Below, piece by piece: positions 1 to 64,000 of a stretch of 64,000 bases of DNA. Both the position numbers and the translations under genes were made by a program. Below the pieces are notes generated by a model. The model made no database searches, was not told the DNA's origin, and saw only the letters and a list, made by a program, of their open reading frames with translations. This DNA is from Hungatella effluvii. Its GTDB lineage: Bacteria; Bacillota; Clostridia; Lachnospirales; Lachnospiraceae. Within the stretch, counting starts at the first letter, position 1. Each line of letters starts with the position of its first letter. The stretch lies in NCBI RefSeq assembly GCF_003201875.1, contig NZ_QJKD01000012.1, forward strand, positions 1 through 64,000, in the 5' to 3' direction.

Positions 1-8922: not shown

Positions 8923-9928
8923 ACTGTTTTCTGAAATCTATAACTGTTACTTTCTGGTCGTCCGGCGGATTCTGGACGAGGCCGCGGAACACGGGCTGTC
9001 AGAAAGCGACTTAAACCGTATCGCGGATACATACGGCTATGAGGAAAGTGCCCTCGCCATCGTTCCGAAGCTGGTGAGCGGGGAATGGAATTTACTCGTC
9101 AAATCGCCGGAGGGGCCGTCCGGCAAGCCGCTCTTTTTCTCCCGGGTAAAGGCACCGGAGCCGCTGCCGCTGACCGGGCTCCAGCTTTCCTGGCTGAAAG
9201 CAGTCTCCGCTGATCCCAGATTTCGCCTGTTTTTTACTGACGAGGAGTACAGGAAGCTGGATCTTGCATTAAGAAATGTTAAGCCGTTGTTTTATACGGA
9301 GGACTTTTCTTATTTTGACCAGTATTCCGACGGGGACGGGTACGAACTCGATTCATACCGGGAACATTTTCAAGCGATTCTGGAAGGGATCCGAGAGAAC
9401 CGGATCCTGGCCATCGATTACTTTTCGGCAAAAAACCACTTAACTACATTCCGATACCTTCCCTGCCGGCTCGAATACTCTGCCAAGGACGACAAATTCC
9501 GTCTCATGGCAGTCCGGGTTCGGAAGGATGACAGCTTAAGCCGTCTGACTATCCTGAATCTGTCGCGGATCATGCGGATTAAAGACACGGGAAAATCCCT
9601 GGAGATCCGGCCCGATATTGATGCCTGCTTAGAACACTCCCTCTGCCGGGAACCTGTGGTCCTGGAAATATCCAATGAGCGCAATGCGCTGGAACGGACC
9701 ATGCTTCATTTCGCCTGTTACAAGAAACGGACGGAAAAGCTGGGTGACTCCGGTAAGTACCTCTGCCGGATCTATTACAGCAGAGATGTGGAAACGGAGC
9801 TGTTGATACAGATTCTCTCCTTCGGACCGGTGGTAAAGGTGCTGGGGCCGGAAAGCTTTCTGAAACAGGTGAAGGAGCGGGTGGAGAGGCAGCAGCGGCT
9901 GTTTGTGAAAGACTGCAGTAACCCGTAA
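8912..9928 (+). CDS. WYL-domain regulator (WYL plus WCX; C-terminal LSFGPVVKVLGPESF motif), second member of the pair
   Basis: RILAIDYFSAKNHLTTFRYLPCRLEYSAKDDKFRLMAVRVRKDDSLSRLTILNLSRIMRIKDTG fits the WYL strand plus the R-F-R-L-x-R-I block. C-terminal ILSFGPVVKVLGPESFLKQV fits the WCX end. Confidence 0.55.
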   Translation: MESELFSEIYNCYFLVVRRILDEAAEHGLSESDLNRIADTYGYEESALAIVPKLVSGEWNLLVKSPEGPSGKPLFFSRVKAPEPLPLTGLQLSWLKAVSADPRFRLFFTDEEYRKLDLALRNVKPLFYTEDFSYFDQYSDGDGYELDSYREHFQAILEGIRENRILAIDYFSAKNHLTTFRYLPCRLEYSAKDDKFRLMAVRVRKDDSLSRLTILNLSRIMRIKDTGKSLEIRPDIDACLEHSLCREPVVLEISNERNALERTMLHFACYKKRTEKLGDSGKYLCRIYYSRDVETELLIQILSFGPVVKVLGPESFLKQVKERVERQQRLFVKDCSNP

Positions 9929-9976
9929 TGAAATTTTACGCGTTGCGGACAAGATGACCGCACTTACTTTATCTTG

Positions 9977-10033
9977 TCAGGACAGGAAGATCATTTCAGG
10001 ACAGAACGATCGCTTCAGGACAGGAAGATCACT
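9977..10033. repeat. Three tandem 19-bp repeats (tcaggacaggaagatcatt / tcaggacagaacgatcgct / tcaggacaggaagatcact) just downstream of the WYL pair
   Basis: Read directly. Confidence 0.8.
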
Positions 10034-10154
10034 CCCAGCTAAGCGGTCGCAGCCAGCGAAGCTTGTGTTTCGGAAACTTCAACCAGAAACATAATCGAAA
10101 GCTAAATTTAAAAAGGGGCTTGAAAAAAACAAGCCCCCAGTGTATAATTTACTT

Positions 10155-10272
10155 AGAAGTAATCAAAGAGACTGTGATTCGTCTGATGATGTCGCTTCAG
10201 ATATCTAGTGTAATTTTTAGTTACATAGCTATCCTCTATTGCCCTAGAGGATAGCTATTTTCTATTCTGATG
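10155..10272 (+). ncRNA. Candidate antisense antitoxin sRNA, copy 1 (RNA II-like)
   Basis: Near-consensus sigma-A promoter TTGAAA(10120-10125)-17bp-TGTATAAT(10141-10148). Transcript ends at a 12-bp perfect hairpin agctatcctcta/tagaggatagct (10229-10258) followed by ttttctattct. Its 3' ~40 nt are antisense to the end of the toxin ORF. Confidence 0.5.
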
Positions 10273-10338
10273 AAGCTCTATGTAAGTCAGCGCTGCAAAT
10301 ATCACCAGCACTAATGTCAACACTTCAAGTGTATTCAT
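10255..10338 (-). CDS. Type I toxin-like small hydrophobic peptide, 27 aa (MNTLEVLTLVLVIFAALTYIELHQNRK), Fst/PepA1-like architecture
   Basis: RBS AAGGGGG 9 nt upstream of ATG. Single TM helix plus basic tail. Stop codon lies inside the bidirectional terminator hairpin. Own extended -10 promoter TGtATAAT (plus coordinates 10474-10481, minus strand) gives a ~125-nt structured 5' UTR. Minus-strand terminator GGGGCTTG-T7-CAAGCCCC-TTTTT at 10113-10141. Confidence 0.55.
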   Translation of the reverse strand: MNTLEVLTLVLVIFAALTYIELHQNRK

Positions 10339-10727
10339 ATTACATTTCCCCCTTCGCTCATACTCGCGAAAGCAGCAAACCGGATTTTCATAACAGCATT
10401 GCCATCCGGCCGCTGTCCGTGGCATATCCAGCTTCTGAAGGGAATCATCAGGCTATCCTCTGACCTCTATTCAATTATACAGATTTATTTTATCATATCT
10501 CGGAACGCATTACAATAAATAGTTGTGCATAAAACTATTTTATAATGTAACCAAATAAGGGCGCAGGTGGGAAGACAGCTGCTACTGTTTTTCAATCCAC
10601 GCCCGGTGATTTCGCATAATGCGGCTGAATCTTATAGACGTGTGACTTGATTGCATGTCAGCAGAGAATTCTCGTTAGTTTAAAAAAAGGGGCTTGAAAA
10701 AAACAAGCCCCCAGTGTATAATTTACT

Positions 10728-10846
10728 TAGAAGTAATCAAAAAGACAGTCGTTCGTCTGATGATTACGCTTCAGATATCTGGTGAAATTTTTAGTTACAC
10801 AGCTATCCTCTACTGCAATAGAGGATAGCTATTTTCTATTCTGATG
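10728..10846 (+). ncRNA. Candidate antisense antitoxin sRNA, copy 2
   Basis: TTGAAA-17-TGTATAAT promoter (TGTATAAT at 10714-10721); terminator hairpin 10801-10830 plus T-run. Confidence 0.5.
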
Positions 10847-10912
10847 AATCTCTATGTAAGTCAGCGCTGCAAATATCACCAGCACTAATGTCAACACTTC
10901 AAGTGTATTCAT
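10829..10912 (-). CDS. Type I toxin-like peptide, copy 2 (MNTLEVLTLVLVIFAALTYIEIHQNRK; one L-to-I change)
   Basis: Same RBS and frame as copy 1. Upstream extended -10 ttgTATAAAt near 11050 on the minus strand. Confidence 0.55.
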   Translation of the reverse strand: MNTLEVLTLVLVIFAALTYIEIHQNRK

Positions 10913-11170
10913 ATTACATTTCCCCCTTCGCTCATTCTCGCGAAAGCAGCAAACCGGATTTTCATAACAGCATTGCCATCCGGCCGCTGTCCGTGGTATA
11001 TCCAGCTTCTGAGGGGAATCATCAGGCTATCCTCTGACTTCTATGTTAATTTATACAAATTTATTTTATCATATCACGGATCATTTTACAACCATCATGC
11101 GTATTTATAACTCGCATTATATGTCAGGCGATGCCGCCATTCTTCACCGCCTGACACTAGCATAACGTAT

Positions 11171-11234
11171 CATAAGCCCTTGTGCATAGAGTGCCTGATG
11201 CAAATATCAGGCACTCTATGCACAAGGACTTATG
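11171..11234. terminator. Very long perfect hairpin (~27-bp stem: ataagcccttgtgcatagagtgcctgat / atcaggcactctatgcacaaggacttat) 3' of the histidine kinase gene
   Basis: Read directly. Confidence 0.6.
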
Positions 11235-11250
11235 ATACATTATACCAGAT

Positions 11251-12789
11251 CTATCCCTGTTCCCTATAACAATCCAGCGTAAACCAGAACTCCACTCCGC
11301 CTTCCACATTTCTCACTCCACAGGCCTTTCTGTGTGAGTCCATGATCGCCTTCACGATCGACAGCCCGATTCCGCTACCGCCGTATTCCCTCGTATGAGA
11401 CTTATCCACCTTATAGAACTTCGTCCACAGATTGGGGATATCCTCATCCGGGATATTATTTCCTGTGTTAAATACGGTGACGAGAGCTTCCTCCCCGTTG
11501 TCTTCCACAGTGATGACGATCTTTTTCTCGCCGGCCAGATGGTTCAGCGCATTATTCAAATAGTTTGTCACTACCTCTTCGATCTTAAACTCATCCGCGC
11601 ATACGTAAACCGGACCGCAGTCCTCTAAGTGCACCTCCGCTTCCTTCTGCTGAATCAGAATACCTGCGGACGTGATTACTCCGCGGACTAAGTCAGTTAA
11701 GTCAAACCGGTCCATGACCGGGGCGTCGTTGCCAGCCTCCAGCGCTGACAGGGTCAGGAGCTGGCGCACCATCTTATTCATCTTATTGGCCTCATCCATG
11801 ATGACTTCGCAGTAATAATCCCTGCTCTCCGGGTCCTCTGCCATCCCTTCTGTCAAACCTTCCGCGTATCCCTGGATCAGAGCGATCGGCGTCTTCAGCT
11901 CATGGGACACGTTGGCTATGAAATCCTTACGCATCTCATCGACCTTGATCTTTTCCTCAATGTCCTGCTGCAGCTCCGTGTTGGCCGTTCTCAGCTGACC
12001 GATGGTCTCCTTCAGCGTATCGGACAGACGGTTCATGCTGTTCCCCAGCACGCCGATCTCATCCTCCGCCTGGCCTGTGTATTTGGCGTCGAAATCCAGA
12101 TTGGACATCTTCTCCGACAGATTCGCAAGCTGGAGAATCGGGGAGGTGATCTTTTTCGTGGTAAAGTAAATAAACACACTTCCCACAAACAGCGCCGCGA
12201 TTCCCACGTATGCCAGGAAACGGTTGGCCAGATCCACACTCTCCCGGATACTGGCCAGCGGCGTGGACATCAGAAAGATGGTCGCATTATCCGAAAAATA
12301 CCCCCAGCTCTCCAGATAATAAGAATCGGAGCGCTTGTCATACGTCTTCTGGATAAAATAATTGTCGTGGGTCTTTAAAATACTGACCTTGGGCATGTCC
12401 TTGCCAAAGATATACCCCTGAACCCGGCTGGACAAGTAGTCGCGCTCCCCCGTATTGGAGATCAGAACCTGATCGGTGGCGCTGTCCATCAGCACGATGT
12501 TCATATTATATTTTTCACCGAGGACCCGGAACATCTGCTGGACCGGCCCTTCATTTTCACGGTTCGGATCATAGGTGCTCTTAAAATACTCGAATATATC
12601 GGTGCCCTTTTTTTCGGTTTCCGTAACGATCCGGTCGATTCCGTTGTATGCCTTTTCCAGTGTGGCTACCTTGTCCATGGTATAAAAGCTTTCCAGAAAC
12701 CAGTTGTTCACACACCAGGTAGCAATCAGCACGAATGCCATCAGCCCTACGAATACCATGGCAAACCGGGCTTTTATGGAATGTCTCAT
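11251..12789 (-). CDS. Sensor histidine kinase (2 TM, HAMP, HisKA with H-box NVSHELKTP, HATPase_c)
   Basis: H-box and N/G-box motifs; 4-nt overlap with the upstream response regulator. Confidence 0.85.
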   Translation of the reverse strand: MRHSIKARFAMVFVGLMAFVLIATWCVNNWFLESFYTMDKVATLEKAYNGIDRIVTETEKKGTDIFEYFKSTYDPNRENEGPVQQMFRVLGEKYNMNIVLMDSATDQVLISNTGERDYLSSRVQGYIFGKDMPKVSILKTHDNYFIQKTYDKRSDSYYLESWGYFSDNATIFLMSTPLASIRESVDLANRFLAYVGIAALFVGSVFIYFTTKKITSPILQLANLSEKMSNLDFDAKYTGQAEDEIGVLGNSMNRLSDTLKETIGQLRTANTELQQDIEEKIKVDEMRKDFIANVSHELKTPIALIQGYAEGLTEGMAEDPESRDYYCEVIMDEANKMNKMVRQLLTLSALEAGNDAPVMDRFDLTDLVRGVITSAGILIQQKEAEVHLEDCGPVYVCADEFKIEEVVTNYLNNALNHLAGEKKIVITVEDNGEEALVTVFNTGNNIPDEDIPNLWTKFYKVDKSHTREYGGSGIGLSIVKAIMDSHRKACGVRNVEGGVEFWFTLDCYREQG

Positions 12790-13463
12790 TCAGTCACCTC
12801 GAATTTATAGCCCATTCCCCAGATGGTCCTTATATAGTCCCCTTTCTCTCCCATCTTGCTCCGGAGCTTCTTTACATGGGTATCGATCGTCCTCGCATCT
12901 CCGAAGTAATCGTAATTCCACACATTATTAAGAATCTTCTCTCTCGAAAGGGCAATTCCCTGGTTCTCTACAAAATACGTCAGAAGCTCAAATTCCTTAT
13001 AACTCAAATCAATGTTCTGACCGTCGATCGTAACCTGATGCGCCGCCTTATCAATGCGGATTCCTCCGATCTCGATTAAGTCGGAAGAGACGGCGTTGCT
13101 TCTTCGTAAGATCGCTTCCACGCGCGCCACCAGAATCTTCGGGCTGAACGGCTTGGAAATGTATTCGTCCACACCCAGGTTGAAGCCCTGCAGCTCGTCG
13201 CGCTCCTCGCTTCTGGCCGTCAGCATAATGATCGGCACCTGGGAATATTTTCTGATCGTTCTGCATGTCTCCCAGCCATCCATCTTCGGCATCATCACAT
13301 CCAGAATAATCAGTGCAATATCCTTCTGCTCGAAAAACAGATCCACCGCCTCTTCACCGTTGGAAGCCTCGAGCACTGTAAATCCCTTAACACTCAAGAA
13401 ATCCTTTACCAGCTTTCTCATTCTGGCCTCGTCATCTACTACTAATATCTTCAACTGTTCCAT
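12786..13463 (-). CDS. OmpR/PhoB-family response regulator
   Basis: REC domain (ILVVDDE...D..MP) plus winged-helix trans_reg_C. Confidence 0.9.
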   Translation of the reverse strand: MEQLKILVVDDEARMRKLVKDFLSVKGFTVLEASNGEEAVDLFFEQKDIALIILDVMMPKMDGWETCRTIRKYSQVPIIMLTARSEERDELQGFNLGVDEYISKPFSPKILVARVEAILRRSNAVSSDLIEIGGIRIDKAAHQVTIDGQNIDLSYKEFELLTYFVENQGIALSREKILNNVWNYDYFGDARTIDTHVKKLRSKMGEKGDYIRTIWGMGYKFEVTE

Positions 13464-13564
13464 GATAACCTCCTGAACTGTAAGCCATTTTCTGATTATT
13501 ATTGTAACAAAACGGCCGGATAAATTCTACATTTTCACAGAGATTTCACATAAAACAGCGGTAT

Positions 13565-14797
13565 TTACGCCTCTGCGTTCCGTAATGTCCTCTTGGCCGC
13601 GTACGCCAGCATCATGCTGATCACGGTTCCAACCAAAACCACCACCCATGGACTGCCGGAAAACAGTTCAAAGAGTCCGCCGTACATCGCCTGGCCGATG
13701 GGCAGCGCACAGACGCAGATGGTGGATACGAATGCGCCGACTTTCCCCAGCATATGAACCGGCGTGCTCTTCTGAATAAAGGTCTGCGCCGCAATGGTAA
13801 ATAACGCAGCAAAGCCCATTCCGATCATAACAGAAAAAAGAAGAACTGCATAAATCATCTTCCCCGGAGCCTGAAACAGCAGAATCAGAATCACCGGTAT
13901 CAAAAGCAGCGGCGTCCCCAGCAGGAAATAGTGGGAATGCTTAAATGGAATCTTCTTCCCTGCCAAACCGGATACCAGCCCGCCGAGAATCGAGCCCATC
14001 CCCATGGCCGCCTCGGCAAATCCATAGGCCTGTGCAGACATTCCTAAATATATTTTAACCAGATACGGCAGACCTATGATAAAAAGAGCGGATAAGAAGA
14101 GATTGATTCCTGCAACCACGATGAGCAGCTTAAAAAGACAGGTATTTTCCCGGATTAAGTAAATGACGGCTCCCTTTATATCGAGAAGCGCCATACGCAC
14201 CGGTGATCCATCGGCCTCTCTCTTCTCGTGAGGAATGCGCAGAAACAGCTCCATCACCGCCGATAAGAAAAAGCAGACCGCGCTGGCCGCGAGTATGGGC
14301 TTCACGCCCCCAATCCCGTACAGAATTCCGGCCAGAATCGGCCCCAGAAGGCCTGCAAGCGCCTGGACCTGCATCACAATTCCGTTAGCCGCCATCAATT
14401 GCTCCTTAGAAGCCAGAAGCGGGATGCTGGCCTGAACAGACGGCTGGTAAAATGCCTGGATCAGAGTCAGCAGAATCATAAAGATCGTGACAGCGGCCAG
14501 ATTCCCCGCACTCCCATAAACCGCATCATAAAACACAATCAGACCGGCCGTTACAAAATCCAGAATCGTCATGATCTTCTGCTTCGGAAGACGGTCCGCC
14601 AAAACACCGCCGAACGGTGACAGCAGAACCGTAGGAATCATGGATACAGCCAGAATCGTACCAAACACCGCAGCCGATCCCGTAACCTCCAGGACATGCA
14701 GTGACAGTGAAAAACGCAGAATCGCATTGCCGAACAGTGAAATAATCTGTCCCAGAATCATAATTGTAAAGTCTCGTTGAAACAGGCGTGAATTCAT
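13565..14797 (-). CDS. MFS transporter (12-TM efflux-type)
   Basis: Hydrophobicity pattern and MFS motif-A-like GxLaDRxGrk (GGVLADRLPKQK). Confidence 0.75.
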   Translation of the reverse strand: MNSRLFQRDFTIMILGQIISLFGNAILRFSLSLHVLEVTGSAAVFGTILAVSMIPTVLLSPFGGVLADRLPKQKIMTILDFVTAGLIVFYDAVYGSAGNLAAVTIFMILLTLIQAFYQPSVQASIPLLASKEQLMAANGIVMQVQALAGLLGPILAGILYGIGGVKPILAASAVCFFLSAVMELFLRIPHEKREADGSPVRMALLDIKGAVIYLIRENTCLFKLLIVVAGINLFLSALFIIGLPYLVKIYLGMSAQAYGFAEAAMGMGSILGGLVSGLAGKKIPFKHSHYFLLGTPLLLIPVILILLFQAPGKMIYAVLLFSVMIGMGFAALFTIAAQTFIQKSTPVHMLGKVGAFVSTICVCALPIGQAMYGGLFELFSGSPWVVVLVGTVISMMLAYAAKRTLRNAEA

Positions 14798-14865
14798 ATT
14801 TTTGTATTCTCCTTATTTTTAATACCGACGGTTGGTATGTATAATTGTAAAAAAGAAGGGCGGGA

Positions 14866-15543
14866 TTACGCCCACCCTGGCTGTTCTTTTATTACCTCAT
14901 CAAAATAGCAGATGAAAGCTTCTTTTATGCGGTCATCGATAACAGGAAGGCCCATCTTCTCACAGAATTCCTGGTAATAATCGACCTTTACAAGAAAATC
15001 CTCTCTGTTTTCCGCATACATACCCACCCACACATTCATCAGAATCATCATCATCTCAGACAATTCCTTGGGCCGTGTGACATGAATGGAGCCATCCCGG
15101 ATTCCCTCCTCGATCAGATCTGCGATAAACGGCGCAGAATCATGTATGGTAGAATCCAGAATCAGGGTACGGAGCCTCGGATTATCCCTGTTGGTATACG
15201 GCATCAGCTTATCCAGCTCAAATTTTTTCTTATCCGTAAACAGATAATAAAAGATCTCCTTCAGCTTTTCCAGGCCATTTAAGGCTGGGTCCAGCCGAAT
15301 ATCCATAAACCACCCGGCCTCGTCGTAGTAGACATCGGTCAGCCGGTCCATAATCTCTTCCTTTGACTTAAAGTGGTGGTAGACCGCTCCCTTCGACATT
15401 CCCAGTGCACTTACAATATCCTGGATCGTCGTATGCTCATACCCCTTCTCCCGGAACAATGTGCGGGACACATCCAGGATTTTCTGAACGGTCTCCTCCG
15501 GATACTTATTACGCGCCATAATCTCCCCTCCTTTTACATACAT
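14866..15543 (-). CDS. TetR/AcrR-family transcriptional regulator; likely start at MARNKYPEE
   Basis: TetR HTH signature TIQDIVSALGMSKGAVYHHFKSKEEI. Confidence 0.85.
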   Translation of the reverse strand: MYVKGGEIMARNKYPEETVQKILDVSRTLFREKGYEHTTIQDIVSALGMSKGAVYHHFKSKEEIMDRLTDVYYDEAGWFMDIRLDPALNGLEKLKEIFYYLFTDKKKFELDKLMPYTNRDNPRLRTLILDSTIHDSAPFIADLIEEGIRDGSIHVTRPKELSEMMMILMNVWVGMYAENREDFLVKVDYYQEFCEKMGLPVIDDRIKEAFICYFDEVIKEQPGWA

Positions 15544-15627
15544 ACCGTCGGTATGTTTATAATAGCAGAAGCAGATTTAAATGTCAAGTCCAGCTTTCTG
15601 GCAGTATGCCGCTCTCAATCTTCCCAA

Positions 15628-16578
15628 TCACAGTTCACTCCCCACCAGGGGCACCACAGTCCGGTTCGGCCGATGTATCCTCAGCAGCTCCCCCATCTCC
15701 TTCAGGGAAAGATACACGCCATCCGGGACGACCTCCGCCCCCTCCAGATCCTCCCTCTTCGTTTCCCCGGTCAGCACCAGCATTCCCATGGCGCCATTGT
15801 TCACACCGGTGGCCACGTCTGTGTACAGGCGGTCGCCCACGAAGGCGATACGCTCCCTGTCCACGCCTGTTTTCTTCAGGATCATTTCCAAGGTCTCGGG
15901 GAAAGGCTTACCGACGTATCTCGGCTGCTTCCCCGTAGACAGGGCGATGGCCGCGCAGAATGCGCCGCAGTCCGGGATAAAGCCCTCTTCCGTGGGGCAG
16001 TTGATATCCAGATGGGTTGCAAGGAATTCGGCTCCGTTCCTGATATAGGTACACGCCCGCTCCAGCTTTTCGTAGGTCAGAGTCAGATCGAAACCGATCA
16101 CCACCACATCCGGCATTTCCTGCGTCAGATGGATTCCCTCCTCCCGAAAGCTCTCCTCCAGAGCCGGTGTGCCGACCAGATACACGGAGCAGCCCGCATA
16201 GCAGCTCTTTAAGTACTGGATCATTACATCTCCGGAGGTCATAATCTGCTCCCGGCTGATTATACAGTTCATCCCCTTCAGTTTTTCAAGATAGACCTTC
16301 GGCGATTTAGAAGAATTGTTCGTAAAAAACAGGTATCTGCGCCCCGTTTCCTCCACGGTCTTTAAAAAGTCCAGCGCTCCATCCAGAATCCGGTCACCCA
16401 GATAAAAGGTTCCATCCATGTCCAGGACAAATAATTCTGTTTTATTAAGCAATTCAGTTTTATTAAGCAATTCAGTTTTTTCAAGCAGTGCAGTTCTCAG
16501 TTCCTTCAACGACTTATTTCCGCCTTCCCTGTATGTAAAGTAATCTTCCCTATTCCTGCATTGCCTGCTGCCAGGCAC
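15628..16578 (-). CDS. HAD-superfamily subfamily IIA hydrolase (NagD/pNPPase-like). The N-terminal ~45 aa including the LNKTEL x3 repeat may be upstream of the real start
   Basis: FVLDMDGTFY (motif I DxDGT), FFTNNSS (motif II) and VGDRLYTD (motif IV). Confidence 0.7.
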   Translation of the reverse strand: MPGSRQCRNREDYFTYREGGNKSLKELRTALLEKTELLNKTELLNKTELFVLDMDGTFYLGDRILDGALDFLKTVEETGRRYLFFTNNSSKSPKVYLEKLKGMNCIISREQIMTSGDVMIQYLKSCYAGCSVYLVGTPALEESFREEGIHLTQEMPDVVVIGFDLTLTYEKLERACTYIRNGAEFLATHLDINCPTEEGFIPDCGAFCAAIALSTGKQPRYVGKPFPETLEMILKKTGVDRERIAFVGDRLYTDVATGVNNGAMGMLVLTGETKREDLEGAEVVPDGVYLSLKEMGELLRIHRPNRTVVPLVGSEL

Positions 16579-17278
16579 GGCAGATACCCGGAAAATTCGT
16601 AATCGCCCCGCTGCAGTTTAAGTCGCCCAGCCTTTCCAGCAGGGCCATATCATTGATGGTCCAGGCATTGATTTTGATCCCATGGCGGGCGCAGTTCTCC
16701 GCTACCGCGCCGGTCAGCTTGGCTCCGTTGGGATGGTAACACTCAAAGCCGTACTGGCTGCAGTAATATCCAGCGTTGCCCAGTTCGTCGTCCACCAGTA
16801 TTCCGCACGCTATATCCGGTTCCAGCTTCTTAGCTTTTATCAGGGACACGTGGTTGAAGGAAGAGAACATCGCCTTCTCTTCCAGATGATACTTTCTCAA
16901 AAGTTCTATCGTCTTTTCTTCCAGCCCCTCATAATAGTAAATGCTGGTTTTAAACTCGATATTAGTGGTCACAGGCTCATCCTTCACCCAGAGGCAGTAC
17001 TCCTCAAACGTGGGAATCGCCATCCTGTCGTACTTTCCGTCCCAGCATTTGGCCGCGTTAAACTGCTTTAATTCTTCGTATGTATAATCACGGACATAAC
17101 CAGCGCCGTCCGTGGTCCGGTCGATCCGCTCATCGTGAAGGATCACCACCACATCATCCTTTGTCAGCTGGACATCCAGCTCAATCTCATCACATCCGGT
17201 CTCCACCGCCTTCTGAAATGCCAGCATCGTATTCTCGGGATACCTTCCGCTGTATCCCCTGTGTGCAACTACTTTCAT
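16550..17278 (-). CDS. Glycerophosphodiester phosphodiesterase (GDPD/UgpQ family)
   Basis: VAHRGYSGRYPENT ... ELDVQLTKDDVVVILHD signature. Confidence 0.85.
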   Translation of the reverse strand: MKVVAHRGYSGRYPENTMLAFQKAVETGCDEIELDVQLTKDDVVVILHDERIDRTTDGAGYVRDYTYEELKQFNAAKCWDGKYDRMAIPTFEEYCLWVKDEPVTTNIEFKTSIYYYEGLEEKTIELLRKYHLEEKAMFSSFNHVSLIKAKKLEPDIACGILVDDELGNAGYYCSQYGFECYHPNGAKLTGAVAENCARHGIKINAWTINDMALLERLGDLNCSGAITNFPGICRAWQQAMQE

Positions 17279-19002
17279 CAGGTACGCCTCCTGTCATTGA
17301 TTTCCTTAATTTTTTCCGGGTCAAATTTATACTGATGGGTGCTTGTCAGAAGGCCGTTGGTCTCCTGTTCCACATCAGTCAGCTGCGTATAACAGTATCC
17401 GCAGATCAAGTCTGAATCGTAGACCGCGTCAAGAATCCTGCTGTATTCCTTTAAGAATTCCGACCGTCCGATCGCCGTATAGCCCCAGCCGCTCTCGTCC
17501 TCCGAGACTGCGATTCCGCCGAACTCAGTCAGCACCACCGGCTGCTTCTGATAGGAATGGCCCTTTGCAAACAACCGTTTTTCCACAATCTCAGGCAGCT
17601 CGTCGATCTCTTTTAAACAATTTTTATATAATTCCTGCTGCTTCTGGTCGTCCTCTCTTCCGTGCTGGTAGGAGTGAACCGCACAGATATCTGTGTCCGT
17701 CATCTCCCAGCCGTCGTTGGATATCACCAGGCGGGTGGAATCCAGGCTGCGGGCCATATAATAGAGGGATTTTGAAAAGCTCTGCTGCTCCTGATTCTCG
17801 TAGATGCCGGGGACGCCCCAGCTCTCATTCAGCATCCCCCACACAATGATGCTGGGATGATTGTAATCCCTGCGGATCACATCCATCCATTCTCTCATAA
17901 AGGCGCAGGCCCCCTCCGGCGTATAGACCCAGAAGCTGGCCATCGCCTCCCACACCAGAAATCCCAGATGGTCCGCCCAGTATAAGAATCTGGGATCTTC
18001 CACCTTTTCATGCTTCCTGCACCCGTTAAAACCCATGGCCTTGGACATCAGGATATCATTTTTGTAATCCTCATCGGACGGCGCCGTGATCAGGCTCTCC
18101 TCCCAGTACCCCTGGTCTAAGAGAAGCTTCTGATAATAGGGCTGGTTGTTTAGATAGATTTTTCCGCCTTCGATCCGGACCTTCCGCATGCCGAAATAGC
18201 TTTCCACCCGGTCGGTCACCTCCGTGCCGTTTTTAAGCGTCATGGTGACCTCATAGAGATTGGGATTTTCCGGCGACCAGTAAGCTCCCACAAAATGAAA
18301 GGAACCGTTTAACGCCTTCTTCTGAAATACATCCACCGTGATGGTGTTGCACAGCTCCCGGCACCACACAGTACCTTTAAATACGGGCTTTTCCTCCCGG
18401 CAGATGGTGATCATCGCCTCGCACGGAAGCGCAGTCCCCTGCTCCAGCCGGTAGTCAATCTTTACCGTACCTTCATCGATGTCCGGTGTGAAGCGAATCC
18501 AGGAAAACCGCGACGCGGACACCGGCTCCAGCCATACCGTCTGCCAGATTCCAGTGCTGGGCGTATACCAGATAAAGCTGGATTCATCCTCCCAGTACTG
18601 TTTTCCCCTGGCGATCTGCTCATTCTTCAGCCAGTCTTCCACCTCCACGCGGATGCACTCTTCCCCCCAGTTCAGGCAGTGGGTCACATCAAAGCTGAAA
18701 GGCGTCTGGCCTCCGGAATGGGTCCCGACACACTGCCCGTTGACCCACACCCGGCAGAAGTAATCGACCGCACCGAAATTCAGCAGCACCGACCGCCCTT
18801 TCCAGGTATCCGGCACGAAAAAGGTCCGTTCATACACGACGGCATCCTCACAAATCCGCTCACCGATCCCGCTCTTTCTGCACTGGCATACGTATGGCAC
18901 CTCGATCGATCTCTTGTCTCCGCCCAGATAAAAATCCCAGGCCCCATTTAAATTTACCCATTCACTCCTCACAAAATCAGGACGCGGATACTCATCTCTC
19001 AT
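17278..19002 (-). CDS. Glycoside hydrolase, GH2-like (beta-galactosidase/beta-glucuronidase/mannosidase family fold)
   Basis: N-terminal sugar-binding jelly-roll (GAWDF...), catalytic TIM region with the GH2-like motif HPSIIVWGMLNESWG. Co-located with a sugar ABC transporter. Confidence 0.5.
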   Translation of the reverse strand: MRDEYPRPDFVRSEWVNLNGAWDFYLGGDKRSIEVPYVCQCRKSGIGERICEDAVVYERTFFVPDTWKGRSVLLNFGAVDYFCRVWVNGQCVGTHSGGQTPFSFDVTHCLNWGEECIRVEVEDWLKNEQIARGKQYWEDESSFIWYTPSTGIWQTVWLEPVSASRFSWIRFTPDIDEGTVKIDYRLEQGTALPCEAMITICREEKPVFKGTVWCRELCNTITVDVFQKKALNGSFHFVGAYWSPENPNLYEVTMTLKNGTEVTDRVESYFGMRKVRIEGGKIYLNNQPYYQKLLLDQGYWEESLITAPSDEDYKNDILMSKAMGFNGCRKHEKVEDPRFLYWADHLGFLVWEAMASFWVYTPEGACAFMREWMDVIRRDYNHPSIIVWGMLNESWGVPGIYENQEQQSFSKSLYYMARSLDSTRLVISNDGWEMTDTDICAVHSYQHGREDDQKQQELYKNCLKEIDELPEIVEKRLFAKGHSYQKQPVVLTEFGGIAVSEDESGWGYTAIGRSEFLKEYSRILDAVYDSDLICGYCYTQLTDVEQETNGLLTSTHQYKFDPEKIKEINDRRRT

Positions 19003-19018
19003 ACTTCATCCTCCAGGT

Positions 19019-19849
19019 TTATTTGATACCCGACTGTGTAAATCCTTTAACCACATACTTATTAGCAAACATGAAAATAATCAGGACCGGCACAACCGAT
19101 ACCAGGGTCGATGCCATCATAAGGCCGGGGTTCGTATAATTTTCCCCCAGGACCAGCGCGGCGATTCCCAGTGTCACAGTCCGGTTCTCCTGCTTGTTGA
19201 CCACCAGCGACGGCCAGAGGTAGCTGTTATAGAGTCCGAGAAATGTGATAAAGGCCTGTGTGATCACCACCGGCTTTACCGATGGAAGAACGATGTGCCA
19301 CAGCACCTGGAAGACATTGGCGCCTTCCACCAGACCGGCCTCCTCCAGCTCCTTCGGAAACGCCAGCAGGAAGTTATAGATCAGATAGATACACATAACG
19401 CCGGAGCCGGACGGTAAGATCAGCGGCAGCAGCGAATTGAGCATATTAATCTGTTTGAAGATATAAAACAATGGGAAAAATGTCACGATCTCCGGAATTG
19501 CCATCGCCCATACCAGCCCCACCACGATGAACCGCTTTCCGGGAACCGGAAGACGCGCCAGCGCGTAAGCCGCGAGAACGCTGGTCGTAATTCTCAATAT
19601 CGTACCGCTGACCGTCACCACCGCCGTATTCATCAGCCATTTAAAGATCGGCGCCGTGGAGGTGCTGGCAAACAAATCCCTGTAATTCTGCAGCGTCCAC
19701 GTATGGGGCAGCAGTGTGGAAGAGGTCATCGCCTCCGCCAGGCCCTTAAAGCTGGTAAACAGCATGAAGAGCAGCGGCAGCAGAAACGCGTATGCGATCA
19801 CGCAGGCACACATGACCAGCAAAATCCGGTTAAAATATTTCTTTTTCAT
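19019..19849 (-). CDS. Carbohydrate ABC transporter permease (MalG/CUT1 type)
   Basis: 6 TM; EAA-like loop. Confidence 0.85.
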   Translation of the reverse strand: MKKKYFNRILLVMCACVIAYAFLLPLLFMLFTSFKGLAEAMTSSTLLPHTWTLQNYRDLFASTSTAPIFKWLMNTAVVTVSGTILRITTSVLAAYALARLPVPGKRFIVVGLVWAMAIPEIVTFFPLFYIFKQINMLNSLLPLILPSGSGVMCIYLIYNFLLAFPKELEEAGLVEGANVFQVLWHIVLPSVKPVVITQAFITFLGLYNSYLWPSLVVNKQENRTVTLGIAALVLGENYTNPGLMMASTLVSVVPVLIIFMFANKYVVKGFTQSGIK

Positions 19850-19861
19850 CTTGCCGCCCTC

Positions 19862-20755
19862 CTATTTTAATTTATCTTTCTCTTTGGTCAGGTAATACTG
19901 TCCGACGGAGCAGAGGATGATGACCACTCCCATGAGAATCGTCATCGCACTTCCCACTCCCAGATCGTTGCGGTCCATGATCGTAGAGGTGATCATCATG
20001 ATCAGGGGCTTCGTAGTCTCTCCCGGCCCGCCCTTCGTCATCAGCCTTGGCTGGCCGTAGACGTTGAAGGAAGCGATGATCGTCGTCATCAGGACAAAGA
20101 AAAACACGTTTTTGATATTTGGCAGAATGATGTATCGGAGCTGTACCCAGAATCCTGCGCCATCCATGGCGGAGGCCTCGTACAGATTGGTATCAATTTC
20201 ATTGAGTGCGTTGACAAACAGCATCATATTGTAGCCGATCGTCCACCAGACCGTGGCTACCGTCAGCGCCACCCATACAAATGGCTGCTGCTCCATCCAG
20301 GGAATCGGTGATTTAATGATTCCCATGCTGAGCAGCATGTTGTTAAAATAACCGCCGTTTCCCTTCATCAGCCATACGAACACCGCCGCCACTGCGGTTA
20401 CGGAAACGGAATAGGATGCAAAATAAATCGTCCGGAAAATCCCCTTCAGCCGTTCCGGCAGCCGGTCCAGCAGAAGCGCCAGAAACAGGCTCCCAAACAC
20501 CAGAAACGGAGTGGTGAGCACGACGAATATTACAGTATTGCTCAATCCCTGTATAAATGATTTGTGGTACATGGATGAGGAAAATAAAATCTTGATGTAG
20601 TTCGCAAATCCCACGAACCCTTTGTTTCCCTGAATCAGACTGTATTTTGTTACGCTCATCACGATACCGTATACAAATGGGATCAGCCAGAACAGTAGAA
20701 AAAACAGTAGAAAGGGAATGATAAACAGCACTGCCGCGCCTTTTCTTTTCTTCAT
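19862..20755 (-). CDS. Carbohydrate ABC transporter permease (MalF/UgpA type)
   Basis: TM pattern; EAA motif EASAMDGAGFW. Confidence 0.85.
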   Translation of the reverse strand: MKKRKGAAVLFIIPFLLFFLLFWLIPFVYGIVMSVTKYSLIQGNKGFVGFANYIKILFSSSMYHKSFIQGLSNTVIFVVLTTPFLVFGSLFLALLLDRLPERLKGIFRTIYFASYSVSVTAVAAVFVWLMKGNGGYFNNMLLSMGIIKSPIPWMEQQPFVWVALTVATVWWTIGYNMMLFVNALNEIDTNLYEASAMDGAGFWVQLRYIILPNIKNVFFFVLMTTIIASFNVYGQPRLMTKGGPGETTKPLIMMITSTIMDRNDLGVGSAMTILMGVVIILCSVGQYYLTKEKDKLK

Positions 20756-20882
20756 GATAACCTCCCGTCTGCTGCCCTGCAGCTTGCGTCAGAAATATTG
20801 CTGCTCCCCATAGGAACAGTGACTCAGAAAGGGCTGCCGCACTCATATTCTTAAAAAGCGGCAGCCCCTCATGGTTTAACGA

Positions 20883-22232
20883 TTATAATTCAGATAATTC
20901 TGTCGCAATCTCCGTTGCGTTCTTCAGCTCCTCCATTAAATCCTCTTTCTTTAAATCAGGAGTCTGGATTACCATGGACCATACAGTTGTATTGACGTAT
21001 TTCACCTGCTCCCTGATGTTATAGATGGCCGGAAGAATCATGGCGTAATCAAAGATCTGGTAGTTTACGTTGGCAACCGGATACTTCTCAGGAGACTGTT
21101 TTACCAGTTCCATGGTCTTTAAATGAATCGGAGCCTGACCGGAATCTGCCCAGTTTAACATGATCTCCGGCTGGTATGCGAATTTCATAAATGCTGCGAT
21201 TCCGTCAATCTTCTTCTCGTCTGTCACCTTTGCAGATACGCCGAAGGTATGGCCGCCGGCCGGTACCACTTTCGTGTCACCGTACAGCTGCGGAAGTGTG
21301 CCGATTCCCAGGTTGTCGCCCAGAACTTCTTTGGCAGCCGTGTAATTCCACGGTCCCGTCAGAGCTGTAGCTGCGCTGACATTGGTGTTGTCCTTGGATT
21401 CTTTGATAAAGGTATTGAAATGGTCGTTGTCGCCTAAGCCGGCCGCGCTGATATGATCCTTATAGATCAGGTCATGAATCTTCATAAATGCGTCTGCGAT
21501 CTCATCCGTGTCCATCTTGATATGCTCGCCTTCCACCCAGTTGCATCCGGACTGGCCGAGAGCCGTCATCCATGCCCACTGATGGTCGCCGGTAAGCGGG
21601 ATCGACATCGGATAGATTCCTGAATTTTCAGAATCCAGCTGATCGCGCAGCGCCTTCATATCATCGTACGTCTTCGGTGTTTCTTTTACGTACTCTTTAT
21701 TGTAATAGAAGGTCTCTGCGTATAAGTCTAACGGGAAGGCAAAAATTCCGTCGTCGTACTTGGCATACGTCTGGGTAATCGGATGCCAGTCATTCTCAAA
21801 GGACAGCCCCGCCTTCTCATAGATGTCGGATACTTCTCTTAAGAGGCCCAGCGCGTGATACGTGGAAATCCAGTCCGCATGGATAATCAGCATGTCGAAA
21901 TCATCCGATTTGAACTTCGTGTAATGGTCTGCATCCTGAAGCTGCTCGATAAAGTACTGATCCTGGGACTCGTTAAACGCATCCACAATCTTGGTCATAA
22001 ACGGACCGTCGCCGCCGGTAAAGCCATTGATAAACGTAATCGTCGTCTTTTCCCCCGCCGGCTGTGCCGCAGTCGTCTCCTCCGCTTTGGCCTCGGCCGT
22101 TGTCTCCGCCTTGGTCTCCGCAGGTTCCGCCGCTTTCGTCGTCGGCGCTGTTCCTCCTCCGCCGCATCCTGCTAACGACAGAGTCATAACCGCCGCCATT
22201 GTCAGTGACATCATTTTCTTCATTTTTCTCAT
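20883..22232 (-). CDS. Extracellular solute-binding lipoprotein of the sugar ABC transporter
   Basis: Lipobox LSLAGCGG, then a Thr/Ala/Glu-rich linker and an SBP fold. Confidence 0.8.
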   Translation of the reverse strand: MRKMKKMMSLTMAAVMTLSLAGCGGGGTAPTTKAAEPAETKAETTAEAKAEETTAAQPAGEKTTITFINGFTGGDGPFMTKIVDAFNESQDQYFIEQLQDADHYTKFKSDDFDMLIIHADWISTYHALGLLREVSDIYEKAGLSFENDWHPITQTYAKYDDGIFAFPLDLYAETFYYNKEYVKETPKTYDDMKALRDQLDSENSGIYPMSIPLTGDHQWAWMTALGQSGCNWVEGEHIKMDTDEIADAFMKIHDLIYKDHISAAGLGDNDHFNTFIKESKDNTNVSAATALTGPWNYTAAKEVLGDNLGIGTLPQLYGDTKVVPAGGHTFGVSAKVTDEKKIDGIAAFMKFAYQPEIMLNWADSGQAPIHLKTMELVKQSPEKYPVANVNYQIFDYAMILPAIYNIREQVKYVNTTVWSMVIQTPDLKKEDLMEELKNATEIATELSEL

Positions 22233-22557
22233 TTCTCCCTCTCCTTTTCTTTTTTATTCCTACTTGATTTTTAACCCAACTTTAATTACAATAAATATGT
22301 ATTAAACAGAGAAATTTCGCCCCAATCCATGTAGTCCCCTCTCTGTAATTCCACATTTATTACATAATTCATCTTACCATATTTTGTATATTATATCAAG
22401 TACGTTTTATATTTCGTCTATATTTTTTATGTATTTTTACTAAATAGTACACCGTATTTTTATTACAGTTGATATTTTATTACATTTTTTATATAATAAA
22501 TATATGGTTTTAAATTACAGTAATCAAAAAATAATGTAAGAAAAGGAGGAACCGTTC

Positions 22558-23529
22558 ATGTCACGAAAACAGAAAGCCCCGGTTAAGATCATCGGTGAGC
22601 GTGATATCCAGCTTCACTTAAGCAATCCGGCCCATCACGACCAGATTGTCAGGATCGGAAAAGCCCTGTCCTCTCCAATCCGTCTCAATATTTTAAACCT
22701 GTTGAAAAATACGCCCCTCTCTTTACAGGAGATCGCGGACATTCTCTCCATCCCCGTGTCCTCCACGGCGCTGCACATCAAGATCCTGGAAGAGGCGAAG
22801 CTGATCGTCACGGAAACCCAGCCCGGCCTGCACGGCTCCATGCGTGTCTGTATCTGCAGCATGCAGACTTTTCACTTAGAGACCTTTGACGCGGACGCAG
22901 ATCTGGCTGATAATACGATCACCCTGGATATGCCTGTGGGCAATTACTATCAGATCGAGGTGGAACCTACCTGCGGTCTGGCGGATGAGAACGGCGTCAT
23001 GGACGCATACGACAGCGCCCGCACCTTCTACTCCCCGCTGCGCGGAAATGCACAGCTGATCTGGTTTCAGCAGGGCTTCGTGGAATACCGCTTCCCCAAC
23101 CTGACCAATCCCTTATTGGAGCTCCACGAAATTTCTTTCTGCATGGAGCTCTGTTCCGAAGCCCCCGGCTTCCTGGAGGACTGGCCGTCCGACATCACCG
23201 TCTCCATCAATGGGCACGAGGTCGCCACCTACTGTTCCCCCGGAGATTACGGCGCCCGCCGCGGCCGCCTGACTCCCCCCGCCTGGCCCAACGGCCGCAC
23301 GCAGTATGGGCTGTTAAAAAATTTCTCCGTCCGGGAAAGCGGCAGCTACTTAGACGGGCGCCTGATCGATCCGCAGCTGTCGCTCAAAGACTTAAAGATC
23401 CAGGATCACCCCTACATCTCGCTGTTAATCCAGATAAAAAAAGATGCCAGGCATATCGGAGGCATCAATTTATTCGGGGAAAAGTACGGAGATTTCCCGC
23501 AGGGGATTGTGATGAGTCTTATCTATTAG
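22558..23529 (+). CDS. ArsR-type wHTH transcriptional regulator with a ~230-aa C-terminal domain of unknown function
   Basis: LSSPIRLNILNLLKNTPLSLQEIADILSIPVSSTALHIKILEEAKLI is a canonical ArsR/SmtB HTH. Confidence 0.55.
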   Translation: MSRKQKAPVKIIGERDIQLHLSNPAHHDQIVRIGKALSSPIRLNILNLLKNTPLSLQEIADILSIPVSSTALHIKILEEAKLIVTETQPGLHGSMRVCICSMQTFHLETFDADADLADNTITLDMPVGNYYQIEVEPTCGLADENGVMDAYDSARTFYSPLRGNAQLIWFQQGFVEYRFPNLTNPLLELHEISFCMELCSEAPGFLEDWPSDITVSINGHEVATYCSPGDYGARRGRLTPPAWPNGRTQYGLLKNFSVRESGSYLDGRLIDPQLSLKDLKIQDHPYISLLIQIKKDARHIGGINLFGEKYGDFPQGIVMSLIY

Positions 23530-23637
23530 GAACTGGCGTGAAATAACTCTGCGGCAGTTCCTGACAAGAGGCCGAGTCAAAAAGCCCGGGAAAGTGTTGG
23601 AATCCAACGCCTTCCCGGGCTTTACTTTTCTAAAAAA

Positions 23638-24480
23638 TTATCTAAGTTCCGTCGTAGAGATTACATCCATATCATCAAACGCCTGATTCTCACCGCCCAT
23701 AGCCCAGATAAATGTATAGTTGCTGGTGCCTGCGCCTGCGTGAATGCTCCAGGATGGGCTGATAACAGCCTGCTCGTTCTGCATTACGATGTGTCTTGTC
23801 TCGTTTCCTTCGCCCATCATGTGGAATACCACATTGTTCTCCGGAATCTCGAAGTACATGTAAACTTCCATACGTCTCTCATGAGTATGAGCCGGCATGG
23901 TGTTCCATACGCTGCCCGGATCAAGCACGGTCATGCCCATGGAAAGCTGGCAGGTCTCAAGAACGTCCGGATGGATGAACTGATTGATTACGCGCTTATT
24001 GGAAGTCTCCATAGCGCCCAGCGGCTTCTTTGCTGCCTTCTCAATCGGAATAAAGGTTGTCTTGCAGGCCTTGTGAGCCGGTGCACTCACCATGTAGAAC
24101 TTTGCAGGATTCGCTGCATCGTTGCTGGAGAAGAGCACTTCCTTTGTTCCCTTTGTGATGTATAAGCAGTCTTTATAGTTCATATCGAAAACTTCGCCGT
24201 CAGCTGTGATCCTGCCGGCTCCGCCGATGTTGAAAATACCGATCTCACGTCTCTCCAGGAAATAGCCTGTCCCGAAGTTTTTCCAGATGTCGATTCCCTT
24301 GTCGATGGAAACAGTCTCCGTAGTCGGCATGCATCCCAGTGTAACCATACGGTCTACGTGGGAGTATACGGCTACAACTTCATTAGCAGCATATAAATTC
24401 TCGATTAAAAATTCATTTCTCGTCTCTTCTGTTGTGTAACGTTTAAAATCCTTCTGATTGGCTGAATAACGGATATCCAT
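23638..24480 (-). CDS. kduI: 5-dehydro-4-deoxy-D-glucuronate isomerase KduI
   Basis: Length 280 aa and the bicupin KduI N-terminus MDIRYSANQKDFKRYTTEE..FLIENL. Confidence 0.8.
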   Translation of the reverse strand: MDIRYSANQKDFKRYTTEETRNEFLIENLYAANEVVAVYSHVDRMVTLGCMPTTETVSIDKGIDIWKNFGTGYFLERREIGIFNIGGAGRITADGEVFDMNYKDCLYITKGTKEVLFSSNDAANPAKFYMVSAPAHKACKTTFIPIEKAAKKPLGAMETSNKRVINQFIHPDVLETCQLSMGMTVLDPGSVWNTMPAHTHERRMEVYMYFEIPENNVVFHMMGEGNETRHIVMQNEQAVISPSWSIHAGAGTSNYTFIWAMGGENQAFDDMDVISTTELR

Positions 24481-24671
24481 TTATTAAGAACCCTCCTTGT
24501 AATATGTATTAATTTGTAGAAATAACTGACCAATCTCATGGTAACACAAGGAAGTTTTTAATTCAATCCTTTCTTTAAGATATCATAAAAAAGAACATCT
24601 TTTCCTGAAAATTGTGTATCTTTTCTACGTGTCTCAAGCCTTTCTTTCTCTCCTCCGTCCGCCTTTTGCCG

Positions 24672-25257
24672 TCACGAAATGACCTTCAGAATGTGGTCCA
24701 CATAATTTTGCACCGCTGTTTTTGTCTCTTCCGTCACAGCCCGGTCAGCCATCTCGCCAGACACGTGTTTGATTCCATACGCCGGCTGAACCGCTCCTTT
24801 GATGTTGCACGGAACAGAGATCGGAACCATGCCCATATGCTGGGCAAAGGTATTCATCACCTGCAGGCAGAGCTCCGGCCCGCCGCATCCGTCTCCCGCT
24901 GATGTGAAGCACCCGAAATACATCCCGGCCGTAGGCGCTTCCACCCACAATTTTTCGAAGGAATCCATAAATGCCTTCATCTGCGCCGAAACGCATCCGT
25001 AATACGTCGGAGAACCGAGAAGCAGCACATCACTTCCCAGAACCTGCGCCGCTTCCTCTATGACCGGCACCGCCTCTATTGCATCCTGAAGACGCTTGAA
25101 ATCCTCTATCCTCTTTTCCCCTGACTCGAAGGAGGCATCCGCGGTTCTGTAAAGAGCCGCCTCCTGCCCTCTCTCCTGAAGCGCTCTGTAAAAACAGTCT
25201 GCGATCTGATACGTGTTTCCGCAGACACTGTGAAATACAATTGTAAATTTTGCCATG
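24672..25257 (-). CDS. Flavodoxin-like fold NAD(P)H-dependent FMN reductase / multimeric flavodoxin. The ORF-track N-terminal 40 aa are probably not translated; start is at MAKFTIVFHS
   Basis: FTIVFHSVCGNTYQIADCF phosphate-binding loop of flavodoxin-like proteins. Confidence 0.6.
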
Positions 25258-26007
25258 ATTTTTGTCTCTCCTTTTAATACCGTTGTGGTTTTGTAGTTTT
25301 GCTGCATTATAGATTTGTGATATTGCGGTTTTGTAGCTTTTGGGCTTTGTGACTTTGCAACTTTGAGACTTTGCAACTTTATTCCTCTATCACTTAACTG
25401 CGTTATAATTTTATAACCTTATGATTGCCGCCTATAGCAATATGTTTTATTATATCAGATGATTAGCGAAAGAAAAGTGCGTTGATAAAACTTAAAAGGA
25501 ATGATTGCCGCAGAGCCATCAATTATGTACAATATAATTAGTTATTACTAACTACATTTCAAATAAAACAACTCTATTTCAAAAGGATGTCCTACACATA
25601 AGAAAAGAAATGGATATCAGGCTGTATAAGTATGAGAGCATTAAAGGGAAAGAGGAAACCTCGGAAGAATGGCTGAATTTCTTAAATATTACACCGAAAG
25701 GCGGGAGAGGCCTTATTAAAAGATGGGCACGCTTATCTGATGGCGTATTTTAAGACAATGGAAGGCGGCAATATGTATGTCTACATGTTTTTCGCCTGTG
25801 AAGATGTGAATTTTTCTAACGATAAGGCGATCAATCAAGGCAGTGGGCTGGATGAACAGCATTTCGCCTATATGAGGGAATGCATAGATCTTTCCAGGGG
25901 GGGATATCATGGATTGCCTTCTTTACCTTGACAACATGGAAGACGCTGTCAGGTAAACCAATCCTGTTCCCCCCCGACCCCATTGACCGGACTGTGAAAA
26001 ACAATTA

Positions 26008-27453
26008 TCAGACGCTTTCTAAGTCCCACAGTCTGATTCTGCTCTTCTCACAATCGATCATGACACGAGATTCTCCGGATGCCGGATAGTATCTGGAAGT
26101 GAATACCGTGCTGCCTTGGTTTACATAAACTTCAATTGCAGAGGTATCCATGATGATGCGGATATCCTCCAGACTGCCGATTTCGGCGCGCCTCACAGTA
26201 CGCCCGGCACCCGTCCTGTTTAAAAATTTCATGGAGAAAACTCCGTCCTGATAATCCAGAACCAGGTCCTGATTAAAACAGATACGGCAGGAAACCGGTT
26301 CCAATCCATTGATATCTTTTTGATCGATATCTTTTTGATCGATATCTTTCTGATTTATTTCTATTTTATCTATCTCTACCTCATATATCCCCTCGGAAAG
26401 GACGGAGGTTTCTCCTGTTTTTACTTCTCTCTCATTTCTGCGCAGCCGCTTTAATTCTTCCACCGGCCTCTGGTACAGCCGGCCCGCCTCATACGTGATT
26501 TCCCGGGGAAGCGTCAGGGCATGCTGCCAGCCATCGCCCACCGTCGGATTGCTGTACTCTCCCTCGATATCAGGGAGCCCCATCCAGCCAATTAAGATTC
26601 TTCTTCCCTGCTCATCGGTAAATGTCTGCGGTGCATAGAAATCAAAGCCCTTGTCCCACTCTGTAAATGCCTCCGCTTCCACCATCTGAGGTCTGGCGAT
26701 TCCCGCCTTAAGGCGGACATAACCGGACTGGTAGATATTCTGGTTTTGAAATTCGCCCCGGGGCAGCCCCTGGGGGCAGATGGATAAAAATGCGGCATCC
26801 TCCATCTCAAAACAGTCCGGACATTCCCACATATAGCCAAAGGGATTTTTTGTCGTCATCTCACCGACATACTTCCAGGTCACCATATCGGCCGATTCAT
26901 AGAGAAGCACCGCGCCCTGGCCGCTGTTCTTCCGGGCACCCAGCACCATATGATACCTGCCGTTTTCCTTCCAGACCTTGGGGTCTCTGACGTGAAGCGT
27001 ACAGTCCTTTGGATAGTCGTCATTGGTGAGAAGCAGCCTCTTCTCCCCCGCCCTGCTTCCGTCTTTTGTCTCCACCAATACCTGGGCGGCCTGCCTGCCC
27101 TCGTGGATATAATCATAATCTCCCTCTTCCTTCACATTTCCGGTGTAAAAGAGATGGATTCCATTTTCATCTGTCCAGGCGCATCCGGAATAGACGCCAT
27201 CCCGGTCGAAGGGACGGTCGGGTTCCAGGAAGATACCCTCGTCTTTCCAGTGGATCAGATCGCTGCTGACCGCGTGGCCCCAGCATTTTCTCCCCTTTCC
27301 CAGGGCGTTCTCCGGCACATACTGGTAAAATGCATGGTATGTGCCGTGATACTGACATAAGCCGTTGGGATCGTTGAGCCAGCCCGCGGGGGGCGTCAAA
27401 TGAAGTTTTAAACGATAGGGGTCCTTTGTTTCATTTCCGGTGGTTCGGTTCAT
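26008..27453 (-). CDS. scrB: GH32 sucrose-6-phosphate hydrolase / beta-fructofuranosidase
   Basis: WLNDPNGL, FYQY, RDP and EC(P) GH32 catalytic motifs. Downstream of the sucrose PTS and LacI regulator. Confidence 0.85.
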   Translation of the reverse strand: MNRTTGNETKDPYRLKLHLTPPAGWLNDPNGLCQYHGTYHAFYQYVPENALGKGRKCWGHAVSSDLIHWKDEGIFLEPDRPFDRDGVYSGCAWTDENGIHLFYTGNVKEEGDYDYIHEGRQAAQVLVETKDGSRAGEKRLLLTNDDYPKDCTLHVRDPKVWKENGRYHMVLGARKNSGQGAVLLYESADMVTWKYVGEMTTKNPFGYMWECPDCFEMEDAAFLSICPQGLPRGEFQNQNIYQSGYVRLKAGIARPQMVEAEAFTEWDKGFDFYAPQTFTDEQGRRILIGWMGLPDIEGEYSNPTVGDGWQHALTLPREITYEAGRLYQRPVEELKRLRRNEREVKTGETSVLSEGIYEVEIDKIEINQKDIDQKDIDQKDINGLEPVSCRICFNQDLVLDYQDGVFSMKFLNRTGAGRTVRRAEIGSLEDIRIIMDTSAIEVYVNQGSTVFTSRYYPASGESRVMIDCEKSRIRLWDLESV

Positions 27454-27512
27454 GGCCGGCTCCTTTCAAATCTGGCGCCGCATCGGTTCTATTCTGCGAA
27501 ATCCCGGTGCGG

Positions 27513-29468
<1,956 letters not shown>

Positions 29469-29725
29469 TTATGTCTTTTTTAAATTTTATATGAGATCGA
29501 TCTCATATCTTGTTTTTATTATATACCCTCCATTCTTTACTGTAAACCGTCCAATATAACAAACAAAAACTATTTTTTTGTATAAAATGCACAAAATCCG
29601 CTGGTCTTCCTATTTGAAGGTATTTCCCATTAAAATTTCTTATTAAAATTTTCCATTAAAAGAAGCCGGGCCGGACAACATTCATATCCTGTGTCCGATC
29701 CGGCTTTCCCCTACCCAGTACAGCA

Positions 29726-30736
29726 TTACTCTCCCTGAACTATCGTACTCTTCCCATAAACAATCTCATATCCCATCTTCACCTCCCGGCGAATCTGATC
29801 TCCTGCGCTCAGCATGTTGACCAGCATGCGCGCGGCCTCTTCCCCGCTCGTCTTATAATAGTAGTGAACGGTGGTCAGCCTCGGCACGCATACCCGGGCT
29901 GTCTCCGAATCTCCGATCCCGGCAATCTGAATCTCCTCCGGAACCCGCCTTCCGGTCTCCCGCAGATACGTCACACCGCCTGTGGCGATACTGTCCGTGG
30001 CGCAGAAAATGGAATCGATCTCAGGATTTTCACACAATAGACGCTTCGTCTGCTCATATCCGGAATCCATGCTGAATTTGCCTTCCGCATAGGGTACCCG
30101 GTCCGCGCCGATTCCGGCGTCTCTCACTGCATCCAGAAAGCCTTCCTTTCTTCGCTTACCAGCCGCCTCGTCGCGTTCCAGCACGCCTATACAGGCCGGG
30201 TGCTTTCCATGGGCGAGCAGCAGAGAAGTCAGGTCGTATGCTGCGTGATAGTCATCGTGATAGACGCAGGAATACCCTGCAAGGCTCTGGCCCAGGATCA
30301 CCACCGGAACGGCAAGCTCCTTCAGGACCTTTTTATGAGCCGCCGTAAACACGGTTCCGATCAGGATAATCCCATCGACCTGGTTCTCGGCCAGCACACG
30401 CAGATACTTGACCTCTTCCTTCTCATCATTATCCGTATTGGCAAGAAGGAGCTGGTAGCCTGCTTTGGACAGCACTGCACTGATCCCCGCCACCATACGG
30501 CTGATAGATGCGGAATTGATCTTCGGGATAATCACCCCGATCAGATTCGTCTTTTTCGTCCTCAGCGTCTGGGCCTGGGCGGAAGGCTTATACCCGGTCT
30601 CCTCGATCACTTTTCTTATTTTCTCTTTTTTATCCTCACTGACGTAGCCATCATTTAAAAACCGTGAGACCGTCGCCCTGGACACTCCCGCCAGCTTCGC
30701 TATTTCATTAATATTCATCGGCTTCCTCTGATTCAC
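29726..30736 (-). CDS. scrR: LacI-family sucrose operon repressor
   Basis: N-terminal HTH MNINEIAKLAGVSRATVSRFLN plus periplasmic-binding-fold domain. Confidence 0.85.
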   Translation of the reverse strand: MNQRKPMNINEIAKLAGVSRATVSRFLNDGYVSEDKKEKIRKVIEETGYKPSAQAQTLRTKKTNLIGVIIPKINSASISRMVAGISAVLSKAGYQLLLANTDNDEKEEVKYLRVLAENQVDGIILIGTVFTAAHKKVLKELAVPVVILGQSLAGYSCVYHDDYHAAYDLTSLLLAHGKHPACIGVLERDEAAGKRRKEGFLDAVRDAGIGADRVPYAEGKFSMDSGYEQTKRLLCENPEIDSIFCATDSIATGGVTYLRETGRRVPEEIQIAGIGDSETARVCVPRLTTVHYYYKTSGEEAARMLVNMLSAGDQIRREVKMGYEIVYGKSTIVQGE

Positions 30737-30763
30737 TGCAGCACCGGTTCGCTGTCATTTTCT

Positions 30764-31306
30764 CTATTCCTTCCGGAAACGGTCAGAAGCCGTTCCATAG
30801 GCAATCTCGTGTATTTCATTCTTATAAGGTTCAAACTCTTCTTTTGTCACAGGTTTTCCATAACTCATCACCCACAGCGGAATGGGATGGTCCTCCTCCT
30901 TCAGCGGAAGCTGCATATAGGGGAACGTATTGATGGAAAAGCCCAGTCGTTCATAAAAGCCGGCCCGCCTTCCCGTCATGGGGTCTTTCTCCGTCACGGG
31001 TTCGATCTCCAGAAACACGGGTTTGTCCGTCTCGGCAAGGCATTCCTCCACCAGCTGCTTTCCATACCCTTTTCCCCTGCACCGCTCCGTGGTGGCCAGA
31101 TGTTCCAAAAACAGACAGCCGGGCAGTTCCCAATAGCTCACAAACGCCAGCATGCTGCCGTCTTCCTCCTTAATCCTGACACGGTGGCACGGATGATTTA
31201 AAATGTCTCTCTGCTGCTCCCTAGTCCGCCGCTCCTTGCTGGGGAAGGACTCTTCATAGATACGGTAGTACTCCTCGAAGCGGGACTGTGGTTCTTTCAA
31301 TAGCAT
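30764..31306 (-). CDS. GNAT-family N-acetyltransferase
   Basis: Acetyl-CoA binding motif A-like RCRGKGYGKQLV. Confidence 0.7.
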   Translation of the reverse strand: MLLKEPQSRFEEYYRIYEESFPSKERRTREQQRDILNHPCHRVRIKEEDGSMLAFVSYWELPGCLFLEHLATTERCRGKGYGKQLVEECLAETDKPVFLEIEPVTEKDPMTGRRAGFYERLGFSINTFPYMQLPLKEEDHPIPLWVMSYGKPVTKEEFEPYKNEIHEIAYGTASDRFRKE

Positions 31307-31457
31307 GATATCTCTCCTGTTCCTGTTTTGTAACTAACAGTGTACCATTTTTCCTGAAAGTTTTCAACGGGGGGCTTCTGGCAGAAGATGAAAGACGCTG
31401 TGAAATGTAGTGTACTCTCTACCTTTCCCAGCGTCTTTACAGTAATCGCTTCCGAAT

Positions 31458-32213
31458 TTACGTATCCAGAAATTCTTTCATAATCTCCCCGCGGATTTCC
31501 AGGAATGTGGAATCGGTACGATCCCTTGGAAATGGCAGGTTTACAGGTACTATCTTCTTTACAACACCCGGATTCTTTCCCATAATCACAACCCGGTTGC
31601 TTAGGTAAATCGCCTCGTCGATATCGTGCGTGACGATCATCATCGTCGTCTTGTCCTGCTCCCATATGCGCAGCACTTCCTGCTGCATGGCCATACGGGT
31701 AAATGCATCCAGCGCGCCGAATGGTTCATCCAAAAGAAGCAGCTGAGGCCTTGTGGCGAGTGCGCGGGCGATGCTGACACGCTGCTGCATGCCGCCGGAA
31801 AGCTGGTTCGGTACGGCGTTTGTAAACTCAGTCAGCCCTACCAGTTTAATGTAATAGTCCACCATTTTCTTTTTCTCGGCCCTCGGCACAGCATCGGATA
31901 TTACAAACTCGATGTTCTGCTCTACGGTCAGCCAGGGAAAAAGCCTTGCCTCCTGGAATATCATGCTGCATTTGGGGGATGGCCCGTTTACCGGCTCCCC
32001 ATCCAGTAAAATCTCGCCGGAGCTGATCGTCTCCAGAGTGGTGATCAGCTTTAACAGCGTGCTTTTCCCACATCCGCTGGCTCCGACTATGGCCAGCAGC
32101 TCCCCTTTTTTAACCGTTAAATCGACGCCTGCGAGCACTTCGAATTTCTGCCCCCTGATAAAGAAATTCTTATGCAGGCCATTGATCTCAAGAATATTTG
32201 TGTTCTCTGCCAT
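31458..32213 (-). CDS. ABC transporter ATP-binding protein (NitT/TauT/SsuB family)
   Basis: Walker A GASGCGKST, signature LSGGMQQR, Walker B LLLDEP. Confidence 0.85.
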   Translation of the reverse strand: MAENTNILEINGLHKNFFIRGQKFEVLAGVDLTVKKGELLAIVGASGCGKSTLLKLITTLETISSGEILLDGEPVNGPSPKCSMIFQEARLFPWLTVEQNIEFVISDAVPRAEKKKMVDYYIKLVGLTEFTNAVPNQLSGGMQQRVSIARALATRPQLLLLDEPFGALDAFTRMAMQQEVLRIWEQDKTTMMIVTHDIDEAIYLSNRVVIMGKNPGVVKKIVPVNLPFPRDRTDSTFLEIRGEIMKEFLDT

Positions 32214-32229
32214 GGTATATCCGCCCTCC

Positions 32230-33030
32230 TTATTTGCTGTCGATAATGCCGCGGGTCTTTGCCAGATAATAGTGTTCCAGCCGGGTCAGGCCCTTGTCGA
32301 TAATCAGGCCGATCACGCCGATGACCAGCACGCACATGTACATGACGCGGGCATTTGCCGTCTCGCGGGACAGGGTGATTAAATAACCGATGCCGGTAGA
32401 GGAAGCGATCATTTCTGCGGCAACCACACTCATCCACGCATTGCTCATTCCAAGTCGGAGGCCTGTGAGAATGGCGGGAATGGAGGAGGGAACGATGATC
32501 CTTAAAATAGTTTTTGAGGTCCGTATCCGGTATGTGTAGGCCACTTCCAGCAGCTTGTTGTCCACGGTCTGAATTCCGTGCATGGTATTGAGCAGCACTG
32601 GCCAGAAGGAGCCGAAGGCGATAATTGCAACCTTAGAAGAGAATCCGATACCAGCCAACAGAATCACAATCGGCACCAGCGCAATGGTCGGAATCGGGCG
32701 GAGTACGCTGACGATACCGTTTAAAGCTGCGCTCACCGGCTTAAACAGCCCCATCAGAAATCCCACTGCCACGCCGCACATCGCGCCGATCACATAACCG
32801 CACGCCACACGGCCGAAGCTGACGCTTAAGTTTTTCCAGAGCTTTCCAGATTCGATATAGGACAGAAATGTCTTTGCAATCGTCAGGGGAGCCGGTACAA
32901 GAGAAGCCTTCACCAGTCCGTGAGTTGACGCATACTGCCAGATAAGAATCACCAGGACGGGAAATACAATGGCGATTACCGGCAGTATTTTATTTTGTCT
33001 GGCGTTGTTTTGGGTTTTGAGATTGAACAT
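32230..33030 (-). CDS. ABC transporter permease (SsuC/TauC-type)
   Basis: 6-TM BPD_transp_1 pattern. Confidence 0.8.
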   Translation of the reverse strand: MFNLKTQNNARQNKILPVIAIVFPVLVILIWQYASTHGLVKASLVPAPLTIAKTFLSYIESGKLWKNLSVSFGRVACGYVIGAMCGVAVGFLMGLFKPVSAALNGIVSVLRPIPTIALVPIVILLAGIGFSSKVAIIAFGSFWPVLLNTMHGIQTVDNKLLEVAYTYRIRTSKTILRIIVPSSIPAILTGLRLGMSNAWMSVVAAEMIASSTGIGYLITLSRETANARVMYMCVLVIGVIGLIIDKGLTRLEHYYLAKTRGIIDSK

Positions 33031-33055
33031 TCGTAAACTTCCTTTCCATATATTT

Positions 33056-33210
33056 GTAACTGTTCAGCCGTGCATCTTCTTGTTTTCGAAAAGCACGAAA
33101 ACAAGAAGCCCGGGCGTTCCGCCCTATGTCAGTTTACACAGAAAAGTACTTATACAAGCAAGCTTGTAACATACTTTTCCGCGCAAACCGCCGCACGGCT
33201 GAACAGTTAC
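33056..33210. repeat. 155-bp element bounded by 18-bp perfect inverted repeats (gtaactgttcagccgtgc ... gcacggctgaacagttac). Encloses an 11-bp-stem hairpin (cttcttgtttt/aaaacaagaag) and further palindromes
   Basis: Read directly. Arms are near-identical to the REP-like hairpin at 2332-2381. Confidence 0.6.
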
Positions 33211-33280
33211 ATATACTCCGATGTACGGCAAAACCGGCGTACCATCCAGTCAGACGGACAGCCGCCGGTTTTAACGCCAT

Positions 33281-34399
33281 TTACCGGTAACCGGCCATTT
33301 CCAGATATTTCAGTTCCAGAATATCGTCCATGGTGATATCCGGATTGGATAACAGATCATTGCTCTTCATGAATTCCAGTACCTCGCCCAACACGCGCAG
33401 ATCCTGTTCCGTCAAATTGATGCCGAAATTAGAACCGCTGTACATGGTGGAAAACCAGGTTTCCTCCCGCTGGGTGATTTCCGCCAGTGTGGTAAATGCT
33501 TTTTTCTGATTATCTTCACTCTCCGCCATCCAGTCATCCACGCGCTGAACCACCTTCAGGACCTTGGCCGTGATTTCCGGGTATTTCTCACAGAATTCCG
33601 TACGTCCCACAAACGCGCTGATCTGGCAGGTCTCGCTGACAGCGCCGTCAGCCAGTACATGTACGTCACCGGCATCGATCATAGAACTGAATTTTGCCAG
33701 CTGGTCGGCCGCCCCCTGCACTTCACCGGAAGCTAGAAGCGTCACCGTATCGTTCGTGTTGACCAGTTCGATGTCATCCTCGGAAAGTCCGAGAGAATGT
33801 AAGTATGTCAAAAGCAGGTAGTGGGCGCTGGTACCGACGGATACGGCGACCTTAGCCCCCTTGAGTCCCTCCGCGTCCGTAATATCTTTGCCCACCACCA
33901 GCGGATACATCGTTTCCGTATCGCAGTTGCGGCCGATAATCTTATAACCGTAGTCTGCGGAGATACCCGCGATCGCCGCCTGTTCACCGAACTCTGCGAA
34001 ATCCAGATCACCGGAAGCGAACGCCTCGGAGATGGCCGGACCGTTCTGGAAATAGTCCATCGTAAAGGTTACGTTGCTTCCCTCAAATTCTTCCTGCAGA
34101 TATCCCAGATTGTAAGCCAGATTTAATGGAAACTGGCTGTTGATGTCCCCCAGATGAATCTCAATCGGATCGCCGTCGTATACGTAGTCATCGATGGATG
34201 CCTCCGCCTTCGTCTCCGCGGCCGTCGTATCCCCCGATGCGGATTCTGCGTTCTCTGCCTCTTCCCCTGCCGCCTTCGTTGTGTCTGCTTCTGCGGAAGC
34301 CGTCGTCTGCGGAGCCGTGTCCCTGCCAGCTCCGGACGAGCACCCGAACAGGGCTGCTGCCATACAGATTGACAGTCCGATAGATAATACTTTTTTCAT
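33281..34399 (-). CDS. ABC transporter substrate-binding lipoprotein (NMT1/SsuA/ThiY-like)
   Basis: Lipobox LFGCSS, acidic linker, SBP fold. Confidence 0.7.
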   Translation of the reverse strand: MKKVLSIGLSICMAAALFGCSSGAGRDTAPQTTASAEADTTKAAGEEAENAESASGDTTAAETKAEASIDDYVYDGDPIEIHLGDINSQFPLNLAYNLGYLQEEFEGSNVTFTMDYFQNGPAISEAFASGDLDFAEFGEQAAIAGISADYGYKIIGRNCDTETMYPLVVGKDITDAEGLKGAKVAVSVGTSAHYLLLTYLHSLGLSEDDIELVNTNDTVTLLASGEVQGAADQLAKFSSMIDAGDVHVLADGAVSETCQISAFVGRTEFCEKYPEITAKVLKVVQRVDDWMAESEDNQKKAFTTLAEITQREETWFSTMYSGSNFGINLTEQDLRVLGEVLEFMKSNDLLSNPDITMDDILELKYLEMAGYR

Positions 34400-34452
34400 G
34401 TTGCGTTCCTCCTCTTTTTGTGTGTTTGGTGGTGGCTGTACAGCCAGGTATG

Positions 34453-35301
34453 TTACAGTTTGAGCAGCTTTGCTGCATTATTGTAAAAGAAATCCGGCTT
34501 TACGGATTCTTTTAAGCCGCAGTTTTCGTAAAACCTGGCTGTATCCATGATGTTGAGGATGGGATAGGCCGTGCCGAACAGCATCTGGTGCTTCATCAGC
34601 GTATTGGCCGCTTTAATATAATCCCCGCTTCCCGCTCCTGTTAATCCGTACATATCCGGAACTATGTAAATATTAGGTGAGTTAAATGCCATGGCCATCA
34701 CCTCTAAGTGCCATGGCCAGCCTCCATGGCCCACGATGATCTTTAAATCCGGAAAATGGTGCAGCACACTCCCCAGCTGGCGCACCGTGTCCGGGTCAAC
34801 CACTGGCAGAAGCTTGGCACTGTAGCTCACAAACAGGGCCAGATCCTCTTTTTCGAGTTTCTCATACATGGGAAATGCGATCGGGTCATCGAAAGCATAG
34901 GGTTTCGGCTGATAGGTCGGCTCTACGCTCACTCCCCGGATATCCCACCGGTCCCTGCATCGGTCGATCTCGTAAAGAGCCTCATCCCCGTCGGTCGGAT
35001 CGATGTAGGGAAAGATCATAAAACGGCCGGGATATTTCGCTGTAAGCGGAAACATCCCCTCGCTGTCCACTCCCAGATTCTTTCTTCCGGGAACGACTGA
35101 GATCTCAATGTCTGCCAGATCCATTTCTTTTACAAACTGCTCCAGATTTCCCGTGCGCTGTGATTCGGAGACGGTCATATCAAATGCGTCTGCGAGCCGT
35201 GCGAAATGCGCCTGTTCGTTCTGGAACATGGTCAGATAATTTCCGTAGGGCGGGCGTACCCTGAAATCAATTTTCTTATACACGTTTGTACTCCTATACA
35301 A
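34453..35301 (-). CDS. Amidohydrolase-2 family (TIM-barrel metal-dependent hydrolase)
   Basis: General fold features; HxH-type metal ligands near the N-terminus are not clear. Confidence 0.45.
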   Translation of the reverse strand: MYRSTNVYKKIDFRVRPPYGNYLTMFQNEQAHFARLADAFDMTVSESQRTGNLEQFVKEMDLADIEISVVPGRKNLGVDSEGMFPLTAKYPGRFMIFPYIDPTDGDEALYEIDRCRDRWDIRGVSVEPTYQPKPYAFDDPIAFPMYEKLEKEDLALFVSYSAKLLPVVDPDTVRQLGSVLHHFPDLKIIVGHGGWPWHLEVMAMAFNSPNIYIVPDMYGLTGAGSGDYIKAANTLMKHQMLFGTAYPILNIMDTARFYENCGLKESVKPDFFYNNAAKLLKL

Positions 35302-35372
35302 ATATTCATATTAATTTTGCTTTACTTAGTATATAATAAAGGAAATGAAAAGAATATGAGATTTCTCACATT

Positions 35373-36074
35373 TTGGTGAATTTTAGGAGGTGTGAAATGA
35401 AGAGTGCAGAGAGCACGGCCGTGACGGACAGGGTATTGAAGGAGCATGAGTTCGAGAGCCATTTTTCCTTTGATATCCGTCCTCATATCCGTGTCACAGA
35501 GTATGAAAAGGGCGAATATATTATCCGCAACACCGATCAGCTGACGAGGATTCTCTACCTGGTTTCTGGGACGGCGAAGCTGTATGGCTTCCATAAAAAT
35601 GGCCGGCAGTCGCTGATTAATTTTTTTACGCCGTTCAGCCTCTTTGGCGTACCGGAGCTGTTTGAGGAGAACAAACGCCCCTATCCCCTGGTGGCACAGA
35701 CGAGATGCCGCTTTATCGAGATCGACACAAAGGGCTGCCGCGCCGGACTTCTGCAGGATGCACAGTTTCTGAGGTTCTGCTGCAGCATGGCCTTAAAACA
35801 GAATGTGGCCCAGAACCGCAAGTACATGAGCCTGACCGCCTATCCCAGCCGCAATAATTTTGCCGCCTGTCTGCTGCTGCTCCAGAACGGCGGACTGCTG
35901 TCTGTGAAATACACAGAGATTGCGGAGTACTTAACGATCTCCTACCGCCACCTGATGCATCTAATCTCCACCATGTGTGAGGAACAGATTCTGGAACGTG
36001 TACCAAAGGGCGTCCGAATCCTGGACTGGGATAAGGTGCGGGAGCTGGCGGAGGAGATACGGGAGGAGGAATAG
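35373..36074 (+). CDS. Crp/Fnr-family transcriptional regulator
   Basis: cNMP-binding beta-roll plus C-terminal HTH (TEIAEYLTISYRHLMHLISTM). Confidence 0.8.
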   Translation: MVNFRRCEMKSAESTAVTDRVLKEHEFESHFSFDIRPHIRVTEYEKGEYIIRNTDQLTRILYLVSGTAKLYGFHKNGRQSLINFFTPFSLFGVPELFEENKRPYPLVAQTRCRFIEIDTKGCRAGLLQDAQFLRFCCSMALKQNVAQNRKYMSLTAYPSRNNFAACLLLLQNGGLLSVKYTEIAEYLTISYRHLMHLISTMCEEQILERVPKGVRILDWDKVRELAEEIREEE

Positions 36075-36244
36075 ATGGGGAGGAAGACAAAGGCTTGAAG
36101 ACGATTGATATATATTAAAAAGGCGGCTCACGAATTATAGATCGTGAGACCGCTCTTTTTAAATAAGTGTTTATGAAGTCGCTAATGCATCATTTTATGG
36201 TATTGATTTTATAACATTTATTTTATGTCATTCATTCACTGATA

Positions 36245-38077
36245 CTATTTTACCGTAATTCTTCCCTGGCCGCGCGGGTCGCCGTAATCAGCGCCTACAT
36301 TGCCGCCTAAGTTGGTATTGATATATGCGGAAAGAATGTCCACATCCGTCATGACCTCGTCCCTTGTGATATTCGCACCTGCGAACATGGTCATTCCGTC
36401 ACCGCCGGATTTCAGCATGTAGTTATGGGAAGCGACCGTATATGTCCTGTTTACATCCAGAGCTTCCGCCCCTACCTTGATATCGGTCACGCGGTAAGCG
36501 CCGCCAACTTTTATAAAGTTCCCCTTTTCATCGGTCTGAACCGTAGTCGGAACAGACGTATCGATGGTATAGGATAGTCCTGATACCTGCAGGAAGCCGC
36601 CGTTTTCATCCGGGCAGTTTCTGGAAGCCATCTCCAGAGCGTCCTTAATCTGCTGGCCCTTCACTTCCACTACGCATCCCATGTTGCCGTATGGAAATAC
36701 TGCCAGTGTATCATTATAAGTGATATTGCCTGCCGCTATGTTGGCACGGATGCCTCCGCCGTTGGATAATCCGATATCTGCTCCCAGTACGTAACGGTAT
36801 GCATCAGCAGTCAGATCGCCCAGGTTCGTCTCGGCACTTCTCACGGCGCGTTCTCCCGTCCCAGGATCGTTGACGGTCAAGTCCACATCACTGTGCCCCA
36901 GAACTGCTTTTAACGTCTCATTGTACTGCGCCTGAATTCCTTTGATGAACTGATCGGTGTCATAGTCTACATTTTTCCCATCCTCCGTGACGGCACTTCC
37001 TCCAGGAAGAGTGAGCTGCATGCCGATAGTCAGCATATCAGGATTTTTAATCTTATCTCTGTTGGCATCGTAAATCTCTGTCCAGCGGTTATAGGATCCC
37101 AGTTCTCTCTTTGCAATTCTGCTTAAGGAGTCCCCGGATTTCACCGTATACGCCCTGGAAGCGCCTCCGGCCTCTACCTTGGAGATCAGTTCTGTCGTGA
37201 TTGTTCCATCTTTTTTGATCGTCATCTTTCCGATATCCTGAAGCTTCGTACCGGTCTGCGTAAGCGTGATGTCTTTTCCGTCCTTGTTTTTTACAACCTT
37301 GGAGGGTACCGTCTCATGAGAGTGGCCGTCGATTACAGCATCAATTCCGTTGGTATTCTTAATGACGCTGTCAGATGACCAGCGCTCCGTGGTTCCGTTT
37401 TCTCCCAGATGGCCGACGAGAATGACGTAATTGGCTCCATCCGCTCTGGCCGCGTCCACGCTGGACTGAATCCGGTCATAGAGCTTCTGTCCGCTCTCGT
37501 CCTCGCAGAAACTGTAAATATAGTTTCCGTTTGCATCCTGGAAATACGCCGGAGTGGATTTTGTAAAGCTTTCCGGTGTACTGGCGCCCACGAGGGCAAC
37601 CTTCGTATCTCCGTATGTCATCATCTTGTACGGGGCGAATACGGTCTGTCCTGTGCGCAGATCCAGGAAGTTACAGGAATAGTAGCCGCAGCTCAGTTTC
37701 CCCGCCAGTTCCAGGAAACGGGGCATGCCATAATCGAATTCATGGTTTCCAGGTATGGCGAAGTCATAGCCAACCTTATTCATGATATCGATTAAGTAGC
37801 CTCCATCGGAAAGCGTTCCGATGGGCGCGCCCTGAATGGCATCGCCGGCGTCCACGAGAACAACGTACGGTGTCTGCTCAAGCATCTGCTTCTTATAAAG
37901 CGCCAGCCCTGCATATCCGATGTTGTCATCAACGCCGCAGTGGACATCGTTGGTATACAGCACAACGATATCGTGGTCAGCCGCCGCCGCGGTAAACGAC
38001 ATGCCGGTGGTCAGGGACAGCACCATCAGCAGCGTGAGCCACAGAGACAGAAACCTTCTTTTTCCGCTTCTTTTCAT
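36245..38077 (-). CDS. Secreted bifunctional metallophosphatase/5'-nucleotidase with an embedded LysM domain
   Basis: Signal peptide; calcineurin-like motifs (NDVHCG, GNHEFD); LysM block YTVKSGDSLSRIAKRELGSYNRWTEIYDANRDKIKNPDMLTIGMQLTLP; 5'-nucleotidase C-terminal domain. Confidence 0.8.
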   Translation of the reverse strand: MKRSGKRRFLSLWLTLLMVLSLTTGMSFTAAAADHDIVVLYTNDVHCGVDDNIGYAGLALYKKQMLEQTPYVVLVDAGDAIQGAPIGTLSDGGYLIDIMNKVGYDFAIPGNHEFDYGMPRFLELAGKLSCGYYSCNFLDLRTGQTVFAPYKMMTYGDTKVALVGASTPESFTKSTPAYFQDANGNYIYSFCEDESGQKLYDRIQSSVDAARADGANYVILVGHLGENGTTERWSSDSVIKNTNGIDAVIDGHSHETVPSKVVKNKDGKDITLTQTGTKLQDIGKMTIKKDGTITTELISKVEAGGASRAYTVKSGDSLSRIAKRELGSYNRWTEIYDANRDKIKNPDMLTIGMQLTLPGGSAVTEDGKNVDYDTDQFIKGIQAQYNETLKAVLGHSDVDLTVNDPGTGERAVRSAETNLGDLTADAYRYVLGADIGLSNGGGIRANIAAGNITYNDTLAVFPYGNMGCVVEVKGQQIKDALEMASRNCPDENGGFLQVSGLSYTIDTSVPTTVQTDEKGNFIKVGGAYRVTDIKVGAEALDVNRTYTVASHNYMLKSGGDGMTMFAGANITRDEVMTDVDILSAYINTNLGGNVGADYGDPRGQGRITVK

Positions 38078-38186
38078 TTTTTAAAGCCTCCTTTTTTTAC
38101 ATTTTTTACCTTTAAGTTTATTATAACAGATAAATGTAAAATAAGGGTATTGTTTTCCTGTTTTTTTCTGTACAGCTACTTCTTTT

Positions 38187-39962
38187 TTATGCAATTGCAT
38201 TGGCTGCTGTCATAATCCAAGCAGACCACATAACCGCTGAGAAAAGACCTGTATAAATACTGTTGGTTTTATTGGTTATGTAACAGTTAATGGTATTGCT
38301 GACCGCAAATGCAGGTATCATTGAAAAAATTGCACCGGCATAGATATAGCCTCTGTTCTTTGGAAACAGTACGCTTCCTGTCGTACGGAATACAATATTA
38401 AATATAAGGAACAGCAGACCAAGTCCGAGAACTCCGAACAAAAGGCTTAATATCATAGAATTGCGCATACCGGAACCTTTTGTTCTTTCTCCGTTATTTA
38501 AACTGATGCTTCTTCCTGCCAGCGTTGAAAACAGGAAGAATGGAATCTGCAGGAAGAAGTAGACCGGATAATACGGCATTCTGATATAAGTAACCGGTCG
38601 AATAGACGCCAGCCATATATGAATATCTCCTCCTGTAATATAATACATTAACAGATACGCCGCATAAGTAATTCCGATTATACAGCAGGCAAACAAAAGT
38701 GCTTTTAAAATATAGGCAATATGTACTCTATTTTCGTTTTCTGCCGTAGAGAGGCCATAAGTCATTAAATTGCCTCCGACTTTCTTTCCGTACAGATAAT
38801 GGTAAAGCAAAAAAAGGAGCAAAACGATACAGGCAGTTACCAGACTCCATAGAGCAAAACCATTTGCCGTATTATCCAGCTTTAATATGCTCGTCACATC
38901 AAATTTTTGTGCCAGTGTAGTACCTGGTATAAACAATACTGCAGGCAAAAACAGTAAAAGAAGAATAGAAATCCACCACATCAAACTGTTTCTCTGAAAT
39001 CCTACCGGTCTGCGAGCCGGCAGAATCAGTGCTGAAAACAGTTTCGTACACAGGAGCAGAGAAGCTGACGCAAACAGCAGCAGAATCAGCCCCGAAAATT
39101 GAATCATCATTCCCATATCCTTGAACATCCATACCTGATCAGAGGCCGATATCGGATTAGGCGCTGTCGTTGCTGTCATTACAGTTTCCAGGTATTGCGT
39201 AAGCAGCTCATGATTGACCATAGCACCAGCATGAGAGCTGTTTGGCATGTAAAAAATTCTTGCGGTACCTTCCTCAAAACTTCCGTACAGTGTTCCTACT
39301 TCCAAAGTTTCATCATCGGAAAGGCCAAAAAAGTTGTGGTACAGTTCGTTATGCGCCATATTCAAAATATTTCCGTCACTTCGAACCAGATTGCTTTCAT
39401 CATGTTTTCCAATTATGCAGACATAATTTGTATGAAAATTTTCCGTGTCATTCATACCTGGATTCATCCCAACTGCTATCTCAGCCTTTACATGATCCGG
39501 ATGATTTCCCGCAACCATAAAAGAATAGACGCCGCCCATGGAATGGCCTGATGTAATCAGCTGATCCTTCTGTACATAATCTACAGATTGTAAAAATGCG
39601 TAGGAAGCCTCTCCACCGTGTGTTTCATCCGGACTTGCCTCTGAACTTCCCGAATTCGATGCATCCCACGACAGTACTACATATCCTCGTCTTGCGAGTT
39701 CTACATTATAAGAACTCTGTGCTTCAGCAGATGCACCACCCCCATGGTTTGTGAGTACTGCGGGTGCCGGCGCTTCTTTGGTTGCAGTACGTGGAATATA
39801 GAGAATACCACTTACCATATTTCCGCAGCTATCGGAATAAGTAACTCTGCGTACCTTGACATTTCCCCCATTGGTACTGATGGCCACGTTTAAGAGCGTT
39901 CCCGCTGTCATAAGCAGAATTGCCGCTGCCAGCATAACCATCCTTTTGTTCCACCGTTTCAT
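38187..39962 (-). CDS. Secreted alpha/beta-hydrolase domain fused to a C-terminal polytopic (about 8-10 TM) membrane domain
   Basis: Signal/TM at N-terminus; oxyanion-hole HGGG; nucleophile elbow GHSMGG; C-terminal 300 aa strongly hydrophobic. Confidence 0.5.
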   Translation of the reverse strand: MKRWNKRMVMLAAAILLMTAGTLLNVAISTNGGNVKVRRVTYSDSCGNMVSGILYIPRTATKEAPAPAVLTNHGGGASAEAQSSYNVELARRGYVVLSWDASNSGSSEASPDETHGGEASYAFLQSVDYVQKDQLITSGHSMGGVYSFMVAGNHPDHVKAEIAVGMNPGMNDTENFHTNYVCIIGKHDESNLVRSDGNILNMAHNELYHNFFGLSDDETLEVGTLYGSFEEGTARIFYMPNSSHAGAMVNHELLTQYLETVMTATTAPNPISASDQVWMFKDMGMMIQFSGLILLLFASASLLLCTKLFSALILPARRPVGFQRNSLMWWISILLLLFLPAVLFIPGTTLAQKFDVTSILKLDNTANGFALWSLVTACIVLLLFLLYHYLYGKKVGGNLMTYGLSTAENENRVHIAYILKALLFACCIIGITYAAYLLMYYITGGDIHIWLASIRPVTYIRMPYYPVYFFLQIPFFLFSTLAGRSISLNNGERTKGSGMRNSMILSLLFGVLGLGLLFLIFNIVFRTTGSVLFPKNRGYIYAGAIFSMIPAFAVSNTINCYITNKTNSIYTGLFSAVMWSAWIMTAANAIA

Positions 39963-40191
39963 AGTGAACCTCCTCTTAAATGAATAATTTTTGCAGGCCG
40001 GTGTAAATGTCGAACCTGATGTATTCAGTCAACCACAATCAAATGCCGATGTACATTCCACATATCTGATCTACTTAACCAAATTTCTTTTTATCGATTG
40101 TACAAATTTAGTTTTATTATCTTTTTTTCTCTTCTTTGCCATCACCACTTGTCTAAAATACCATTATTGATTACACTATACTGGAGATCTT

Positions 40192-41679
40192 ATGGAGGGG
40201 GGGATGTATTTGAAACGGAGAAAAAAGCACCATCATGCCTATTTAAAAGTCTTTCTTCCATTTGCTCTTTTCTCATCTCTCTGCATCCTGATTTTTGCTG
40301 TCGTAATCAGCCTCATTCTAAGTGCCAATATGAAGGAAGCATACTTTGATTCAGAGTTCTACCGTTTTGTGGCCAATGCCGTTTCCATCGCTTTGATTAT
40401 CTTTTCAGTCAGCTTCTTTTTCAGCTGTGTTCTGGCTTATCGGCCCGTAAAAATGATCATGGTTGAAAATGAAGATTTATCGGCAGCTGAAAAGGCGGCC
40501 AAAACAGAATTAATCAAAAAATTTCTATATGAACTCTGTGTATACGGCAAATCAGAATGCGAGCTGTCACACTTACCGTTGAAGGAATATCTGCCTCTGG
40601 ATCTATTATCTCCTTTGGGACTGTGTTTGGTCTTTATTGACCGTTACAGAATTTTCTTTCAGAAAACACCATCTCAACAGCTCGAAATTCTGAGCACTGT
40701 AGAGGCCATTATTACTGATGAGATGCAAGAACTTTACCGGGAGATTACGATCATAAGTCCTGACCGAAAATATCTTATCGTCACCTATAACGCAAAACCT
40801 GAACCCAGTAAAGAGATTCTCCAAAGACTTTTTATATCAGCGCAATCAAAAATCCTTCAGACTACGGGATTTACAGTAACAATTGTCTCTCAACCAGAAT
40901 CTGTAACGATTGAGCATCTGGATATTATTTACAAAGAATGCATGCAGGGTATACACCAACGCCTTTTTACTGGCTGGAACAGTCTGATTCAAATTCAGGC
41001 GGAATCTGACGCCGTGTTATTTTCTCAAACAGAGTTTACTGAAGAACTAAAAAAGCTGAATGACCACTTAATTCACGGAAAGTTAGAGCAGCCAGATGCA
41101 TTTTCCAATCTCCTCAAGCGGTATACTGGAGACTGGCTCGCCTACCAAACTGCACTGCTTTCCGTAAGAAGTCAGCTGGAACAGGATCTTCTGGTTCTGG
41201 AAAACAGTAAAAAAATAGCATACCACGAAACCATGCGTGAGCATCTGATATTTGATAATTGTGAAACTACAGAGGAAATCGATGCGCTGCTTCTTCAGAC
41301 CGTGCAGTTTATTAAAAAGGAGTATGAACATGCAGATCAGCAGAGACAACAGGGCTACATTGATGAGGTAGAACGGCTGATCGAAAAGAATTACCAGAAT
41401 TGTGATTACGGTGTTCTGCAGATTGCCATGGATCTAAATTTATCCAATACCTATATCAGTAAGCTTTATAAAGATTTGACGGGAACCAATATCATAGAAA
41501 GACTGACACAGTACCGGATGAAAGCAGCCGTTTCTCTGCTTCTTGAGACAGACATACCGGTTACTGACATTTACAGCCTTGCCGATTATACCAGTGTAAA
41601 CTACTTTTACAGGGTTTTCAAAAAATATTACGGTGTTACTCCTGGACAATACCGGGATATGAAAGGAGATTCGCAATGA
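40192..41679 (+). CDS. Membrane-anchored AraC-family transcriptional regulator (2 N-terminal TM helices, cytoplasmic domain, C-terminal AraC HTH)
   Basis: C-terminal YFYRVFKKYYGVTPGQYR AraC signature; N-terminal hydrophobic helices. Confidence 0.7.
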   Translation: MEGGMYLKRRKKHHHAYLKVFLPFALFSSLCILIFAVVISLILSANMKEAYFDSEFYRFVANAVSIALIIFSVSFFFSCVLAYRPVKMIMVENEDLSAAEKAAKTELIKKFLYELCVYGKSECELSHLPLKEYLPLDLLSPLGLCLVFIDRYRIFFQKTPSQQLEILSTVEAIITDEMQELYREITIISPDRKYLIVTYNAKPEPSKEILQRLFISAQSKILQTTGFTVTIVSQPESVTIEHLDIIYKECMQGIHQRLFTGWNSLIQIQAESDAVLFSQTEFTEELKKLNDHLIHGKLEQPDAFSNLLKRYTGDWLAYQTALLSVRSQLEQDLLVLENSKKIAYHETMREHLIFDNCETTEEIDALLLQTVQFIKKEYEHADQQRQQGYIDEVERLIEKNYQNCDYGVLQIAMDLNLSNTYISKLYKDLTGTNIIERLTQYRMKAAVSLLLETDIPVTDIYSLADYTSVNYFYRVFKKYYGVTPGQYRDMKGDSQ

Positions 41680-43379
41680 GAAACCATATCTGCCCTAAAC
41701 TTATATTCGCGCTGGTTCTCGTATTTATAGGAATGCTGTTTGCCCATGCAGTGAGTACTTCCTGGTTCCAGATAAAAATTCAGAATTTCCAGTACATAAC
41801 CAAAGACGGAATGAAGATAAACGGAACTATGTACATCCCTAAAGATGCCACCACCACCACTCCCGCACCTGCAGTAATCACATGCTCAGGAGGAAACAAT
41901 GAATATATCATGCATGAGGCAGTCAATACAGAGCTGGCGAGAAATGGATACGTTGTCGTAACATTTAATCCATATAAACATGGAACCTCTGATATTGCCG
42001 CGACAGATACGATGGGGGCGGATTCCATTCTCACATATACGGCGGCACTGAGTTTCGTAGACAGCAGCCGAATCGGCATGGAAGGACATACGCTTGGAGG
42101 TTCCTATCTATGCCAGGCTGCTGCAGTACACCCTGAACTTGTTCGTTCTCTTATCTGCGGCGATTTTATTGATTTGAACGGTTCCGGAGAGCTCATGACA
42201 GGTGACAAAGATTTTCACTGTACCTGGATTTTCGCCAAATATGGAGAATATACGATTAATCCCAGTAAGGATCTGGAATCCCCTATGCTTCAGGCTATTT
42301 TCTCCCTTGAAGGTCCTGTTGAAAATGGCATCACTTACAAAAACCAGCAGAATTCCTACACGAAAACAGCATATCTGGCCAGTACTACCAATTTCGGATA
42401 TCATTTCAGCTTCGAAGTCATAGACCGGATCATGGATACCTTCGGGAGAACTATGGGAACTCCAGCAGCCAGACCGCTTCCTCAGATTTGGCCTGCTGCT
42501 ATGCTTGGTAAGGCAATAAGCTTATTCGGGCTGTTTTATCTTTTGTTTGCAGTATTATCAGCGCTCCTGCACACGAGCCAGATCAATTCCTATTTTCCGG
42601 AATCCGATGCTGCATCGGAAAAAGGCAGTTTTTTTTCAGTATCTTTGCTGTGGTTAAGCCCGCTTCTGGGCGCTGCCGCTTATATCCCCCTCTATGTGCT
42701 CGGGAAAAAGATTCTGGAACCTACCATGCTTTTTCCACAGTCTGATTCCAATGGACTGGCCATTTGGGCCGCCTTTATTTCATGCCTCTGTCTCCTCTTT
42801 ATTCGTTTACTGGATCGGAGAGTTCAGCCGGCGGTAGCCTTATCTGTACTTTTGAACGAACGCTTTGAAGGAATTTTAAAGGCCTTTTTGCAGGCTGCCT
42901 GCGCATTTGCCTGCTGCTATGCCTGCAACTTAACTGTAAAATGGCTGTTTGGAACAAATATAAACCTGTTTTGCACAAATTTTTCGATTTTCAATCCGCG
43001 TAAAGCATTAGCCGCCTGCTCCTATTTTCCTGTATTTATGATTTATTTTTTCTGCACTGGGATGTTCCAGATAAAATATCTGTATTTTAAGGCAGGGCAC
43101 TTAAATCCTTTATTTAACTGCGTTTTCTTCAATACCGCAGGCTTCGCTGCCCTTCTGCTTCTGAATTTTTCAAGCTTTCCCTTAACAGGAAATGCCATGT
43201 TTCACTGGGGGCGCTTTGCATTTGCGCCAATCCTTTATATGCTTCCTGTCCTCCCTGTTTTTGGTATCGTTACTCATTGGTGTTACGTCAGAACAGGGAA
43301 GATTTATCTCAGCACTTTCGTCAATACATTCCTGTTCACATGGCTTTTCATCGCTACCAACGCAATGTATCTCGTATAA
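41676..43379 (+). CDS. Paralogue of 38187-39962: secreted alpha/beta-hydrolase (GHTLGG) fused to a polytopic membrane domain. Start overlaps the AraC stop (ATGA)
   Basis: Same domain order; shared N-terminal motif YIPKDATTTTPAPAVITCSGG versus YIPRTATKEAPAPAVLTNHGG. Confidence 0.5.
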   Translation: MRNHICPKLIFALVLVFIGMLFAHAVSTSWFQIKIQNFQYITKDGMKINGTMYIPKDATTTTPAPAVITCSGGNNEYIMHEAVNTELARNGYVVVTFNPYKHGTSDIAATDTMGADSILTYTAALSFVDSSRIGMEGHTLGGSYLCQAAAVHPELVRSLICGDFIDLNGSGELMTGDKDFHCTWIFAKYGEYTINPSKDLESPMLQAIFSLEGPVENGITYKNQQNSYTKTAYLASTTNFGYHFSFEVIDRIMDTFGRTMGTPAARPLPQIWPAAMLGKAISLFGLFYLLFAVLSALLHTSQINSYFPESDAASEKGSFFSVSLLWLSPLLGAAAYIPLYVLGKKILEPTMLFPQSDSNGLAIWAAFISCLCLLFIRLLDRRVQPAVALSVLLNERFEGILKAFLQAACAFACCYACNLTVKWLFGTNINLFCTNFSIFNPRKALAACSYFPVFMIYFFCTGMFQIKYLYFKAGHLNPLFNCVFFNTAGFAALLLLNFSSFPLTGNAMFHWGRFAFAPILYMLPVLPVFGIVTHWCYVRTGKIYLSTFVNTFLFTWLFIATNAMYLV

Positions 43380-43465
43380 AAAACTGGGTTGACAAACAAC
43401 AGCCCGCTTCTCAGCGCCATATAAGGCGCGAGATGTGGGCTGTCTGTATCTGTCTCTATTAATCC

Positions 43466-45256
43466 TTATTCTTCTGTCTCCGAAACCTCAATCCCCAATT
43501 CCTCCAGCTGCTTTTCATCAACCGGTGCCGGTGCTTCTGTCATCATATCAGAGGCATCCTTCACCTTCGGGAATGCAATGACGTCACGAATGCTGTCCGC
43601 ACCCACCATAAGCATGATCATGCGGTCGAGGCCGTAAGCCAAACCTGCGTGAGGCGGTACCCCGTATTTAAATGCGTCAAGCAGGAATCCGAACTGCTCC
43701 TGTGCCTGTTCCGGGGTGAAGCCCAGTACTTCGAACATCTTGGACTGGATGTCTCCCTGATGGATACGGACAGAGCCGCCGCCCATCTCGGTACCATTTA
43801 ACACGATATCGTAGGCTTTTGCACGCACTGCGCCCGGATCGCTGTCGATTAAATGCCAGTCCTCATCCATCGGCATGGTAAATGGATGGTGCATGGCAAC
43901 GAAACGTCCCTGTTCCTCGGAATACTCAAGGAGTGGGAATTCAGTTACCCATAAGAACTTGAAGTCATCCTTTTTCAGTAAATCCTGCTGCTTTGCCAGC
44001 TCAAGTCTTAAGTTTCCTAATACATCGAATACCACTTTATCTCTGTCGGCCGCGAAGAGGAGCAAGTCTCCCGGCTTTCCTTCCATGGCTTCCACTAATG
44101 CGTGAAGCTCATCCTCTGTCATGAATTTTGCAAAGGAGGACTTGTAAGTTCCATCCTCAGCTATGGCAATGTAAGCCAGTCCCTTTGCACCGAAGCCCTT
44201 TGCAAACTCCACCAGCGCATCGATCTTTTTACGCGGCATGGCTCCTTGTCCATTGGCATTAATACCGCGAACGGAACCGCCTGCCTCCAGAGCATTTTTA
44301 AATACGGCAAATTCTGAGCCGCCAACCACATTAGAAACGTTCTTTAACTCCATCCCGAAACGCATATCAGGCTTATCGGAACCGAAGCGATCCATCGCCT
44401 CACGCCATGTCATTCTCGGAATCGGAAGTTCCAGATCAAAATTACAGATTTCCTTAAATAATCTCTTTAACAGTCTCTCATTTACATCAAGGACGTCTTC
44501 CACATCCACGAAGGACAGCTCCATATCGATCTGTGTAAACTCAGGCTGTCTGTCGGCACGCAAATCTTCATCACGGTAGCATCTGGCCAGCTGGAAATAC
44601 CGGTCGTAGCCGGAGCACATGAGCAGCTGCTTAAATAACTGTGGAGACTGCGGAAGCGCATAGAAGGAACCCGGATGGACACGGCTCGGTACAAGATAGT
44701 CTCGTGCGCCTTCCGGCGTACTCTTGATTAAAGTCGGAGTCTCAATCTCGAAAAAGCCTTCCTCTGCCAGAAATGCTCTCGTGATGATGGCAGCCTGGCT
44801 TCTGACCATGATATTTCTCTGAATATCAGGTCTTCTCAAATCAAGATAACGGTATTTTAAACGAAGTTCTTCCTTTGTCTTGCTGTTCTCCTCAATCGGG
44901 AATGGCGGTGTCTCAGACTCGGAAAGAATGCGGAGACTCTCTGCTCTTACCTCAATGTCGCCTGTAGCAAGATTCTCGTTCACTCCGCCGGCCCGCTTCT
45001 CCACATGTCCTGTCACAGCGATTACGAATTCGCTTCTCAGCTTCTCAGCCTTTGCAAAGCTTTCTGCGCCGCAGTCACTCTCCTCGAAGATAATCTGCAG
45101 AATACCGGAACGGTCTCTTAAATCCACGAAAATAATTCCGCCTTTGTTTCTGCTCTTCTGCACCCAGCCCATAACGGTGACGGTCTCACCGGCATTGCTG
45201 CTCGTTACCTCTGTACATCTATGGGATCTTTTCAGTCCCAGCATTGATTCTGCCAT
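43466..45256 (-). CDS. aspS: Aspartyl-tRNA synthetase
   Basis: Class II aaRS motifs, OB-fold anticodon-binding N-terminus, GAD insertion domain; 596 aa. Confidence 0.95.
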   Translation of the reverse strand: MAESMLGLKRSHRCTEVTSSNAGETVTVMGWVQKSRNKGGIIFVDLRDRSGILQIIFEESDCGAESFAKAEKLRSEFVIAVTGHVEKRAGGVNENLATGDIEVRAESLRILSESETPPFPIEENSKTKEELRLKYRYLDLRRPDIQRNIMVRSQAAIITRAFLAEEGFFEIETPTLIKSTPEGARDYLVPSRVHPGSFYALPQSPQLFKQLLMCSGYDRYFQLARCYRDEDLRADRQPEFTQIDMELSFVDVEDVLDVNERLLKRLFKEICNFDLELPIPRMTWREAMDRFGSDKPDMRFGMELKNVSNVVGGSEFAVFKNALEAGGSVRGINANGQGAMPRKKIDALVEFAKGFGAKGLAYIAIAEDGTYKSSFAKFMTEDELHALVEAMEGKPGDLLLFAADRDKVVFDVLGNLRLELAKQQDLLKKDDFKFLWVTEFPLLEYSEEQGRFVAMHHPFTMPMDEDWHLIDSDPGAVRAKAYDIVLNGTEMGGGSVRIHQGDIQSKMFEVLGFTPEQAQEQFGFLLDAFKYGVPPHAGLAYGLDRMIMLMVGADSIRDVIAFPKVKDASDMMTEAPAPVDEKQLEELGIEVSETEE

Positions 45257-45282
45257 AATGTTCCTCCAACTTAATCGTAATA

Positions 45283-46551
45283 TTATTTCAAAGCTTCCCT
45301 GTAAAATTCCTTAAACTCGGTATAGCCTTCCTTCTGTAAATTCTCCTTCTGAAACTTCTTATTCTTGTTCATCTGAGAAACGAGAACACAGACCCCTTTT
45401 GCCCGCTCGTTCATGGCCTCCTGAATGGCCGCGGTCATCACATCGGCACTGACGCCCTTCTCGATCAGAAATGCCTTCTTCTCCGTACTTCCCGGAATGG
45501 TAAAGCCCTCTTCCATCAGGATCGTAATGATTCTCTCGAAACCGATGGAGAAGCCGCAGGCCGGTGTCTCCATGCCGGTAAATTTGCCGATCATCTTATC
45601 ATAGCGACCGCCGCCGCCAACAGATCCCGGGAACCCATCCACCTGGATCTCATAGATTGTACCGGTGTAGTAGGACATTCCGCGCACCAGGGTCGGATCG
45701 AAGATAATATCGAACTGACTGGTAGCGATACTGTTTACACTGTCCATAATGGCTGCCAGATTTTCTGCCATCTCCGGATCCATTACATCTTTTAATGTCT
45801 CGCCGAGAGAACGGACCCCCGCCGCATCCGGGGTCACCGAACCGAACAGGGCTAAATACTGATCGATCTTCTCTTTCTCATAACCGGCTTCTAAAAGCTC
45901 GGCTGCAACGCCTTCCATGCCGATCTTATCCATCTTATCCAGAATGATAAACACCTGGTCAAAGGATTCCTCCTGAAAACCGCAGTAAGATGCCATTCCC
46001 TTTAAGATGTTTCTGTCATTGATACGGACATGGTAACCCTTAAAACCAACTTTGCCAAGAAGCGTGGTAGTTGCCAGGATCAGTTCGATTTCAGCCAGTC
46101 TGGTTGGATCGCCTAAAATATCAATGTCACACTGAACAAACTGGCGGAATCTGCCTCTCTGAGGCTTGTCCGCCCTCCATACGCTGCCCATCTGCAGTGC
46201 CTTGAACGGCGCTGGAAGCGCTGCCGCATTATTGGAGTAATAACGGCATAACGGTACGGTTAAATCATAGCGAAGACCGCTGTCTGCCAGATCGTTCTCC
46301 GTCTCTGCGGTGTCGAGGTGCAGCTTGTCTCCGCGCTTCATAATCTTGAAGATCAGTTTTTCATTATCGCCGCCCTGCTTGCTGGTCAGGTTTTCAATAT
46401 GTTCCACACACGGGGTCTCGATGGATTTAAATCCAAATCCACCGTATGTCTCACGAATCTGATTCATTACATATTCCCGTACCGCCATCTCTGCGGGCAG
46501 GATATCTTTCATGCCGGTAACCGGTTTCTTTTTCAGTGCCATACGTCTCAC
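45283..46551 (-). CDS. hisS: Histidyl-tRNA synthetase
   Basis: Class II motifs and HisRS-specific blocks; 422 aa; upstream of aspS as in many Firmicutes. Confidence 0.95.
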   Translation of the reverse strand: MRRMALKKKPVTGMKDILPAEMAVREYVMNQIRETYGGFGFKSIETPCVEHIENLTSKQGGDNEKLIFKIMKRGDKLHLDTAETENDLADSGLRYDLTVPLCRYYSNNAAALPAPFKALQMGSVWRADKPQRGRFRQFVQCDIDILGDPTRLAEIELILATTTLLGKVGFKGYHVRINDRNILKGMASYCGFQEESFDQVFIILDKMDKIGMEGVAAELLEAGYEKEKIDQYLALFGSVTPDAAGVRSLGETLKDVMDPEMAENLAAIMDSVNSIATSQFDIIFDPTLVRGMSYYTGTIYEIQVDGFPGSVGGGGRYDKMIGKFTGMETPACGFSIGFERIITILMEEGFTIPGSTEKKAFLIEKGVSADVMTAAIQEAMNERAKGVCVLVSQMNKNKKFQKENLQKEGYTEFKEFYREALK

Positions 46552-46811
46552 TCCGTTATCATTTTATTCATTTCTTCCCTGTATTTCGCCGCTTTCGCGG
46601 GAATAACACGTCTTCTCTCTATTTTACTGGTCTTTTTTAGTTTTGCAAGCGATTTTTGAAATTTTTCTTCTTATATTCATAGATACGCTGCTGCAAACCA
46701 GTATTTTGAACACAGAACTGCCACTTATGCGCCGGATAAGGCATTTTCCCGTTGATTTTTGTGCGGAAGCTGACTGGTTCTTCCATTTTTCTATCTCATA
46801 TACAAAAATAT

Positions 46812-46868
46812 GCCCCTAAGACGATCATTTTATTTGAATCATCATCTTTAGGGGCATATTATTAGGAT
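46812..46868 (-). terminator. Rho-independent terminator of the large surface-protein gene (gcccctaaag...ctttaggggc hairpin plus T-run on the minus strand)
   Basis: Read directly. Confidence 0.6.
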
Positions 46869-49800
46869 TTATGGTAGTTCTGCAGCCGCTCCGTCTCTAT
46901 TTCCAGCTTCCGGTGTTTCTATTTTCTCACCTTTTCCATCTTCCGTATCCGGTGTTTCTATTTTCTCTCCATCGACCTCTCCGGTATCCGGTGTTTCTGC
47001 TTTCTCACCTTCTCCATCTCCGGCTTCCGGCGTCTCTACTTTCTCGCCTTCTCCATCTCCGGCTTCCGGTATTTCCACCTTTTCACCTTCTTCATCTCCG
47101 GCTTCCGGCGTTTCCACCTTCTCTCCTTCGCCCTCTCCGTTATCCTTTCCATTCTCAGGTAGCTGGGCGCCGGTATTTTCTTCCTCTGCCGGATTATCCT
47201 TCGGCACCGTGACTGCTAAATCAGCCGAGTCAACCGCTGCGGACTTTTCTTTCACAGTGATGATAAATTCCTGCACCTCATAGCCATCCGCTTCGAGGGT
47301 CACAGTATTATCTCCTTCGCTGAAACCATCTGCGGACAGATCCAGATACTTCACTACACCATTTTCTCTGGTTGCTTTGAACGAGGTTTCAGAGTCATCA
47401 TATATACCCATGGAAATTCTCGTATATGGCGCGCCGTTAACCGATACTGTTAAAGCTTCATTTTCCAGATATTCCTTTGCCGCTTTTTCGTCTGTTGTAT
47501 CAAAGACGACTCTGTAGTAATCCGCATATAAAAAGGATTTTTCAACGTATTTATAAGACTTCATCTGCGGGGTCTGTTTCTCTGCTGTATTTTCATCTGA
47601 ATCAATCGTGAACTCCAGCGTCTCATAGCCCTCGTTCTCGACTGTCACCTTATTTTCCGCCTCAGTAAAGCAGTCTGAGGTCAGATCCAGATACTTCATC
47701 ACTCCATTTTCCCCGGATACTTTGAATAACTGCTTATCACTGTCGGAGAAACTCATCGAGGTTCTCTGATACGTTTTACCATTGACCGTTACCTTTAAAT
47801 CCCTGCTCTCCAGATATTCTTTCAATGAGTCTTCATCCTCTGCGAGGAAGCTCACCCGATAGTAACCTGAGGATACAAAAATGTCTTTCACAAGTTCAAA
47901 GGTTTCTATCTTCGGTGTCTCTTTTCTGCCTTCGGCGCTATCCTTTGCGTTGATGACAAATTCCAGCTTTTCAAATCCCTTCGCTTCCATAACTACGCGG
48001 TTCTCTTTTTCCGTAAATCCATCCGTCGACAAATCTAAATACTTTTCCACCGCGCTGCTGTCCTTCGACAGTTTATACGATTTGGTCTGATCGTCGTAAA
48101 GCCCCGATAATACCTTTGCATATGGAGTTCCATTGACAGTCACCTTAAGATCTTCACTATTTAAAAATGCTTTCAGCAATGTCTCATCGGTGGCATCAAA
48201 TGTAACCCTGTAGTAGCTGCCCGACAGGAAACCGGCTTCCACGTACTCCTGCGCCTCCACTCCCGGTACCTTTTTGATTTCCTCTTCCTGACCGCCCTGA
48301 TCCGCTTTCTTTTCAATGGTAAATTCCAGCACCTTTGGCGTATATCCTTCTGCCCTGGCTGTTACGGTATATTTTCCGGCTTCTTCAAACAGTCCTTTCT
48401 GAAGGATAAATCCATAGTCGCTGCGGATGTAATTATCATCTCCTCCTATGGTGCCTTCTGTCTCCGAAGTTACCATAGAACTGTTTCCATCCGGTCTCTT
48501 CAGCGTTATCCCCGTCAGATGCTTCATGAAATCACCGCGGATTTCTTTCTGCTCCTCATCGGATTCGCCGCAGGCTGCAATAACAGGAACGTCCTGGCCG
48601 GTATAATAAACAGATGCATCCTCCGACTCTTCTCCTGCCGCCGGATTGGGATTTGCAAGAGATAATTCAAATATTTCCAGGGAACCGTCTACCTTTAATA
48701 CCACGTTTGCCGTCTGGTAGCCCTCTGCCGTCAAACGGAGAGTATGAGTTCCTTTGGTCAGCTGAAGCGTTCCTCCTGCGGTTCCTTTTGTTGTCGCGTA
48801 AATAGTAAGCGTACCTTCCGCCTCATCGTAAGAATACTGACTGATATAATCATCGTTTCGCAGCTGAACCGCATTGTCATCCAGATACAAAGCGGTCACA
48901 GCGGAAAGGTAAGCCGGATCTACACTGCACCTGATTACTATATCATTTCCGAGAGCGCCCTCTAACCCTTCCAGCTGAGGGGCTTTCTTCCCAACGACAT
49001 CGTTAAAACGGAATGTAGAACCGAGAAGGCCATCCTCAAGCACACGTTTGACCTGATATGGACGGTTTTTCGTCAATCCCGCTCCCATTTCCGCATATTC
49101 GCTGAAGGAAAGTGATTTTCCGTCTTCCAGCTTCGCATCCTTCACTGCGTTCAGATAGGAGATAAAATCGTACAACTCCTCTGCTTCTCCATCCATCACG
49201 GAAACCGGTGTCATATCGGCCCAGCGTGAGAGAACCGTCTCGGAAGCCTGATTATCGATCCCAATCTCATTAAGAATCATGGCATTGGCGAGAAGATCCT
49301 GATCGAAGATCAGAAATGCATTGATATTGATGCTTCCAGACGAACCGGAGTCTCCTGAAGAACCGGAACCGCCTCCAAGGGAAGCGCTGGAAATCGCGTC
49401 AATTCCATAGCTTCTCACCGATGCAAGCGTATTAAAGCCTGATCTTGATTCTCCGTCACGTATTTCCACAGACTTTGTCATGGTCTGATAGCCATCTGCG
49501 TAAACCTTTACTTTATAAATTCCGCTTTCTTTTGTGACTTTTTCGTCCTCGGTGTTAGTGCCGCATATATGAAGCATATCACCAATTTCATACCATTCCG
49601 AGATTTCCTTCAGAGTCTTTACTTCTCCGGACGGAGTCGTTAATTCCACCCGGTATATGGGGGAAAGAATCTCTGTGCCGAATGTCTCGCCCTCCGGTCC
49701 TTTGATCACAAACGCAAAGCACTCCCCCGGCTTCGGACTCGTATTTAAAGTATTTAACTGCATGGTAAAAAGTCTGTTATCTACAAGATGCGCCGGTACC

Positions 49801-51377
49801 GTCATGGCAGCGCTGCTGTAATTGGAAGACAGATGAATCTGAACGCGTCCTCTCGAAAATAAATTCGACTGCGGCAGCTGGATCCGGATTATTCCTGTCT
49901 TGCCGTATGTACCTGATTCTGTCTGCTTTATATAGGACAGATTGCCGTTCAGTACGCTGTTTTCCGTATCAAGCGCCCGGACCGTTCCGAGGCCATTAAA
50001 CCAGGCCGCCTGCGCCTCTGTCTTTAAGGACAGCTTCACAGTGATCTCTCCATCGCCTGACTCGTTATCAATCAGTGCATCCGGGACGTAATAATCGGCC
50101 GGTATCTCAGCTGGTTTTTCGTCCCGCTTTCCTGTCAGGTCAAAGGTGGTACGCTTTGGTTCTGTGCGGACGTTACCATTGGCATCATACACGTCGAGAT
50201 AATAGTCAAAACCGGAAACCGGACCATTGGCTAGAATCGCTGCAGGGGCGGAATCTGCACTGCCGGCTTCAGGGGCCGCTGTCGCTGCTTTATTTCCGAT
50301 TCTTACCTTCTGCTCCTTATGGTCGCTCTTTCTTGCCACCGTAATCATCTCCGGATTTACTACGGTGCTTTCCCATTTAACAACAGTTCCATCGTCGTCC
50401 ACTCTGGTCAGTGACGCCGTAATATCCGTTCCATCAACAGAAACAGTATAGTCGTCAAGGGTTCCGTTTTCAAAGGTAACCACAACGTACTGTATCCAGC
50501 CCAGATCCAGAAGTTTCGTCTTCTGACTGTTTACCAGAGCGGCTTCCGGTGTTGTCTGTCCCTCGCCGCCGCTGCCGGATCCCGAACCGGAATCGGTACC
50601 GCCGTTGTCGCTACCGCCGCTGTTTCCACTATCGCTTCCGCCGCTGTTCCCACTTCCGCTTCCGCCACTATTCCCACTTCCGCTTCCGCCACTGTTCCCA
50701 CTTCCGCTTCCGCCACTGTTCCCACTGTCGCTTCCGCCACTACTTCCACTTCCACCGCTACTACTGCCACTTCCCCCCGCAGTCCTCGCGTCCGCCGCCT
50801 TCTGCTCCGTCGAAGGAATCCCCCGGCCAGCCTCATAATGGACGGTGCCGTCTTTTTCGGTCCATCGGCCATCGGCATTGGTCAGGAAACCGTCAGGCGT
50901 CATCTCACCCGCATACATTCTTCCCGTACTTCCGCCGCTTGTTTCCTCAAAATAGTAACAGTGCCCGTCTATCCACTGCCAGCCGGTCACTGCGCAGCCG
51001 AAGCTCCCGTCGTGAACTGTATTCATGAAAAACCAGTTCCGGTTCTCATCCTGAAACCACCCGGTACGCATCTGTCCGGCTGTCCCGTCCTTTTCCTGAT
51101 TAAAATAGTAGCTTTTTCCATCAATCTGCTGCCAGCCGGTACACATCTTCCCATCTGCCGGATTTAGATAATACCAGCCGGATTCGGTTTCAATCCATCC
51201 AGACACGGCATTCCCCGATGACTCATAATATTTCCAGTCCCCGCTCTCATACTGCCATGTGCCCTTTTTTATCTCTCCGGGTCCCGCCGCCCAGGCCGCC
51301 CCGGTCTGTGATATCATGCAGACCGCTGCCAGTACAGATATTGCTGATTTTCGAACCAGTTTCTTTTTTAGCATCAT
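46869..51377 (-). CDS. Large (1502 aa) secreted surface protein. Signal peptide, N-terminal choline-binding-type cell-wall-binding repeats, G/S-rich linker, three tandem ~100-aa repeat domains, C-terminal acidic (ETPEAGDGEGEKV)n tail
   Basis: CW_binding_1-like repeats (GWQQIDGKSYYF, GWFQDENRNWFFM, TGWQWIDGHCYYF). Repeated YRV(T/S/V)F..DE..(K)(A/E)(F/Y)LE...L(K/T)V(T/S)VNG..Y modules. No LPXTG. Confidence 0.7.
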   Translation of the reverse strand: MMLKKKLVRKSAISVLAAVCMISQTGAAWAAGPGEIKKGTWQYESGDWKYYESSGNAVSGWIETESGWYYLNPADGKMCTGWQQIDGKSYYFNQEKDGTAGQMRTGWFQDENRNWFFMNTVHDGSFGCAVTGWQWIDGHCYYFEETSGGSTGRMYAGEMTPDGFLTNADGRWTEKDGTVHYEAGRGIPSTEQKAADARTAGGSGSSSGGSGSSGGSDSGNSGGSGSGNSGGSGSGNSGGSGSGNSGGSDSGNSGGSDNGGTDSGSGSGSGGEGQTTPEAALVNSQKTKLLDLGWIQYVVVTFENGTLDDYTVSVDGTDITASLTRVDDDGTVVKWESTVVNPEMITVARKSDHKEQKVRIGNKAATAAPEAGSADSAPAAILANGPVSGFDYYLDVYDANGNVRTEPKRTTFDLTGKRDEKPAEIPADYYVPDALIDNESGDGEITVKLSLKTEAQAAWFNGLGTVRALDTENSVLNGNLSYIKQTESGTYGKTGIIRIQLPQSNLFSRGRVQIHLSSNYSSAAMTVPAHLVDNRLFTMQLNTLNTSPKPGECFAFVIKGPEGETFGTEILSPIYRVELTTPSGEVKTLKEISEWYEIGDMLHICGTNTEDEKVTKESGIYKVKVYADGYQTMTKSVEIRDGESRSGFNTLASVRSYGIDAISSASLGGGSGSSGDSGSSGSININAFLIFDQDLLANAMILNEIGIDNQASETVLSRWADMTPVSVMDGEAEELYDFISYLNAVKDAKLEDGKSLSFSEYAEMGAGLTKNRPYQVKRVLEDGLLGSTFRFNDVVGKKAPQLEGLEGALGNDIVIRCSVDPAYLSAVTALYLDDNAVQLRNDDYISQYSYDEAEGTLTIYATTKGTAGGTLQLTKGTHTLRLTAEGYQTANVVLKVDGSLEIFELSLANPNPAAGEESEDASVYYTGQDVPVIAACGESDEEQKEIRGDFMKHLTGITLKRPDGNSSMVTSETEGTIGGDDNYIRSDYGFILQKGLFEEAGKYTVTARAEGYTPKVLEFTIEKKADQGGQEEEIKKVPGVEAQEYVEAGFLSGSYYRVTFDATDETLLKAFLNSEDLKVTVNGTPYAKVLSGLYDDQTKSYKLSKDSSAVEKYLDLSTDGFTEKENRVVMEAKGFEKLEFVINAKDSAEGRKETPKIETFELVKDIFVSSGYYRVSFLAEDEDSLKEYLESRDLKVTVNGKTYQRTSMSFSDSDKQLFKVSGENGVMKYLDLTSDCFTEAENKVTVENEGYETLEFTIDSDENTAEKQTPQMKSYKYVEKSFLYADYYRVVFDTTDEKAAKEYLENEALTVSVNGAPYTRISMGIYDDSETSFKATRENGVVKYLDLSADGFSEGDNTVTLEADGYEVQEFIITVKEKSAAVDSADLAVTVPKDNPAEEENTGAQLPENGKDNGEGEGEKVETPEAGDEEGEKVEIPEAGDGEGEKVETPEAGDGEGEKAETPDTGEVDGEKIETPDTEDGKGEKIETPEAGNRDGAAAELP

Positions 51378-51654
51378 ACTTCCTCCTGTCTCTGTGATTA
51401 GTTATAGCTAACCGCATGAAACAGTATATCATTCTGCCTTTCTGGCTGTCAACGGATATAGTTAGTTGATACTAACCTATTTTTATCAGTAACGTTCTGC
51501 GCTGTTCCTTAACCGGATCCGTCAGAGGATGAAAACAGGGCCATGTCTGCAGCTTTACACCACTCAGACACAGCCCTGCGGCCTGCCGTCTCATATGCCC
51601 CTGTCTCCCCCGACACGGCTGCAATTAAAACGGCCCAGCCCGCGATCTATCTCA

Positions 51655-52266
51655 TCAATCTCTCCCCGAACTGTAAACAAATGCTCCCGGCACCGCCTTC
51701 GACGGGTCATAATTCTCCAGGATCTTTCTGTAACGCTCCTTATATCCGTTATCCACGTCAAGCTGTGGAATCACCTTTGCCCCTTCCTCAAAGAAATGGA
51801 TCGAACCGCGCCCCATCTCCTGGCCGCGCCTTGTGTGCTTGTCCAGCGCCACATCCAGGATCTCCGGTACTTTGCCCATGGCCGCCTCTTTAATGATGAT
51901 ATTCTTTAAATAATCACTGGAGCGGTCCTTCGTGCATGCGCAGAGAATTCTGATCGCATGGATAAAGAACATGGGCTGGTCGCCGTCGTCATAAGCGAAC
52001 TTCTTTCTCATTTCATCTAAGGTATTGATCTTTCCTGCCGCGTCCAGATCGCCGAATCCGATGTCTTCCACAGAGATCGACAGCAGGCGGTGCCATACCT
52101 TTTCCAGTAAGGCCGGGCCTGAGGTGTACAGCTCATACGCGTACTGACACGCTTCCTCCACCATTCCGCGGCGGATTGACTTCTGCAGACAGGAGATGAT
52201 CTCATCTGCTGCAAAACCATTCTTTGTCGTGGCATTTGCCCATATCGTGTAATTTGCCATCATCAT
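51655..52266 (-). CDS. Small soluble protein resembling the RarA/MgsA C-terminal (lid plus tetramerisation) domain, without an AAA+ module. Real start is ATGATGATG at 52266, overlapping the IIA stop
   Basis: ISCLQKSIRRG ... SISVEDIGFGDL ... PMFFIHAIRIL resembles the MgsA_C conserved blocks (hKSiRGSD ... sEDIGlAdP). The upstream 98 codons of the ORF-track ORF overlap the IIA gene in another frame. Confidence 0.4.
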   Translation of the reverse strand: MMMANYTIWANATTKNGFAADEIISCLQKSIRRGMVEEACQYAYELYTSGPALLEKVWHRLLSISVEDIGFGDLDAAGKINTLDEMRKKFAYDDGDQPMFFIHAIRILCACTKDRSSDYLKNIIIKEAAMGKVPEILDVALDKHTRRGQEMGRGSIHFFEEGAKVIPQLDVDNGYKERYRKILENYDPSKAVPGAFVYSSGRD

Positions 52267-52586
52267 GCTCCCTTCTGATTCGTATAGATTTCTATCAATT
52301 CTTCTACCAAAACGCGCACCAGCTCCGCCGACATGATCTGATCCTCTGCGTGAGACATTAGCAGGGTGATCTGCGGCTCCAGGGTGTTGACCTCTTTTAA
52401 CAGGATCTCGCCGTGCTGCTCGTGAGCCTGGCGGTAGAACTGCTCGCCTTCCCTGATTCTCGGCTCCACAAGCTCCCAGTTTCCTTTTTTCGCCTCCTGC
52501 AGCGCCTGCATATAACAGGACTTGGCACAGCCGGCATAGGTCACGATCTGCATTGCACATTCCGATAATTTCGTAACATCAGCCAT
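52263..52586 (-). CDS. PTS lactose/cellobiose-family EIIA
   Basis: 107 aa; three-helix EIIA-Lac/Cel pattern; conserved His in LLMSHAEDQ. Confidence 0.8.
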   Translation of the reverse strand: MADVTKLSECAMQIVTYAGCAKSCYMQALQEAKKGNWELVEPRIREGEQFYRQAHEQHGEILLKEVNTLEPQITLLMSHAEDQIMSAELVRVLVEELIEIYTNQKGA

Positions 52587-52600
52587 TTTTTAAGCCTTTC

Positions 52601-52900
52601 TTATGATTTTTTCAAAAGTCCCATCGCAAAATCCAGGGCTTTGTCGCCATCGGCCAGTGCATAGACCCTTGGTTCAATGCTTGCAACCGGTATGTTTAAG
52701 ATACTCTTTATGTTGTTTACCGCGTAAACCAGCTGTGGTCCGACCAGACACACGTCCCACTTACCAATTTCATCACTGATTCCCGCATTTGGCACCGCCT
52801 CACAGGTAAGCTCCATATTCCGCTTCTCAGCCGCTTCTCTCATTTTCTTCATAATGATAGAACTGCTCATTCCGGCGTTACAGCAAATTAATATTCTCAT
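52601..52900 (-). CDS. PTS lactose/cellobiose-family EIIB
   Basis: MRILICCNAGMSSS active-site Cys loop; 99 aa. Confidence 0.85.
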   Translation of the reverse strand: MRILICCNAGMSSSIIMKKMREAAEKRNMELTCEAVPNAGISDEIGKWDVCLVGPQLVYAVNNIKSILNIPVASIEPRVYALADGDKALDFAMGLLKKS

Positions 52901-52911
52901 ATTGCCTCCTC

Positions 52912-54285
<1,374 letters not shown>

Positions 54286-54309
54286 TTACTTATTGTCTTG
54301 AAAATGCCT

Positions 54310-56304
54310 CTAAAAAAGCTCAATGGAAGTGGATATTCTGATCAAGCGGTTCAAAAAGTCTTTTTCATCCGCTGCTTCATACAGTGTGTGGACCAGATTA
54401 TCATTCATGGCCACCTGCTTGAAGAACTCAAACAGAATGCTGACATCGTCATTGGGTCTTCCCTCGATAGCCAGAAGGAAGATGACCTTCACCGCTTTCT
54501 TACAGACTGTAATCGGCGGTTTCAAAATAGCAGCCGCAACCGCGGTCTCCTTTGCAAATGTCATAAGCGGATGCGGAATCATCACGGATTCCCCGATAAC
54601 GGTGGGGTAATTAATCTCCCGTGACAATACGTCTTCCACGTATTCTTCTACCGTCCCGATCTTATCCTGCTCTTTAAAACGCACGGAAAGCGTCTGTATA
54701 ACCGTCTCAAACGAGACCGTTCCATTCCATTCCGCCGAAGTGCTTTCTTTTGCAAAAATCTTTACGCACTGGGGATTAAAGTATTTATTTACGATAATAC
54801 TGAAGCGCCTGCTCACCCGCATGCGCCTGATAAAGCCATTCAGTGCGGAAAAATCCTGCTGGTTCGGTATTCCACTCACCCAGAACACGGGAATCTCCGT
54901 ATTCACTCTCTGTCCCTCCGTGGATATAACGAGGTCCACCGGCTGTTCCTTGGCGTACTGCTCCAGCTGGTGCTTCGGAAGGACCTTTACGATTTCAATC
55001 TGATTCTGGAAATGGTCGTTTAACCAGCTGCATACCATGGCGCAGACGCTCTGCCTGGGAGCGTTGATGATCACGGTCTTTAGCCGCCGGTTCACCTTTT
55101 CCAGGAAATAGGCCACATAAAGGGCCATATAGGCGATCTCTTCATCGCGGATCGGGATGTTCTTATATTTAAACATGATCGGGACGAGGAGAATCGCAAT
55201 TTCATAGGCATACGGATACTGTGTCTTGATATCCTGCAGAATGGGGTTGTCAATCCGGTAACCGGTATCGATCCTGCGGATTAAATACTCCAGATGAAGC
55301 GCCATATTGTCAAACAGCTCATCGGACTGGTGTAAGTCAAAGCTGTATTTATTCAGCACTTCCTGACAGAACTCATTTAAAATGACACTGCTCAAGGCGC
55401 TGGCCCTCGTATTCTCCTGGCTCTGAACGAGTCTTACGGAGTACAGGAATATCTTAAGGAGTGCTTCGTCACTCTCCGTCACTTCCAGTTTCAGCGCCTT
55501 CAAATGATACAGAAGATTGGTCAGAACCTCTACCGTAAATTCATCTGCCTTCACACCGGTGAGCTCGTGGCCCTGCCTTTTCCTCATAATAGTCGCATAA
55601 ACTGCATTTGCCACCATATAAAGACTGGCATCCGAAACCAATATCTCATGGCTGCCGAAATAATTTTTAACTGCATTTACAAAGTTTTCATACTCGCCGC
55701 GGTTATAAGCACCGCGAAACAGAAGTCCCAGATAATCACTGCCAAAATCCGTATGTGTCTGGACTTCGTATTTGATAATATTAAAAATGGATAATCGTAT
55801 CTTTTCTTCATTTTCCACGATCCGAAGCTGATTTCCCTCCAGATGCAGGGGACTGAAATCCATCTTATCCTCCAGCATCTTGCAAAGCTTCAGCACTTCT
55901 TCCCGCAGCGCCGTCTGGGATAAGAACAGTTCCTCCTCCAGATCGTATAAATTGCAGCTTTCCTCCTCCAGGACATGGCCCAGAATCGCGTAGCCACGGT
56001 TGTGGGGGGCGATGACATTAATCCTGTCATCGCCGCCTCTTAACACTGCCCGAAATTCCTCCATATCCCCCTGTGTGATATAGTATCCGATTCGTTTCGA
56101 GGCTTTAATGGAAGGGTAAGTCTTCCTTCCCTCCGTCTGGCAGAGTAGTTGATCGCCACTTAAGGCCGAATTTATCTGAAGAATATCGTTCCTGATGGTA
56201 CGGGAAGACACTCCAAAATATTTTGCCAGTTTATCACCTGTGATTCCTGACACATTATTCATGATATACTCTATGATCTCTATCTGCCTTTTTGTAAATA
56301 TCAT
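54310..56304 (-). CDS. PRD-domain transcriptional activator (HTH - 2x PRD - EIIB-like - EIIA-like; LicR/MtlR-like)
   Basis: N-terminal HTH and Mga-like region, central PRDs, C-terminal PTS regulatory domains; 664 aa. Confidence 0.8.
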   Translation of the reverse strand: MIFTKRQIEIIEYIMNNVSGITGDKLAKYFGVSSRTIRNDILQINSALSGDQLLCQTEGRKTYPSIKASKRIGYYITQGDMEEFRAVLRGGDDRINVIAPHNRGYAILGHVLEEESCNLYDLEEELFLSQTALREEVLKLCKMLEDKMDFSPLHLEGNQLRIVENEEKIRLSIFNIIKYEVQTHTDFGSDYLGLLFRGAYNRGEYENFVNAVKNYFGSHEILVSDASLYMVANAVYATIMRKRQGHELTGVKADEFTVEVLTNLLYHLKALKLEVTESDEALLKIFLYSVRLVQSQENTRASALSSVILNEFCQEVLNKYSFDLHQSDELFDNMALHLEYLIRRIDTGYRIDNPILQDIKTQYPYAYEIAILLVPIMFKYKNIPIRDEEIAYMALYVAYFLEKVNRRLKTVIINAPRQSVCAMVCSWLNDHFQNQIEIVKVLPKHQLEQYAKEQPVDLVISTEGQRVNTEIPVFWVSGIPNQQDFSALNGFIRRMRVSRRFSIIVNKYFNPQCVKIFAKESTSAEWNGTVSFETVIQTLSVRFKEQDKIGTVEEYVEDVLSREINYPTVIGESVMIPHPLMTFAKETAVAAAILKPPITVCKKAVKVIFLLAIEGRPNDDVSILFEFFKQVAMNDNLVHTLYEAADEKDFLNRLIRISTSIELF

Positions 56305-56311
56305 GTTCTGC

Positions 56312-57589
56312 TTACTCCGCTTCGCTCTGAGCTTCTCTCTTCAATTCGTCTTTTTCCATCATCTTGAAGAATGGGTAATAAATCAGTGCCATGAGAACCA
56401 ATGATACAAATACAAGAACTACACTTCTCCAGTCGTACGTCGTGAGGAATGCACCGACACCCGGAGGCAAAAATCCTGGAGGCGCTGCCACCGGATAGCC
56501 TACCAGTCCCATCTTCATACTAAAGTATGTAAGAACGGTAATGAGCAGCGGTCCGAACACAAACGGTATAAACATATACGGGTTAAGCAGAATCGGAAGT
56601 CCGAAGATAACCGGCTCATTGATGCCAAAAATAGATGGGACGAGTGATGCCACACCGATGGATTTAAATGACTTGGCCTTTGATCTCATCATAAAGAGGA
56701 CGAGCCCTAATGTCAATCCTGAACCTGCTACCTGAAGGAAATTATAGTACAGTCCATAGGTAAAAATGTGAGTGACCGGAGCACCCGACGCGTAGTTGGC
56801 CATGTTCTCTGCCTGGTAAGCAATTGCGAAAGCCGCCCACACCGCTGAGGTGATGGAAGGTCCGTGAAGGCCGAAGAACCATAAAAACTGTGTCAGGAAA
56901 ATGACGATCAACAGTGCAGGAAGTGTATCCATGGTGCTGATAGCCGGCGCTAAAAGCTTCATAATGGCTGCCGGGAACGCCAGGCCTGAAACTGCAATCG
57001 AAATATTGGCGATTGCAACCGCCACAATAACATTGACTACCAGAGGGATCAGGGAGGCGAAGCTCTCTCCTACCATCGGAGGTACAGAAGACGGAAGCTT
57101 GATAATTACATTGCGCTTAATCAGGAACCGCGTGATCTCCACACTCATAATACCGGAAATAATACTGGTAAAGAGCCCCGACGCACCTAAGAATTCGGTG
57201 CTGATTCCGCCTTCGATGGAAACTGCGGAAAGGATTAAGTGAACGATGATGGCCGTAATACCGGTCTGTGTGTTATGGGTTCCGTATCTCTTTGCCAGTG
57301 CCGTGGCGATGAAAAACGCCGCGAAGATTGACAGTAAGTCATTGGTAAAGCCTGCCGCGTACGTCAGCACACCCATGTGGGCAGAGATAAAATCGTGAAT
57401 AGGTCCTGAAGCGATTAAGTTGTTCAGTGCGATCGGCAGAAGACAGATCGATCCAATAATGATGACCGGAATGTCCGCGATCATACCGTCTTTGATTGCC
57501 TGAAGCCAGTTGTTTTTCTCTACCCAGTTGGCGACAGGCATCATGTACTTCATAAGCTTGTCCTGAAAACCTGAAGTTTTCTCGTTCAT
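56312..57589 (-). CDS. PTS lactose/cellobiose-family EIIC permease
   Basis: 10-TM EIIC-Lac/Cel pattern; 425 aa. Confidence 0.85.
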   Translation of the reverse strand: MNEKTSGFQDKLMKYMMPVANWVEKNNWLQAIKDGMIADIPVIIIGSICLLPIALNNLIASGPIHDFISAHMGVLTYAAGFTNDLLSIFAAFFIATALAKRYGTHNTQTGITAIIVHLILSAVSIEGGISTEFLGASGLFTSIISGIMSVEITRFLIKRNVIIKLPSSVPPMVGESFASLIPLVVNVIVAVAIANISIAVSGLAFPAAIMKLLAPAISTMDTLPALLIVIFLTQFLWFFGLHGPSITSAVWAAFAIAYQAENMANYASGAPVTHIFTYGLYYNFLQVAGSGLTLGLVLFMMRSKAKSFKSIGVASLVPSIFGINEPVIFGLPILLNPYMFIPFVFGPLLITVLTYFSMKMGLVGYPVAAPPGFLPPGVGAFLTTYDWRSVVLVFVSLVLMALIYYPFFKMMEKDELKREAQSEAE

Positions 57590-57839
57590 AAAGAAATTTC
57601 CCCCTTTGTGGTTTGTTCTTAAGGCCTTAATATTGTAACTAGAGTGTACATGATTTTGTCTGCTGCTGCAAACGGGGTTTTTCCTAAGTGTTAGGAAGCG
57701 AGTTTAACCGCCAAATAGCAAAATAAAGAGTCCGGCTCGCCGGACTCTCTCGCTGAAGCGCGGTCGCTTCAGCAGCCATATTTCCTTAGCGCGGAGTACG
57801 CATACCCGATAAAGCAGGGCACGCTGTTCAATCCTTCTC

Positions 57840-58787
57840 CTAACTTAAGTCCATTTCCACATCATCCCGGTTACACTCCAGATGATCCCCCGCCACAGTC
57901 AGCTCCGCCGCCTGCAGTGACGTCCTCCTGTGCCTGTATTCCCATACAAAATCCGGGTTATTCCGCTCCTCCCGGCCCACCTCCGGATGCGTAAAATAGA
58001 AGATATAGGCCCTGTCCTTATAAACCAGCACATCGGCATGGGCACCGATCGTCCCGTCGTCGGTTCTGCTGCCCGGCTGTACCAGAATATTGGGACAGCG
58101 GTCCCAGTGCTTCATATCGTCGCTTCTGTAAACCCCAAGTCCCTCCCACGGGTCGGTAATCATCCAGTAATGGTCTTTAAAGAAAAATACATTGGGGCCT
58201 TCATGAGGGCAGTCGGTAATTTCCGGTCCGCCTACCGTCCAGTAATACAGATCTTCACTGTACGCCGCATAGGTGTGACTATTATGTACTTCATCCTTAT
58301 ACCACATTTTCCATTTCCCATGCGGACAGGCCATCACACAGGCATCAATCACCCGGTCAGAGGAGAGAGAAAGCGGTCCTGCAAACGTCCAGTCCCACAG
58401 ATTCCGGCTGGTATAGTGGAGAATCGTTCTTGGGCAGTCCCACGTGGTTGGAATTCCTCTTACATACGACACATACATGTGGTAAATCCCCTCATGCAGG
58501 ACTATCTCCGGTGCCCAGTATGTATTTCTGCCCTTTTCATACTCAAGCCCCTGAGCAGTTCCCCTGTACGTCCATGTCTTCCCGTAATCATCAGAACTGG
58601 CAATCCCGATATCACTTCCGTGCATGTAGGAGAATCCATGATTCACCCCTGCCGCCCTTCTGTTTGTATAAAAAATCCACCAGTTCTGTTCCTGTTCGTT
58701 CCAGATAATGACCGGATCCGCGGCTCCATCGTATACCGGATCGCGAAACAGCGGTGCCTGTGGTATCACTCTGTTTTTCATGATCAA
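57840..58787 (-). CDS. Five-bladed beta-propeller glycoside hydrolase, GH43-like (GH43/GH117/GH130 fold)
   Basis: FRDPVYDGAADPVIIWNE...WWIFYT N-terminal blade with a catalytic Asp candidate; 315 aa, no signal peptide. Confidence 0.45.
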   Translation of the reverse strand: MIMKNRVIPQAPLFRDPVYDGAADPVIIWNEQEQNWWIFYTNRRAAGVNHGFSYMHGSDIGIASSDDYGKTWTYRGTAQGLEYEKGRNTYWAPEIVLHEGIYHMYVSYVRGIPTTWDCPRTILHYTSRNLWDWTFAGPLSLSSDRVIDACVMACPHGKWKMWYKDEVHNSHTYAAYSEDLYYWTVGGPEITDCPHEGPNVFFFKDHYWMITDPWEGLGVYRSDDMKHWDRCPNILVQPGSRTDDGTIGAHADVLVYKDRAYIFYFTHPEVGREERNNPDFVWEYRHRRTSLQAAELTVAGDHLECNRDDVEMDLS

Positions 58788-58838
58788 TCTCCCTTTTTAG
58801 TATTGTAATGATATAAGTGCGCCCTCTTCCGGGTACTC

Positions 58839-59672
58839 TTATCCTTTAACCGCTCCGCTGGTAATGCCGGCAATAATATGCTTTTGCATAGCCACATAGA
58901 AAATTGTAATCGGAATCAGCACTATCACCATCGTACAAAGCATCACGGTCCAGTTATTGGCAAACTGTCCGACTCCCTTATATACCTCCATAATTAATGT
59001 AAATTTATCTGAAGAACTGATAAACAGATACGGCAGCATAAAATCATTCCATATCCACATAACGTCAAAAATTATAATTGTCGTCGTCACCGGTTTCAGC
59101 AAAGGAAACACGATCCGCCAGAACAATTTCCAAAGGTTCGCACCGTCGATCAGCGCGGCTTCCTCTAAATCCTTTGGCACTCCACCTAAGAATCCCTGAT
59201 ACATAAACATGGCAAAATTACACCAGCTGGAGTACAGTACAATCATGCCTGCTACCGAATTCTGAAGCTTTAAAAAAGACATCAGGTTAAACATTGGAAT
59301 CAGCGTCGTCTGTACCGGAACCATGAATCCGACCAGAAAGTAAAAGAACAGAAACTGAGTCAGCCTGTTTTTTCTCCTGCTTATGGCATAGGAAGCCATG
59401 GAGCCTATGGATATAATAATCACAACTGAAACTACGGTAATTAGAATTGAATTGCGGAAGCTGCTCCAGAAATTGATGGTGTGGAGCGCCTCTTTATATA
59501 AGTCCAGAGTAAAACTTTTTATGGGGAGAGATAACGGTGACACAGTCGCTTCCCTGGCCGGTTTAAATGTATTGACGAGAAGATAATAAAACGGGATGAA
59601 AAAAATAACACAGACGCCAAGCATGGACGCTTCAGCCAGAATACCCTTTACACTCTTCTTTTTCACTACCAT
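58839..59672 (-). CDS. Carbohydrate ABC transporter permease (CUT1, MalG-type)
   Basis: TM pattern, EAA loop. Confidence 0.85.
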   Translation of the reverse strand: MVVKKKSVKGILAEASMLGVCVIFFIPFYYLLVNTFKPAREATVSPLSLPIKSFTLDLYKEALHTINFWSSFRNSILITVVSVVIIISIGSMASYAISRRKNRLTQFLFFYFLVGFMVPVQTTLIPMFNLMSFLKLQNSVAGMIVLYSSWCNFAMFMYQGFLGGVPKDLEEAALIDGANLWKLFWRIVFPLLKPVTTTIIIFDVMWIWNDFMLPYLFISSSDKFTLIMEVYKGVGQFANNWTVMLCTMVIVLIPITIFYVAMQKHIIAGITSGAVKG

Positions 59673-60563
59673 TTACTCCACCTCCCGCTTCTTCATAAGC
59701 TTTAACTGAATCACACTGACAATTGCAATAAAGACAAAGAAAATTGCCGACATGGCAGTTGCTTTTCCATAAGATTTTTCAACAAATCCAGTCTTAATAA
59801 TGATCTGTGAAACCAGAGTGGTTGACGTGCCAGGGCCTCCGCTGGTCAGCGCAAACGGCAGATCGTACAGTTTCATGGAATTTAAAAGCAGCAGCATAAC
59901 GCTGACGGTCATGGCCGAGGCCAGCATGGGAAAGGTAATATACCGGAATTTTTGCCATGCAGTCGCTCCATCCACATTAGCAGCTTCATAATACTCTGTT
60001 GGAATACTCTGAAGCTGAGCCAGATAGATGCAGGCATGCCAGCCGACGACACTCCATAAATTAACAAGAAGCACGGAGAACATCGCCCATTTCGGCACTG
60101 CCAGCCACATAACCGGATTGATCCCGAAGATTCCCAACAGCTTATTTAACAGCCCGTTGCCTGTAGGCGACAGAATATAAGACCACAGATAACCCAGAAT
60201 AATGGCGCTGGGAACTGATGGGAAAAAGAATACGGCTCTCTGGAGGTTTTTTGTTTTCATCCCGGAATTCAGCACCAGTGACAGCGGTATGGCAAAAACC
60301 GTCGTCACCAGAGGAAATACAATGCTGTAAAAACATGTATTCAGCAACGCGTTCTTCATCGAACGGTCCGCAAATACCATTTTAAAATTCTTAAGACCCG
60401 TGAAGCTTAAGTTGCTCATAGAGTAACCATCCCAGTTGGTAAAGGACAGGCCCAGTGTCTGAACCAGCGGTATCACGGTAAGTACCGTGTATACAATAAA
60501 CGCAGGCAGAATAAACAACAGATATGGCAGTTCTTTTCTCAGTTTAACCTTCATTTCAATCAT
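59673..60563 (-). CDS. Carbohydrate ABC transporter permease (CUT1, MalF-type)
   Basis: TM pattern, EAA loop EAANVDGATAWQ. Confidence 0.85.
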   Translation of the reverse strand: MIEMKVKLRKELPYLLFILPAFIVYTVLTVIPLVQTLGLSFTNWDGYSMSNLSFTGLKNFKMVFADRSMKNALLNTCFYSIVFPLVTTVFAIPLSLVLNSGMKTKNLQRAVFFFPSVPSAIILGYLWSYILSPTGNGLLNKLLGIFGINPVMWLAVPKWAMFSVLLVNLWSVVGWHACIYLAQLQSIPTEYYEAANVDGATAWQKFRYITFPMLASAMTVSVMLLLLNSMKLYDLPFALTSGGPGTSTTLVSQIIIKTGFVEKSYGKATAMSAIFFVFIAIVSVIQLKLMKKREVE

Positions 60564-60651
60564 CCTTTCATGAAAAATGGGTAGAAAAAGGGTGCTGCAA
60601 AAGGGTATGTTCCTTTTGCAGCACCCTTTTATAGCTCTTACATAATGAAAG

Positions 60652-64000: not shown

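Follow-up and report, generated by a model that had tools for sequence, protein, structure and literature searches.

The question raised by this locus is what is encoded by two nearly identical units on the chromosome, with regulators and a two-component system as neighbours, and whether they are type I toxin-antitoxin modules and of which class. The units lie in the 64,000-nt stretch of DNA that was analysed (the window). A repeat search (find_repeats) returned 300 nt at 95% identity with a spacing of 574 nt and a continuation of 51 nt. Pairwise alignment gave units of about 410 nt each, 10108-10517 (module 1) and 10682-11093 (module 2), both read on the minus strand from the predicted toxin promoter to the toxin terminator and containing a small RNA (sRNA) gene. 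A sequence-only reading of the same DNA had described a unit of about 395 bp present twice at about 95% identity; the two copies and the identity stand, while the length is revised. The spacer between the modules (10518-10683, 165 nt) is unique, and similarity is lost sharply beyond the unit borders. The two copies amount to a duplication at a single chromosomal site where the number of modules differs between strains. Rfam covariance models gave no match at gathering thresholds in the 64-kb window and only chance-level matches when 9900-11300 was searched with E values up to 10. A long palindrome at 11157-11248 was the sole source of the microRNA-like matches in that interval.

Each unit contains a minus-strand ORF of 27 amino acids with an RBS, as had been proposed. 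It was found at 10338..10255 in module 1 (MNTLEVLTLVLVIFAALTYIELHQNRK) and at 10912..10829 in module 2 (MNTLEVLTLVLVIFAALTYIEIHQNRK), and the RBS, AAGGGGGA, is situated 8 nt upstream of the ORF start (10347..10354 in module 1). The module 2 peptide differs by one substitution, I for L at position 22, and has exact matches in 7 metagenome loci. Residues 4-20 are hydrophobic and the tail is HQNRK, in keeping with the small protein (<60 aa) with one predicted membrane helix and a charged C-terminus that is usual in type I systems. The core MNTLEVLTLVLVIFAAL is common to 65 database proteins and to all the genome loci described below, in which the family pattern is MNTLEVLTLVLVIFAAL[TSA]YI.., and Pro and Gly are absent from the core in every family member. 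Annotated N-terminal extensions are taken as miscalled starts because they vary among the homologues.

The variable sites at codon positions 1, 2 and 3 number 9, 1 and 18, respectively, over 22 codons. Comparisons between subfamilies gave 9-13 synonymous and 0-2 non-synonymous codon differences (dN 0.02-0.09; dS above 1 or saturated), and residues 1-17 do not vary between genera even though synonymous sites have reached saturation. By this substitution pattern the 27-aa peptide is genuinely coding and under strong purifying selection. Among metagenome loci found via a non-coding motif the ORF is intact in about 38 of the 42 that could be assessed, the rest being truncations. A generic repeat lacking the ORF in other copies, the outcome named beforehand as contrary to a toxin gene, is thus largely refuted.

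Searches of Pfam, NCBIfam and PHROGs with the peptides gave no match above threshold, only sub-threshold matches to Hol_Tox and ComI. The best score for Hol_Tox (PF16935), found in 3 of 16 members, was 13.4 bits against a cut-off of 23.3 (E = 0.071) and was comparable to that of a spurious SPT_ssu-like match. Membership of the TxpA/BsrG peptide family (PF16935) was rejected, with scores below the gathering threshold and an hhalign value of 1.6% against the TxpA alignment; TxpA-like matches carry PF16935, and an exhaustive TxpA search returned only two relatives. A profile search of PDB sequences found only a ribosomal protein (E = 1.4). No paper carrying the peptide was found in a literature search for its sequence; the supplement of Fozo 2010 may list this family as 'Fst-like' in C. 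asparagiforme. The earlier assignment of the peptide to Fst did not hold. The motif APxxxGxxx defines Fst, Lpt and SprA1 (PMC8309996), and the window peptide lacks it because it has no Pro or Gly; P11 of Fst is likewise missing. The Pfam Fst model gave no match with peptides of the family, and hhalign against Fst gave a probability of 0.35% over 5 aligned columns.

The homologue search that had been suggested for the peptide found at least 172 loci in species-representative genomes, nearly all of them in Lachnospiraceae among the 80 loci listed. Among the carriers are Enterocloster, Roseburia, Butyribacter, Blautia, Faecalicatena and numerous isolates from the mouse gut. Single genomes hold several copies of the cassette, at least four in E. 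lavalensis, and its contexts are varied, some copies being found on viral contigs or beside conjugative-element-like genes. Public phage and plasmid records searched with blastn and tblastn yielded two unannotated 'Bacteriophage sp.' scaffolds and no plasmid. Judged from the genomes, this distribution is typical of type I loci.

The plus strand carries a promoter, TTGAAA-17-TATAAT, that scored 11/12 in both modules (10120..10148 and 10694..10722). Its near-consensus sequence and its position embedded in the minus-strand terminator, which encloses the -35 box, agree with the sequence-only reading. A promoter of at least 9/12 was present in 54 of 55 distinct modules, and the sequence was exactly TTGAAA-17-TATAAT in all 15 subfamily-A modules. 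The predicted product is a non-coding antitoxin sRNA of about 110 nt at 10155..10268 in module 1 (fold z = -3.76, conserved fold) and at 10729..10842 in module 2 (z = -4.65). A short ORF inside the sRNA is not conserved among homologues, and other plus-strand ORFs (63/44 aa and 22-23 aa) were rejected since they begin upstream of where the sRNA starts or lack conservation among the homologues.

A hairpin spans the toxin stop codon in both modules, a pattern that occurs twice in the window against none expected. The stem is a perfect 14 bp at 10225..10258 in module 1, where it forms the plus-strand sRNA terminator together with the following TTTTCT, and 12-15 bp at 10801..10830 in module 2, where it also serves as predicted sRNA terminator. 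The hairpin had been described as a perfect bidirectional one of 12 bp containing the stop codon. The pairing and the stop codon are as described, but the structure is terminator-like on the plus strand only, with no U-tract on the minus strand. Hairpin and U-tract are kept in subfamilies A, B and C with differing sequences, so that both the antisense promoter and the antisense terminator are conserved across at least three diverged subfamilies. An antisense RNA with its own promoter and its own terminator, as in type I systems, is in this way predicted.

The predicted toxin promoter, TTGTAA-17-TG-n-TAAAAT, is located on the minus strand at 10487..10515 in module 1 and at 11063..11091 in module 2. 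The extended -10 promoter claimed for the ORF was found here, and its TG-extended -10 is kept in 50 of 55 homologous modules, but module 1 has two candidate -10 boxes, TGATAAAAT at 10495..10487 and TGTATAAT at 10481..10474. The second box is a poor -10 in subfamily B, and TGTATAAT may instead be transcribed as the 5' end of a long-range helix. With ends inferred from promoter and terminator, the module 1 mRNA would be about 371 nt (10110..10480, minus strand; MFE -130.3 kcal/mol, z = -7.06); that of module 2, by homology, would be about 375 nt (10682..11056). The toxin terminator, GGGGGCTTG-T7-CAAGCCCC-T5, is found at 10108..10138 (10138..10114 in the terminator scan) and at 10682..10712 (10712..10688 in the scan), and compensatory changes are present in its stem (helix 11 of the helix-by-helix covariation analysis). 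Because the stop-codon hairpin has no U-tract on the minus strand, the toxin mRNA probably continues as far as 10110 and would therefore overlap the sRNA over its full length of about 110 nt instead of the roughly 40 nt first estimated. The placement of the sRNA (10155-10268) wholly within the predicted mRNA (10480..10110) depends on this read-through of the stop hairpin. Most likely the toxin mRNA runs to the G+C-rich terminator and the sRNA is antisense to the whole 3'UTR.

The folding analyses indicated a long-range helix between the leader and the 3'UTR of the toxin mRNA. In module 1 the 5' arm (10432..10480) includes an 11-nt copy of the hairpin arm (10452-10462) and an anti-SD (10443..10436), and the 3' arm (10142..10200) is located in the 3'UTR where it is covered by the sRNA; in module 2 the corresponding elements, placed by homology, are the 5' arm at about 11056..11006, the Shine-Dalgarno (SD) at 10928..10921 and the 3' arm at about 10774..10716, all on the minus strand. 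RNAalifold of 14 subfamily-A mRNAs pairs columns 4-51 with 286-345 (about 41 bp). The helix is predicted in MFE, centroid and alifold structures, with the terminator directly after it. The 41 pairs are 96-99% paired, against 37-45% when the partners are slid, and in 24 distinct mRNAs they are 99.2% canonical, with 12 columns that vary only through G.U. One compensatory change, GC to AU at 49/288, is confined to the two window copies, and within subfamily A alone there is almost no double compensatory change.

The other subfamilies extend this picture. Over the structural ensemble, 22-41 leader-3'UTR pairs are expected for A, 34-44 for B and 16-26 for C. Cognate leader-3'UTR duplexes have energies of -39 to -47 kcal/mol (z = -3.3 to -10.6) and beat non-cognate combinations of subfamilies, and the pairing pattern is retained in divergent variants from viral contigs. 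The predicted helix thus co-varies between subfamilies. As DNA, the leader and the 3'UTR are the two halves of an inverted repeat of about 55-65 nt, within the unit and not at its ends, which could contribute to the complementarity. Transitions in this inverted repeat show only a mild excess of G.U-compatible changes, not decisive alone.

The SD of module 1 is paired with UUCCC in the isolated leader. When the 3'UTR was blocked in the folding, the predicted probability that the SD is unpaired went down in 13 of 15 subfamily-B modules, where 0.16-0.59 became 0.01-0.10, and in the window copies, where 0.21/0.14 became 0.08/0.03. This effect was weak in other subfamily-A modules and missing in C and in two B modules (L025 and L085). 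Between anti-SD and SD, module 1 has a structured insertion of about 80 nt (10356..10435, z = -3.4) that is missing from most subfamily-A homologues. A riboswitch in the long 5'UTR was rejected, as the extra nucleotides are this window-type insertion, missing from most homologues and without an Rfam match.

Taken together, each unit of about 410 nt is probably a type I toxin-antitoxin-like cassette that is complete in itself and has the architecture of the bsrG/SR4 class, and the type I reading is supported by the comparative evidence. A weak TG-extended minus-strand promoter would give an mRNA of about 370 nt for a single-helix membrane peptide of 27 aa. A near-consensus plus-strand promoter inside the mRNA terminator would give a non-coding RNA of about 110 nt that ends at the stop-codon hairpin and is a perfect antisense of the final codons and of practically the entire 3'UTR. 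The mRNA would fold back so that its first 50 or so nucleotides form a long interrupted helix with the 3'UTR, immediately ahead of the terminator, and the adjacent anti-SD could close the SD. By analogy with bsrG/SR4, abundant sRNA would bind the 3'UTR and out-compete the imperfect 5'-3' helix, the freed leader would refold with the anti-SD closing the SD more tightly, and the long perfect duplex would be a substrate for RNase III, so that translation and mRNA stability would both fall. By the same analogy, if the sRNA were lost or outnumbered the peptide would be made and the cell damaged or arrested.

A less probable explanation, and the one that survives best among the alternatives, is that the peptide, as a conserved small protein of the membrane, has an ordinary physiological function, such as that of a subunit or regulator in a membrane complex, with its level tuned by the antisense RNA; functionally there would then be no toxin-antitoxin pair. 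Type I toxins mostly conserve hydrophobicity alone, and BsrG is variable (PMC6562991). The 17 invariant first residues make the present peptide far more conserved than is usual for such toxins, which may point to a role other than that of a toxin. YhzE-2, moreover, had a type I layout yet was non-toxic in Fozo 2010 (PMC2887945), and the window locus has a chromosomal setting between regulators and a two-component system. Against this stand the multiple copies within genomes (E. lavalensis included), the unrelated contexts, the strain-variable copy number at one site, the copies on viral contigs and beside conjugative-element-like genes, and the combination of a strong antisense promoter with a weak sense promoter and a predicted closed SD. 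Such traits are what selfish type I loci typically show and would be unusual for a housekeeping subunit.

The conservation can tentatively be accommodated in another way, in a proposal we regard as rather doubtful: that the peptide acts on one specific conserved membrane partner in Lachnospiraceae instead of being a generic poison, and that in addition the 5'-3' helix is an activating switch. Such a partner would explain the invariant N-terminal residues next to saturated synonymous sites. For the switch, a look-alike of the SD in the 3'UTR (CCGAAG in subfamily A, GAGGGCA in B, CUGAAG in the window) would titrate the anti-SD, the mRNA would be translatable only when full-length and free of sRNA, and the antitoxin would act chiefly from a distance, by displacing a strand.

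The sequence-only reading had placed the modules with Fst/par. Its type I layout is upheld by the conserved peptide, antisense promoter and terminator, and its assignment to Fst/par is not. Under a par-like mechanism, which now seems highly unlikely, the mRNA would end at a shared bidirectional hairpin and the sRNA would contact first this hairpin and then the copy of its arm in the 5'UTR, blocking translation. The copy does exist (GGCTATCCTCT in module 1), the likeness of leader and hairpin arm is seen again in the subfamilies in different sequence (AGAGGATAG / CTATCCTCT in A, AGGATG / CATCCT in B and GGGATAG / CTATCC in C), and leader G's are retained that suit the hairpin arm and, by wobble, the 3'UTR. 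The hairpin, however, has no minus-strand U-tract, and the copy is not near the RBS as had been stated: it is about 110 nt upstream, and 45-110 nt separate the site from the SD. It is the sole complementarity between sRNA and leader, and its partner in the sRNA is locked in the perfect 12-14-bp terminator stem. The other shared repeats are inverted at the DNA level, contrary to the DRa/DRb logic that had been invoked, and because of this the 5' half of the sRNA resembles the toxin leader (about 75-85% identical) instead of complementing it. The proposed pairing of sRNA with the leader was seen in RNAduplex only as loose long duplexes with energies indistinguishable from those of shuffled sequences (z -0.8 to -3.7, one positive). 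The peptide, as described, has no Fst motif.

The least credible alternative is that the unit is an intergenic repeat, recombinogenic or mobile in a non-autonomous way, with inverted repeats at its borders and an incidental small ORF and promoter-like motifs. It would account for the sharp unit borders, the unique spacer, the leader/3'UTR inverted repeat and the copy number differences between strains, but it is largely refuted by the strong coding signature of the mostly intact ORF and by an inverted repeat that is internal, G.U-rich and co-varying between subfamilies.

As a type I toxin-antitoxin-like cassette the unit has no counterpart among Rfam, Pfam, NCBIfam and PHROG models or in the literature searched, and it is, as predicted here, a new family within the known type I kind. 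Clostridia other than C. difficile are nearly blank for type I systems (PMC6563280), and the T1TAdb paper, with 24 families, never mentions Lachnospiraceae. Type I systems are almost invisible to annotation, and the cassette is a compact and easily recognised family. Some of its copies are on phage-like and conjugative elements. The family offers a way into questions of element stability, stress dormancy or phage defence among the dominant commensals of the gut, and its peptide, being so unusually conserved, is well suited to the search for a defined type I toxin target.

The type I modules of Clostridioides difficile (CD2517.1-RCd8 and others), often located in prophages or adjoining CRISPR arrays, encode toxins of 34-53 aa with sequences unrelated to the window family. 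The hok/Sok and aapA1/IsoA1 systems also have long-distance pairing of mRNA 5' and 3' ends as part of control. There the antisense RNA targets the 5' region of an mRNA that 3' processing activates, whereas here the antisense RNA would bind the 3' partner of the helix; they are Gram-negative families with peptides unrelated to the window family. The par locus (Fst/RNA II) of Enterococcus pAD1 shares the convergent toxin mRNA and sRNA, a hairpin on both strands on the 3' side of the ORF, and a peptide of about 30 aa that combines a hydrophobic helix with a charged tail. In par, however, direct repeats make the 5' ends complementary and the overlap is the terminator only, while here the repeats are inverted, the sRNA mimics the leader and the predicted overlap is about 110 nt.

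The layout fits the bsrG/SR4 and txpA/RatA class rather than Fst/par. The antisense RNA of EF3263 is about 110 nt and directed against its own 3'UTR (PMC2887945), and RatA acts by degradation only, with no conformational change reported (PMC6562991); the window peptide is not a demonstrable member of the 'holin-like toxin' family to which txpA/RatA and EF3263 belong. In B. subtilis, type I antitoxins bind 100-140 nt at the toxin mRNA's 3' end (PMC6562991). In the bsrG mRNA nt 1-35 pair with nt 232-262 (helix P1) with the terminator directly after, the SD is in a 4-bp stem that becomes 8 bp when SR4 binding frees nt 1-33, and the duplex is cleaved by RNase III (PMC3834814). The window cassette is like bsrG/SR4 (and bsrE/SR5) of B. 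subtilis prophages in having a toxin mRNA of about 300 nt for a membrane peptide of 27-38 aa, an antitoxin RNA, convergently encoded, with complementarity to 100 nt or more at the mRNA 3' end, a 5' segment of about 35-50 nt that pairs with the 3'UTR in a long interrupted helix followed by the terminator, and, as predicted for the isolated leader, an SD within a short G+C stem. Here too, antitoxin binding would be predicted to release the 5' arm and may make the SD stem tighter (PMC3834814, PMC6562991). The differences are that the peptides have no detectable homology, that the sRNA is about 110 nt and entirely complementary against 180 nt in bsrG/SR4, that its promoter is inside the toxin terminator and its own terminator overlaps the stop codon, and that the hosts are Lachnospiraceae, the likeness here being one predicted from sequence. 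It suggests that the bsrG/SR4 RNA design, with a 5'-3' helix, a closed SD and a 3'-binding antitoxin, reaches well beyond Bacillus.

The 1.3-kb gap between the WYL-like regulator gene (end 9928) and the histidine-kinase gene (end 11251) contains two units of ~410 nt, 10108-10517 and 10682-11093, that are 95% identical to each other. Alignment of the two shows abrupt borders, with similarity lost at both ends, and the 165-nt spacer between them is unique sequence. On the minus strand each unit carries a TG-extended toxin promoter (TTGTAA-17-TGnTAAAAT), a leader of ~140 nt, the RBS AAGGGGGA, a 27-aa ORF (MNTLEVLTLVLVIFAALTYIE[L/I]HQNRK), a 3'UTR of ~100 nt and a strong terminator (GGGGGCTTG-T7-CAAGCCCC-T5). 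A perfect hairpin of 12-14 bp spans the stop codon; its pattern occurs twice in the window, with 0 occurrences expected. On the plus strand a promoter with 11 of 12 consensus positions (TTGAAA-17-TATAAT) lies inside the minus-strand terminator and is directed toward the hairpin. Every element named by the sequence-only reading was found by sequence inspection and a promoter and terminator scan, and the observation of a repeated module is confirmed. The interpretation as type I toxin-antitoxin modules, with expression and toxicity as predictions, is well supported by comparative evidence, and the modules make up a new family, unannotated but of a well-known kind.

A protein search gave 65 database proteins with the same peptide core. 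Their annotated N-terminal extensions differ, and the true start is therefore the methionine of MNTLEV. When one genome was scanned for each species, at least 172 loci turned up, often several per genome; nearly all of the 80 loci listed belong to Lachnospiraceae, and the carriers include Enterocloster, [Clostridium] asparagiforme, Roseburia, Butyribacter, Faecalicatena, Blautia, Sporofaciens and many mouse-gut isolates. What is most unusual about the family is how extremely conserved the peptide is. Residues 1-17 show practically no variation, the variable nucleotide sites number 9, 1 and 18 at codon positions 1, 2 and 3, and the codon differences between subfamilies are 9-13 synonymous against 0-2 non-synonymous, with dS saturated. 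The possibility of a generic repeat with copies lacking the ORF was checked in metagenome loci retrieved by a 23-mer of non-coding 3'UTR sequence, and was not borne out: the ORF is intact in ~38 of the 42 assessable loci, the remainder being 5' truncations. Some members among the metagenome loci L119, L120 and L145 have an apparent GTG start right after ATGATG (GTG AGT ACA CTG GAA..., M/V-STLEV...) and others in this set the N-terminal variant MDTQNVLTL..., so start-codon usage varies within the family.

The modules form at least three subfamilies with widely divergent non-coding sequences. Subfamily A (peptide tail HQNRK or HHDKK) is found in the window and in Enterocloster, B (NNKKK) in Roseburia and Butyribacter, and C (KHNRK) in mouse Lachnospiraceae; additional variants are found on viral contigs. 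Common to all of these is a convergent promoter ~100 nt past the stop codon with its -35 within a terminator-like hairpin. This sRNA promoter reaches at least 9/12 in 54 of 55 distinct modules and is invariant in 15/15 subfamily-A modules; of the two promoters the one for the toxin is weaker, and 50 of the 55 modules have a TG-extended -10 there. The predicted sRNA ends in a hairpin and U-tract in every subfamily, the U-tract being the complement of the Lys codons in B. The window sRNAs fold more stably than shuffles (z = -3.8 and -4.7), and a short ORF within them is not conserved in the homologues. Two unrelated genomes (loci L013, ~1610-1660, and L080, ~1605-1660) have the same foreign sequence, GGTTCTTTCTGAACTTTGGGTATA..., as an interruption of the stop/terminator hairpin loop; it looks like a mobile element inserting at this hairpin.

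The stop hairpin is followed by TTTTCT on the plus strand only. Because it lacks a U-tract on the minus strand, the toxin mRNA most likely reads through to the G+C-rich terminator, in which case the sRNA is antisense to the entire 3'UTR. The convergent overlap would then be ~110 nt instead of ~40 nt.

RNAalifold analysis of 14 subfamily-A mRNAs pairs the whole leader with the 3'UTR in an interrupted helix of ~41 bp that stops 3 nt ahead of the terminator. Across sequences the helix positions pair in 96-99% of cases, against 37-45% with the partners slid. A set of 24 distinct mRNAs shows 99.2% canonical pairs in the helix, with 12 columns varying through G.U only. A single compensatory change, GC to AU in columns 49/288, is confined to the two window copies and joins the anti-SD CCUUCAG to CUGAAG in the 3'UTR. 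Both the MFE and the centroid structure of the window mRNA contain the helix (whole-fold z = -7.06), and it is predicted in subfamilies A, B and C, the expected number of its pairs in the ensemble being 16-44. Cognate leader-3'UTR duplexes (-39 to -47 kcal/mol, z = -3.3 to -10.6) are stronger than non-cognate combinations. As the complement of the 3'UTR, the sRNA has a 5' half that resembles the leader, and in the DNA this relation is an inverted repeat taking in both -10 boxes. The inverted repeat probably explains a second "-10-like" box, TGTATAAT (10481..10474), which may be the 5' helix strand facing the sRNA -10 box. The leader does contain the 11-nt hairpin-arm copy reported earlier, and this copy recurs in other subfamilies with different letters; it could be a second contact after opening of the terminator stem, or a part of the long helix via wobble pairs.

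Immediately after the helix arm is an anti-SD (UUCCUUCG in A, UGCCCUC in B, UUCCC in the window) with two possible partners, the SD or an SD look-alike in the 3'UTR. Binding of the sRNA was mimicked in silico by blocking the region it covers and recomputing P(unpaired) of the SD. In 13 of 15 subfamily-B modules this value fell from 0.16-0.59 in the free mRNA to 0.01-0.10, with no drop in the other two (L025 and L085); it fell from 0.21 to 0.08 in window copy 1 and from 0.14 to 0.03 in copy 2. The change was modest in other subfamily-A modules and absent in subfamily C. In the predicted fold of the isolated window leader the SD is closed in a UUCCC/GGGGG stem. Closure of the SD upon sRNA binding is a prediction of these models. 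A structured insertion of ~80 nt separates the anti-SD from the SD on the minus strand of both window modules (10356-10435 and 10930-11009). It is missing from nearly all other subfamily-A modules, is found also in the metagenome proteins P0001 and P0004 and matches no Rfam family; for the isolated leader with this insertion (10339-10446) the fold has z = -3.4.

The modules of the window lie at a chromosomal site, near RtcB, two WYL-like genes, a two-component system, an MFS transporter and a TetR regulator. Syntenic metagenome contigs with flanks 95-98% identical contain either a single module (L111, L118, L128) or two at a distance of 574 nt (L138, L107), and the duplication is therefore strain-variable. 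Among contigs syntenic with 8000-13000 the 165-nt spacer is present in the two-copy form only. Elsewhere the cassette is found in unrelated contexts: in E. lavalensis with an amino-acid lyase gene on one side and an acetyltransferase gene on the other, and on 15 IMG/VR viral contigs (L089-L103), where some of the peptides are more divergent (for example MNTLEVLTFVLVIFAVLTYLDNHKR). Subfamily-C modules (L065, 35-1176, and other C loci) adjoin NTP_transf_2 and DUF4316 genes, surroundings that resemble a conjugative element, and have a conserved upstream region in common.

At 5986-9928 the minus-strand gene for the RNA ligase RtcB is divergent from two overlapping plus-strand genes, the first (7507-8922) encoding a WYL domain, the second (8912-9928) without a Pfam match; together they may be an RNA-repair regulon adjoining the toxin modules. 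Closely 3' of the WYL-like gene, at 9977-10031, a 19-nt unit (TCAGGACAGGAAGATCA + 2 nt) is present as three copies in tandem and behaves like a VNTR, with one copy in the syntenic contig L138 and four, variants included, in L140. A near-perfect palindrome of 92 nt (11157-11248; 43-nt arms, 91% complementary) lies immediately past the histidine-kinase stop codon and is the source of spurious microRNA-like Rfam matches. It is also found in the syntenic contigs L111, L118 and L138, and in L115 one arm adjoins a 5'-truncated toxin ORF at the contig end.

The nearest match among known systems is bsrG/SR4 of B. subtilis, whose architecture is found in the window cassette from sequence and predicted folds. 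In bsrG mRNA, which has been probed experimentally, helix P1 pairs nt 1-35 with nt 232-262 and the terminator follows it immediately, while the SD is held in a stem of 4 bp; on binding of SR4 to the 3' end, nt 1-33 are freed, the SD stem is extended to 8 bp and RNase III cleaves the duplex (PMC3834814). Every B. subtilis type I antitoxin studied binds its toxin mRNA over 100-140 nt at the 3' end (PMC6562991). Membership of the window peptide in the TxpA/BsrG-type peptides cannot be demonstrated: Pfam Hol_Tox (PF16935), which matches TxpA homologues, gave 13.4 bits against a cut-off of 23.3 in 3 of 16 members, and hhalign against TxpA gave 1.6%. The analogy to par/Fst made by the sequence-only reading should be replaced by bsrG/SR4, as the peptide lacks the defining APxxxG / Pro-11 motif (PMC8309996), hhalign against Fst gave 0.35%, the repeats are inverted rather than direct and the sRNA-leader duplex is no stronger than chance. 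The modules match no Rfam family (64-kb window and 9900-11300 searched), and the peptide sequence was not found in a literature search; the literature is consistent with an uncharted cassette family. According to a review of Clostridia, reports outside C. difficile are limited to "Fst-like" and "TxpA-like" matches in C. bolteae and C. asparagiforme (PMC6563280), and these may be this same cassette family under a PSI-BLAST label.
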